Assembly (NCBI RefSeq): GCF_044647545.1 | Contig: NZ_CP172818.1 | Source: Escherichia coli | GTDB lineage: Bacteria > Pseudomonadota > Gammaproteobacteria > Enterobacterales > Enterobacteriaceae | Strand: one strand, 5' to 3' | DNA: 64,000 nt | Shown: in pieces, positions 1-64,000 of the stretch | How positions within the stretch are numbered: the first letter of the stretch is position 1 | How the letters are laid out: every line of letters begins with the position of its first letter | The notes under the pieces: generated by a model | The model's database searches: none | Seen by the model: the letters and a program-made list of their open reading frames with translations, nothing else | What the model was told of the DNA's origin: nothing | Program-made: the position numbers and the translations under genes

Positions 1-474
1 AATGAAAAGGTTGATGTGCCGATGATGCTGCGCGTTGTTGAGCGCGAGGCTCAGACTCTGAGTCAGAAAAAACAGACATTTACCTTTGAGATAGATAACG
101 GCCTCAAGGTGTCTGGCAACGAAGATCAGCTACGCAGTGCGATTTCGAACCTGGTCTATAACGCCGTGAATCATACGCCGGAAGGCACGCATATCACCGT
201 ACGCTGGCAGCGAGTGCCGCACGGTGCCGAATTTAGTGTTGAAGATAACGGACCGGGCATTGCACCGGAGCATATTCCGCGCCTGACCGAGCGTTTTTAT
301 CGCGTTGATAAAGCGCGTTCCCGGCAAACCGGTGGTAGCGGATTAGGGTTAGCGATCGTGAAACATGCGGTGAATCATCACGAAAGTCGCCTGAATATTG
401 AGAGTACAGTAGGAAAAGGTACACGTTTCAGTTTTGTTATCCCGGAACGTTTAATTGCCAAAAACAGCGATTAA
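1..474 (+). CDS. phoR: Phosphate regulon sensor histidine kinase PhoR, C-terminal part (5' end outside window)
   Basis: ORF 16..474 in frame from position 1; HATPase_c motifs ([16 protein letters not shown]); C-terminus ...ERLIAKNSD matches PhoR. Confidence 0.93.
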
Positions 475-501
475 TTCGCCTTTGTCATCTTTTATTGCCA
501 T

Positions 502-530
502 AAGCCAGCCGATGCTGGCTTATTTTCTTT
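502..530 (+). terminator. Rho-independent terminator after phoR
   Basis: Hairpin aagccagc/cgat/gctggctt followed by attttcttt. Confidence 0.7.
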
Positions 531-880
531 GCAGTCGAAATACGGGCGTTAGATTTTACAATGGTTGGTGATTTTTTGTTCGCATGATTAGCCATGTCTT
601 TTTCATTGAAATAGTGTTTTATACTGGTTGGTGATTTCTTATCGCTATATACCTCTGGTTTTTAGATCCCTTCTTGCTTTAAAACGTTATAAGCGTTTAA
701 ATTGCGCTTCAGGTGCTGTCATACTGACTGCATTTACGCGGTAAATCGAAAAACTATTCTTCGCCGCGCCTGGTTGGGAGTATTTCCCGCTAAAATTGTT
801 TAAATATACCGCTGTATCATCCCCAGGGATTGGCACAAAAATTTAACGTTACAACACCACATCCACAGGCAGTATGATTT

Positions 881-2200
881 ATGACCCATCAATTAAGATC
901 GCGCGATATCATCGCTCTGGGCTTTATGACATTTGCGTTGTTCGTCGGCGCAGGTAACATTATTTTCCCTCCAATGGTCGGCTTGCAGGCAGGCGAACAC
1001 GTCTGGACTGCGGCATTCGGCTTCCTCATTACTGCCGTTGGCCTACCGGTATTAACGGTAGTGGCGCTGGCAAAAGTTGGCGGCGGTGTTGACAGTCTCA
1101 GCACGCCAATTGGTAAAGTCGCTGGCGTACTGCTGGCAACAGTTTGTTACCTGGCGGTGGGGCCGCTTTTCGCTACGCCGCGTACAGCTACCGTTTCTTT
1201 TGAAGTGGGCATTGCGCCGCTGACGGGTGATTCCGCGCTGCCGCTGTTTATCTACAGCCTGGTTTATTTCGCTATCGTTATTCTGGTTTCGCTCTATCCG
1301 GGCAAGCTGCTGGATACCGTGGGCAACTTCCTTGCGCCGCTGAAAATTATCGCGCTGGTCATCCTGTCTGTTGCCGCAATTATCTGGCCGGCGGGTTCTA
1401 TCAGCACGGCGACTGAGGCTTATCAAAACGCTGCGTTTTCTAACGGCTTCGTCAACGGCTATCTGACCATGGATACGCTGGGCGCAATGGTGTTTGGTAT
1501 CGTTATTGTTAACGCGGCGCGTTCTCGTGGCGTTACCGAAGCGCGTCTGCTGACCCGTTATACCGTCTGGGCTGGCCTGATGGCGGGTGTTGGTCTGACT
1601 CTGCTGTATCTGGCGCTGTTCCGTCTGGGTTCAGACAGCGCGTCGCTGGTCGATCAGTCTGCAAACGGTGCGGCGATCCTGCATGCTTACGTTCAGCATA
1701 CCTTTGGCGGCGGCGGTAGCTTCCTGCTGGCGGCGTTAATCTTCATCGCCTGCCTGGTCACGGCGGTTGGCCTGACCTGTGCTTGTGCAGAATTCTTCGC
1801 CCAGTACGTACCGCTCTCTTATCGTACGCTGGTGTTTATCCTCGGCGGCTTCTCGATGGTGGTGTCTAACCTCGGTTTGAGCCAGCTGATTCAGATCTCT
1901 GTACCGGTGCTGACCGCCATTTATCCGCCGTGTATCGCACTGGTTGTATTAAGTTTTACACGCTCATGGTGGCATAATTCGACCCGCGTGATTGCTCCGC
2001 CGATGTTTATCAGCCTGCTTTTTGGTATTCTCGACGGGATCAAAGCATCTGCATTCAGCGATATCTTACCGTCCTGGGCGCAGCGTTTACCGCTGGCCGA
2101 ACAAGGTCTGGCGTGGTTAATGCCAACAGTGGTGATGGTGGTTTTGGCCATTATCTGGGATCGTGCGGCAGGTCGTCAGGTGACCTCCAGCGCTCACTAA
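881..2200 (+). CDS. brnQ: Branched-chain amino acid transport system carrier protein
   Basis: 439-aa polytopic membrane ORF, N-terminus [31 protein letters not shown]; conserved position after phoR. Confidence 0.95.
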
Positions 2201-2221
2201 ATCACTGAACATTTGTTTTAA

Positions 2222-2251
2222 CCACGGGGCTGCGATGCCCCGTGGTTTTTT
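2222..2251 (+). terminator. Rho-independent terminator after brnQ
   Basis: ccacggggc/tgcgat/gccccgtgg hairpin followed by tttttt. Confidence 0.8.
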
Positions 2252-2275
2252 ATTGTGTTGATGGGTTAGGAATTG

Positions 2276-3649
2276 ATGGAAAGTAAGAACAAGCTAAAGC
2301 GTGGGCTAAGTACCCGCCACATACGCTTTATGGCACTGGGTTCAGCAATTGGCACCGGGTTGTTTTACGGTTCGGCAGACGCCATCAAAATGGCCGGTCC
2401 GAGCGTGTTGTTGGCCTATATTATCGGTGGTGTCGCGGCGTATATCATTATGCGCGCGCTGGGGGAAATGTCGGTACATAACCCGGCCGCCAGCTCTTTC
2501 TCGCGTTATGCGCAGGAAAACCTCGGCCCGCTGGCAGGTTACATTACCGGCTGGACCTACTGCTTTGAAATCCTAATTGTCGCCATCGCCGATGTGACCG
2601 CTTTTGGTATCTATATGGGTGTCTGGTTTCCGACGGTGCCGCACTGGATTTGGGTACTGAGCGTGGTGCTGATCATTTGCGCCGTAAACCTGATGAGCGT
2701 GAAGGTATTCGGTGAGCTGGAGTTCTGGTTCTCGTTCTTTAAAGTCGCCACTATCATCATCATGATTGTCGCCGGTTTCGGCATCATCATCTGGGGAATT
2801 GGCAACGGCGGGCAACCGACCGGTATTCATAACCTGTGGAGCAACGGCGGCTTCTTCAGTAACGGCTGGCTTGGTATGGTGATGTCGTTGCAAATGGTGA
2901 TGTTTGCTTACGGTGGGATCGAAATTATCGGGATTACCGCCGGTGAAGCGAAAGATCCTGAGAAATCTATTCCGCGCGCGATTAACTCCGTGCCGATGCG
3001 TATTCTGGTGTTCTACGTCGGTACGCTGTTCGTCATTATGTCTATCTACCCGTGGAATCAGGTTGGCACTGCCGGTAGCCCGTTCGTACTGACGTTCCAG
3101 CATATGGGGATTACCTTTGCCGCCAGCATTCTTAACTTTGTTGTGCTGACCGCTTCGCTGTCGGCAATTAACAGTGACGTATTTGGCGTAGGCCGTATGC
3201 TCCACGGTATGGCAGAGCAGGGCAGCGCGCCAAAAATTTTCAGCAAAACCTCGCGTCGCGGTATTCCGTGGGTTACGGTGCTGGTGATGACTACCGCGCT
3301 GCTGTTTGCGGTGTATCTGAACTACATCATGCCGGAAAACGTCTTCCTGGTGATCGCTTCGCTGGCAACCTTCGCCACGGTGTGGGTGTGGATTATGATC
3401 CTGCTGTCGCAAATCGCCTTCCGTCGCCGTTTGCCGCCAGAAGAAGTTAAGGCGCTGAAATTTAAAGTGCCGGGTGGGGTCGCAACCACCATCTGCGGTT
3501 TGATTTTCCTGCTCTTTATTATCGGGTTGATTGGTTATCACCCTGATACGCGTATCTCGCTGTATGTCGGTTTCGCGTGGATTGTTGTGCTGTTGATTGG
3601 CTGGATGTTTAAGCGCCGCCACGATCGTCAGCTGGCTGAAAACCAGTAA
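2276..3649 (+). CDS. proY: Proline-specific permease (APC family amino acid transporter)
   Basis: ORF 2273..3649; trimmed to the ATG at 2276 (2273 is TTG); 457 aa, [32 protein letters not shown] amino-acid permease signature. Confidence 0.93.
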
Positions 3650-3720
3650 TCCTTGCGTTCTGTAAGCCGGTTCAGGAGGAAATCCTGATCCGGCTATTCC
3701 GAAAGTTATCCGCCCCCGTC

Positions 3721-3730
3721 CTCCTCCCCC
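3721..3730 (-). promoter_or_regulatory. Candidate MalT box upstream of malZ
   Basis: Minus-strand GGGGGAGGAG resembles the MalT box consensus GGGGA(T/G)GAGG; malZ is a known MalT-dependent gene. Confidence 0.4.
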
Positions 3731-3807
3731 AAATATCCTTCAGATGATGAGTGATCCTGCATTAGGCTATGGCAAGGTGATCAGATTTTCATCACAGGGG
3801 AATTATG

Positions 3808-5622
3808 ATGTTAAATGCATGGCATCTGCCGGTGCCCCCATTTGTTAAACAAAGCAAAGATCAACTGCTCATTACGCTGTGGCTGACGGGCGAAGACCCA
3901 CCGCAGCGCATTATGCTGCGTACAGAACACGACAACGAAGAAACGTCAGTAGCGATGCATAAGCAGCGCAGTCAGCCGCAGCCTGGCGTTACCGCATGGC
4001 GGGCGGCGATCGATCTCTCCAGCGGGCAACCTCGGCGGCGTTATAGTTTCAAATTACTGTGGCACGATCGCCAGCGTTGGTTTACACCGCAGGGCTTCAG
4101 CCGAATGCCGCCAGCACGACTGGAGCAGTTTGCTGTCGATGTCCCGGATATCGGCCCACAATGGGCTGCGGATCAGATTTTTTATCAGATCTTCCCTGAT
4201 CGTTTCGCCCGTAGTCTTCCTCGTGAAGCTGAACAGGATCATGTTTATTACCATCACGCAGCCGGACAAGAGATCATATTGCGTGACTGGGATGAACCGG
4301 TCACGGCGCAGGCGGGCGGATCAACGTTCTATGGCGGCGATCTGGACGGGATAAGCGAAAAACTGCCGTATCTGAAAAAACTTGGCGTGACGGCGCTGTA
4401 TCTCAATCCGGTGTTTAAAGCTCCCAGCGTACATAAATACGATACAGAGGATTATCGCCACGTCGATCCGCAGTTTGGCGGCGACGGAGCGTTGCTGCGT
4501 TTGCGACACCATACGCAGCAGCTGGGAATGCGGCTGGTGCTGGATGGCGTGTTTAACCACAGTGGCGATTCCCATGCCTGGTTTGACAGGCACAATCGTG
4601 GCACGGGTGGTGCTTGTCACAACCCCGAATCGCCCTGGCGCGACTGGTACTCGTTTAGTGACGATGGCACGGCGCTCGACTGGCTGGGCTATGCCAGCTT
4701 GCCGAAACTGGATTATCAGTCGGAAAGTCTGGTGAATGAAATTTATCGCGGGGAAGACAGTATTGTCCGCCACTGGCTGAAAGCGCCGTGGAATATGGAC
4801 GGCTGGCGGCTGGATGTGGTGCATATGCTGGGGGAAGCGGGTGGGGCGCGCAATAATTTGCAGCACGTTGCCGGGATCACCGAAGCGGCGAAAGAAACCC
4901 AGCCGGAAGCGTATATCGTTGGAGAGCATTTTGGCGATGCACGGCAATGGTTACAGGCCGATGTGGAAGATGCCGCCATGAACTATCGTGGCTTCACATT
5001 CCCGTTGTGGGGATTTCTTGCCAATACCGACATCTCTTATGATCCGCAGCAAATTGACGCCCAAACCTGTATGGCCTGGATGGATAATTACCGCGCCGGA
5101 CTTTCTCATCAACAGCAACTGCGTATGTTTAATCAGCTCGATAGCCACGATACTGCGCGATTTAAAACGCTGCTCGGTCGGGATATTGCGCGCCTGCCGC
5201 TGGCGGTGGTCTGGTTGTTCACCTGGCCTGGTGTACCGTGCATTTATTACGGTGATGAAGTGGGACTGGATGGTAAAAACGATCCGTTTTGCCGTAAACC
5301 GTTCCCCTGGCAGGTGGAAAAGCAGGATACGGCGTTATTCGCGCTGTACCAGCGAATGATTGCGCTGCGTAAGAAAAGTCAGGCGCTGCGTCGTGGCGGC
5401 TGTCAGGTGCTGTATGCGGAAGATAACGTGGTGGTATTTGGCCGCGTGCTGAATCAGCAGCGTGTACTGGTGGCAATCAACCGTGGAGAAGCCTGTGAAG
5501 TGGTGCTACCCGCGTCACCGTTGCTTAATGTTGCGCAATGGCAACGCAAAGAAGGCCATGGGCAACTGACAGACGGGATTCTGGCTTTGCCTGCCATTTC
5601 GGCTACGGTGTGGATCAACTAA
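3808..5622 (+). CDS. malZ: Maltodextrin glucosidase (GH13)
   Basis: ORF 3805..5622 begins [10 protein letters not shown]; second ATG taken as start (604 aa); GH13 motifs [15 protein letters not shown]; C-terminus intact, TAA at 5620-5622. Confidence 0.93.
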
Positions 5623-5659
5623 CTGTTTTATTTATTACGTCGTATCACCACCCTACACT

Positions 5660-6734
<1,075 letters not shown>

Positions 6735-6735
<1 letters not shown>

Positions 6736-7361
6736 CAGTTGCGCATCCCAGAGGATAAGAAGGAAGAAGATAAAAGTGGGAGAAGCGCCTTGCGTGACGC
6801 CTGCGCCATCATCCGCGGATAAAACTGCCAGAAGCGGGTTTCGAGGGCGGCATAATGTGCGTTTAAATCGTACCAGGAGTCACGCAGGGCATCCAGACGT
6901 GGGCGACGGCTTGCCATGCCGTTTAACACGTTCTGGATGAAATCCATATCGCGATAGCGCACCAGCCACTGCTCTGACCACAAGTAATTGTTCAGATTGA
7001 TAAAACGTGGCGGTGAGTCCGGCAAAATCGTCATCACTTGCTCGCGGGCATAACAGACAAATTCCTGTAGCGGAAAGTCCGGCGACAGCTGCGACCAGTG
7101 GCGGGAAAGAAAGTGATCCCACATGACATCCAGCGTAATAGGCGCAACGCGGCGCGTTTCACTACGAAACCATTCCCGTGCTTCGCGGACTTCCGGCAGA
7201 TTGTCGGTTAGTACATCAATGCGCCGATGCATATGAATGCCAGCCACGACGTCGGGCGGAAAACTTTCTTCAGGATTTCCGCGTACGAAATCAGCCAGTA
7301 AATTGCCGGAAAGCGAGCTTTCCGCGAGATGGGCTAAATGCAGGTGAGCTAAAAAATTCAT
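6735..7361 (-). CDS. acpH: Acyl carrier protein phosphodiesterase; ORF here is 208 aa, about 15 aa longer at the C-terminus than the 193 aa I recall
   Basis: N-terminus [32 protein letters not shown]; ORF continues past ...ASRKAL as [15 protein letters not shown] to TGA at 6735-6737, running into the AT-rich block. Confidence 0.85.
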
Positions 7362-7453
7362 CGATTATATTCTATCCAAAGGGGGGTAAAGGTTGCAGGG
7401 AGAGCGCCCCGGCACTAGACTACCCGCCTCTTATTTTAGTCTGAGTCAGTGTC

Positions 7454-8524
7454 ATGCGCGTTACCGATTTCTCCTTTGAATTGCCCGAATCCCTGATTGC
7501 CCACTATCCCATGCCTGAACGCAGTAGCTGTCGTTTACTGTCGCTGGACGGGCCGACGGGCGCGCTGACGCACGGTACTTTCACCGATTTACTCGATAAG
7601 CTCAACCCCGGCGATCTTCTGGTTTTTAATAATACCCGCGTGATCCCGGCGCGTCTGTTTGGGCGTAAAGCCAGCGGCGGCAAGATTGAAGTGCTGGTTG
7701 AGCGGATGCTCGACGACAAACGCATTCTTGCGCATATTCGCGCCTCGAAAGCGCCAAAACCTGGCGCAGAACTGTTGCTGGGCGATGACGAAAGTATTAA
7801 CGCAACAATGACCGCGCGCCACGGCGCACTGTTTGAAGTCGAATTTAATGATGATCGTTCGGTACTGGATATCCTCAACAGCATCGGCCATATGCCGCTG
7901 CCGCCGTATATCGACCGTCCGGACGAAGACGCTGACCGCGAACTTTATCAAACCGTTTATAGCGAAAAACCGGGCGCGGTTGCAGCCCCGACCGCTGGTC
8001 TGCATTTTGACGAACCTTTGCTGGAAAAATTACGCGCCAAAGGCGTGGAGATGGCGTTTGTCACCCTGCACGTTGGTGCGGGCACCTTCCAGCCGGTGCG
8101 CGTCGACACCATTGAAGATCACATCATGCACTCGGAATACGCTGAAGTACCGCAGGATGTGGTAGACGCGGTACTGGCGGCGAAAGCGCGCGGTAACCGG
8201 GTGATTGCGGTTGGCACCACCTCGGTACGTTCGCTGGAAAGCGCGGCCCAGGCGGCGAAAAACGATCTCATCGAACCGTTCTTTGACGATACCCAAATCT
8301 TTATCTATCCCGGCTTCCAGTACAAAGTGGTCGATGCGCTGGTGACGAACTTCCACCTTCCTGAATCGACGCTGATTATGCTGGTTTCGGCATTTGCCGG
8401 CTATCAACACACTATGAACGCCTATAAAGCGGCGGTAGAAGAGAAATATCGCTTTTTTAGTTACGGTGATGCGATGTTTATCACGTACAATCCGCAGGCA
8501 ATTAATGAGCGCGTCGGGGAGTAA
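7454..8524 (+). CDS. queA: S-adenosylmethionine:tRNA ribosyltransferase-isomerase
   Basis: 356 aa, [29 protein letters not shown]; upstream of tgt as in the queA-tgt-yajC-secDF operon. Confidence 0.96.
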
Positions 8525-8563
8525 TTCCGCGGCGCTGGTTTAAACGTTGGACTGTTTTTCTGA

Positions 8564-9706
<1,143 letters not shown>

Positions 9707-9728
9707 TATTAATAATGAGGGAAATTTA

Positions 9729-10061
9729 ATGAGCTTTTTTATTTCTGATGCGGTAGCGGCAACGGGTGCACCGGCGCAAGGTAGCCCGATGTCTTTGATT
9801 TTGATGCTGGTGGTATTCGGTCTGATTTTCTATTTCATGATCCTGCGTCCACAGCAGAAGCGCACCAAAGAACACAAAAAGCTGATGGACTCCATTGCCA
9901 AAGGTGATGAAGTTCTGACGAACGGTGGCCTGGTTGGTCGCGTAACCAAAGTAGCGGAAAACGGCTACATTGCTATCGCGCTGAATGACACCACTGAAGT
10001 AGTTATTAAACGTGACTTCGTAGCTGCCGTCCTGCCGAAAGGCACCATGAAGGCGCTGTAA
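9729..10061 (+). CDS. yajC: Sec translocon accessory subunit YajC
   Basis: ORF 9699..10061 trimmed to ATG at 9729 (110 aa, MSFFISDAVAATGAP...); GAGGGA Shine-Dalgarno 8 nt upstream. Confidence 0.93.
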   Translation: MSFFISDAVAATGAPAQGSPMSLILMLVVFGLIFYFMILRPQQKRTKEHKKLMDSIAKGDEVLTNGGLVGRVTKVAENGYIAIALNDTTEVVIKRDFVAAVLPKGTMKAL

Positions 10062-10088
10062 TTAAAATTTTTCCCTAAGGGAATTGCC

Positions 10089-11936
10089 GTGTTAAACCGT
10101 TATCCTTTGTGGAAGTACGTCATGCTGATCGTGGTGATTGTCATCGGTCTGCTGTATGCGCTTCCCAACCTGTTTGGTGAGGATCCGGCTGTTCAGATCA
10201 CTGGTGCGCGCGGAGTCGCCGCCAGTGAGCAAACGCTGATCCAGGTCCAGAAAACGTTACAAGAAGAAAAAATAACTGCTAAGTCTGTGGCACTGGAAGA
10301 GGGCGCTATTCTTGCGCGCTTCGACTCCACTGACACCCAGCTGCGCGCTCGTGAAGCATTAATGGGCGTTATGGGTGACAAATACGTCGTGGCGCTTAAC
10401 CTTGCCCCGGCAACGCCGCGCTGGCTGGCAGCTATTCATGCTGAGCCGATGAAGCTCGGCCTTGACCTGCGTGGCGGCGTTCACTTCCTGATGGAAGTGG
10501 ATATGGACACCGCGCTTGGCAAACTCCAGGAACAAAACATCGATAGCCTGCGCAGCGACCTGCGTGAAAAGGGCATCCCGTATACCACCGTTCGTAAAGA
10601 AAACAACTACGGCCTGAGCATCACTTTCCGCGATGCTAAAGCTCGTGATGAAGCCATTGCGTATCTGAGCAAGCGCCATCCGGACCTGGTGATTAGCAGC
10701 CAGGGCAGCAACCAGCTGCGTGCGGTAATGAGCGATGCTCGCCTGAGTGAAGCGCGTGAATATGCGGTGCAGCAGAACATTAATATCCTGCGTAACCGTG
10801 TAAACCAACTTGGCGTGGCGGAGCCGGTGGTTCAGCGTCAGGGTGCTGACCGTATCGTTGTTGAACTGCCAGGTATTCAGGACACCGCGCGTGCGAAAGA
10901 GATTCTGGGTGCGACGGCAACGCTGGAATTCCGTCTGGTAAACACCAACGTTGATCAGGCCGCTGCGGCATCCGGCCGCGTACCGGGCGACTCTGAAGTG
11001 AAACAGACCCGCGAAGGTCAGCCGGTTGTGCTGTACAAACGCGTAATTCTGACCGGTGACCATATCACCGACTCCACTTCCAGCCAGGACGAATACAACC
11101 AGCCGCAGGTTAACATTTCGCTCGACAGCGCAGGTGGCAACATTATGTCTAACTTCACCAAGGACAACATCGGCAAACCGATGGCGACCCTGTTTGTGGA
11201 GTACAAAGACAGCGGCAAGAAAGATGCTAACGGTCGTGCGGTTCTGGTGAAACAGGAAGAGGTGATTAACATCGCTAACATCCAGTCTCGTCTGGGTAAC
11301 AGCTTCCGTATCACCGGTATTAACAACCCGAACGAAGCCCGTCAGCTTTCACTTTTGCTGCGTGCCGGTGCGTTGATCGCGCCAATTCAGATTGTTGAAG
11401 AACGTACCATTGGCCCGACTCTGGGTATGCAGAACATTGAACAGGGGCTGGAGGCTTGCCTTGCCGGTCTGCTGGTTTCTATTCTGTTTATGATCATCTT
11501 CTATAAGAAGTTTGGTCTGATTGCGACCAGTGCTTTGATTGCCAACTTGATCTTGATCGTCGGCATTATGTCGCTGTTGCCAGGCGCAACGCTGAGTATG
11601 CCAGGTATCGCGGGTATCGTCTTAACCCTTGCGGTAGCGGTCGACGCGAACGTACTGATCAACGAACGTATTAAAGAAGAGTTGAGCAACGGACGTACTG
11701 TTCAACAGGCAATTGATGAAGGTTATCGTGGCGCATTCAGTTCCATCTTCGATGCGAACATCACCACGCTGATTAAAGTCATCATCCTGTACGCAGTGGG
11801 TACCGGGGCAATTAAAGGGTTCGCGATTACTACCGGTATCGGTGTGGCGACGTCGATGTTTACCGCGATTGTCGGTACGCGTGCCATCGTAAACCTGCTA
11901 TATGGCGGCAAGCGCGTCAAGAAGCTGTCAATCTGA
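10089..11936 (+). CDS. secD: Protein translocase subunit SecD
   Basis: 615 aa, GTG start, [33 protein letters not shown]; large periplasmic domain then C-terminal TM bundle. Confidence 0.96.
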
Positions 11937-11946
11937 GGAGTGCGAT

Positions 11947-12918
11947 GTGGCACAGGAATATACTGTTGAACAACTAAACCACGGCCGTAAAGTCTATGAC
12001 TTTATGCGCTGGGACTACTGGGCTTTCGGCATCTCTGGTCTGCTGTTAATCGCCGCTATCGTTATTATGGGCGTGCGCGGCTTTAACTGGGGGCTGGATT
12101 TCACCGGTGGTACGGTTATTGAAATTACGCTCGAAAAACCGGCTGAAATTGACGTAATGCGTGATGCATTGCAAAAAGCCGGTTTTGAAGAGCCGATGCT
12201 GCAAAACTTTGGTAGCAGCCACGACATCATGGTCCGTATGCCGCCTGCTGAAGGCGAAACCGGCGGTCAGGTGCTGGGCAGCCAGGTTCTGAAGGTGATT
12301 AACGAATCCACCAATCAGAATGCGGCAGTGAAGCGTATTGAGTTCGTCGGTCCGAGCGTGGGGGCAGACCTTGCGCAAACCGGTGCGATGGCGTTGATGG
12401 CGGCGCTGCTGTCTATCCTCGTGTACGTAGGTTTCCGCTTTGAGTGGCGACTGGCGGCAGGGGTTGTTATTGCGCTGGCGCACGACGTTATCATTACGCT
12501 GGGTATTTTGTCGTTATTCCATATCGAGATTGACCTGACCATTGTGGCATCGTTGATGTCAGTTATCGGTTACTCGCTTAACGACAGTATCGTGGTATCG
12601 GACCGTATTCGTGAAAACTTCCGCAAGATCCGTCGCGGTACGCCTTACGAAATCTTTAACGTGTCCTTGACCCAGACGCTGCACCGTACCTTGATCACAT
12701 CCGGTACTACCTTGATGGTTATCCTGATGCTGTACCTCTTCGGTGGTCCGGTACTGGAAGGCTTCTCGCTGACCATGCTTATCGGTGTTTCCATCGGTAC
12801 TGCATCTTCCATCTACGTAGCATCGGCGCTGGCTCTGAAACTGGGTATGAAGCGCGAACACATGCTGCAGCAGAAAGTGGAAAAAGAAGGGGCGGATCAG
12901 CCGTCAATTCTGCCGTAA
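11947..12918 (+). CDS. secF: Protein translocase subunit SecF
   Basis: ORF 11902..12918 trimmed to in-frame GTG at 11947 giving the 323-aa protein starting (M)[23 protein letters not shown]. Confidence 0.93.
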
Positions 12919-12937
12919 TCAAGTTCCCGTTGATGTT

Positions 12938-12970
12938 GAAAATCCCGGTCAGAAGATCGGGATTTTTTTT
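12938..12970 (+). terminator. Rho-independent terminator after secF
   Basis: aaaatcccg...cgggatttt hairpin followed by a T8 run. Confidence 0.75.
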
Positions 12971-13046
12971 GATGTATGGAGATTGCGAAAATCCCCGCAT
13001 CTTGGGAAACTGCGCGTAACCCTACATTTCATCCAGGTAACTTTTC

Positions 13047-13394
13047 ATGGCTATCATCCCAAAAAACTATGCGCGCTTAGAAAGCGGCTATCGCGAAAAA
13101 GCATTAAAAATCTATCCGTGGGTCTGCGGTCGCTGTTCCCGCGAGTTTGTTTATTCCAACCTGCGTGAACTTACCGTTCACCACATTGATCACGACCATA
13201 CCAATAACCCGGAAGATGGCAGTAACTGGGAATTGCTTTGTCTCTATTGCCACGATCATGAGCATTCGAAATATACCGAAGCGGATCAGTATGGTACGAC
13301 CGTTATCGCAGGGGAAGATGCGCAGAAAGATGTCGGTGAAGCGAAGTACAACCCATTCGCTGACCTGAAAGCGATGATGAACAAGAAGAAGTGA
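13047..13394 (+). CDS. yajD: HNH nuclease family protein YajD
   Basis: 115 aa with HNH motif (CGRC...HHIDHDHTNN...CLYCHDHEH). Confidence 0.9.
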   Translation: MAIIPKNYARLESGYREKALKIYPWVCGRCSREFVYSNLRELTVHHIDHDHTNNPEDGSNWELLCLYCHDHEHSKYTEADQYGTTVIAGEDAQKDVGEAKYNPFADLKAMMNKKK

Positions 13395-13395
13395 A

Positions 13396-13420
13396 AATGC
13401 CGGATATGAAATCCGGCATT
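13396..13420. terminator. Bidirectional hairpin terminator between convergent yajD and tsx
   Basis: Perfect inverted repeat aatgccggat/atgaa/atccggcatt. Confidence 0.7.
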
Positions 13421-13427
13421 CTCACAA

Positions 13428-14312
13428 TCAGAAGTTGTAACCTACTACCAGGTAACCACCCCAGCCGGTAGAGCGAACGTTGAAGTTGCCGTTGCCGAAG
13501 TTCAGTTCTGCATCGTCGTTCCACTGACCACCGTCGTGCCAGTAACGAGCTACGACAGAGTAGTGCCAATGATCGTAGTTCAGAGCCAGAATATGGCTGG
13601 AAGCGATAGAGTTATTAGTACGGGTCTTAATACCGTTGATTGCGTTACCGCTGTCATCCCCTAAATCGGAACCCCAGTCGAAGTTGGTGAAGCCGATGTA
13701 GCTCAGCTGACCGCCCCACAGATCGGTAATCGGCACAAAGTATTTAATTTTGAAACGGTAACCGTCCCACTCGTTTTCGTTCGCTGCGCCATAGTTCTGC
13801 CACTGGTATTTCGCATAGACGTTCATGGACAGGCTCATCGGCAGGCCAGTATCGATATCGGTACCCAGACCCATGTACCAGGTGCTCTGGCGACCATCTT
13901 TATTACGACCCATGTCGTAAATGTAGTTGTTCGCGAAGTACCACTCTTTGAACGGACCAAAGCTAAGGTCAGTATTGGTCAGCTTGTCGATGGAGAAACG
14001 TGGTTCGATTTCCATAAACAGCGGAGAACCGTGGTTCCAGATACCTTTTGCATCGGAGTTACCGCCGAAGAATACCGGCGCATCCGCATAACCATAGAAG
14101 TCGAACCAGTCTTTTTTAGCGAATGCTTCGTACTCAAGGTAGGTATCGTTGCGGATCTGCGGTCCGAAACGGGTGTGATAGCTTCCGACAACGTTAACGC
14201 TCTGGTGCCACCAGTCGGAAAGATACTGCGGTTTGTCGTTTTCAGCTGCGTTGACAGTAAAAGACGAAGAGAGCGCCAGTACCGCACCGGCTGCCAGTAA
14301 TGTTTTTTTCAT
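13428..14312 (-). CDS. tsx: Nucleoside-specific outer membrane channel Tsx
   Basis: ORF 13428..14360 trimmed to [22 protein letters not shown] signal peptide (294 aa); beta-barrel ending ...GYLVVGYNF. Confidence 0.94.
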
Positions 14313-14609
14313 ATGTATGCCACTGTTTGAAAATCCCTTGCGGGAGTGAAAAAGGCGCAAATTGCGTTTCTAAATATTTCGTATACAGAGGAGCCTATTA
14401 TAAAAATCATTGCTCACAAAAATATGTTTCGTTTCACAGTTCTATCATTTACGTAATCGATTGCGTTCACGTTTACACACATTCGGGCAGGGATTGTACT
14501 GACTTTCACCCTTGTTGCAAACTTTTACTATCAATCCAGGTGATGTAAGCGGAGTAACAAAATGACGGGGAAGATGTTGCGGGACGCACAATATCGCCCC
14601 GCAATACGT

Positions 14610-15149
14610 TTACTGCATAACAGGTTGAATGTCGTGGATACGTACAAAGCCTAACTGATCCACAGACATACCCTTTAACTGTAACGGAATATCAACATCG
14701 CTGGGGGCGAGGACGCTGGCAGGTGCGTTAATCAATTGATTCTGCACATTGATTTCCTGAAAGTTGTCTATTGTTCCCTGAATTTGCCCATATTCAACAG
14801 TTCCGCTGAATGCGGGCAAGGGATCATTCGACTCGCCCTGAATACGTAGCGTCAGGGTGGTGCCATCTGTATCAGGCGTAATATTCACCAGCGACATACG
14901 TAAAGTACCGATCTGGCTTTCCAGTCTTGCTGGTGTTTTTGCTCCAGGCAGAAGGTAAACCCCACTGCTGGATTTTGCATTCAGCCTGTTTTGCTGAGTG
15001 ATTTTGACCGTTTCTTTATTGAGTTGCGTCATCTCCTGGTTCAGCGTGCTGACGCTGTGTTTCATCTGTCGCACTTCGCTTTGCTGCACACAGGCGCTAA
15101 GGCTGAACAGGCTTCCCAGCAGGAGCAGTCGAAAAACGTTAGTATTCAT
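14610..15149 (-). CDS. yajI: Lipoprotein YajI
   Basis: ORF 14610..15209 trimmed to MNTNVFRLLLLGSLFSLSAC (lipobox LSAC), 179 aa. Confidence 0.88.
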   Translation of the reverse strand: MNTNVFRLLLLGSLFSLSACVQQSEVRQMKHSVSTLNQEMTQLNKETVKITQQNRLNAKSSSGVYLLPGAKTPARLESQIGTLRMSLVNITPDTDGTTLTLRIQGESNDPLPAFSGTVEYGQIQGTIDNFQEINVQNQLINAPASVLAPSDVDIPLQLKGMSVDQLGFVRIHDIQPVMQ

Positions 15150-15263
15150 AGGTCGTCCCTTTCTCGTCGCAATTAGCCTAATGGTAGAGGGTAAAAGCAG
15201 CGAAAGCATCGATCCTTTATCTCAAAAGCGTTGCGCCTTTGTTGTATCGTCAGTTCAGGGTAA

Positions 15264-15749
<486 letters not shown>

Positions 15750-15752
15750 GCC

Positions 15753-16856
15753 GTGCAGGACGAGTATTACATGGCGCGGGCGCTAAAGCTGGCGCAACGA
15801 GGACGTTTTACCACCCACCCCAACCCGAATGTCGGGTGCGTCATTGTCAAAGATGGCGAAATTGTCGGTGAAGGTTACCACCAACGAGCGGGTGAACCAC
15901 ATGCCGAAGTACACGCATTGCGAATGGCGGGTGAAAAAGCCAAAGGTGCGACCGCCTATGTCACACTCGAACCCTGTAGCCATCATGGTCGTACGCCACC
16001 ATGCTGTGACGCACTCATCGCCGCTGGCGTAGCGCGCGTGGTTGCAGCGATGCAGGACCCCAATCCGCAGGTTGCTGGACGTGGACTTTACCGTCTGCAA
16101 CAGGCTGGCATTGACGTCAGCCACGGGCTGATGATGAGTGAAGCCGAGCAATTGAATAAAGGATTTCTCAAACGGATGCGCACCGGCTTTCCTTATATTC
16201 AATTAAAACTTGGCGCATCGCTTGATGGTCGCACGGCGATGGCGAGCGGCGAAAGCCAGTGGATCACTTCGCCTCAGGCGAGGCGCGACGTACAACGACT
16301 GCGCGCACAAAGTCATGCCATTTTAACCAGCAGCGCCACGGTGCTGGCGGATGATCCAGCCTTAACAGTGCGTTGGTCTGAACTGGATGAACAAACTCAG
16401 GCGCTCTATCCGCAACAAAATCTCCGTCAGCCGATACGTATTGTGATTGATAGCCAAAATCGCGTGACGCCGGAACATCGCATTGTGCAGCAGCCCGGCG
16501 AAACCTGGTTCGCGCGTACTCAGGATGATTCTCGTGAGTGGCCGGAAACGGTGCGTACCTTGCTGATTCCAGAGCATAAAGGTCATCTGGATCTGGTTGT
16601 ACTGATGATGCAACTGGGTAAACAGCAAATTAACAGCATCTGGGTGGAAGCGGGGCCAACGCTCGCTGGCGCATTGCTACAGGCGGGGTTAGTCGATGAG
16701 CTGATTGTCTATATCGCACCTAAACTATTAGGCAGCGACGCCCGTGGATTATGCTCGCTGCCAGGGCTTGAGAAATTAGCCGACGCCCCCCAATTTAAAT
16801 TCAAAGAGATACGTCATGTAGGCCCGGATGTTTGCCTGCATTTAGTGGGTGCATGA
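15753..16856 (+). CDS. ribD: Bifunctional riboflavin biosynthesis deaminase/reductase RibD
   Basis: 367 aa, GTG start; deaminase zinc motif HAEVHAL...[11 protein letters not shown]. Confidence 0.95.
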
Positions 16857-16944
16857 TCTCCCGGCTCGAAAGGGAAGCAGCGCACGAAATATTATGCTAA
16901 AATCCGCCCCCCTGCGGGGCCATACTCGAACCCGAAGGAAGAAA

Positions 16945-17415
16945 ATGAACATTATTGAAGCTAACGTTGCTACCCCGGACGCTCGCGTCGCCATCACCAT
17001 CGCGCGTTTCAACAACTTTATCAATGACAGCCTGCTGGAAGGTGCAATTGACGCACTGAAACGTATCGGTCAGGTAAAAGATGAAAACATTACCGTTGTT
17101 TGGGTGCCTGGTGCCTATGAGCTGCCGCTGGCGGCGGGTGCACTGGCTAAAACCGGTAAATACGACGCGGTGATTGCGCTGGGTACGGTTATTCGTGGTG
17201 GCACTGCCCACTTTGAATATGTCGCTGGTGGTGCAAGCAACGGCCTGGCGCATGTTGCCCAGGACAGCGAAATTCCGGTTGCTTTTGGGGTTCTGACCAC
17301 TGAAAGCATTGAACAAGCGATCGAACGTGCTGGCACCAAAGCTGGCAACAAAGGTGCAGAAGCTGCACTGACCGCGCTTGAAATGATTAATGTATTGAAA
17401 GCCATCAAGGCCTGA
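16945..17415 (+). CDS. ribH: 6,7-dimethyl-8-ribityllumazine synthase
   Basis: ORF 16849..17415 trimmed to ATG at 16945 (156 aa, [28 protein letters not shown]). Confidence 0.95.
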
Positions 17416-17434
17416 AATTAGTAAGGGGAAATCC

Positions 17435-17854
17435 GTGAAACCTGCTGCTCGTCGCCGCGCTCGTGAGTGTGCCGTCCAGGCGCTCTACTCCTGGCAGTTG
17501 TCCCAGAACGACATCGCTGATGTTGAATACCAGTTCCTGGCTGAACAGGATGTAAAAGACGTTGACGTCCTGTACTTCCGTGAGCTGCTGGCCGGGGTGG
17601 CGACTAACACCGCATACCTCGACGGACTGATGAAGCCATACCTGTCCCGCCTGCTGGAAGAACTGGGCCAGGTAGAAAAAGCAGTACTGCGCATTGCGCT
17701 GTACGAGCTGTCTAAACGTAGCGATGTGCCATACAAAGTGGCCATTAACGAAGCGATCGAACTGGCGAAATCGTTCGGCGCAGAAGACAGCCATAAGTTC
17801 GTCAACGGCGTACTCGATAAAGCAGCACCTGTGATTCGCCCTAACAAAAAGTGA
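17435..17854 (+). CDS. nusB: Transcription antitermination factor NusB
   Basis: 139 aa, GTG start, [26 protein letters not shown]. Confidence 0.96.
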
Positions 17855-17860
17855 TATCCA

Positions 17861-17912
17861 GGCCGGTAGATTCACGGAAGACCGTTCCGCGATCGCCGGC
17901 CTTTTCTTTTTT
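17861..17912 (+). terminator. GC-rich hairpin plus T-run between nusB and thiL (intra-operon attenuator-like structure)
   Basis: ggccgg...cggaa/ttccg...ccggcc nested stem followed by ttttctttttt. Confidence 0.5.
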
Positions 17913-17931
17913 ACCTGCTGAGGCATAACGT

Positions 17932-18909
17932 ATGGCATGTGGCGAGTTCTCCCTGATTGCCCGTTATTTTGACCGTGTAAGAAGTTCTCGTCTTGATGTC
18001 GAACTGGGCATTGGCGACGATTGCGCACTTCTCAATATCCCCGAGAAGCAGACCCTGGCGATCAGCACTGATACGCTGGTGGCGGGCAACCACTTCCTCC
18101 CTGATATCGATCCTGCTGATCTGGCATATAAAGCTCTGGCAGTGAATTTAAGCGATCTGGCCGCGATGGGGGCCGATCCGGCCTGGCTGACGCTGGCATT
18201 AACCTTACCGGACGTCGACGAAGCGTGGCTTGAGTCCTTCAGCGACAGTTTGTTTGATCTTCTCAATTATTACGATATGCAACTTATTGGCGGCGATACC
18301 ACGCGTGGGCCATTATCAATGACGTTGGGTATCCACGGCTTTGTTCCGATGGGACGAGCCTTAACGCGCTCTGGGGCGAAACCGGGTGACTGGATCTATG
18401 TGACCGGTACACCGGGCGATAGCGCCGCCGGGCTGGCGATTTTGCAAAATCGTTTGCAGGTTGCCGATGCTAAAGATGCGGACTACTTGATCAAACGTCA
18501 TCTCCGTCCGTCGCCGCGTATTTTACAGGGGCAGGCACTGCGCGATCTGGCAAATTCAGCTATCGATCTCTCTGACGGTCTGATTTCCGATCTCGGGCAT
18601 ATCGTGAAAGCCAGCGACTGCGGCGCACGTATTGACCTGGCATTGCTGCCGTTTTCTGATGCGCTTTCTCGCCATGTTGAACCTGAACAGGCGTTGCGCT
18701 GGGCGCTCTCTGGCGGTGAAGATTACGAGTTGTGTTTCACGGTGCCGGAACTGAACCGTGGCGCGCTGGATGTGGCTCTCGGACACCTGGGCGTACCGTT
18801 TACCTGTATCGGGCAAATGACCGCCGATATCGAAGGGCTTTGTTTTATTCGTGACGGCGAACCTGTCACGTTAGACTGGAAAGGATATGACCATTTTGCC
18901 ACGCCATAA
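17932..18909 (+). CDS. thiL: Thiamine-monophosphate kinase
   Basis: 325 aa, [22 protein letters not shown] synthase-related fold. Confidence 0.95.
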
Positions 18910-19405
18910 AGATGTCGCGAAAAGTCGCCTGAAGATGAGTAATCCGTGGCATCTGCTTGCTGTCGGATTCGGAAGTGGATTAAGCCCAATCGTTCCTGGC
19001 ACGATGGGATCGCTGGCGGCGATTCCGTTCTGGTATCTGATGACCTTTTTGCCCTGGCAGCTCTATTCGCTGGTGGTGATGCTGGGGATCTGTATCGGCG
19101 TCTATCTTTGTCATCAAACGGCGAAAGACATGGGCGTGCACGATCACGGCAGCATTGTCTGGGACGAATTTATTGGTATGTGGATCACGCTCATGGCGCT
19201 GCCGACCAATGACTGGCAGTGGGTCGCCGCCGGGTTTGTGATTTTCCGTATCCTGGATATGTGGAAACCGTGGCCGATCCGCTGGTTTGACCGCAATGTA
19301 CATGGCGGCATGGGGATCATGATAGATGATATTGTCGCCGGGGTGATTTCCGCAGGCATCCTGTACTTTATTGGACATCACTGGCCGCTGGGTATTCTGT
19401 CGTAG
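18887..19405 (+). CDS. pgpA: Phosphatidylglycerophosphatase A
   Basis: 172 aa membrane protein, [32 protein letters not shown]; 23-nt overlap with thiL. Confidence 0.94.
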
Positions 19406-19417
19406 TTGTGCACCGAT

Positions 19418-19450
19418 GCCTGATGTGACACTTGTCACGTCTCATCAGGC
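19418..19450. terminator. Bidirectional hairpin between convergent pgpA and yajO
   Basis: gcctgatg...catcaggc outer stem with inner palindrome gtgacacttgtcac. Confidence 0.6.
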
Positions 19451-19458
19451 CTGCATAC

Positions 19459-20433
19459 CTATTTAAATCCTACGACCGGATGCGGTTTATACGGCGTTTC
19501 CAGTTCAGCAATCTGTTCCGGCTTTAAAGTGATATCCACCGCGTTCAACAGCTCATCAAGCTGTTCCTCCCGAGAAGTTCCGATAATCGGTGCGGCAATG
19601 CCCGGTTTACTCAACAACCAGGCCAGCGCAACTTGTGCTCGTGTTGCACCGAGTTCTTCACTGACGCCCGTTAACCGCTCTGCGATCTGCGCGTCATTTT
19701 CATCGCTTTCTTTATAGAGATTTTTACCCACCTCATCAGACACCAGTCGTGCGGTGGTTTCTCCCCAAGGACGCGTCAGGCGGCCCCGCGCCAGCGGGCT
19801 CCACGGAATGACCGCCACGCCTTCCTCATAACACAGCGGCAGCATCTCGCGCTCTTCTTCACGATAAATCAGATTGTAGTGATCCTGCATACTGACAAAC
19901 TGCGCCCAGCCGTGCTGTTTTTGTAGTTCCAGTGCTTGAGCAAACTGCGAAGCGTGCATGGATGACGCGCCGATATAACGCGCTTTCCCGGCTTTTACCA
20001 CGTCGTTGAGGGCTTCCAGCGTCTCTTCGATCGGCGTGTTGTAATCCCAGCGATGAATTTGCAGGATATCGACATAATCCATGCCGAGACGGCGCAGGCT
20101 GTCGTCGATAGAGCGCAAAATTTGTGCACGGGATAATCCTTCCGGTAAATCACCAACGCGATGGAACACTTTGGTCGCAACGACCACGTCTTCACGACGG
20201 GCGAAATCCCGCAGTGCGCGACCGACGATCTCTTCGCTGCTGCCATCGGAATAGCTATTGGCGGTATCAAAGAAATTTATGCCGCCTTCCAGCGCGCGTT
20301 TAATGATGGGACGGCTGCTTTCTTCCGGCAGTGTCCATGCGTGATTACCGCGATCTGGCTCGCCAAAGGTCATACAGCCGAGGCAAAGTCGGGAAACGCG
20401 AAGGTCGGTTTTTCCTAAGGGCTTGTATTGCAT
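19459..20433 (-). CDS. yajO: Aldo-keto reductase YajO
   Basis: ORF 19459..20595 trimmed to MQYKPLGKTDLRVSRLCLGCMTFG (324 aa). Confidence 0.92.
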   Translation of the reverse strand: MQYKPLGKTDLRVSRLCLGCMTFGEPDRGNHAWTLPEESSRPIIKRALEGGINFFDTANSYSDGSSEEIVGRALRDFARREDVVVATKVFHRVGDLPEGLSRAQILRSIDDSLRRLGMDYVDILQIHRWDYNTPIEETLEALNDVVKAGKARYIGASSMHASQFAQALELQKQHGWAQFVSMQDHYNLIYREEEREMLPLCYEEGVAVIPWSPLARGRLTRPWGETTARLVSDEVGKNLYKESDENDAQIAERLTGVSEELGATRAQVALAWLLSKPGIAAPIIGTSREEQLDELLNAVDITLKPEQIAELETPYKPHPVVGFK

Positions 20434-20485
20434 GCTGCCACTCCTCATGAATAATTTCTTAAGCATAGCAGGAGTGGAGTAGGGA

Positions 20486-22348
20486 TTATGCCAGCCAGGC
20501 CTTGATTTTGGCTTCCATACCGGCGGCATCGAGGCCGAGTTCGGCGCGCATTTCTTCCTGTGTTCCTTGTGGAATAAAGAAGTCCGGCAGACCAATGTTC
20601 AGCACGGGTACTGGTTTACGATGGGCCATCAGCACTTCGTTCACGCCGCTGCCTGCACCACCCATAATGGCGTTTTCTTCTACGGTAACCAGCGCTTCAT
20701 GGCTGGCGGCCATTTCCAGAATTAACGCTTCATCAAGCGGTTTCACGAAACGCATATCGACCAGCGTAGCGTTCAGCGATTCAGCGACTTTCGCCGCTTC
20801 TGGCATCAGCGTACCAAAGTTAAGGATCGCCAGTTTCTCACCACGACGCTTCACAATGCCTTTGCCAATTGGCAGTTTTTCCAGCGGCGTCAATTCCACG
20901 CCAACCGCGTTGCCGCGCGGGTAGCGCACCGCGGACGGGCCATCGTTATAGTGATAGCCGGTATAGAGCATCTGGCGACATTCGTTTTCATCGCTCGGGG
21001 TCATAATGACCATTTCCGGTATGCAGCGCAGGTAAGAGAGATCAAAAGCGCCCTGGTGGGTTTGACCGTCAGCACCAACAATGCCCGCGCGGTCGATGGC
21101 GAACAGGACCGGGAGTTTTTGAATCGCCACGTCATGCAACACCTGATCATAGGCACGTTGCAGGAAGGTGGAGTAAATTGCCACGATCGGTTTGTAGCCA
21201 CCAATCGCCAGACCGACGGCAAAGGTCACCGCGTGTTGCTCGGCAATCGCTACATCAAAATAGCGATCCGGGAATTTACGTGAAAACTCGACCATGCCGG
21301 AACCTTCACGCATCGCCGGAGTAATCGCCATCAGCTTGTTGTCTTTCGCTGCCGTTTCGCACAACCAGTCGCCAAAGATTTTTGAATAGCTCGGCAAACC
21401 GCCGCTACTTTTCGGCAAACAACCGCTGGAGGGATCAAATTTAGGCACGGCGTGGAAGGTGATTGGGTCTTTTTCTGCCGGTTCATAACCACGACCTTTT
21501 TTAGTCATGATATGCAGGAACTGCGGGCCTTTCAGGTCGCGCATGTTCTTAAGCGTGGTGATAAGCCCCAGCACATCGTGACCGTCCACCGGGCCGATGT
21601 AGTTAAAGCCCAGCTCTTCAAACAACGTGCCAGGCACTACCATGCCTTTAATATGTTCTTCGGTGCGTTTGAGCAGCTCTTTAATGGGGGGCACGCCAGA
21701 GAAAACTTTTTTCCCGCCTTCGCGCAGTGAAGAGTAAAGCTTACCGGAAAGCAGTTGCGCCAGATGGTTGTTGAGCGCGCCAACATTTTCGGAAATCGAC
21801 ATTTCATTGTCGTTGAGAACCACCAGCATATCAGGACGGATATCGCCCGCGTGATTCATCGCTTCAAACGCCATGCCAGCGGTAATCGCGCCATCGCCAA
21901 TGACACAGACGGTACGGCGATTTTTGCCTTCTTTCTCGGCAGCAACCGCAATACCAATTCCGGCACTGATGGAGGTTGATGAATGCCCGACGCTTAATAC
22001 GTCATATTCGCTTTCGCCGCGCCACGGGAACGGGTGCAGGCCGCCTTTCTGACGGATGGTGCCGATTTTGTCGCGGCGTCCGGTCAAAATTTTATGCGGA
22101 TAAGCCTGATGCCCCACATCCCAGATTAACTGGTCAAACGGGGTATTGTAGACATAGTGCAGCGCCACGGTCAGTTCGACCGTGCCCAGCCCGGAGGCGA
22201 AGTGCCCGCTGGAACGGCTCACGCTGTCGAGTAAATAGCGGCGCAGTTCGTCGCAGAGTTTCGGTAAACTCTCTTTCGGCAACAGTCGTAACTCCTGGGT
22301 GGAGTCGACCAGTGCCAGGGTCGGGTATTTGGCAATATCAAAACTCAT
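20486..22348 (-). CDS. dxs: 1-deoxy-D-xylulose-5-phosphate synthase
   Basis: 620 aa, [40 protein letters not shown]; TPP-binding [18 protein letters not shown]. Confidence 0.97.
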
Positions 22349-22372
22349 CAGGGGCCTATTAATACTTATTGT

Positions 22373-23272
22373 TTATTTATTACGCTGGATGATGTAGTCC
22401 GCTAGCGCTTCCAGTGCCGAGGTATCGAGTGACTGTTCAGCCAGTTGTTTCAGCGACTGACGGGCATCGTCGATCAGATCCCGGGCTTTCTTCCGGGCTT
22501 GCTCAAGACCCAGAAGTGCAGGGTAGGTACTTTTACCAAGTTGCTGATCGGCACCCTGGCGTTTTCCCAACGTTGCAGTATCTCCTACCACATCCAGGAT
22601 GTCATCCTGAACCTGGAAGGCAAGGCCGATGCTCTCTGCGTACTTGTCGAGTACTGGCAGAGCACGACGCCCTTTATCTCCGGCGCTTAATGCACCAAGG
22701 CGAACGGCGGCGCGAATCAATGCGCCAGTTTTATGACGATGTATACGCTCAAGCGCGTCCAGAGGTACGCGTTTGCCTTCCGCGTCTAAATCTAATGCCT
22801 GACCACCGCACATTCCGGCAATACCGCTGGCGCTCGCCAGTTCAGAAATCATCGAAATTCTGTCGCGATCCGACACTTCCGGCATATCAGCATCGCTTAA
22901 AATCGAGAACGCCAGCGTTTGTAAAGCATCGCCAGCGAGAATCGCGTTTGCTTCGCCAAACTTCACATGGCAGGTCGGCAAACCGCGACGCAGATCGTCA
23001 TCATCCATCGCCGGTAAATCATCATGAATTAATGAGTAAGCGTGGATACACTCTACGGCGGCAGCGGGTGCGTCCAGTGTGTTTGTGCTAACGCCGAACA
23101 TATGACCAGTGGCATAAACCAGGAAAGGTCGCAGACGCTTACCACCTAATAATGCGCCATACTGCATGGTTTCGACCACGGGAGTGTTCTGAAAGGGCAG
23201 TGGGGCGATAAAACGGCTCAGCGCCTGGTTGGCCTGCTTAACGCAGGCTTCGAGTTGCTGCGGAAAGTCCAT
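22373..23272 (-). CDS. ispA: Farnesyl diphosphate synthase
   Basis: 299 aa; FARM LIHDDLPAMDDDDLRRG and second aspartate motif VQDDILDV. Confidence 0.96.
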   Translation of the reverse strand: MDFPQQLEACVKQANQALSRFIAPLPFQNTPVVETMQYGALLGGKRLRPFLVYATGHMFGVSTNTLDAPAAAVECIHAYSLIHDDLPAMDDDDLRRGLPTCHVKFGEANAILAGDALQTLAFSILSDADMPEVSDRDRISMISELASASGIAGMCGGQALDLDAEGKRVPLDALERIHRHKTGALIRAAVRLGALSAGDKGRRALPVLDKYAESIGLAFQVQDDILDVVGDTATLGKRQGADQQLGKSTYPALLGLEQARKKARDLIDDARQSLKQLAEQSLDTSALEALADYIIQRNK

Positions 23273-23514
23273 TACTCATTGTCCGGTGTAAAAGGGGTTA
23301 GAGAGGCATCTTCATTGTCAGACAGCAGAATTTGTACGCGCTGTTCGGCTTGTTGTAATTTGGCCTGCCCCTGACGTGCCAGCTGCACGCCGCGTTCGAA
23401 CTCGTTCAGCGCCTCTTCCAGCGGCAGGTCGCCACTTTCCAGACGGGTTACAATCTGTTCCAGCTCGCTCAGCGCCTTTTCAAAGCTGGCGGGAGCCTCA
23501 TTTTTCTTCGGCAT
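23272..23514 (-). CDS. xseB: Exodeoxyribonuclease VII small subunit
   Basis: 80 aa, [36 protein letters not shown]; 1-nt overlap with ispA. Confidence 0.95.
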
Positions 23515-23719
23515 AATGAATGTCTGACTCTCAGTATTTTTCGCCCCGTCATGGTAACGGACTCAGGGCAAATAGCAAATAACGCGCAATGGTAAGGTGA
23601 TGTGCGCAGCAAAGCGATGTTAGTGGTATACTTCCGCGCCTGGATGCAGCCGCAGGTGTGGGCTGCTGTATTTTTCCCTATACAAGTCGCTTAAGGCTTG
23701 CCAACGAACCATTGCCGCC

Positions 23720-25168
23720 ATGAAGTTTATCATTAAATTGTTCCCGGAAATCACCATCAAAAGCCAATCTGTGCGCTTGCGCTTTATAAAAATCCTTACC
23801 GGGAACATTCGTAACGTTTTAAAGCACTATGATGAGACGCTCGCTGTCGTCCGCCACTGGGATAACATCGAAGTTCGCGCAAAAGATGAAAACCAGCGTC
23901 TGGCTATTCGCGACGCCCTGACCCGTATTCCGGGTATCCACCATATTCTCGAAGTCGAAGACGTGCCGTTTACCGACATGCACGATATTTTCGAAAAAGC
24001 GTTGGTTCAGTATCGCGATCAGCTGGAAGGGAAAACCTTTTGCGTACGCGTGAAGCGCCGTGGCAAACATGATTTTAGCTCGATTGATGTGGAACGTTAC
24101 GTCGGCGGCGGTTTAAATCAGCATATTGAGTCCGCGCGCGTGAAGCTGACCAATCCGGATGTGACTGTCCATCTGGAAGTGGAAGACGATCGTCTTCTGC
24201 TGATTAAAGGCCGCTACGAAGGTATTGGCGGTTTCCCGATTGGTACCCAGGAAGATGTGCTGTCGCTCATTTCTGGTGGTTTCGACTCCGGCGTTTCCAG
24301 TTATATGTTGATGCGTCGCGGATGTCGTGTGCATTACTGCTTCTTTAACCTTGGCGGCGCGGCGCATGAAATTGGCGTGCGTCAGGTAGCGCATTATCTG
24401 TGGAACCGCTTTGGCAGCTCCCACCGCGTGCGTTTTGTCGCTATTAATTTCGAACCGGTCGTCGGGGAAATTCTCGAGAAAATCGACGACGGTCAGATGG
24501 GCGTTATCCTCAAACGTATGATGGTGCGTGCCGCGTCCAAAGTGGCAGAACGTTACGGCGTTCAGGCGCTGGTTACCGGTGAAGCGCTCGGCCAGGTGTC
24601 CAGCCAGACGCTGACCAACCTGCGCTTGATTGATAACGTCTCCGATACGCTGATCCTGCGTCCGCTGATCTCTTACGACAAAGAGCACATCATCAACCTG
24701 GCTCGCCAGATTGGCACCGAAGACTTTGCCCGCACGATGCCGGAATATTGCGGCGTGATTTCCAAAAGCCCGACGGTGAAAGCGGTTAAATCGAAGATTG
24801 AAGCGGAAGAAGAGAAGTTTGACTTCAGCATTCTCGATAAAGTGGTTGAGGAAGCGAATAACGTTGATATCCGCGAAATCGCCCAGCAGACCGAGCAGGA
24901 AGTGGTGGAAGTGGAAACCGTCAATGGCTTCGGCCCGAACGACGTGATCCTCGATATCCGTTCTATCGATGAACAGGAAGATAAGCCACTGAAAGTCGAA
25001 GGGATTGATGTGGTTTCTCTGCCGTTCTATAAACTGAGCACCAAATTTGGCGATCTCGACCAGAGCAAAACCTGGCTGTTGTGGTGTGAGCGCGGGGTGA
25101 TGAGCCGCCTGCAGGCGCTCTATCTGCGCGAGCAGGGCTTTAACAATGTGAAGGTGTATCGCCCGTAA
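23720..25168 (+). CDS. thiI: tRNA 4-thiouridine synthase ThiI
   Basis: 482 aa; THUMP, PP-loop SGGFDS and C-terminal rhodanese domain with catalytic Cys (LWCERG). Confidence 0.96.
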
Positions 25169-25179
25169 TATGTGGTTGT

Positions 25180-25207
25180 AACGTCGCATCTGGTCAGATG
25201 CGACGTT
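25180..25207. terminator. Hairpin between convergent thiI and yajL
   Basis: Inverted repeat aacgtcgcatctg / cagatgcgacgtt. Confidence 0.55.
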
Positions 25208-25221
25208 TACCGCATCCGACA

Positions 25222-26686
<1,465 letters not shown>

Positions 26687-26853
26687 TGTTCCTCCTCACC
26701 CGCAACCACTCCGGGTGTTCAATAAGGCTATCCCTTAATTGTGCATGCTGTTGCGACTATGCACAATTAAGGGATACGTCCTGGTGCAGGACTGTTGGTT
26801 ATTTAACTTTGCAGGTATTATGCTTCGCATCAAAAATGAAGGGAGAGGAAAAG

Positions 26854-27345
26854 ATGCCATCTTTCGATATTGTCTCTGAAGTTGATCTTCAGGAAGCACG
26901 TAACGCGGTCGATAACGCGAGCCGCGAAGTGGAGTCCCGTTTTGACTTCCGTAATGTTGAAGCCTCATTTGAGCTGAACGACGCCAGCAAAACCATCAAA
27001 GTGTTGAGCGAGTCCGACTTCCAGGTCAATCAGTTGCTGGATATTCTGCGTGCCAAGCTGCTGAAGCGCGGCATTGAAGGCAGTTCACTGGATGTACCGG
27101 AAAATATCGTTCATAGCGGTAAAACCTGGTTTGTGGAAGCGAAACTGAAACAGGGCATTGAGAGCGCGACCCAGAAGAAAATCGTCAAGATGATTAAAGA
27201 CAGCAAACTGAAAGTGCAGGCGCAAATTCAGGGCGATGAGATCCGTGTAACGGGTAAATCTCGTGATGATTTGCAGGCTGTCATGGCGATGGTACGTGGT
27301 GGTGATCTCGGTCAGCCGTTCCAGTTCAAAAACTTCCGCGATTAA
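26854..27345 (+). CDS. yajQ: Nucleotide-binding protein YajQ (UPF0234)
   Basis: ORF 26686..27345 trimmed to ATG at 26854 (163 aa, [26 protein letters not shown]); GGAGAGGAAAAG Shine-Dalgarno. Confidence 0.93.
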
Positions 27346-27371
27346 TCGCGACAATGTGCGTTTTGTTCATG

Positions 27372-27459
27372 TCAGATGCGGCATGAACGCCTGATTCGGC
27401 TTACAAAGGTTTGTAACTCAGGAACTTAGTAGGCCTGATAAGCGTAGCGCAGCAGGCAA
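27372..27459. repeat. REP (repetitive extragenic palindromic) elements between convergent yajQ and yajR
   Basis: gatgcggcatgaacgcctgattcggc and gtaggcctgataagcgtagcgcagcaggca match the E. coli REP consensus family. Confidence 0.7.
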
Positions 27460-27472
27460 TTTCGCCTCGCTT

Positions 27473-28837
27473 TTATGCCTGGCGAATTGCCTGTTCAACC
27501 TCAAAGCGATTCGTCACTTTGCTGTCGATTTTCACATACGCTGAATGTTCTTCTTCTGCAATCAACACTTCTTTGACGCCTTCAGTTTCCAGCAAACGCA
27601 CTTTTAACGCATTGTTTGCGGCAATGTCCGCCGGGATTTCAATGCGCAAGCTGCTGACATACGGTGGTTCTTTCATGGTACTGGCGACTGCCAGCCACAC
27701 TGCGGCCAGCATTGCGCCAGCGAGAAATACTCCCTGACCGTCAAACATGCCGTCAATCCAGCCGCCCAGCGAACCGCCAATCGCCACGCCAAGAAACTGG
27801 CTGGTGGAGTAAACACCCATCGCCGTACCTTTGTAACCTGCTGGCGATTCTTTACTGATAAGTGAAGGCAGAAGGGCTTCCATCAAATTAAACGCCACAA
27901 AGAAAAGCTGCACGCCGACCACCAGTTGCCAGAACTGCGTTTGTGCGTTCCACAACACAATTTCCGCGACCACGATCAACCCGACGCAAAAGACAAAGAC
28001 TTGCTTCATTTTGCGCTTAACTTCAGCGTAGATAATGAAAGGCACGACCGAGCCAAAGGCGATTAACATCGTTGCCAGGTAGACCTTCCAGTGTTCAGCC
28101 GCCGGGAACCCCGCATCAGCCATCTGTCCGGGCAGGGCAACAAAGGTCGACATCAGCAAAATATGCAGACACATAATGCCAAAGTTGAGTTTCAGCAGCC
28201 GCGGTTCAGCCAGCACTTTACTGAAACTGCCTTTCACCATTCCGGACTCACGATTAAGTACGTGAGTGCTACTGTTGGGCACAACCCAAATGGTCAACGC
28301 AATGCCGGTTGTTGCCAGAATAGCGATCATCCAGAACAGCGCGTGCAGCCCAAGTTTGTGAGTGATGATCGGGCCAAGCACCATCGCAATGGCAAAGGTA
28401 ATGCCAAAGCTCACGCCGATAAACGCCATCGCTTTGGTGCGGTTTTGTTCGCGCGTAAGATCAGAAAGTAGTGCCATAACGGCAGCGGCAATCGCTCCAG
28501 AACCTTGTAACGCCCGGCCCAGAATAATTCCCCAGATGGAGTCGGAGAGCGCAGCAATAACGCTACCGGCGGCAAACACCGCCAGCCCACCGACAATTAA
28601 TGGTTTGCGACCAATGCGGTCTGAAAGCAGGCCAAACGGAATCTGAAAAACGGCCTGAGTCAGACCATAAATACCAATGGCAATACCGATTAATGCTTCG
28701 CTGGCACCTTGCAGAGCCATGCCGTACGTGGTCAGAACCGGCAGAACCATGAACATGCCCAGCATGCGCAACGAGAAAACGGTGCCTAAACCCCAGGTCG
28801 CGCGCCGCTCACCTGGCGTCATTTTATAATCGTTCAT
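27473..28837 (-). CDS. yajR: MFS transporter YajR
   Basis: ORF 27473..29035 trimmed to MNDYKMTPGERRATWGLGTVF (454 aa); 12-TM MFS plus C-terminal cytoplasmic domain. Confidence 0.92.
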   Translation of the reverse strand: MNDYKMTPGERRATWGLGTVFSLRMLGMFMVLPVLTTYGMALQGASEALIGIAIGIYGLTQAVFQIPFGLLSDRIGRKPLIVGGLAVFAAGSVIAALSDSIWGIILGRALQGSGAIAAAVMALLSDLTREQNRTKAMAFIGVSFGITFAIAMVLGPIITHKLGLHALFWMIAILATTGIALTIWVVPNSSTHVLNRESGMVKGSFSKVLAEPRLLKLNFGIMCLHILLMSTFVALPGQMADAGFPAAEHWKVYLATMLIAFGSVVPFIIYAEVKRKMKQVFVFCVGLIVVAEIVLWNAQTQFWQLVVGVQLFFVAFNLMEALLPSLISKESPAGYKGTAMGVYSTSQFLGVAIGGSLGGWIDGMFDGQGVFLAGAMLAAVWLAVASTMKEPPYVSSLRIEIPADIAANNALKVRLLETEGVKEVLIAEEEHSAYVKIDSKVTNRFEVEQAIRQA

Positions 28838-28985
28838 TACCACCTCTGTTTTAAATTCGCGACTAGTGTAAAGCGGCAAACGAATGGGGTAAACATGCGG
28901 ATTTTTTAGTAAATATTTCGAGAGGGATATGATTCTAATGCTAAGAAAAAAGGTGCCGTAGCACCTTTTTAACTGAGAGGTTGTG

Positions 28986-29876
28986 TTACCACACAGCAGC
29001 CAGCAGCGTATGCGAGTCCGGCACCATAAAATCAACGGACATCATTACCGAGAGGGCAGTGATGGCGATGATAGAGAAGCCGAACAGCTTGCGCGCCCAG
29101 ATTCGATCATCAGCAACTTTATAACCGCGCAGGGCCATACCTAACCACCAGACGCTCACCGCCGCGGCGACCACCAGATATTTATACCCAGCGTAACCGC
29201 CAAGAGAGAGCATCAGCGTGGCAACGGCAAAGGCGATGATATACAGCGTGATGTGATTCTTCGCCACCGAAATGCCTTTTACCACTGGCAATACCGGAAT
29301 GTTTGCCGCTTGGTAATCCTTAAAGCGGAAAATGGCGATGGCATAGGAGTGAGGCATCTGCCACAGGCTGAAGATAGCCAGCAGGATCGCTGCGCCGCTA
29401 TCGAACTCGCCGGTTACCGCACAGTAGCCAATCACCGGCGGCGCAGCGCCTGAGAGCGAACCAATCAATGTGCCGTAGACTGAGTGGCGTTTCATGTACA
29501 GGCTATAAACGCCGACATAAACCACAAAGCCCATCACCCCCAGCCAGCAGGCCAGCGGATTCGCGCCAAACCACAGCAGCATAAAGCCAGCAATACCCAG
29601 CAAGGTGGCGTACACCAGCGAGACAGCAGGAGAGATCAGGCCTTTAACCAGCACCCGATTCTTCGTCCTTTCCATCTTTCTGTCGATATCCCTGTCGATG
29701 TAGTTGTTAAACACACAACCCGACGCCACAACCAGTGACACCCCAACCAGCGTGTAGATAAACAGGGGATAATCAATGCTGCCCTTTGAGGCCAGCAGGA
29801 ATCCCCCAATCACCGAGATCAGGTTGCCAAAGATGATGCCTGGTTTCGTTACTTGCAGGTATTGCTTAAACATCAT
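28986..29876 (-). CDS. cyoE: Protoheme IX farnesyltransferase (heme O synthase)
   Basis: ORF 28986..29921 trimmed to [22 protein letters not shown] (296 aa); UbiA-type prenyltransferase. Confidence 0.93.
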
Positions 29877-29887
29877 AACCGCCGCTC

Positions 29888-32824
<2,937 letters not shown>

Positions 32825-32833
32825 TCAACCCCT

Positions 32834-33784
<951 letters not shown>

Positions 33785-34240
33785 ACGACCTCAATTCCAC
33801 GGGATCTGGTGGCGTTTAAAGTGTGTGGGCATTTTACGGGAAGGTTACATTACTGTAAACATGATTAAATTCCTGTTACTTGGATTTGGCTTCCAGGTCA
33901 CATATGTTGCAAAACATATCGGATTGATTTTAAGAAGCTGTTGCAAAAGGGCGTTATAACAAAAGGGGAGTGCAGAAGGAGTCTGGGCGGGCAATTGGTA
34001 TAACCAATGCGAAATAAAACAATTATTTAACAAATAATTATCATTAAGGTGACAACTTGGTAGTGAGAAAATAAAGACTCATTAGCTGAATCGTGTAAGA
34101 AAAATAGAATTCATAAATGGCGTCAATAATTTCCAGACGCTAAGCCGCACAAAAGAACAAATATTAATAAGCGATGCTGATGTTTATTTAGCCGTAATAA
34201 TTACGGCGAGTGATTACTACAGCTAAATAATATTTACAGA

Positions 34241-35716
34241 TTACGTCAGATGCGTTTTTCGTAGCGCCAGATAATCCAGTAAACCACCAAGCACGACGCC
34301 AGAAAGGGCGACTAAAACCCCGACTTCCAGCAGAGCAGGCAGGAAAGAGAAGTGCGTCAAATCCAGCGCGTCCATCGTCAACAGCAGTAACCACACGGCC
34401 AACAGGCTGACGCCCGCCGCCAGTGTCCACATGGCAAAGGCATAACCTGCCGGATATTCGGTACGGGAGATAAAGTTGTCATTTACTCGTGTATATTCAA
34501 GCGTCTGGCGACAAATCAGCAGTAAAATAAGCCCTGGTACGGCAGCGGCGACGGAGAACAGATAGAATGTCGACCAGCCGTGTGCTTCAACAAACCAACC
34601 CGCCACGGGGCCGACATAAACTCGCCCTACAGCAGAAAGCGCTGAGAGCAGGGCAAATTGAGTAGCGGAAAATGACTTATTACACAGCGTCATTAACAGC
34701 GCGACAAAGGCTGATGTACCCATCCCGCCACAGAGGTTTTCGAAAAAGACGGCTGCACCCATGCTGTAGAGATGCTTATCAGTAATCGACAGCAGCCAGT
34801 AACCGGCGTTAGATGCACCTTGTAAAATGCCGAAAATCAGCAGTGCACGGAACAGCGACAGGCGCTGCATCAAAATCCCACCGTACAATGCGCCAACAAT
34901 GGTCGCCAGTAAGCCAAGCGTTTTGTTAACCACGCCTACTTCACCCGCATCAAACCCGACGCCGCGAATCAAAAACGTGGTTGTCAGGCTCATAGCGAAT
35001 GCGTCGCCCAGCTTATACAGCACGATAAGAAGCAAAATAAGCCAGGCATTATTGCGACCAAAGAAATCGCGCAGAGGTGCAACAACCGCTTGTTCCAGCG
35101 TTTTGGGCACAGGAATGGTGTCGGTGGGTTCTGGTGCAAGCAACGTCGCGATAATACAGGGGATCAACAGCGCCGCCATCAACCAGTACATGCCCTGCCA
35201 GCCCAGCCATTTATCTGCCAGCCACAGGGCTAAGCCGCCGGAAACCAGCATCCCTAAACGGTAACCCAGCACGCTGATTGCCGCGCCCGCACCACGTTCT
35301 TCTGCCGGGAGCACATCGGTTTTCCATGCATCGAAGACAATATCCTGGGAGGCAGAGCAAAAAGCGATCACCACCGCCAGTGCCGCCATCCAGCGGAGCT
35401 GGGTGCCTGGTTCGAGAAAACCCATCGCCGCAATGGCGACTAATAACAGAATTTGCGTGGCGAGCAGCCAACCGCGCCGCCGCCCGAAAAATGGGGGCGT
35501 GTAGCGGTCCATCAGTGGTGACCAGAGGAATTTAAAAACGTAAGCCTGGCCTACCAGAGAGAAGAAACCAATGGTTTTAAGATCGATATTCTCGACCGTC
35601 ATCCAGGCCTGTAAGGTGCCGGACGTCAGGGCGAGCGGTAGCCCGGAAGCAAAACCCAGAATCAGCAATATGGCTGAACGTGGCTGTTGAAAAATACGTA
35701 AATATTGACTGGACAT
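34241..35716 (-). CDS. ampG: Anhydromuropeptide permease AmpG
   Basis: 491 aa MFS, MSSQYLRIFQQPRSAILLILGFASGLPLALTSGTLQAWM. Confidence 0.95.
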   Translation of the reverse strand: MSSQYLRIFQQPRSAILLILGFASGLPLALTSGTLQAWMTVENIDLKTIGFFSLVGQAYVFKFLWSPLMDRYTPPFFGRRRGWLLATQILLLVAIAAMGFLEPGTQLRWMAALAVVIAFCSASQDIVFDAWKTDVLPAEERGAGAAISVLGYRLGMLVSGGLALWLADKWLGWQGMYWLMAALLIPCIIATLLAPEPTDTIPVPKTLEQAVVAPLRDFFGRNNAWLILLLIVLYKLGDAFAMSLTTTFLIRGVGFDAGEVGVVNKTLGLLATIVGALYGGILMQRLSLFRALLIFGILQGASNAGYWLLSITDKHLYSMGAAVFFENLCGGMGTSAFVALLMTLCNKSFSATQFALLSALSAVGRVYVGPVAGWFVEAHGWSTFYLFSVAAAVPGLILLLICRQTLEYTRVNDNFISRTEYPAGYAFAMWTLAAGVSLLAVWLLLLTMDALDLTHFSFLPALLEVGVLVALSGVVLGGLLDYLALRKTHLT

Positions 35717-35759
35717 GGGCGTCTACAGGCCCGGCTTGCACCGGGCCAGAGGGCAGAAA

Positions 35760-36338
35760 TTAACGCGCGTTCTGCTTGATGAATTCGTGGATGCTGGTGT
35801 CCTGAGACATATCAGCGATGGTATCGGTCAGCACACTGTTAACCGCATCGGCGATATTTTTGTTGGAGGCCTGGAACGCACCTTCAACGTTGTAGCTGGC
35901 ACGATAGTTTTTGGTCATTTTGTTGCCATTCTGCGCGGTAGCGATGATAGCGATATCCGCTTTGGTGGCGATGTTATAGCGCACGTTGCCCTGGGACACG
36001 TCAGCATACAGTTGGCTAACGATGATTTGCAGATTAACCGGGCCATTCGGACCAACCATGTAACCACGCGCGGTCATCTGTTTTTCCAGCACTTCTTGCA
36101 GCAGGAAACGCAGATCGCGGGAGGCGGTCAGGGTAACGATTTGATTATCGCGGGTGACTTTTGCCAGCGCCTGATCGGTACGCTGATCGGCACCATTAAT
36201 GCTTACGGTGACGCCCATCAGGCTTGGATCCTGCTGTGGCAGTGTTATCGTCGGTGAAACTTCAATAGTTGTTGGCGGTTTTGCGCATCCTGCAAGCATA
36301 AACAGAGCAACTAACGGGAAGAGGATTTTTTTGAACAT
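35760..36338 (-). CDS. yajG: Lipoprotein YajG
   Basis: ORF 35760..36497 trimmed to MFKKILFPLVALFMLAGC (lipobox), 192 aa; directly upstream of ampG. Confidence 0.9.
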   Translation of the reverse strand: MFKKILFPLVALFMLAGCAKPPTTIEVSPTITLPQQDPSLMGVTVSINGADQRTDQALAKVTRDNQIVTLTASRDLRFLLQEVLEKQMTARGYMVGPNGPVNLQIIVSQLYADVSQGNVRYNIATKADIAIIATAQNGNKMTKNYRASYNVEGAFQASNKNIADAVNSVLTDTIADMSQDTSIHEFIKQNAR

Positions 36339-36642
36339 GTTCGGGCTCTCAGAGACTCTTAAGCGTGTTTGGTAAAAATTCCCGCCATCATAACATTGCC
36401 AACGGCGAGGGGAAGTGGGTAAGGCATGTAAATTCATCATGTTGACGAAATAATCGCCCCTGGTAAAAGAAACGCTGATGCGAGGCCTGTGTTTCAATCT
36501 TTAAATCAGTAAACTTCATACGCTTGACGGAAAAACCAGGACGAAACCTAAATATTTGTTGTTAAGCTGCAATGGAAACGGTAAAAGCGGCTAGTATTTA
36601 AAGGGATGGATGACATCTCAGCGTTGTCGGAGGAGATATTTC

Positions 36643-36960
36643 ATGATGATACGTGAGCGGATAGAAGAAAAATTAAGGGCGGCGTTCCAACCCGTATTCC
36701 TCGAAGTAGTGGATGAAAGCTATCGTCACAATGTCCCAGCCGGCTCTGAAAGCCATTTTAAAGTTGTGCTGGTCAGCGATCGTTTTACGGGTGAACGTTT
36801 TCTGAATCGTCATCGAATGATTTACAGTACTTTAGCGGAGGAACTCTCTACTACCGTTCATGCGCTGGCTCTGCATACTTACACTATTAAGGAGTGGGAA
36901 GGGTTGCAGGATACCGTCTTTGCCTCTCCTCCCTGTCGTGGAGCAGGAAGCATCGCGTAA
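36643..36960 (+). CDS. bolA: Stress-response morphogene transcription regulator BolA
   Basis: ORF 36610..36960 trimmed to ATG at 36643 (105 aa, [32 protein letters not shown]). Confidence 0.93.
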
Positions 36961-37294
36961 AAACGCATTTGCAACTGTCGGCGCTTTTCCAGTATGTTGC
37001 TAAAGATTTTATGAAAAACGGCCTGCGGGCCGTTTTGTTTTGTCTGGATTTTGCGCTTTTTGCCCAGCATTCAGACGAAAATTGCCCGGGAATTGTGAAA
37101 AAATACGCGACAGCGCGCAATAACCGTTCTCGACTCATAAAAGTGATGCCGCTATAATGCCGCGTCCTATTTGAATGCTTTCGGGATGATTCTGGTAACA
37201 GGGAATGTGATTGATTATAAGAACATCCCGGTTCCGCGAAGCCAACAACCTGTGCTTGCGGGGTAAGAGTTGACCGAGCACTGTGATTTTTTGA

Positions 37295-38602
<1,308 letters not shown>

Positions 38603-38635
38603 TTTACGCAGCATAACGCGCTAAATTCGCACAAA

Positions 38636-38668
38636 GGCCCGTCACCGCCAGGTGGTGGGCTTTTTTTT
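38636..38668 (+). terminator. Rho-independent terminator after tig
   Basis: ggcccgtcaccgccaggtggtgggc hairpin followed by T8. Confidence 0.8.
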
Positions 38669-38739
38669 GTCATGAATTTTGCATGGAACCGTGCGAAAAG
38701 CCTCTTTCGGTGTTAGCGTAACAACAAAAGATTGTTATG

Positions 38740-38768
38740 CTTGAAATATGGTGATGCCGTACCCATAA
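38740..38768 (+). promoter_or_regulatory. Sigma-32 heat-shock promoter of clpP-clpX
   Basis: -35 CTTGAAA (38740-38746), 15-nt spacer, -10 CCCATAA (38762-38768), matching the sigma-32 consensus CTTGAA / CCCCATNT. Confidence 0.65.
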
Positions 38769-38847
38769 CACAGGGACTAGCTGATAATCCGTCCATAAGG
38801 TTACAATCGGTACAGCAGGTTTTTTCAATTTTATCCAGGAGACGGAA

Positions 38848-39471
38848 ATGTCATACAGCGGCGAACGAGATAACTTTGCACCCCATATGGCGCTGGTGCC
38901 GATGGTCATTGAACAGACCTCACGAGGTGAGCGCTCTTTTGATATCTATTCTCGTCTACTTAAGGAACGCGTCATTTTTCTGACTGGCCAGGTTGAAGAC
39001 CACATGGCTAACCTGATTGTGGCGCAGATGCTGTTCCTGGAAGCAGAAAACCCAGAAAAAGATATCTATCTGTACATTAACTCTCCAGGCGGGGTGATTA
39101 CTGCCGGGATGTCTATCTATGACACCATGCAGTTTATCAAGCCTGATGTCAGCACCATCTGTATGGGCCAGGCGGCCTCGATGGGCGCTTTCTTGCTGAC
39201 TGCAGGGGCAAAAGGTAAACGTTTCTGCCTGCCGAATTCGCGCGTGATGATTCACCAGCCGTTGGGCGGCTACCAGGGCCAGGCGACCGATATCGAAATT
39301 CATGCCCGTGAAATTCTGAAAGTTAAAGGGCGCATGAATGAACTTATGGCGCTTCATACGGGTCAATCATTAGAACAGATTGAACGTGATACCGAGCGCG
39401 ATCGCTTCCTTTCCGCCCCTGAAGCGGTGGAATACGGTCTGGTCGATTCGATTCTGACCCATCGTAATTGA
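38848..39471 (+). CDS. clpP: ATP-dependent Clp protease proteolytic subunit
   Basis: 207 aa, [38 protein letters not shown]; active-site GQAASMGA. Confidence 0.97.
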
Positions 39472-39596
39472 TGCCAGAGGCGCAACTGTGCCGCTATACT
39501 TATCCAGGGCGGCACAACGCTGTAAGCGGCTTGCGCCTGAGAATGGCATTTGCGTCGTCGTGTGCGGCACAAAGAACAAAGAAGAGGTTTTGACCC

Positions 39597-40871
39597 ATGA
39601 CAGATAAACGCAAAGATGGCTCAGGCAAATTGCTGTATTGCTCTTTTTGCGGCAAAAGCCAGCATGAAGTGCGCAAGCTGATTGCCGGTCCATCCGTGTA
39701 TATCTGCGACGAATGTGTTGATTTATGTAACGACATCATTCGCGAAGAGATTAAAGAAGTTGCACCGCATCGTGAACGCAGTGCGCTACCAACGCCGCAT
39801 GAAATTCGCAACCACCTGGACGATTACGTTATCGGTCAGGAACAGGCGAAAAAAGTGCTGGCGGTCGCGGTATACAACCACTACAAACGTCTGCGCAACG
39901 GAGATACCAGCAATGGCGTCGAGTTGGGCAAAAGTAACATTCTGCTGATCGGTCCGACCGGTTCCGGTAAAACGCTGCTGGCCGAAACGCTGGCGCGCCT
40001 GCTGGACGTTCCGTTCACCATGGCTGACGCAACCACGCTGACCGAAGCCGGTTATGTGGGCGAAGACGTTGAAAACATCATTCAGAAGCTGTTGCAGAAG
40101 TGCGATTACGACGTACAGAAAGCGCAGCGCGGGATTGTCTACATCGATGAAATCGACAAGATTTCTCGTAAGTCAGACAACCCGTCCATTACCCGAGACG
40201 TTTCCGGTGAAGGCGTACAGCAGGCACTGTTAAAACTGATCGAAGGTACGGTAGCTGCTGTTCCGCCGCAAGGTGGGCGTAAACATCCGCAACAGGAATT
40301 CTTGCAGGTTGATACCTCTAAGATCCTGTTTATCTGTGGCGGTGCGTTTGCCGGTCTGGATAAAGTGATTTCCCATCGTGTAGAAACCGGTTCCGGCATT
40401 GGTTTTGGCGCGACGGTAAAAGCGAAGTCCGACAAAGCAAGCGAAGGTGAACTGCTGGCGCAGGTTGAACCGGAAGATCTGATCAAGTTTGGTCTGATCC
40501 CTGAGTTCATTGGTCGTCTGCCGGTTGTCGCAACGTTGAATGAACTGAGCGAAGAAGCTCTGATTCAGATCCTCAAAGAGCCGAAAAACGCCCTGACCAA
40601 GCAGTATCAGGCACTGTTTAATCTGGAAGGCGTGGATCTGGAATTCCGTGACGAGGCGCTGGATGCTATCGCTAAGAAAGCGATGGCGCGTAAAACCGGT
40701 GCCCGTGGCCTGCGTTCCATCGTAGAAGCCGCACTGCTCGATACCATGTACGATCTGCCGTCCATGGAAGACGTCGAAAAAGTGGTTATCGACGAATCGG
40801 TAATTGATGGTCAAAGCAAGCCGTTGCTGATTTATGGCAAGCCGGAAGCGCAACAGGCATCTGGTGAATAA
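39597..40871 (+). CDS. clpX: ATP-dependent Clp protease ATP-binding subunit ClpX
   Basis: 424 aa, zinc-binding N-domain CSFCGK...CDEC, Walker A GPTGSGKT. Confidence 0.97.
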
Positions 40872-40901
40872 TTAACCATTCCCATACAATTAGTTAACCA
40901 A

Positions 40902-40930
40902 AAAGGGGGGATTTTATCTCCCCTTTAATT
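40902..40930 (+). terminator. Rho-independent terminator after clpX
   Basis: aaaggggggat...atctccccttt hairpin with T-rich tail. Confidence 0.75.
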
Positions 40931-40940
40931 TTTCCTCTAT

Positions 40941-40975
40941 TCTCGGCGTTGAATGTGGGGGAAACATCCCCATAT
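40941..40975 (+). promoter_or_regulatory. Sigma-32 heat-shock promoter of lon
   Basis: tctcggcgTTGAA (40941-40953) and CCCCATATa (40967-40975) match the sigma-32 consensus TCTCNCCCTTGAA-N13-15-CCCCATNTA. Confidence 0.75.
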
Positions 40976-41058
40976 ACTGACGTACATGTTAATAGATGGC
41001 GTGAAGCACAGTCGTGTCATCTGATTACCTGGCGGAAATTAAACTAAGAGAGAGCTCT

Positions 41059-43413
41059 ATGAATCCTGAGCGTTCTGAACGCATTGAAATCCCCGTATTG
41101 CCGCTGCGCGATGTGGTGGTTTATCCGCACATGGTCATCCCCTTATTTGTCGGGCGGGAAAAATCTATCCGTTGTCTGGAAGCGGCGATGGACCATGATA
41201 AAAAAATTATGCTGGTCGCGCAGAAAGAAGCTTCAACGGATGAGCCGGGTGTAAACGATCTTTTCACCGTCGGGACCGTGGCCTCTATATTGCAGATGCT
41301 GAAACTGCCTGACGGCACCGTCAAAGTGCTGGTCGAGGGGTTACAGCGCGCGCGTATTTCTGCGCTCTCTGACAATGGCGAACACTTTTCTGCGAAGGCG
41401 GAGTATCTGGAGTCGCCGACCATTGATGAGCGGGAACAGGAAGTGCTGGTGCGTACTGCAATCAGCCAGTTCGAAGGCTACATCAAGCTGAACAAAAAAA
41501 TTCCACCAGAAGTGCTGACGTCGCTGAATAGCATCGACGATCCGGCGCGTCTGGCGGATACCATTGCTGCACATATGCCGCTGAAACTGGCTGACAAACA
41601 GTCCGTTCTGGAGATGTCCGACGTTAACGAACGTCTGGAATATCTGATGGCAATGATGGAATCGGAAATCGATCTGCTGCAGGTTGAGAAACGCATTCGC
41701 AACCGTGTTAAAAAGCAGATGGAGAAATCCCAGCGTGAGTACTATCTGAACGAGCAAATGAAAGCTATTCAGAAAGAACTCGGTGAAATGGACGACGCGC
41801 CGGACGAAAACGAAGCCCTGAAGCGCAAAATCGACGCGGCGAAAATGCCGAAAGAGGCAAAAGAGAAAGCGGAAGCAGAGTTGCAGAAGCTGAAAATGAT
41901 GTCTCCGATGTCGGCAGAAGCGACCGTAGTGCGTGGTTATATCGACTGGATGGTACAGGTACCGTGGAATGCGCGTAGCAAGGTCAAAAAAGACCTGCGT
42001 CAGGCGCAGGAAATCCTTGATACCGACCATTATGGTCTGGAGCGCGTGAAAGATCGCATCCTTGAGTATCTTGCGGTTCAAAGCCGTGTCAACAAAATCA
42101 AGGGACCGATCCTCTGCCTGGTAGGGCCACCGGGGGTAGGTAAAACGTCCCTGGGGCAGTCCATCGCCAAAGCCACCGGGCGTAAATATGTCCGTATGGC
42201 GCTGGGCGGCGTGCGTGATGAAGCGGAAATCCGTGGTCACCGCCGTACTTACATCGGTTCTATGCCGGGTAAACTGATCCAGAAAATGGCGAAAGTGGGC
42301 GTGAAAAACCCGCTGTTCCTGCTCGATGAGATCGACAAAATGTCTTCTGACATGCGAGGCGATCCGGCTTCCGCACTGCTTGAAGTGCTGGATCCAGAGC
42401 AGAACGTAGCGTTCAGCGACCACTACCTGGAAGTGGATTACGACCTTAGCGACGTGATGTTTGTCGCGACGTCGAACTCCATGAACATTCCGGCACCGCT
42501 GCTGGATCGTATGGAAGTGATTCGCCTCTCCGGTTATACCGAAGATGAAAAACTGAACATCGCCAAACGTCACCTGCTGCCGAAGCAGATTGAACGTAAT
42601 GCACTGAAAAAAGGTGAGCTGACCGTCGACGATAGCGCCATTATCGGCATTATTCGTTACTACACCCGTGAGGCGGGCGTGCGTGGTCTGGAGCGTGAAA
42701 TCTCCAAACTGTGTCGCAAAGCGGTTAAGCAGTTACTGCTCGATAAGTCATTAAAACATATCGAAATTAACGGCGATAACCTGCATGACTATCTCGGTGT
42801 TCAGCGTTTCGACTATGGTCGCGCGGATAACGAAAACCGTGTCGGTCAGGTAACTGGTCTGGCGTGGACGGAAGTGGGCGGTGACTTGCTGACCATTGAA
42901 ACCGCGTGCGTTCCGGGTAAAGGCAAACTGACCTATACCGGATCGCTTGGCGAAGTGATGCAGGAGTCCATTCAGGCGGCGTTAACGGTGGTTCGTGCGC
43001 GTGCGGAAAAACTGGGGATCAACCCTGATTTTTATGAAAAACGCGACATCCACGTCCACGTACCGGAAGGTGCGACGCCGAAAGATGGTCCGAGTGCCGG
43101 TATTGCTATGTGCACCGCGCTGGTTTCTTGCCTGACCGGTAACCCGGTTCGTGCCGATGTGGCAATGACCGGTGAGATCACTCTGCGTGGTCAGGTACTG
43201 CCTATCGGTGGTTTGAAAGAAAAACTACTGGCAGCGCATCGCGGCGGGATTAAAACAGTGTTAATTCCGTTCGAAAATAAACGCGATCTGGAAGAGATTC
43301 CTGACAACGTAATTGCCGATCTGGATATTCATCCTGTGAAACGCATTGAGGAAGTTCTGACTCTGGCGCTGCAAAATGAACCGTCTGGCATGCAGGTTGT
43401 GACTGCAAAATAG
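41059..43413 (+). CDS. lon: ATP-dependent Lon protease
   Basis: ORF 41014..43413 trimmed to [44 protein letters not shown] (784 aa); Walker [10 protein letters not shown], catalytic PKDGPSAG. Confidence 0.97.
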
Positions 43414-43445
43414 TGACCTCGCGCAAAATGCACTAATAAAAACAG

Positions 43446-43482
43446 GGCTGGCAGGCTAATTCGGACTTGCCAGCCTTTTTTT
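43446..43482 (+). terminator. Rho-independent terminator after lon
   Basis: ggctggca...tgccagcc hairpin followed by T7. Confidence 0.8.
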
Positions 43483-43621
43483 GTCTCGCTAAGTTAGATG
43501 GCGGATTGGGCTTGCCCTTATTAAGGGGTGTTGTAAGGGGATGGCTGGCCTGATATAACTGCTGCGCGTTCGTACCTTGAAGGATTCAAGTGCGATATAA
43601 ATTATAAAGAGGAAGAGAAGA

Positions 43622-43894
43622 GTGAATAAATCTCAATTGATCGACAAGATTGCTGCAGGGGCTGATATCTCTAAAGCTGCGGCTGGCCGTGCGTTAGATG
43701 CTATTATTGCTTCCGTAACTGAATCTCTGAAAGAAGGGGATGATGTAGCACTGGTAGGTTTTGGTACTTTTGCCGTTAAAGAGCGTGCTGCCCGTACTGG
43801 CCGCAACCCGCAGACCGGTAAAGAGATCACCATCGCTGCCGCTAAAGTACCGAGCTTCCGTGCAGGTAAAGCACTGAAAGACGCGGTAAACTAA
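43622..43894 (+). CDS. hupB: DNA-binding protein HU-beta
   Basis: 90 aa, GTG start, [50 protein letters not shown]. Confidence 0.97.
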
Positions 43895-43928
43895 GCGTTG
43901 TCCCCAGTGGGGATGTGACGAAGTTCAA

Positions 43929-43956
43929 GGGCGCATCTACTGATGTGCCTTTTTTA
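43929..43956 (+). terminator. Rho-independent terminator after hupB
   Basis: gggcgcatc/tact/gatgtgcc hairpin followed by ttttttatttg. Confidence 0.75.
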
Positions 43957-44085
43957 TTTGTAATCGGTGACTTTCTGCGTCTTGTGGGCTGACAATTGCC
44001 CCCGTTTCTTGTCACAATAGGCCTTTGCGCGCATCGATACGTTGCGTGAGGTACACAGTCATCTACAGCGGAGTGTTGTTACACC

Positions 44086-46539
<2,454 letters not shown>

Positions 46540-46584
46540 GTACTTATAACAGTTCTTATAACAACAACGTAAGGTTATTGCGCT

Positions 46585-46983
46585 ATGCAAACACAAATCA
46601 AAGTTCGTGGATATCATCTCGACGTTTACCAGCACGTAAACAACGCCCGCTACCTTGAATTTCTCGAAGAAGCCCGCTGGGATGGGTTGGAAAATAGCGA
46701 CAGTTTTCAGTGGATGACGGCCCATAACATCGCCTTCGTCGTGGTCAATATCAATATTAACTATCGTCGCCCGGCGGTATTAAGCGACCTGTTAACTATT
46801 ACCAGTCAGTTGCAGCAATTAAACGGTAAAAGTGGCATCTTAAGCCAGGTCATTACACTGGAGCCGGAAGGGCAGGTAGTAGCGGATGCGCTTATTACGT
46901 TTGTTTGTATTGATCTTAAAACGCAGAAAGCATTAGCTCTGGAAGGGGAATTGCGCGAAAAGCTGGAGCAGATGGTTAAGTAA
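46585..46983 (+). CDS. fadM: Long-chain acyl-CoA thioesterase III
   Basis: 132 aa hotdog-fold thioesterase, MQTQIKVRGYHLDVYQHVNNARYLEFLEEARWDGL. Confidence 0.93.
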   Translation: MQTQIKVRGYHLDVYQHVNNARYLEFLEEARWDGLENSDSFQWMTAHNIAFVVVNININYRRPAVLSDLLTITSQLQQLNGKSGILSQVITLEPEGQVVADALITFVCIDLKTQKALALEGELREKLEQMVK

Positions 46984-46995
46984 ACGTTTTGTGGT

Positions 46996-47020
46996 GCCGG
47001 ATGCTCAAGCCGCATCCGGC
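46996..47020. repeat. REP-like palindrome between convergent fadM and queC
   Basis: gccggatgc/tcaagcc/gcatccggc. Confidence 0.6.
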
Positions 47021-47034
47021 GACACCCGGAATAA

Positions 47035-47730
47035 TTAATTCAACCCGGTTTTCTGCTTCATCGCTGCCATCACCGTCGGTTTATCGGCCAGATAATGATT
47101 CAAACCGTTGGCGCGTAAATTACATGCCGCACAATGACCGCAACCGTCGCCTTTAATGCCGTTATAGCAGGTCAGCGTTTCGTTACGGACTAAATCCAGC
47201 TTGCCGTAATAATCTGCCAGCGCCCAGGTTTCCGCTTTATCAATCCACATCAGCGGCGTTTCAAAACGAATATCTTTCGCCATGCCTAAACTGACGGCAT
47301 GGTTTAGTGCTTTCACAAACTCATCGCGGCAATCCGGGTAGCCGGAGAAATCCGTTTCGCAGACGCCGGTAATTACGGCTTCTGCTTTTACCTGATACGC
47401 ATATATTGCCGCCAGCGTCAGGAACAAAATATTACGCCCAGGGACAAACGTATTCGGGATGCCATCGGCTTCAGGTTCATAATCAGGCACCGGAATGCTG
47501 TCACGCGTCAGGCTGCTGACCGCCAGCTCGTTGAGCAGCGTTACATCAAGAACCTTATGCGCGCGTGCTCCCAGTTTCAGCGCCAGTTCGCGTGCCACGT
47601 CGATTTCTGCGCGATGTCGCTGACCGTAATCGAACGTCACGCAATGGACTTCATCATATTGTTGTAATGCCTGCACCAGACAGGTGGTGGAATCCTGGCC
47701 TCCACTGAACACAACGACAGCACGTTTCAT
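47035..47730 (-). CDS. queC: 7-cyano-7-deazaguanine synthase
   Basis: 231 aa, PP-loop [19 protein letters not shown]-terminal zinc cysteines. Confidence 0.95.
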
Positions 47731-47794
47731 AGATAATCCTGCTTGAACAATAAAAGCGTTATGGTAACGCCTGCGATGAACCCGGACCAGCTAT

Positions 47795-49495
47795 TCATTG
47801 CGACGGCGCGGGAAGCCAGGCTTCGGTAAATTCAAACCAGCCGCGCGGTGTCAGTCGCACACCGTTCACGCCGGGAGGGGCGCTAATGCGATAGTGATAG
47901 TTGAACAGCGGCGTCAGCGTCGCATCTGCCATTAACTGGCTAAAAACCGCTTTCAGGGCATTAAATCGGTTTTCCTCATCAGGCATTACTTGCACCGCGT
48001 CCAGTGTCGATTGCAAATGTGCATATGCTGGAGCGTCGAAAACATGTGGCCACAGTGGATCGCAACGCAGCCATTGCTCCAGGGTATATTCCGGTGCTTC
48101 GCCAATTAATCTGTCGCCCATCATGAGGTCTGCGTGTGCCAGTAGGGTCGTGTCGTCCCAGTTTTTTGCGTTATGAAAAATAATTGTAAGTTCACAGCCT
48201 TCCGCTGCCAGTGTCGCCTGTAGACGTTCTGCCATGGTATGAAGTTCTATCGGTAGGTGATAAACCAGCGTCAAGGTTTTCGGTAGTTTGACCTCATCCG
48301 GTACTTGCCATTGCGGAATAGTCCAGCCTGGCAGTAATGCATGACTGGCGGTGATCAGGTTTTCTCCGACTTCTAACGTTTGTAATAAACCGGATTGATG
48401 AATAATGGAGATCACTTTTCGCGCCTGCCAGAGGGACAGTCGGGGACTTTTGCGCAACGTTAAATAGCAAAAACCTAAACTGATGCCACTACTGACCTGG
48501 CTGACCCGTTGCAGCTCCTCCGGTTTGCCGATGGTGATTTGCACGGGATGCCGACAACTGGTTCCCAAATCTTTTTCGAAAAGCGGCGGAGTTATCCAGT
48601 ACTCAACCGCTTTAAGCAGCGGATGACGTAAATGGTAATAATCATGGCTTTCCAGGCGCACCAGCTCCGCTGTGAATTGTGTTAAGCGAAAAGGACCCGT
48701 GCCGATCAGTGGGAATTGCGGATGCGCCAGATGGCTGCAATAGCTCGCCAGCCGGTGCGCAAGCCAGTAATCAGGGCGATGTAAAAAGAAGGTCAGACAC
48801 TGCGGATGGGTGACTTCAATACGCTTCACGCTAATAAATAATTGATCCACTGCTGGCAGTTGTAACAGCATCAATAATCGCTGGTGTAAGTGTGAGGCTT
48901 TTACTGCATCGCCGTTATGCCAGTGTAGGGTTGAACGAAGATAAAAGTCCCAGCGTAACCCGTCAGTAGAGGTTTCCCAGTGATGCGCTAAATCGCCAAT
49001 CGGGCGCTGGGTATTATTATCGAAGCGGGTCAGGCCGGAAAATATCTGCCCGGCCAGATGCTGCTCGGCACGGCCGGGCAAAAAGCCCGGTTGTAGCGGT
49101 TCGAGCGGGCGATAGTAGGGAATACGCAACGTGGGCGTATCGTTTTGCCATTGTCCGCCCATAAACGGCTGTAACAGAGTGCGCAGCTCACCTGGGGCCA
49201 GTTGCGCCAGCTCCAGCACATCTTGCTGCTTTCCGGTTTCCAGCGCCTGTTCCATCATCGCATTGCGTAGCGATTCTGGCGTGACCAGAAAGCGTAATTG
49301 TCCGCGCTTTCCGCGTCCTGACTGCGCCTGCCACTCCAGCCATCCCGCCTCCTGTGCCTGGCGTAACAGCGTACGAACATGGCGTTCGCTGCAAAAACAG
49401 CGTTCGGCCAGTTCGCTGACTGTGACGGTTTGCGGCTTTCCGGCGGAAGGTTGCCACAGACGTTGATACTGGTTAAGACGGTTGAGCAGTCGCAT
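47795..49495 (-). CDS. ybaE: Uncharacterized protein YbaE (MarR-like N-terminus, solute-binding-like C-terminus)
   Basis: ORF 47795..49510; start taken at MRLLNRLNQYQRLWQ (566 aa), alternative start 49510. Confidence 0.85.
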   Translation of the reverse strand: MRLLNRLNQYQRLWQPSAGKPQTVTVSELAERCFCSERHVRTLLRQAQEAGWLEWQAQSGRGKRGQLRFLVTPESLRNAMMEQALETGKQQDVLELAQLAPGELRTLLQPFMGGQWQNDTPTLRIPYYRPLEPLQPGFLPGRAEQHLAGQIFSGLTRFDNNTQRPIGDLAHHWETSTDGLRWDFYLRSTLHWHNGDAVKASHLHQRLLMLLQLPAVDQLFISVKRIEVTHPQCLTFFLHRPDYWLAHRLASYCSHLAHPQFPLIGTGPFRLTQFTAELVRLESHDYYHLRHPLLKAVEYWITPPLFEKDLGTSCRHPVQITIGKPEELQRVSQVSSGISLGFCYLTLRKSPRLSLWQARKVISIIHQSGLLQTLEVGENLITASHALLPGWTIPQWQVPDEVKLPKTLTLVYHLPIELHTMAERLQATLAAEGCELTIIFHNAKNWDDTTLLAHADLMMGDRLIGEAPEYTLEQWLRCDPLWPHVFDAPAYAHLQSTLDAVQVMPDEENRFNALKAVFSQLMADATLTPLFNYHYRISAPPGVNGVRLTPRGWFEFTEAWLPAPSQ

Positions 49496-49594
49496 ATAAA
49501 CCCGGAACAATATTATTTAACTATTCACTATTACTTCCGTATATATCAGGTGATACTCAATCACTATTAACCGTGTCACAGAGTGGAGAAAGAA

Positions 49595-50413
49595 ATGGCT
49601 CGTCTGGCAGCATTTGATATGGATGGCACTTTATTGATGCCTGACCATCATTTAGGTGAGAAAACCCTCTCTACTTTGGCGCGGCTGCGTGAACGCGACA
49701 TTACCCTCACTTTTGCCACGGGGCGTCATGCGCTGGAGATGCAGCATATTCTCGGGGCGCTATCGCTGGATGCATATTTGATTACCGGCAACGGAACGCG
49801 CGTGCATTCTCTGGAAGGTGAACTTTTACATCGTGATGATTTACCTGCGGATGTCGCGGAGCTGGTGCTGTATCAGCAATGGGATACCCGAGCCAGCATG
49901 CATATCTTCAATGACGATGGTTGGTTTACCGGGAAAGAGATCCCTGCGTTGTTGCAGGCATTTGTCTATAGCGGTTTTCGTTATCAGATAATCGATGTCA
50001 AAAAAATGCCACTCGGCAGCGTCACCAAGATCTGCTTCTGTGGCGATCACGACGATCTTACACGCTTGCAGATCCAGCTATACGAAGCATTAGGCGAGCG
50101 TGCACATTTATGTTTTTCCGCCACGGATTGCCTCGAAGTGCTGCCGGTGGGCTGCAATAAAGGCGCTGCATTGACGGTGCTGACCCAACATTTAGGTTTA
50201 TCGTTACGCGATTGCATGGCCTTTGGTGATGCGATGAACGATCGCGAAATGTTAGGCAGTGTCGGTAGCGGATTTATTATGGGCAATGCGATGCCGCAAC
50301 TGCGCGCGGAGCTCCCGCATTTACCGGTGATTGGACATTGCCGAAATCAGGCTGTCTCTCACTATTTGACGCACTGGCTGGACTATCCACATCTACCTTA
50401 TTCCCCCGAATAA
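49595..50413 (+). CDS. cof: HMP-PP phosphatase Cof (HAD superfamily IIB)
   Basis: ORF 49583..50413 trimmed to ATG at 49595 (272 aa, [24 protein letters not shown] motif I). Confidence 0.93.
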
Positions 50414-50565
50414 CGAGATCCCTTCCAGCACCGGGCAATTGCCCGGTTTTTTTTGCGTTGAATTTGTCATTTTGTGCCGTGGTGCTTAAACCGCACAGAA
50501 TAAATTGTCGCGATTTCACCTTTAAAATAGAATTAAAAGAGAAAAAAATTCTCTGTGGAAGGGCT

Positions 50566-51024
50566 ATGTTAGATAAAATTGACCGTAAGCTGCTGGCCTT
50601 GCTACAGCAGGATTGCACCCTCTCTTTGCAGGCACTGGCTGAAGCCGTTAATCTGACAACCACCCCCTGCTGGAAGCGTCTGAAACGGCTGGAGGACGAC
50701 GGTATCCTTATCGGCAAAGTCGCCCTGCTGGATCCGGAAAAAATAGGCCTCGGCCTGACCGCCTTTGTGCTGATAAAAACGCAACATCACAGCAGCGAAT
50801 GGTATTGCCGCTTTGTCACGGTGGTTACCGAAATGCCAGAAGTGCTGGGGTTCTGGCGCATGGCCGGTGAATACGATTATCTGATGCGCGTCCAGGTTGC
50901 CGACATGAAACGCTACGACGAGTTTTATAAGCGTCTGGTAAACAGCGTGCCGGGGCTGTCGGACGTCACTTCCAGCTTCGCGATGGAACAGATTAAATAC
51001 ACCACTTCTTTACCCATCGAATAA
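50566..51024 (+). CDS. decR: Lrp/AsnC-family transcriptional regulator YbaO (DecR)
   Basis: ORF 50338..51024 starts on TTG far upstream; trimmed to [48 protein letters not shown] (152 aa). Confidence 0.9.
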
Positions 51025-51053
51025 ATATCCAGAATCAGGTCAGGACACAACGC

Positions 51054-54600
<3,547 letters not shown>

Positions 54601-54712
54601 ATAGCGCAATATTTCATCGTTGGTGCAAAAATGTAACGCACTGTGCACTGTCATAGTGCGTTTTCATTTTCAATCTTCTTAACTTCCTGCTCTCTTTCTC
54701 GTTTTTCATTTC

Positions 54713-54728
54713 TGGCACACCGCTTGCA
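54713..54728 (+). promoter_or_regulatory. Sigma-54 (RpoN) promoter of glnK-amtB
   Basis: TGGCAC-N5-TTGCA with GG (-24) and GC (-12) at canonical spacing; glnK-amtB is a known NtrC/sigma-54 operon. Confidence 0.75.
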
Positions 54729-54780
54729 ATACCTTCTTCGTGTAGCAGAACCATTACCGAATTCTGACCGGAGGGGATCT

Positions 54781-55119
54781 ATGAAGCTGGTGACCGTGAT
54801 AATCAAACCATTCAAGCTGGAAGACGTTCGTGAAGCGTTATCTTCCATTGGTATTCAGGGCCTGACCGTCACCGAAGTGAAAGGTTTCGGGCGTCAGAAA
54901 GGACATGCCGAGCTGTACCGGGGGGCGGAATACAGCGTCAATTTCCTGCCAAAAGTAAAAATTGATGTGGCGATTGCTGATGACCAACTCGATGAAGTGA
55001 TCGATATCGTCAGTAAGGCGGCTTACACCGGAAAAATTGGCGACGGCAAAATCTTCGTCGCTGAATTGCAACGCGTCATTCGTATTCGTACCGGCGAAGC
55101 CGACGAAGCGGCGCTGTAA
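54781..55119 (+). CDS. glnK: Nitrogen regulatory protein P-II 2
   Basis: ORF 54643..55119 trimmed to ATG at 54781 (112 aa, MKLVTVIIKPFKLEDVREALSSIGIQGLTVTEVKGFGRQKGH, uridylylation loop RGAEY). Confidence 0.96.
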   Translation: MKLVTVIIKPFKLEDVREALSSIGIQGLTVTEVKGFGRQKGHAELYRGAEYSVNFLPKVKIDVAIADDQLDEVIDIVSKAAYTGKIGDGKIFVAELQRVIRIRTGEADEAAL

Positions 55120-55148
55120 TCTCTGGCACACAGCAACAGGAACGAAAA

Positions 55149-56435
55149 ATGAAGATAGCGACGATAAAAACTGGGCTTGCTTCACTGGCGATGCTGCCGG
55201 GACTGGTAATGGCTGCACCTGCGGTGGCCGATAAAGCCGACAATGCGTTTATGATGATTTGTACTGCGCTGGTGCTGTTTATGACTATTCCGGGGATTGC
55301 CCTGTTTTACGGTGGGTTGATTCGCGGCAAAAACGTGCTGTCGATGCTGACGCAGGTGACGGTGACGTTTGCACTGGTCTGTATTCTCTGGGTGGTTTAC
55401 GGTTACTCGCTGGCGTTTGGTGAGGGAAACAACTTCTTCGGCAACATTAACTGGTTGATGCTGAAAAATATCGAACTGACGGCGGTGATGGGCAGCATTT
55501 ATCAGTATATCCACGTAGCGTTTCAGGGATCGTTTGCCTGCATTACCGTAGGCTTGATAGTTGGAGCACTGGCGGAACGAATCCGTTTCTCAGCTGTGTT
55601 GATTTTCGTGGTGGTATGGCTGACGCTCTCCTACATTCCGATTGCGCATATGGTCTGGGGCGGCGGTTTGCTGGCTTCTCACGGTGCACTGGATTTTGCG
55701 GGTGGCACTGTGGTGCACATTAACGCCGCAATCGCCGGTCTGGTGGGCGCGTATCTGATAGGCAAACGCGTGGGCTTCGGCAAAGAGGCGTTTAAACCGC
55801 ACAACCTGCCGATGGTCTTCACCGGGACTGCCATTCTCTATATCGGTTGGTTTGGCTTTAACGCCGGGTCAGCGGGCACGGCGAATGAAATCGCAGCACT
55901 GGCATTTGTGAATACTGTGGTCGCAACGGCGGCGGCAATTCTTGGCTGGATCTTCGGTGAATGGGCGCTGCGTGGTAAGCCTTCACTGCTGGGAGCGTGT
56001 TCAGGCGCGATTGCCGGTCTGGTCGGCGTGACGCCAGCGTGTGGCTACATTGGTGTTGGCGGCGCGTTGATTATCGGCGTGGTAGCTGGTCTGGCGGGCT
56101 TGTGGGGCGTTACCATGCTCAAACGCTTGCTGCGGGTGGATGATCCCTGCGATGTCTTCGGTGTGCACGGCGTTTGTGGCATTGTCGGCTGTATCATGAC
56201 CGGGATTTTTGCCGCCAGTTCGCTGGGTGGCGTGGGCTTCGCTGAAGGTGTGACGATGGGCCATCAGTTGCTGGTACAGCTGGAAAGCATCGCCATTACG
56301 ATCGTCTGGTCCGGTGTGGTGGCATTTATTGGCTACAAACTGGCGGATCTGACGGTTGGCCTGCGTGTGCCGGAAGAACAAGAGCGAGAAGGGCTGGACG
56401 TCAACAGCCACGGCGAGAATGCCTATAACGCGTAA
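55149..56435 (+). CDS. amtB: Ammonium transporter AmtB
   Basis: 428 aa, signal peptide MKIATIKTGLASLAMLPGLVMA, Amt/Mep family TM core. Confidence 0.96.
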   Translation: MKIATIKTGLASLAMLPGLVMAAPAVADKADNAFMMICTALVLFMTIPGIALFYGGLIRGKNVLSMLTQVTVTFALVCILWVVYGYSLAFGEGNNFFGNINWLMLKNIELTAVMGSIYQYIHVAFQGSFACITVGLIVGALAERIRFSAVLIFVVVWLTLSYIPIAHMVWGGGLLASHGALDFAGGTVVHINAAIAGLVGAYLIGKRVGFGKEAFKPHNLPMVFTGTAILYIGWFGFNAGSAGTANEIAALAFVNTVVATAAAILGWIFGEWALRGKPSLLGACSGAIAGLVGVTPACGYIGVGGALIIGVVAGLAGLWGVTMLKRLLRVDDPCDVFGVHGVCGIVGCIMTGIFAASSLGGVGFAEGVTMGHQLLVQLESIAITIVWSGVVAFIGYKLADLTVGLRVPEEQEREGLDVNSHGENAYNA

Positions 56436-56452
56436 CAAGCACTGCAAAAAAC

Positions 56453-56485
56453 AGCCGGACGGTTTTCACCTCCGGCTATTTTTTT
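56453..56485. terminator. Bidirectional terminator between convergent amtB and tesB
   Basis: agccgga...tccggct hairpin followed by T7; overlaps the tesB stop codon. Confidence 0.75.
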
Positions 56486-57344
56486 AATTGTGATTACGCA
56501 TTACCCCTTCCTGAACGGTCGAGGCAACCAGCACGCCGTCCTGAGTATAAAACTCACCGCGCACAAAGCCGCGTGCGCTGGACGCCGAGGTGCTTTCCAC
56601 GCTATACAGCAGCCATTCATTCAAATTAAACGGGCGATGGAACCACATGGAATGGTCAATGGTGGCAATCTGAATCCCTGGTTCGAGAAAACCGATGCCG
56701 TGCGGCTGTAGAGCTACCGGCAGGAAGTTAAGATCAGAAGCGTAACCGAGCAGATACTGATGAACGCGCAGATCATCCGGCACGCTACCATTTGCGCGGA
56801 TCCACACCTGACGATGCGGTTCTGCGACGTGCCCTTTCAGTGGGTTATGAAACTCCACCGGACGGACTTCAAGCGGACGATCGCAGATGAATTTATCTTT
56901 CAGCACTGGCGGCAGCAGGTGCGCCAGCGATTGGGCGATTTGCGTTTCCGAAGGCAGGCCATCAGGCGCTGGCGCGGACGGCATTGTTTTTTGATGTTCG
57001 AAACCCGCTTCTGGTGCCTGGAAAGAGGCAGTCATATAAAAAATCGGTTTGCCGTTTTGAATAGCAGCAACCCGGCGGGCGCTGAAGCTGTTACCGTCAC
57101 GCAGCGTTTCGACATCATAAATAATCGGTTTCTTACTATCGCCTGGGCGAAGAAAGTAGCTGTGAAACGAATGTACCAGCCGCTCTTCAGGGACGGTCTC
57201 TTTTGCAGCATACAAGGCCTGACCCACGACCTGGCCGCCAAACACCTGGCGTAAACCTAAATCTTCACTCTGGCCGCGAAAGAGTCCTTCCTCAATTTTT
57301 TCCAGATTTAACAATGTCAGTAAATTTTTTAGCGCCTGACTCAT
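56484..57344 (-). CDS. tesB: Acyl-CoA thioesterase II
   Basis: ORF 56484..57428 trimmed to [30 protein letters not shown] (286 aa). Confidence 0.94.
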
Positions 57345-57561
57345 ATAACTCTCCAGTAACAAAGCTGCCGCAGCAAGCCAAAGTGAGTTGAGTATAACGC
57401 AAATTTGCCACTGGTCCGATGGGTGCAATGGTCTGAATTACGGGCTAATTACAGGCAGAAATGCGTGATGTGTGCCACACTTGTTGACGTTACTATTTTG
57501 TTAACCACTCTTCCGGCGAGGAAAGTTAGCCCGCTGGTGCATTGATAATAAGGAGAAGTGA

Positions 57562-58134
57562 ATGAAACTCGTGCACATGGCCAGTGGTTTAGCGGTTGCG
57601 ATTGCGTTGGCGGCTTGCGCAGATAAAAGCGCGGATATTCAGACGCCAGCACCGGCTGCAAATACGTCTATTTCAGCAACACAACAACCTGCTATCCAGC
57701 AACCGAATGTCTCCGGTACCGTCTGGATCCGTCAGAAAGTCGCACTGCCGCCTGATGCTGTGCTGACCGTGACACTTTCTGACGCGTCTTTAGCCGATGC
57801 GCCGTCGAAAGTGCTGGCGCAGAAAGCGGTGCGTACCGAAGGTAAACAGTCACCATTCAGCTTTGTTCTGCCATTTAACCCGGCAGATGTTCAGCCGAAT
57901 GCGCGTATTCTGTTGAGTGCGGCGATTACCGTGAATGACAAACTGGTATTTATTACCGATACCGTTCAGCCGGTGATCAACCAGGGCGGAACTAAAGCCG
58001 ACCTGACATTGGTGCCGGTGCAGCAAACCGCCGTGCCGGTTCAGGCCAGCGGTGGCGCAACGACTACCGTACCTTCGACTTCACCAACTCAGGTGAATCC
58101 GTCTTCGGCAGTTCCAGCTCCTACGCAATATTAA
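57562..58134 (+). CDS. ybaY: Lipoprotein YbaY
   Basis: 190 aa, lipobox MKLVHMASGLAVAIALAAC. Confidence 0.9.
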   Translation: MKLVHMASGLAVAIALAACADKSADIQTPAPAANTSISATQQPAIQQPNVSGTVWIRQKVALPPDAVLTVTLSDASLADAPSKVLAQKAVRTEGKQSPFSFVLPFNPADVQPNARILLSAAITVNDKLVFITDTVQPVINQGGTKADLTLVPVQQTAVPVQASGGATTTVPSTSPTQVNPSSAVPAPTQY

Positions 58135-58142
58135 GCGCAGTT

Positions 58143-58166
58143 AACCCTCTCCGCCCGGAGAGGGTT
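58143..58166. terminator. Bidirectional hairpin terminator between convergent ybaY and atl
   Basis: Near-perfect 11-bp stem aaccctctccg/cc/cggagagggtt; overlaps the atl stop codon. Confidence 0.7.
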
Positions 58167-58554
58167 AGTAGTTCCAGCGATAACGCTGCAAGTCGATTTG
58201 CCCGCTTCCCGATACCATCACACCTTCTGCCAGTAATGCCTGTCGTTGACGCTGTAAATCCGGTCCGGTTAGCGAAATTGTGCCGTGGCGATTAACCACC
58301 CGGTGCCAGGGCAAGGTGCTGCCTTCAGGGAGACGCTTTAACACACCGCCCACCTGGCGCGCGGCGCGGGGCGATCCTGCCAGTTTCGCCACATCACCGT
58401 AAGTGGTGACATAGCCTTCGGGAATAGCGGCGACGATTTGCCAGACGCGTTGGGGAAATGAATCTTCTTTTTCCATCTTTTCTTCCTGAGGTAATTTTTC
58501 AGCATAATCTGGAAAAACGCCCGAGTGAAGCCGCATTGCGCAAGAAACCAGCAT
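58165..58554 (-). CDS. atl: Alkyltransferase-like DNA-binding protein Atl (YbaZ)
   Basis: ORF 58165..58575 trimmed to MLVSCAMRLHSG (129 aa); methyltransferase-like fold lacking the active-site Cys (PWHRVV). Confidence 0.88.
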   Translation of the reverse strand: MLVSCAMRLHSGVFPDYAEKLPQEEKMEKEDSFPQRVWQIVAAIPEGYVTTYGDVAKLAGSPRAARQVGGVLKRLPEGSTLPWHRVVNRHGTISLTGPDLQRQRQALLAEGVMVSGSGQIDLQRYRWNY

Positions 58555-58630
58555 CTGGCACGCAATGGGTTGCAATTAGCCGGGGCAGCAGTGATAATGC
58601 GCCTGCGCGTTGGTTCTCAACGCTCTCAAT

Positions 58631-58744
58631 GGGGGCTCTGTTGGTTCTCCCGCAACGCTACTCTGTTTACCAGGTCAGGTCCGGAAGGAAGCAGCCAAGG
58701 CAGATGACGCGTGTGCCGGGATGTAGCTGGCAGGGCCCCCACCC
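58631..58744 (+). ncRNA. ffs: 4.5S RNA (signal recognition particle RNA)
   Basis: 114 nt gggggctctgttggttctcccgcaacgc...cagggcccccaccc recognised as E. coli 4.5S RNA; -35 TTGCAA (58571-76) and -10 GATAAT (58593-98) upstream, consistent with a processed 5' leader. Confidence 0.93.
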
Positions 58745-58854
58745 ATTTCTGCCTCCCCCCGTTTCGTCAAAAAATCCCAATATGGCTAAACTTTAACCAC
58801 AACTGACGTCGCAAGAATTGTCTGGCTGCGCAGTACGCTTCGGAGGTATGTCTG

Positions 58855-59208
58855 ATGAAGTATGTTGATGGTTTTGTGGTTGCCGTTCCTGCCGATAAAA
58901 AGGATGCCTATCGGGAAATGGCTGCTAAGGCTGCGCCATTGTTTAAAGAGTTTGGCGCGCTTCGTATTGTCGAATGCTGGGCCAGCGATGTACCGGATGG
59001 TAAAGTGACCGATTTTCGTATGGCGGTGAAAGCGGAAGAGAATGAAGAGGTTGTCTTTAGCTGGATTGAATACCCTTCAAAAGAGGTCCGCGACGCTGCT
59101 AATCAAAAGATGATGTCGGACCCACGGATGAAAGAGTTCGGCGAGTCCATGCCGTTTGATGGCAAGCGAATGATCTATGGCGGATTCGAGTCAATCATCG
59201 ACGAATAG
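58855..59208 (+). CDS. ybaA: DUF1428 family protein YbaA
   Basis: 117 aa, MKYVDGFVVAVPADKKDAYREMAAKAAPLFKEFGALRIVECWA. Confidence 0.9.
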   Translation: MKYVDGFVVAVPADKKDAYREMAAKAAPLFKEFGALRIVECWASDVPDGKVTDFRMAVKAEENEEVVFSWIEYPSKEVRDAANQKMMSDPRMKEFGESMPFDGKRMIYGGFESIIDE

Positions 59209-59249
59209 GTAGCGTGACGGGCTGTGCGGCGTGCCGTCAGCCCAAAAAT

Positions 59250-60806
59250 TCACAAATGTTGCTCGGCCCAGCGTAAGAAATCCTCTTTCGGTAATGCCTT
59301 GCTGTAGAGCCAGCCCTGGCCGTAGTGCACGCCATGCTGGCGTAGCCACTCTTCTTGTTTACTGGTTTCGATTCCCTCCGCTACCATTTTCAGTTTCAGT
59401 GTTTTTGCCATTTCGATGATATGTGGCGTGACATTTTTATATTCCAGCGCATCAACGAAAGATTTATCGATCTTCAGAATGTCGACATCCAGATCCTGTA
59501 AATAGCTTAAACTTGAATACCCCGTACCAAAATCATCGAGATAAATTTCATGGCCCGCCTCCCGGTAGCGAGAAATTATCGGGGCGCTGGTTTTCGGATC
59601 GGCAAACTCGCGTTCAGTGAGTTCAAGCGCGATCTGTCTGGGATTAACCTGATAGTGATTGATCATTTCACGCAGCAATTGCGGGATTTTTTCCGAGGTG
59701 AGCACGGTGGATTCAAGATTGATCGAAATATGCTGCTGCGGATGCTGACGCAGCCAGTCGCCCATATCTTCAAAGACACTTTTTATAATCAGTAGCGTCA
59801 ACGGCTCAGAAAGCCCCGTTTGCTGTGCCAGCGGAATAAAACTATCTGGTGACAACCAACTACCGTCTGTCTGCGGCCAGCGCGCCAGTGCCTCAGCACC
59901 GACAATTTTGCCATTGGCTAAGGAGACAATCGGCTGATAGTGCACGCAAATATCACGATTTTCGATAGCATCCTGCAGCCGATGATGCGGTGACTGGATA
60001 CGGCGCAAAATACGCAGCACAAACATCGCTGCCAGCAGGCCAATCACCAACCCGAGCGGTAACCAAATAAAGACTTGCCGATGCCAGCCTTTCTGCAACA
60101 TTTTCGTTGAAGCCCAGGTGATGATCGAAATATTCATCTCCGGTAAGGGCAGGATATCGTAAATGATTCCATTATTTTCGATATGCTCACCGGGTGTTTT
60201 TTGTAGTCTGGTAATAATTCCCTGAGCAATTTCATCGCTGCTGGTTATCACAACGTTATGGGCATTGCCAATAATGGCGGCATCAATTTGCCATGAGCTA
60301 TAGGGAATGACATCAATAAAGGAAGCGGGGTCGATCATGACGACATAATGTGCCGTTCCCATGGCGACCATGTAACGGATAATGCCTAAATCGTTATGCG
60401 ATGTTAACCAGACACGATAACCATCTTTCGAAATTTTACCTGGCTCGGGGAAGGCATCGGGTGGGCTTTCATGCTCCAGAGACGAACACAGGGGAACGTT
60501 GTTATCGATATAAACCACTTCCTGAATATAGCGATAACTGTAAGATACCCGACGCATTTCCATGAGATGGGCTGCGCTACAGGCAGCGCCTTGCCATCTT
60601 TCCAGCTCTTGCAGCGCATCTTTCCCTTGTGTCGCCACCTTATTGGCCCGAATAGCGACGCGGGAGGAATACGTATTCAGCTCTTCAATAAATGATGTTT
60701 CTACCTGCTGATGGGCCAGCCAGATGCTTAAGCCGACAGGCAGCAATACTGAAAGAATCAGTACTCCCGAAATAAGGCCGACCAGATGTCGTGTTCTCAC
60801 CAGCAT
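59250..60806 (-). CDS. pdeB: c-di-GMP phosphodiesterase PdeB (YlaB), CSS-motif sensor plus EAL domain
   Basis: ORF MLVRTRHLVGLISGVLILSVLL...; C-terminal EAL domain; native start may be the GTG at 60800 (516 aa). Confidence 0.9.
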   Translation of the reverse strand: MLVRTRHLVGLISGVLILSVLLPVGLSIWLAHQQVETSFIEELNTYSSRVAIRANKVATQGKDALQELERWQGAACSAAHLMEMRRVSYSYRYIQEVVYIDNNVPLCSSLEHESPPDAFPEPGKISKDGYRVWLTSHNDLGIIRYMVAMGTAHYVVMIDPASFIDVIPYSSWQIDAAIIGNAHNVVITSSDEIAQGIITRLQKTPGEHIENNGIIYDILPLPEMNISIITWASTKMLQKGWHRQVFIWLPLGLVIGLLAAMFVLRILRRIQSPHHRLQDAIENRDICVHYQPIVSLANGKIVGAEALARWPQTDGSWLSPDSFIPLAQQTGLSEPLTLLIIKSVFEDMGDWLRQHPQQHISINLESTVLTSEKIPQLLREMINHYQVNPRQIALELTEREFADPKTSAPIISRYREAGHEIYLDDFGTGYSSLSYLQDLDVDILKIDKSFVDALEYKNVTPHIIEMAKTLKLKMVAEGIETSKQEEWLRQHGVHYGQGWLYSKALPKEDFLRWAEQHL

Positions 60807-60963
60807 ATCCTTATTAACACAGTGTAGGGAAAGTATATCTGATTGTGGAAAAAGGCTGGCAGGAGATAAGGAGGTAGAGCCGGGATTTCATGAAGTGATG
60901 GGTGGAAACGAACGTTGTCATTTGACCAGGCGCAGAGCTTTACGCCTGGTATGTAACCCTAAC

Positions 60964-61434
60964 TTAAGATGTTGATTCGGCGCGAGCGAGGGTAAAAATA
61001 TCGTAAAAAGACAGTTCACCTTTACGGACGAGCATTTTTTGCAGTTGTTCTTTATGAACATCCGCGACACGCGGAGAGTTCAAGATGGCTTCAACCAGCG
61101 CGGCAGGTACAAAGCGCGTGTTGTACCATTCGCCGTTATAGCAAACGCGGAAATCCAGCACGTCGATATCTTCATAGCGGTAGCGTGGGTAGACATCGAA
61201 AAAGAAGAAACCATTCAGCAGGATAAATAATACAACCAGTAGCCAGACAGAGCCTGAAAGCGTTTCGGACTGCAACATCACCGCCAGGGTGGCAAAAAAA
61301 GCAACGTACATACCGATAAACAGCCCCGGATGTTTACGGATAAAACTGATACTAAAGCGGGGTTTGTTGTCGCGTTTTTCGCGGGTATTCAGAGACTCAA
61401 TCGTTTCGGTCAGCAGGCGTTGTATTTCGGTCAT
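60964..61434 (-). CDS. ylaC: Inner membrane protein YlaC
   Basis: ORF 60964..61473 trimmed to [27 protein letters not shown] (156 aa), two TM helices. Confidence 0.88.
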
Positions 61435-61549
61435 CGTTTGCCTTCGTGGTATCTGCAACTTTCCAGGGAACACCCTATTTTAACGTGGGAATAGTAGAGG
61501 GAAAGTAACAGATTTGCCACGATTTTGCATAACAGTTGCGAAAAACTGG

Positions 61550-62101
61550 TTACAATTTTTTAATTATTCTGGCTGGATTACCGCCCACGACAACGTTGTC
61601 CGGGACATCTTTTGTGACAACTGCACCTGAGGCTACCACGACGTTATCACCAATGGTCACACCAGGGTTAATGATCGCGCGTCCGCCAATCCAGACGTTA
61701 TTACCGATGGTGACGGGTTTCCCCAGTTCAGCACCGCTATTACGTGCTACAGGGTCGATGGGATGTGTTGCCGTGTAGATATGAACGCCTGGTGCCAACA
61801 TACAGTTATCACCGATGCGAATAGGGCAGACATCAAGCATCACGCAATCGAAGTTGGCGAAAAAATTATTGCCGAGAAAAATGTTATAGCCATAATCACA
61901 GCGAAACGTTGGCTCAATATAAGCCTCTGTCACCTGACCGAATAATTCAGCGAGAATTTGCTGGCGTAATGTGTGCTCTTCCGCCAGGGAATGATTGTAT
62001 CGGTGAATAAGCTGACGAGCGCGCAGGCGATCGCGAGATAACGTCTCATCTGCCGAGCGATACAACTCACCAGCAATCATCTTTTCTTTTTCTGTGCTCA
62101 T
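61550..62101 (-). CDS. maa: Maltose O-acetyltransferase
   Basis: 183 aa left-handed beta-helix hexapeptide-repeat acetyltransferase, [21 protein letters not shown]. Confidence 0.94.
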
Positions 62102-62272
62102 TACTGACCTCCGGTTGCTGAAAATGCGGCAACACAGTAAGACGAAAAGTCAGTGAAGAGAACGTTCCCATTACGTCTGTGTGATGAAGATCACATAGGG
62201 TATGCCTTCATGGCGATAAAGTATAAAATTCTTAATAAACAGCTGGTTATAGCTCCGAAAGCCAATTATTTA

Positions 62273-62491
62273 TTAGCGAATAAATTTCCATACTGAGGAA
62301 GGGATCTTGTCGTACAGTTTATTCATAGTCAATTCGGCGAGGCGGTGATCTGCGGCTGAGTAAAATACCGCCAGTTCATTATCTGATAATTCGTATTTAT
62401 TTTTCTCGATAACACGCTCCAGCGTGTCAATTGTCTGGCAACGACGTAAACGCATTAAATAATCGGTTTTCGTTAAAGGTTTTTCGGACAT
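62273..62491 (-). CDS. hha: Haemolysin expression-modulating protein Hha
   Basis: Track ORF is 154 aa; native 72-aa protein [72 protein letters not shown] starts at 62491. Confidence 0.93.
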
Positions 62492-62516
62492 ACTTCTACC
62501 CATGGTTGTAATAATT

Positions 62517-62891
62517 CTAACAAGATAAACTCGCAGGATTCTCTTTCGTCGCATTGACAAAACAACGGAATAGTCGATTACCTGACTTCCGCCATTTCTG
62601 AAGATCCTGCATATTAATACCATAACTGCTGAACAACATAAAGGTGTCATCCAGATATTCGTCGATCTGCTCAATGAGCTTATTGTCTTCATTATACTTA
62701 ATTTTGTAATTAAGTGCGAAGGTCGCAATATGCTCAATCAGTTCATTCAACTGGAGGTTGATCGCCGAGGTTGGGTCGTTAACCCAGCCATGATTGCTTT
62801 CTTCAAGGTTTGCAAGACAGTCATGATACAGGGTTTCACAGAGAAACTTAAGCTGTGCGATATCATGTCTTTTGGGTGAGTATTCATCCAT
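62517..62891 (-). CDS. tomB: Hha toxicity modulator TomB (YbaJ)
   Basis: 124 aa, [36 protein letters not shown]; immediately upstream of hha. Confidence 0.93.
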
Positions 62892-63392
62892 AACGCGTCC
62901 CCTTCTTAGCGGTTGAACTAACGGACACCTTTCGGGATGGAAAAAACTTACTGACCTGGACTTGCCCTCTCGTTTGTTAGCTTAACTATAAGCCACTCTT
63001 TGCAGGTTTTCATCGCATTATTACGAAAAATTACAATTAGGAAGGAAGCGGGACAGGACTTACTTTTTCATACTAGCACTAACCCGCAGCAGGTAAAAGC
63101 AGTTTGCTCGAACTGTTCATAACATTTCAGGATTATCGCCAGATGAAATTGGTAACACTAATACCAGGATTGCTCTGAATATGACGTAATAACCGAGGAA
63201 TGAATAAAGAATTACCGCAAATAATTAAGAATAGCCTCTAAATGATTATGGATTATTAAATCTATTAGCGCTACTTAATATAAATTAACTAACAATCAGT
63301 ATTTTTTATGAATTTTATACGTGTTTAATACTGGTTTTCGTATGAGATCCTGAGTTGGTGGTTCAATGACTCCTTAATGTTCGTAGGTTATG

Positions 63393-63419
63393 CATAAAAA
63401 AGGCCGCTTGCGCGGCCTT
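63393..63419 (-). terminator. Rho-independent terminator downstream of acrB
   Basis: aaggccgc/ttgc/gcggcctt hairpin; on the minus strand it is followed by a T run (plus-strand ataaaaaa). Confidence 0.75.
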
Positions 63420-63436
63420 AGTGATTACACGTTGTA

Positions 63437-64000
<564 letters not shown>

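Follow-up and report, generated by a model that had tools for sequence, protein, structure and literature searches.

Does an Escherichia coli strain produce a lengthened AcpH protein, or is the sequence record itself at fault? In the window, i.e., the whole stretch of 64,000 nucleotides that was analysed, the minus-strand reading frame of acpH (6735..7361) encodes 208 amino acids, which end in ...ASRKAL followed by 15 extra residues. In MG1655 (b0404) and FDAARGOS_497, the reference gene comprises 582 nt and encodes 193 amino acids ending in ...RKAL*, which bears out the sequence-only reading that the frame runs about 15 codons past its expected end. The extra codons are read from a block of A/T-rich DNA located between malZ and acpH. 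The 208-amino acid AcpH, a missing gene for a protein of 481 amino acids and the A/T-rich block are one event. With a probability of roughly 80%, the block does not stem from biology but from a corruption of the sequence record, produced by a technical or in-silico process that we infer, and the extension of AcpH is a by-product of it.

The acpH reading frame and its product

The acyl carrier protein phosphodiesterase AcpH (b0404/yajB; NF007466, PF04336) is a non-canonical HD-family phosphodiesterase. Its place in this family has been described, and the enzyme is non-essential and aggregation-prone and has an unclear cellular role (PMC8557913). Over residues 1-193, the window protein shares 100% identity with AcpH of FDAARGOS_497 and 99% with AcpH of MG1655/K-12. 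The NCBIfam equivalog model NF007466, which has 193 positions and a cut-off of 331 bits, matches with 429 bits, protein residues 1-193 being aligned to profile positions 1-193/193, and the Pfam domain ACP_PD (PF04336) covers residues 1-184 (E = 2e-59). This full-length equivalog match above the cut-off makes the protein a member of the AcpH family. Furthermore, residues H6, H8, H11, D24, H45 and D49 fall in invariant alignment columns, and the HD-type conserved residues as well as the overall sequence are those of the characterised E. coli AcpH. The synteny is also that of the known E. coli gene, acpH being placed between malZ and queA-tgt-yajC-secD. A sequence search returned no solved AcpH structure.

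Unlike known AcpH proteins, the window protein carries 15 additional C-terminal residues, which come from non-native sequence. It therefore departs from the canonical enterobacterial AcpH, which has a length of 193 amino acids and ends in ...RKAL, and the tail lies outside the AcpH family model, which stops at residue 193. The tail is Ser-rich and mildly hydrophobic and raises the computed mass of AcpH from 22.9 kDa to 24.5 kDa (+1.6 kDa). At the nucleotide level, homology to native acpH begins at window position 6784. The window reads GAGA at 6780-6783, whereas the native plus strand reads TCAG at this site, which comprises the stop codon and the wobble base of Leu193. As a result of this change, Leu193 stays Leu and the stop codon becomes a Leu codon (CTC). 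The gag at 6780-6782, which had been proposed to be a sense codon in the place of the native stop, indeed replaces the native plus-strand TCA. The length of the run-on is what chance would give: shuffles of the downstream sequence resulted in a median of 11-14 codons, and the probability of a run-on of at least 15 codons was ~0.4-0.5.

A comparison of the C-termini of AcpH homologs, which the sequence-only reading had put forward as a check, pointed in the same direction as its length estimate. Among the best 120 of 1,197 homologs, nearly all proteins are 193 amino acids long and cover 93% of the query (= 193/208), a few are singleton length variants of the frameshift type, and none carries the 15-residue tail. 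A natural stop-loss allele, i.e., a point mutation in the acpH stop codon of an otherwise native locus, was considered, and rare AcpH variants with altered C-termini exist in public data (P0003, P0008, P0012 and P0079). However, the tail is present in none of these variants, and the exact 208-amino acid protein is not on record in a public collection of 153 billion gene positions. Moreover, the change is not confined to the stop codon, but affects all of TCAG, and instead of a retained native 3' flank, the whole downstream flank is rewritten. A natural stop-loss allele can thus practically be dismissed.

One of the homologs, the AcpH protein of Shigella dysenteriae (P0004, 209 amino acids), is a natural variant in which RRIDVSTY is duplicated in tandem (x2) within the protein, following residue 45. 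This duplication adjoins the conserved HD-type residues and is unrelated to the tail of the window protein.

The malZ-acpH interval in the window and in related genomes

The genes in the window are arranged in the order proY, malZ, the block, acpH, queA, tgt, yajC and secDF, and the window extends to acrAB. The features around the block are summarized in Table 1. Outside of positions 5623-6783, the window is nearly identical to E. coli genomes of the ST648 type, e.g., FDAARGOS_497 and ECONIH1: positions 1-5622 show 0 mismatches to FDAARGOS_497, and over the 57 kb of positions 6784-64000, the two sequences are separated by 2 SNPs and 2 small deletions. The block is the sole compositional anomaly in the window. 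It begins at the base directly after the malZ stop codon and consists of 60% A, 28% T, 8% G and 4% C, with runs of A of up to 32 nt.

Table 1. Features at the malZ-acpH locus of the window.
Feature	Position	Strand	Basis or remark
malZ (maltodextrin glucosidase), intact	3805..5622	+	ORF list, annotation; stop TAA at 5620-5622
Anomalous block, 1,161 nt	5623..6783	.	In place of the 1,656-nt native islet
Left edge of the block	5623..5675	.	Native malZ 3' flank minus 'AGCAT' and four single G's; 0 substitutions
Clearest collinear stretch	5741..5892	.	Local alignment to the hypothetical gene, reference 6787-6948
Poly-A-rich core	6021..6462	.	TRF, homopolymer list, sub-block placement
Right edge of the block	6640..6783	.	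GC recovers to 20-40%
New acpH stop TGA (plus-strand tca)	6735-6737	-	ORF list
15 extra sense codons of acpH	6738..6782	-	Read from the block; codon 6780-6782 in the place of the native stop
acpH, native part, codons 1-193	6783..7361	-	Protein identical to FDAARGOS_497 AcpH
acpH codon 193	6783-6785	-	CTT for CTC, synonymous, Leu kept
queA, intact	7454..8524	+	Normal synteny onward: queA, tgt, yajC, secD

In FDAARGOS_497, malZ and acpH are separated by an accessory islet of 1,656 nt with a GC content of 37%. The islet contains one gene (L003:6691-8136, plus strand), which encodes the hypothetical protein WP_022645275.1 of 481 amino acids and converges on acpH; the spacing between acpH and this gene is about 20 nt in the islet-bearing lineage. 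The islet is absent from K-12, in which the stop codons of malZ and acpH are only 4 nt apart. A malZ 3' flank of the islet type is present in ~1,000 of 5,426 complete E. coli genomes, which corresponds to about a fifth. The last two codons of acpH are TTA-TAA in K-12 and CTC-TGA in the islet type, and the natural right boundary of the islet falls within these two codons.

In the window, the block displaces the malZ 3' flank, the gene encoding the 481-amino acid protein, and the stop codon of acpH together with 1 adjoining nt. It shares its position and the order of its surviving bases with the malZ-acpH islet found in ST648-type and other E. coli strains. Unlike the native islet, it has a GC content of roughly 5-12% instead of 37%, with 100-nt windows down to 1-5%, it is 495 nt shorter, and the open reading frame for the 481-amino acid protein is destroyed; the longest open reading frame inside the block has 42 amino acids.

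The loss of a native acpH terminator, which the sequence-only reading had suspected, is not supported by the native locus. The two stop codons in K-12 lie too close together to accommodate a terminator, and a terminator consensus scan of the native locus returned 4 weak sites compared with 2.8 expected by chance; 0 sites were found in the window. Just 3' of malZ, the native sequence can form a hairpin (CAGCCCTGACA...TGTCAGGGCTG; L001:1356-1403), which is a plausible malZ terminator. This hairpin is destroyed at window positions 5640-5680, where the left arm is short of G's and the right arm is missing.

Collinearity of the block with the native islet

Aligned globally over its full length, the block scored 1009.5 against the islet. 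The control alignments scored 725+-17 for dinucleotide-preserving shuffles of the native sequence, 800+-16 for shuffles of the block and 742 for the reversed native sequence. When the block was divided into thirds, the left third had a z-value of 9-10 against the shuffles and a score of 303, compared with a maximum of 198 for native segments from the wrong place, and the centre third had a z-value of 5-6.4. The right third still reached a z-value of ~5, yet native segments from the wrong place scored equally high. Independent placement of sub-blocks of 80 nt kept their order along the islet (rho 0.53, p 0.004; controls -0.21 and 0.01).

The likeness can also be followed along the block. The left 50 nt are nearly identical to the native islet, and the best match of the left edge (5623..5675) among the 5,426 complete genomes is 90.3% identical and gapped. 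The stretch 5741..5892 is plainly homologous to the islet; its A/T skeleton is retained, and the G/C positions are deleted or swapped for A or T. The poly-A-rich core maps to the region around reference 7510-7700, in which the native gene for WP_022645275.1 contains an A-rich internal repeat (AAAAAATTGCG x4). At the right end, sequence segments were ranked against 698 tiles, which represent a 70-kb reference: the expected native tile ranked 3/698 for the last 144 nt (6640-6783) and 31/698 for the last 69 nt, which encode the AcpH tail (6715-6783). By these alignments, the left and the centre of the block are firmly shown to be derived from the native islet, whose order they follow in degraded form. 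For the right end, the data are suggestive only of a derivation from the 3' end of the islet, and they lend weak support to a putative islet origin of the rightmost ~70 nt, from which the tail is translated.

The sequence-only reading had assumed that a junction removed the native acpH stop codon together with the 3' flank. The stop codon is indeed lost at the edge of the block, and the flank is not intact; however, there is no simple junction or insertion, since the block reproduces, collinearly and heavily degraded, the islet that belongs to this locus. The same observation bears on the idea that an unrelated A/T-rich segment of foreign origin, either eukaryote-like or mobile, was joined between malZ and acpH and thereby removed the stop codon and the 3' flank of acpH. 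The base composition and the poly-A runs superficially resemble intergenic DNA of the Plasmodium or Dictyostelium type, and the sequence changes abruptly at 6783/6784. However, horizontal transfer would bring in an unrelated sequence with two sharp junctions, a donor or further copies, and coding or mobility functions. The block is instead collinear with the very islet that it replaces, and its left junction shows a gradual decay of the native sequence and no breakpoint.

Database searches for the block point in the same direction. A sensitive blastn search against 5,426 complete E. coli genomes, PLSDB plasmids and phages returned chance low-complexity matches only. The low-complexity filter of blastn weakens the search for the poly-A core, and the complex parts of the block were used for exact-pattern scans: three exact 26-33-mers, which cover complex parts and the junction, had 0 matches in genome, metagenome and viral contigs. 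The block contains no open reading frame above 42 amino acids, and it yielded neither a tRNA nor an Rfam match nor any mobile-element feature. A repeat scan of the block (TRF) identified A-rich low complexity only. Taken together, a foreign origin of the block is scarcely credible. An arrangement of eukaryotic intron and exon at the right end of the block, comprising a polypyrimidine tract, a 'cag' and a purine-rich 'exon', was also considered and was dropped in view of the collinearity with the islet.

Spectrum of changes and small deletions outside the block

The alignment of the block with the native islet reveals how the four bases fared. Native A is kept in 86% of cases and deleted in 12%; native T is kept in 60%, changed to A in 10% and deleted in 30%. 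G is kept in 25%, changed to A in 23% and deleted in 48%, and C is kept in 15%, changed to A in 23% and deleted in 56%. In total, the alignment contains 528 deletions and 33 insertions. The more frequent a base is in the native islet, the more often it survives, and substitutions favour the commonest one, A: about 80% of the aligned substitutions place an A of the block opposite a native base other than A. Transversions of the types C>A and T>A are present. The retention of G/C peaks beside the flanks (first 100 nt, 21/43; last two bins, 19/42 and 15/29) and amounts to 0-20% in between. Overall, more than 700 changes accumulate in the islet interval of 1.66 kb, compared with 4 changes in 62 kb of flanking sequence. 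Calculated from these counts, the local excess of change is roughly four orders of magnitude, in a lineage whose divergence is very recent. The spectrum is unlike mutation and matches no known mutational process, and we know of no bacterial process that yields such a spectrum.

The confinement of the changes to one locus is a feature that the block shares with targeted hypermutation systems such as deaminase editing and diversity-generating retroelements (DGRs), and both models were examined and rejected. Hypermutation by a deaminase (C>T, G>A) is a transition-only model. When the sequences were coded as purines and pyrimidines, the alignment of the block to the native islet scored 429, which is below the shuffle mean of 446+-9, and the transversions and the 528 deletions are likewise at odds with this model. 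DGRs act on targets of ~100 nt, depend on a template repeat and a reverse transcriptase, and do not cause the loss of a third of the bases. A DGR-like, adenine-directed model, which the prevalence of A's in the block opposite other native bases had suggested, is ruled out by the scale of the changes, by the deletions, and by the locus, which contains neither a template repeat nor a reverse transcriptase. The view that the block is a naturally diverged or decayed allele was rejected as well: over 62 kb, the flanks differ from the ST648 genomes by only 4 changes, and the 5,426 complete genomes contain no intermediate allele.

Two micro-deletions are located elsewhere in the window. A 4-nt deletion lies directly after the yajD stop codon at window ~13391-13397 (native TGATAAAAAATG, window TGAAAATG), upstream of a hairpin (ATGCCGGAT...ATCCGGCAT). 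Not one of the 5,426 complete E. coli genomes shares it; full-length matches there reach 95.3% identity at best and are gapped. A 2-nt deletion is found in the yajO-dxs intergenic region at window ~20444-20448, by the yajO Shine-Dalgarno sequence (native CCTACCATG, window CCTCATG), and is also unmatched in the 5,426 complete genomes. Both record-specific changes are non-coding and consist of deletions only, as is the case at the left edge of the block. They would also fit real mutations that were filtered by selection.

These observations have to be weighed against the view that the block is real DNA, which arose either by extreme erosion of the islet in vivo or by deliberate replacement with a designed or synthetic degenerate sequence. 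The sequence is internally consistent, as malZ is intact and AcpH has all 193 native residues and a proper stop codon. The boundaries of the block coincide with the ends of two genes, as selection against changes inside these genes would give, and the other indels of the record are all non-coding. The tail would also be tolerable, acpH being non-essential (PMC8557913). However, malZ is non-essential as well as acpH, so selection could not have kept the edges clean to the base in such a short time. Furthermore, the spectrum described above, with its A-directed transversions and about 530 deletions, has no known counterpart in bacteria, the transition-only deaminase model fails, and the contrast between the islet interval and the flanks would have to be accounted for. 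No cassette, scar or recombination-site sequences were found at the block, and the block occurs in no other record searched. It is therefore unlikely that the block is real. It is equally unlikely that a cell exists which makes the 24.5-kDa AcpH, has lost the hypothetical gene and carries an A/T-rich tract between malZ and acpH; should it exist, a growth phenotype would not be expected, as inferred from the non-essentiality of acpH.

A real erosion of G/C in the chromosome of a recently diverged ST648-type E. coli, confined to a single horizontally acquired islet and without precedent, is, by itself, very improbable. If it were true, it would be remarkable and would imply an unknown targeted mutagenic mechanism or a mechanism that degrades xenogeneic DNA; it would have left a tract of ~5% GC, destroyed the accessory gene and removed the stop codon of acpH. 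At face value, the altered acpH would amount to a minor stop-loss allele, the enzyme being non-essential and its role unclear (PMC8557913).

Probable corruption of the sequence record

The perfection of the flanks, the spectrum of changes, the exact agreement of the interval with the islet and the two unique deletions together lead to the conclusion that the sequence record is most likely corrupted. The block combines the features that distinguish a corrupted record: it is collinear with the true sequence, its error rate is far above that of the flanks, its spectrum is non-mutational, and it occurs in one record. Judged from the comparison with K-12, the interval that appears to be corrupted is equal to the whole accessory islet.

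In the proposed scenario, the source would be an E. coli of the ST648 type that in reality carries the 1.66-kb islet between malZ and acpH, and an error process would have rewritten the whole islet interval in the record. This process would drop bases, so that deletions far outnumber insertions, and, when unsure, would emit the locally commonest base, A. It would be most accurate beside the good flanks, behaving like a decoder that is anchored by them. The rewritten interval would have taken in the last 4 nt of acpH, i.e., the wobble base and the stop codon, because the natural right boundary of the islet lies in the last two acpH codons. The acpH stop codon would thereby have become CTC, and the frame would run on for a chance length of 15 codons to the next TGA. 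Candidate routes to such a record may be neural consensus calling or polishing of a region in which the read support was abnormal, consensus building guided by a reference, or a rewrite made deliberately or by a model.

Localised failures of consensus calling and polishing in assemblies and degenerate, low-complexity output of sequence models form a general class of artefacts. Like these, the block has perfect flanks around a garbled but collinear interior, deletions that far exceed insertions, a collapse toward the commonest base, and an occurrence that is unique to one record. Unlike a named case, its pattern is tied to no specific program or platform. A literature search yielded no documented polishing artefact of this kind and no specific tool that gives exactly this spectrum, and the link of the block to neural consensus callers is our own reasoning.

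For AcpH, this means that a C-terminally extended protein is encoded in the record as written, in agreement with the sequence-only reading; that a strain makes this longer AcpH is doubtful, however, given a block that bears the marks of a corrupted record and is absent from all public collections searched. The block, the 208-amino acid AcpH and the missing islet gene should not be annotated as biology until sequencing reads confirm them. Misreadings to be avoided are those of a novel insertion, of eukaryote-like DNA, and of a fusion or extension allele. Similar cases can be recognized by comparing a suspicious segment with the nearest genome, by testing its collinearity with the DNA that it replaces, and by inspecting the survival of the bases and the indel spectrum.

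Further observations in the window

The two SNPs that distinguish the window from FDAARGOS_497 are located at position 24626 (T for C) and position 40613 (A for G). The first of these appears to be common to the closest genomes such as ECONIH1, which has a slightly higher bit score. Both SNPs are ordinary strain-level variation. In the native islet, the gene encoding WP_022645275.1 is uncharacterised, and its product had no significant match in NCBIfam, Pfam, PADLOC and PHROGs. This gene may be more interesting than the artefact that has taken its place in the record.

Follow-up and report, generated by a model that had tools for sequence, protein, structure and literature searches.

Several operons of Escherichia coli contain partial intrinsic terminators, among them T1 between rpsU and dnaG and the attenuator between rplL and rpoB. 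Other partial terminators have been described between prs and dauA and between dapA and bamC, and read-through of at least 5% was found at 75% of the E. coli termination sites (Yan et al. 2018, PMC6131387). With read-through this common, a leaky terminator inside an operon is not surprising. A related case is made up of terminators located a few nucleotides past a translated stop codon. The lambda terminator tR2 is almost fully repressed when it lies 8-9 bp from the stop codon and reaches an efficiency of ~0.9 only beyond ~30 bp, a repression that is credited to the ribosome blocking the formation of the hairpin (Li et al. 2016, PMC4824070); the pyrBI attenuator, cited in that work, is likewise read through when a ribosome blocks its hairpin. 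Finally, some transcripts terminated by Rho are trimmed, in which case a stable hairpin sets the 3' end and the Rho region lies just downstream (Dar and Sorek 2018, PMC6061677).

The hairpin studied here is located between nusB and thiL in a 64-kb stretch of E. coli DNA (hereafter the window, which designates the whole stretch analyzed). Its most probable interpretation, to which we give a probability of roughly 0.85, is a constitutive partial intrinsic (Rho-independent) terminator at the end of nusB, within the operon formed by nrdR, ribD, ribE, nusB, thiL and pgpA; as such, it belongs to an ordinary class of intrinsic terminators. Like rpsU-dnaG T1, rplL-rpoB, prs-dauA and dapA-bamC, it consists of a hairpin and a U tract that separate two genes read in the same direction within an operon, with lower expression downstream. 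Contrary to those partial terminators, it has an interrupted stem of unusual length (43 nt), located only 5 nt from the stop codon. This position recalls tR2 near its stop codon and the pyrBI attenuator (PMC4824070), both of which are also found a few nucleotides past a translated stop. Nevertheless, in those two systems the blocking of the hairpin by the ribosome is what causes read-through, whereas at nusB-thiL a role of the ribosome is suggested by the spacing; the nusB-thiL hairpin is also about twice as long as that of tR2, so that the ribosome may arrive at a different moment with respect to the completion of the hairpin. The locus further resembles the trimmed Rho-terminated transcripts (PMC6061677) in its stable hairpin at a 3' end with a Rho region just downstream but, unlike in those cases, a canonical and conserved U tract follows the stem, so the nusB-thiL hairpin may be able to terminate on its own. 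Until now, the only record of the site was a genome-wide table, in which it is an 'orphan' 3' end without a name; since it figures in a published K-12 3'-end catalogue, its existence was already known.

Locus and structure of the hairpin

The gene string nrdR-ribD-ribE(ribH)-nusB-thiL-pgpA is present in the window and is collinear with K-12: from nrdR to pgpA, every gene start is displaced by the same 13,297 relative to the annotated locus of K-12 (L001). K-12 genome coordinates were converted to window coordinates by subtracting 417,702. The 1-kb stretch around the hairpin matches several complete E. coli genomes at 100% identity and most of 5,424 others at 95-99%, and the RefSeq annotation of the 100%-identical genomes gives the same gene order (ribH/ribE, nusB, thiL). 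Collinearity and annotation thus bear out the gene string that a preliminary description of this DNA had proposed from the sequence. The nusB coding sequence (17435-17854, + strand, 139 aa, stop codon TGA at 17852-17854) was delimited from the list of open reading frames, its collinearity with K-12 b0416 and the annotation of the identical genomes. It is followed by a 5-nt spacer (17855-17859, + strand), a compound hairpin of 43 nt (17860-17902, A17860-U17902, + strand), supported by folding, covariation and the occurrence of a hairpin in every species, and a U tract UUUUCUUUUUU (17902-17912, + strand). The preliminary description had noticed a GC-rich compound hairpin followed by a T tract just after nusB and placed it at 17861-17912, which is right within one base. 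It had also put the start of thiL about 20 nt further on, and the thiL ATG, at 17932, indeed lies 19 nt past the T tract.

The thiL coding sequence (17932-18909, + strand) is assigned from the open reading frames, K-12 collinearity and the K-12 transcription units b0413-b0417/18 and b0415-b0417/18, according to which it is expressed via read-through of the terminator. Its Shine-Dalgarno sequence GAGG (17920-17923, + strand) is invariant in 41 Enterobacteriaceae (alignment A1). The whole thiL leader, CTGCTGAGGCATAACGTATG (17913-17934; alignment A1 columns 64-86), is nearly invariant across ~40 Enterobacteriaceae genera and even more so than the terminator stem; the Shine-Dalgarno sequence accounts for only part of this invariance. 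The pgpA coding sequence (18887-19405, + strand; open reading frames, K-12 collinearity and SMRT-Cappable-seq) overlaps thiL by 23 nt and has its own transcription start site (TSS) at K-12 436580, equivalent to 18878, which is inside thiL and 9 nt ahead of the pgpA ATG at 18887.

The outer stem of the hairpin, AGGCCGGU/GCCGGCCU, comprises 8 pairs (17860-17867 with 17895-17902). It is prolonged by 4 middle pairs broken by single unpaired bases (17869-17871 with 17892-17894 and 17873 with 17891) and by an inner stem, CGGAA/UUCCG (17875-17879 with 17885-17889), that carries the loop GACCG (17880-17884) at its tip. The E. coli helix, interrupted by interior loops, amounts to 17 bp; that of Enterobacter can reach 20 bp. 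The tract TTTTCTTTTTT (17902-17912) directly abuts the stem. The folding energy of the hairpin is -24.9 kcal/mol, as compared with -12.8 +/- 2.6 for 200 dinucleotide shuffles (z = -4.7), none of which folds as well, and the folding-energy check proposed in the preliminary description therefore returned a strong stem. On the opposite strand, the hairpin is followed by GGATATCAC and there is no T tract, which makes the terminator signal unidirectional.

A simple terminator scan, which accepts only uninterrupted stems and loops of 3-8 nt, missed this site because its stem holds interior loops. A custom scan of both strands of the full 64-kb window for T-rich 11-mers after a closed hairpin ranked it first of 28 candidates (-24.3 kcal/mol), an energy attained in 0 of 30 dinucleotide shuffles of the window. 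Five sites in the window reach -15 kcal/mol or lower, versus a mean of ~0.4 in the shuffles. Further strong hairpin/T-tract sites on the + strand are found at 2221-2256 (-21.7 kcal/mol), 43445-43486 (-20.3 kcal/mol) and 38636-38671 (-17.5 kcal/mol), 20-33 nt beyond the ends of + strand open reading frames, and are probably ordinary gene-end terminators. The same window contains an AT-rich region (~5600-8000; GC 0.38 in 6001-8000 versus ~0.51 elsewhere), in which long runs of A/T and a palindrome, A14...T14 at 6441-6478, are found; this patch may be horizontally acquired DNA.

The neighborhood of the hairpin could evoke regulation, as the downstream gene encodes a thiamine enzyme and the upstream gene an antitermination factor, and read-through is condition-dependent at other E. 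coli terminators (Yan et al., PMC6131387). One could thus imagine an attenuator (riboswitch, leader peptide or protein) that tunes thiL to the thiamine status, or a boxA-based autoregulation by NusB. Yet the stop codon and the stem are separated by only 5 nt, and no competing or antiterminator fold was found when the hairpin was folded in a 161-nt context, where it was kept in both the minimum free energy and the centroid structures. No Rfam family matched the 14000-21000 region, even at E <= 1, and the + strand between 14300 and 17932 contains no match to boxA (TGCTCTTTAACAA-like) with up to 3 mismatches. A riboswitch or another known regulatory RNA was consequently rejected, there being neither an Rfam match nor an aptamer or antiterminator fold, as was a Nus-factor boxA autoregulatory site, given the lack of boxA on the operon strand. 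Regulated attenuation as a whole is highly improbable, and the preliminary suggestion of attenuation, in the riboswitch or leader sense, finds no counterpart in the Rfam search or in the folding.

Conservation in E. coli and other Enterobacterales

Of 5,426 complete E. coli genomes, 5,424 contain the 61-nt element, each of them exactly once. A repeated palindrome of the REP/BIME type was ruled out, as it would need many copies and there is a single one per E. coli genome. The terminator is polymorphic within the species (loci L082 31-92 and L083 31-92). In the K-12 copy, which has a folding energy of -23.0 kcal/mol, 2 nt of the inner stem are changed (CCGCGATC to CCATGATC). In one E. coli lineage the inner stem is largely replaced and pairing is kept (-24.2 kcal/mol); in another one, which carries the K-12-type inner stem, a G-to-A change in the outer stem weakens the hairpin from -23.0 to -18.5 kcal/mol.

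Scanning one genome per species yielded 80 further Enterobacterales loci, and a GC-rich hairpin with a T-rich tail was found directly 3' of nusB in all 80 of these other species. Two forms can be distinguished. The simple form (38 sequences, including Pantoea, Erwinia, Tatumella, Hafnia, Edwardsiella and others) has 6-11 pairs in almost all cases, a short loop and a median energy of -14.2 kcal/mol. The extended form (44 sequences) spans 30-48 nt, has 12-20 pairs and a median energy of -27.7 kcal/mol, and is found in Escherichia, Salmonella, Citrobacter, Klebsiella, Enterobacter, Kosakonia, Kluyvera and relatives. All these sequences have a homologous outer stem, in which covariation is seen (GGCCGG/CCGGCC, AGCCGG/CCGGCU, AACCGG/CCGGUU, GGCCGUCAG/CUGGCGGCC). 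When pairs were explicitly counted on 41 aligned extended forms, double-sided changes were seen in 6 of the 8 outer-stem pairs, the covariation score was reached by none of 500 shuffles, and 87.8% of the outer-stem cells were paired, versus 31.8-57.5% if the partner was shifted by 1-3 columns. The inner stems, on the other hand, are wholly different between genera and even within E. coli, and each of them still folds. Since these inner stems are not alignable, RNAalifold gave no consensus on the 41-sequence alignment. The U tract is also widespread: in 73 of 82 sequences, T occupies 6 or more of the 8 positions that follow the GC stem. The conservation of the hairpin in the 9 remaining species (9/82), the U tract of which is poor, hints at an additional role, such as the protection of the 3' end.

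The distribution of both forms bears on another reading, according to which the long interrupted helix (17-20 bp) would be a processing site for RNase III or another enzyme, where nusB is cut from the thiL-pgpA mRNA, the resulting pieces then decaying at different rates. RNase III needs a helix of ~20 bp, and the length of the extended stem approaches that need; in this respect, the extension of the stem to 15-20 bp in 44 Enterobacteriaceae sequences, versus 6-11 bp in most other genera, would be in its favor. Nevertheless, the short stems that Erwiniaceae and other families have at the same place cannot be RNase III substrates, which makes such processing unlikely as the ancestral role, and the mapped RNA end (see below) falls in the U tract and not in the stem. 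We consider processing of this kind to be very unlikely.

Distance to the nusB stop codon

In 76 of 82 Enterobacterales sequences, 3-9 nt separate the nusB stop codon from the stem; the median distance is 5 nt, which is also the E. coli value. By comparison, the 8 other hairpin/T-tract sites found at the ends of + strand open reading frames in the window are located 19-57 nt from the stop codons. With a spacer of only 5 nt, a ribosome that terminates on nusB could reach over the 5' arm of the hairpin. Judging from this spacing and from the behavior of the shorter tR2, the terminator could be leaky in spite of its stability because the ribosome at the nusB stop codon blocks the hairpin.

RNA ends and transcripts in K-12

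Term-seq of K-12 revealed a dominant 3' end at position 435608 of the + strand (Adams et al. 2021, PMC7815308, Supplementary file 1). Its flanking sequence, ATCCAGGCCGG...GCCGGCCTTTTC|TTTTTTACCT, sets the end at the C of CCUUUUC (PMC7815308), which by coordinate transfer corresponds to position 17906 of the + strand of the window. The mapped end thus lies inside the U tract and not in the stem, in a copy that differs by 2 nt from the one studied here. It was labelled 'orphan' only because its distance to the nusB stop codon, 52 nt, exceeds the 50 nt up to which the authors call an end 'primary' (PMC7815308). The end was entered twice in the table (Supplementary file 1, PMC7815308), and these rows fit the LB OD 0.4 and M63 tabs, not that of LB OD 2.0, which suggests its detection in 2 of 3 growth conditions; this assignment is based on the published row counts of the three tabs. 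The 3'-end mapping that the preliminary description had called for was therefore available for K-12 and agrees with a near-canonical intrinsic terminator between co-directional genes, as the description had put it. Altogether, four of five features of an intrinsic terminator were found: a stable GC hairpin, an abutting U tract, an in vivo 3' end (in K-12) and the conservation of the structure.

The Term-seq data contain two other 3' ends in the operon. One is within pgpA, at 436722 (window 19020). The other, 434622 (window 16920), is in the ribD-ribE intergenic region (16896-16920), just past a small GC hairpin, CCGCCCCCCTGCGGGG, devoid of a U tract, and 8 nt downstream of the ribE TSS at 434614 (16912; extended -10 TGcTAAAAT). 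An end and a start nearly coincide there.

A Rho-dependent region peaks at K-12 435798, inside thiL and 190 nt downstream of 435608 (PMC7815308, Supplementary file 2), which is equivalent to position 18096 of the + strand. In the DirectRNA-seq data, the 800 nt before and after this peak hold respectively 244 and 61 reads in untreated cells and 185 and 106 reads with bicyclomycin, and the Rho score is 2.29 (p = 1e-5; PMC7815308); recomputing this score served to check the column order of the table. The downstream/upstream ratio hence goes from 0.25 in untreated cells to 0.57 with bicyclomycin. According to these counts, RNA drops ~4-fold from ribE-nusB to thiL and part of the drop requires Rho.

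Since the drop is sensitive to bicyclomycin, some of the 3' ends at the hairpin could belong to Rho-terminated RNAs that were trimmed back. In the strongest version of this scenario, the hairpin is mainly a protective 3' cap: Rho stops transcription in thiL, and the RNA is then shortened by 3'-to-5' exonucleases until they meet the hairpin. The Rho peak 190 nt downstream (K-12 435798), the rise of the coverage ratio from 0.25 to 0.57 under bicyclomycin and the 9 species that keep the hairpin with a poor U tract would all be accounted for. Yet a U tract abutting the stem is not needed for trimming and is nonetheless conserved in 73 of 82 sequences, the 3' end falls within this tract as in intrinsic terminators, and coverage still drops to 57% when Rho is inhibited by bicyclomycin. 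Protection is thus unlikely to be the main function of the hairpin, but Rho termination followed by trimming probably contributes alongside intrinsic termination.

Full-length primary transcripts that cross the terminator are also known. The SMRT-Cappable-seq units of K-12 include b0413-b0417 and b0413-b0418, from TSS 432976, b0415-b0417 and b0415-b0418, from TSS 434614, and pgpA alone, from TSS 436580; the same table gives nrdR...pgpA and ribE...pgpA as reference operons (Yan et al. 2018, PMC6131387). The two upstream start sites that feed the terminator are equivalent to window positions 15274 for the nrdR promoter (K-12 432976, + strand; SMRT-Cappable-seq) and 16912 for the ribE promoter (K-12 434614, + strand; SMRT-Cappable-seq and sequence). 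Four units therefore cross the terminator into thiL/pgpA, and the list contains neither a unit that starts at thiL nor one that ends at nusB (K-12, PMC6131387). An RNA going from the ribE promoter to the terminator would measure 995 nt, slightly less than the 1-kb size selection of SMRT-Cappable-seq; the 2.6-kb RNA from the nrdR promoter to the terminator should have been visible. The TERMITe supplements have no entry for the nusB-thiL terminator.

These transcripts speak to the possibility that the hairpin is a full stop and that thiL-pgpA is transcribed from a promoter of its own, for which the separate pgpA TSS at K-12 436580 could be invoked. However, the stretch from the T tract to the thiL ATG is too short to accommodate a promoter. 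Four of the K-12 units extend across the terminator without any unit starting at thiL, and nusB and thiL are also co-transcribed in Vibrio cholerae, where the junction was detected by RT-PCR (PMC5312566). A full stop is highly improbable under these circumstances. The preliminary description had also envisaged a thiL promoter downstream of the hairpin, which finds no support: the interval has only 19 nt and holds the GAGG motif, a promoter scan found no promoter-like site in 17400-17932, and the SMRT-Cappable-seq list has no unit that starts at thiL. Its proposal of partial termination, by contrast, is upheld by the K-12 3' end at 435608, the transcripts that cross it and a coverage of 25% after 435798. 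The absence of a thiL-initiated transcript and the existence of read-through units imply that thiL depends on read-through.

A scenario for partial termination

If the hairpin is a partial intrinsic terminator, RNA polymerases coming from the nrdR and ribE promoters would transcribe the 43-nt hairpin and then the U tract. A fraction of them would release the RNA in the U tract (~17906), giving nusB-terminal mRNAs with a stable 3' hairpin, and the remaining ones would read through and produce the sole thiL-bearing mRNA, pgpA being additionally served by its own promoter. The expected outcome would be a lower level of thiL-pgpA than of ribE-nusB. The spacing further suggests that, when translation keeps pace with transcription, a ribosome near the nusB stop codon may cover the 5' arm and block the hairpin. 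In that case, a polymerase with a ribosome close behind would pass the terminator, an uncoupled one would stop, and Rho acting within thiL could further thin the read-through transcripts.

A more elaborate version of this scenario, which we regard as possible and put forward only tentatively, is that the terminator works as a valve gated by translation. The transcription of thiL-pgpA would then be set by the closeness of ribosome and polymerase on nusB, the lengthening of the stem in Enterobacteriaceae from ~20 to ~43 nt would tune the time window for the arrival of the ribosome, and uncoupled transcripts would be filtered once more by Rho in thiL.

Conclusions

The additions of this work are modest. 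The terminator, with its covarying stem, is conserved across the sampled Enterobacterales (Enterobacteriaceae, Erwiniaceae, Hafnia and Edwardsiella), the stem was lengthened in Enterobacteriaceae, with an inner sequence that changes fast and is yet always paired, and the spacing to the nusB stop codon is very short and tightly conserved. The conserved spacing and the lineage-specific extension of the stem are small, testable additions that leave the current view of termination unchanged. For annotation and engineering, the lesson is that folding energy alone overrates terminators located a few nucleotides past a stop codon. As for the organism itself, thiL expression would hinge on the read-through of a terminator that is strong on paper, and a partial terminator at this place would explain how a single operon can provide different levels of the abundant factor NusB and of ThiL and PgpA, two enzymes in low demand, without a separate thiL promoter.

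Follow-up and report, generated by a model that had tools for sequence, protein, structure and literature searches.

The 4.5S RNA gene ffs accounts for the atl–ybaA gap in an Escherichia coli chromosome, and an A/T-rich block between malZ and acpH is probably a sequence-reconstruction artefact

The gene ffs, encoding the 4.5S RNA of the signal recognition particle (SRP), is essential and has been characterised for decades. In E. coli K-12 MG1655 it is annotated as b0455, signal recognition particle 4.5S RNA, at positions 476448–476561 of the chromosome (NC_000913.3). The mechanism of the SRP is documented. Briefly, Ffh binds 4.5S RNA through its M domain, and in the early complex the RNA tetraloop captures the FtsY NG domain (PMC4737761, PMC11404819). 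The 5′ ends of pre-4.5S RNA, determined by RNA-seq, lie mainly at position −26 relative to the mature RNA and in part farther upstream, and the mature 5′ end (+1) is made by E. coli RNase P (PMC5499578; processing is also described in PMC7049720).

We analysed a 64-kb stretch of E. coli DNA, referred to here as the window, that is collinear with K-12 MG1655 from phoR to acrB. Of interest is a gap of 300 nt (58555–58854). A first-pass annotation, made from the letters of the sequence, had placed atl and ybaA on either side and both assignments were borne out by Pfam. On the left, atl (ybaZ; 58165–58554, minus strand) encodes an alkyltransferase-like DNA base-flipping protein of 129 aa. Its product matches DNA_binding_1 (E 3.9e-27) and K-12 ybaZ is annotated ‘DNA base-flipping protein’. 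On the right, ybaA (58855–59208, plus strand) encodes a DUF1428 protein of 117 aa (E 2.3e-48) and is annotated in both K-12 and the sister strain FDAARGOS_497. The border at 58554 uses the K-12 start for the 129-aa protein; the later start taken by PGAP (103 aa) would give a gap of 58477–58854.

Aligned to the ybaZ–ybaA gap of K-12, the 300 nt are collinear column for column. There are three substitutions, at window positions 58564, 58758 and 58781, and these spare the RNA, the promoter hexamers and the leader. Positions 58631–58744 on the plus strand correspond to the mature 4.5S RNA, GGGGGCUCU...CCCCCACCC, and are 100% identical to K-12 ffs over all 114 nt. The same 114 nt had been named as 4.5S RNA in the first-pass annotation, and its borders proved exact to the base. 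The covariance-model search proposed there, for the Rfam bacterial small SRP RNA, did return a match. In a scan of the whole window, RF00169 (Bacteria_small_SRP) matched 58639–58735 on the plus strand (E 5.5e-13); its score of 68.1 bits exceeds the gathering score, which is 40. The match covers model positions 1–97 of 97 and equals the span annotated as ffs by PGAP in FDAARGOS_497. A permissive local scan of 58400–58950, with overlapping lower-scoring matches of the same clan suppressed, recovered the same core (E 4.8e-15). The sole other family in that scan was a chance match to mir-6302 (17.7 bits; gathering score 90). Elsewhere in the window, the clpX–lon spacer holds the second of the two Rfam matches at gathering score. 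This is sraA (RF02029; 40892–40987, minus strand; 106.7 bits against 56), a known small RNA of E. coli.

Of 5426 complete E. coli genomes, 5424 have the 300-nt gap (median copy number, one), and the annotation there is ffs. We conclude, with a probability of about 98%, that 58631–58744 is the single-copy gene ffs, whose 114-nt product is the RNA subunit of the SRP in E. coli. As part of this reading, the gene is predicted to have its own sigma-70 promoter, to lose a leader to RNase P and to act with Ffh and FtsY.

The RNA folds as one long hairpin (−57 kcal/mol), its 5′ and 3′ ends paired with each other, in which the minimum free energy (MFE) and centroid structures are the same and the 3′ ACCC is unpaired. 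Because the ffs sequence is GC-rich, the z-score of the fold against shuffles is a modest −3.15, and 2 of 200 shuffles fold equally well. The hairpin apex, UCC-GGAA-GGA (58680–58689), carries a GGAA tetraloop of the GNRA type at 58683–58686 on the plus strand, closed by the conserved CC-GG pairs. On either side are the conserved GGUCAGGUCC / GGAAGCAGCC internal loops of domain IV. The tetraloop is evident in the sequence, the MFE fold and the Rfam consensus. The apex aligns to the consensus GGAA and to the adjoining GUCAGG and AGCAGC motifs (GGUCAGG/AGCAGCC).

Transcription start, processing and function are expected to be those described in the literature for K-12 ffs, which is identical. The internal loops of domain IV would be bound by the M domain of Ffh, forming the SRP. 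The GGAA tetraloop would recruit FtsY, the receptor. The Ffh–FtsY GTPase dimer would then dock at the distal hairpin end, which would trigger GTP hydrolysis, upon which ribosome–nascent chain complexes would be handed over to SecYEG. The genes ffh and ftsY are located outside the 64-kb window.

Promoter-like elements had also been claimed upstream of the RNA, and a promoter scan agreed. The sole promoter-like site in 58400–58950 is TTGCAA-17-GATAAT (58570–58598, plus strand); the mean in shuffled sequences was 0.4. This sigma-70-like site has a −35 element TTGCAA (58570–58575), a 17-nt spacer and a −10 element GATAAT (58593–58598), followed by a GC-rich discriminator, GCGCCT. Both hexamers and the leader are the same in K-12. 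The main published 5′ end, at −26, equates to window position 58605, which is 7 nt downstream of the −10 hexamer. The geometry of the candidate promoter fits this main published 5′ end. The precursor would be transcribed from this site, starting about 26 nt upstream of the mature RNA, near 58605. The putative 5′ leader (58605–58630, plus strand), placed by identity with K-12, contains the hairpin GCGUUG-GUUCU-CAACGC at 58607–58623, with 6 bp in a fold of 58607–58780. RNase P would cut off this leader, so that the mature RNA begins at 58631.

The 3′ trailer and the ffs–ybaA spacer occupy 58745–58854 on the plus strand. Positions 58745–58780 are unpaired in the fold, and the substitutions at 58758 and 58781 fall in this segment. 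A simple terminator scan found no intrinsic terminator, defined as a canonical hairpin with a U-tract, on the 3′ side of ffs. The single terminator-like site, at 58622–58636, straddles the leader and the mature 5′ end; it is at chance level and was rejected.

The gap had been described as holding only short spurious ORFs, and this needs amending. Two ORFs reach into it, one of 60 aa and one of 112 aa, and the latter is not short, though we judge it spurious. It runs from 58458 to 58796 on the plus strand, through ffs and antisense over the 5′ end of atl. Were it a real protein-coding gene, the RNA match would be incidental. An ATG start and a length of 112 codons, beyond what ‘short spurious’ would cover, speak for such a gene, but a Pfam search of the product found no family and the ORF is annotated neither in K-12 nor by PGAP in FDAARGOS_497. 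It also overlaps, besides the antisense 5′ end of atl, a highly structured stable RNA, and accidental long ORFs arise in GC-rich sequence. We regard a protein-coding gene here as extremely unlikely. The gap might otherwise be a mere regulatory spacer, with divergent promoters for atl and ybaA and no RNA gene. The two genes do diverge (minus and plus strand, respectively) and at least ten spacers of at least 200 nt occur elsewhere in the window. This spacer-only reading is refuted by a full-length covariance-model match well above the gathering score, together with 100% identity to the experimentally characterised K-12 ffs, and its probability is negligible. For the RNA gene, four things are directly demonstrated: identity with K-12, the match to the covariance model, the hairpin fold and the presence of a promoter-like site. 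The ORF-free gap between atl and ybaA is fully accounted for by ffs. This is an already known, ordinary, textbook E. coli gene, and the result has little biological weight.

The first-pass annotation had gone on to use ffs as a foil for ‘the other’ ORF-free stretch of the window, an A/T block, and held that the one showed something about the other. No such inference follows. Nor is the block the only such stretch; at least ten further intergenic gaps of at least 200 nt are present in the window, and three of them exceed the 300-nt gap. The block (5623–6783) lies between the malZ stop codon (5620–5622) and acpH. Its GC content is about 9% (1–14% per 100 nt), and its composition is 62% A, 28% T, 6.5% G and 2.7% C. 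The longest run of A is 32 nt, and 38% of bases are in runs of A or T of at least 6. As had been claimed, the block has no recognisable structured RNA: nothing reached its gathering score in Rfam 15, and the only permissive match, sn2524 (22.7 bits against 44, E 0.96), is at chance level. ARAGORN found no tRNA or tmRNA in the whole window. The block is not random homopolymer, however. It is collinear with an accessory ORF, of which it is a heavily degraded copy, and this had been missed.

The accessory ORF is intact in FDAARGOS_497 (NZ_CP033850.1). Without the block, the window is 99.986% identical to this strain over 57 kb, the differences being 2 transitions and 2 micro-deletions. The transitions, at 24626 (C to T) and 40613 (G to A), resemble ordinary strain-level SNPs. 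Of the micro-deletions, one removes 4 nt directly past the yajD stop codon (13394) and the other 2 nt within the yajO–dxs spacer (20446). In sequences of the FDAARGOS_497 type, malZ and acpH are separated by about 1.65 kb that include the intact ORF of 1446 nt, and TGATAAAAAATG and CCTACCATG are also present. The spacing in K-12 is 4 nt. The 1446-nt gene, annotated ‘hypothetical protein’, is found in 1128 of the 5426 complete E. coli genomes, FDAARGOS_497 included, where it occupies 2771690–2773135 (L001 1310–2755) between malZ and acpH. Its product, WP_022645275.1 (481 aa), matched no family in a Pfam search. The gene and its flanks (L001 1190–2775) are AT-rich, with a GC content of about 37%.

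The stretch of the window that does not align to the sister strain is 5674–6783, with 1110 nt in place of 1596 nt. Even so, the block retains a clear relationship to the accessory gene. The local alignment score was 94, against 32 ± 3.8 for dinucleotide shuffles, and the global score was −212, against −540 ± 22. In the global alignment 87% of A and 60% of T were kept, while about 50% of G/C was deleted and about 22% changed to A, a pattern partly forced by composition. The lesion begins at the first base past the malZ stop codon, with a 5-nt deletion at 5623 and then four single-G deletions between 5645 and 5665. At the other end, the block destroys the acpH stop codon, expected at 6780–6782. 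The resulting ORF (6735–7361, minus strand) encodes 208 aa, compared with 193 aa, and has 15 extra codons. Two candidate origins were rejected. A foreign insert, resembling Plasmodium or Dictyostelium DNA, is at odds with the significant collinearity between the block and the accessory gene that sister strains have at this site. Simple dropout of G/C with length-preserving deamination does not explain a block that is about 490 nt shorter and has both deletions and changes to A.

The positions of the lesions are informative. Across this span, the alignment of FDAARGOS_497 with K-12 has exactly three structural breakpoints. These are malZ/acpH, yajD–tsx (where K-12 has 137 nt more) and yajO–dxs (where K-12 has 128 nt more). 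The three non-SNP lesions of the window, namely the block and the micro-deletions at 13394 and 20446, coincide exactly with these. In the window, the lesser length differences from K-12 (four 1-nt indels and one 12-nt indel) are faithfully reproduced. By our rough calculation, the chance of three random lesions each falling within 3 nt of the three breakpoints is about 1e-11. Since there is a lesion on every one of the K-12 breakpoints, a reconstruction artefact is therefore favoured over biology. We conclude that the A/T block is probably a garbled rendering of the inserted accessory gene, produced during sequence reconstruction. The cause may have been reconstruction on a backbone without these segments, for example a reference-guided consensus, that mishandled structural variants.

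Could the block instead be genuine chromosomal DNA? It might then be a gene gained by horizontal transfer that underwent localised hypermutation or was purged of G+C, or else an unannotated non-coding element. In keeping with a natural origin, malZ–acpH is a known variable site, with only 4 nt in K-12, and the collinearity of the block with a real accessory gene located there means that it is not random filler. Against this, about half of positions differ inside the block, compared with 2 SNPs and 2 micro-deletions in the 57 kb outside. The lesion opens right after the malZ stop codon and removes that of acpH, and the block and both micro-deletions sit on the sole three structural breakpoints relative to K-12. 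A search of the 5426 complete E. coli genomes found neither the block (the best coverage of 5000–7400 was 54%) nor a full-length occurrence of either micro-deletion. An exact 36-mer of the block was absent from two large public collections, metagenome_contigs and genome_contigs (metagenome and GTDB-representative collections, respectively), and the public gene index has no entry for the exact 208-aa read-through AcpH. For the block to be natural, about 50% base-specific divergence would have had to arise over 1.6 kb, in a lineage that shows four differences across 57 kb. We know of no mutational process that yields such a pattern. A genuine origin of any of these kinds is very unlikely. Less likely still is the specific case in which 5623–6783 is real DNA and a horizontally acquired 1446-nt gene between malZ and acpH was converted in situ to about 91% A+T, most G and C being lost or replaced by A, in a lineage near-clonal with FDAARGOS_497. 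If true, this would be a localised mutational process not previously described. Taking the block as a probable artefact, the practical consequence is a data-quality flag: anything anomalous in this sequence should be compared with sister genomes before it is interpreted as biology.

Returning to ffs, comparison with described SRP RNAs places it firmly among known molecules. The closest is K-12 MG1655 ffs itself, with an identical 114 nt and the same neighbours, ybaZ/atl upstream on the opposite strand and ybaA downstream. The only differences are the three substitutions, all in the adjoining spacer. With RF00169, a member of the SRP RNA clan CL00003, the gene shares the full model, the GGUCAGG...GGAA...AGCAGCC motif of domain IV and a long terminal helix. 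It differs from the family consensus in a few non-canonical pairs of the cmscan alignment, which correspond to internal loops already known in the E. coli RNA. The large bacterial SRP RNA (Bacillus-type scRNA) and the eukaryotic and archaeal 7S RNAs belong to the same clan, and their domain IV/helix 8 core binds Ffh/SRP54. Unlike the Bacillus-type scRNA, which has an Alu domain, the RNA encoded in the window is a minimal 114-nt hairpin without one.
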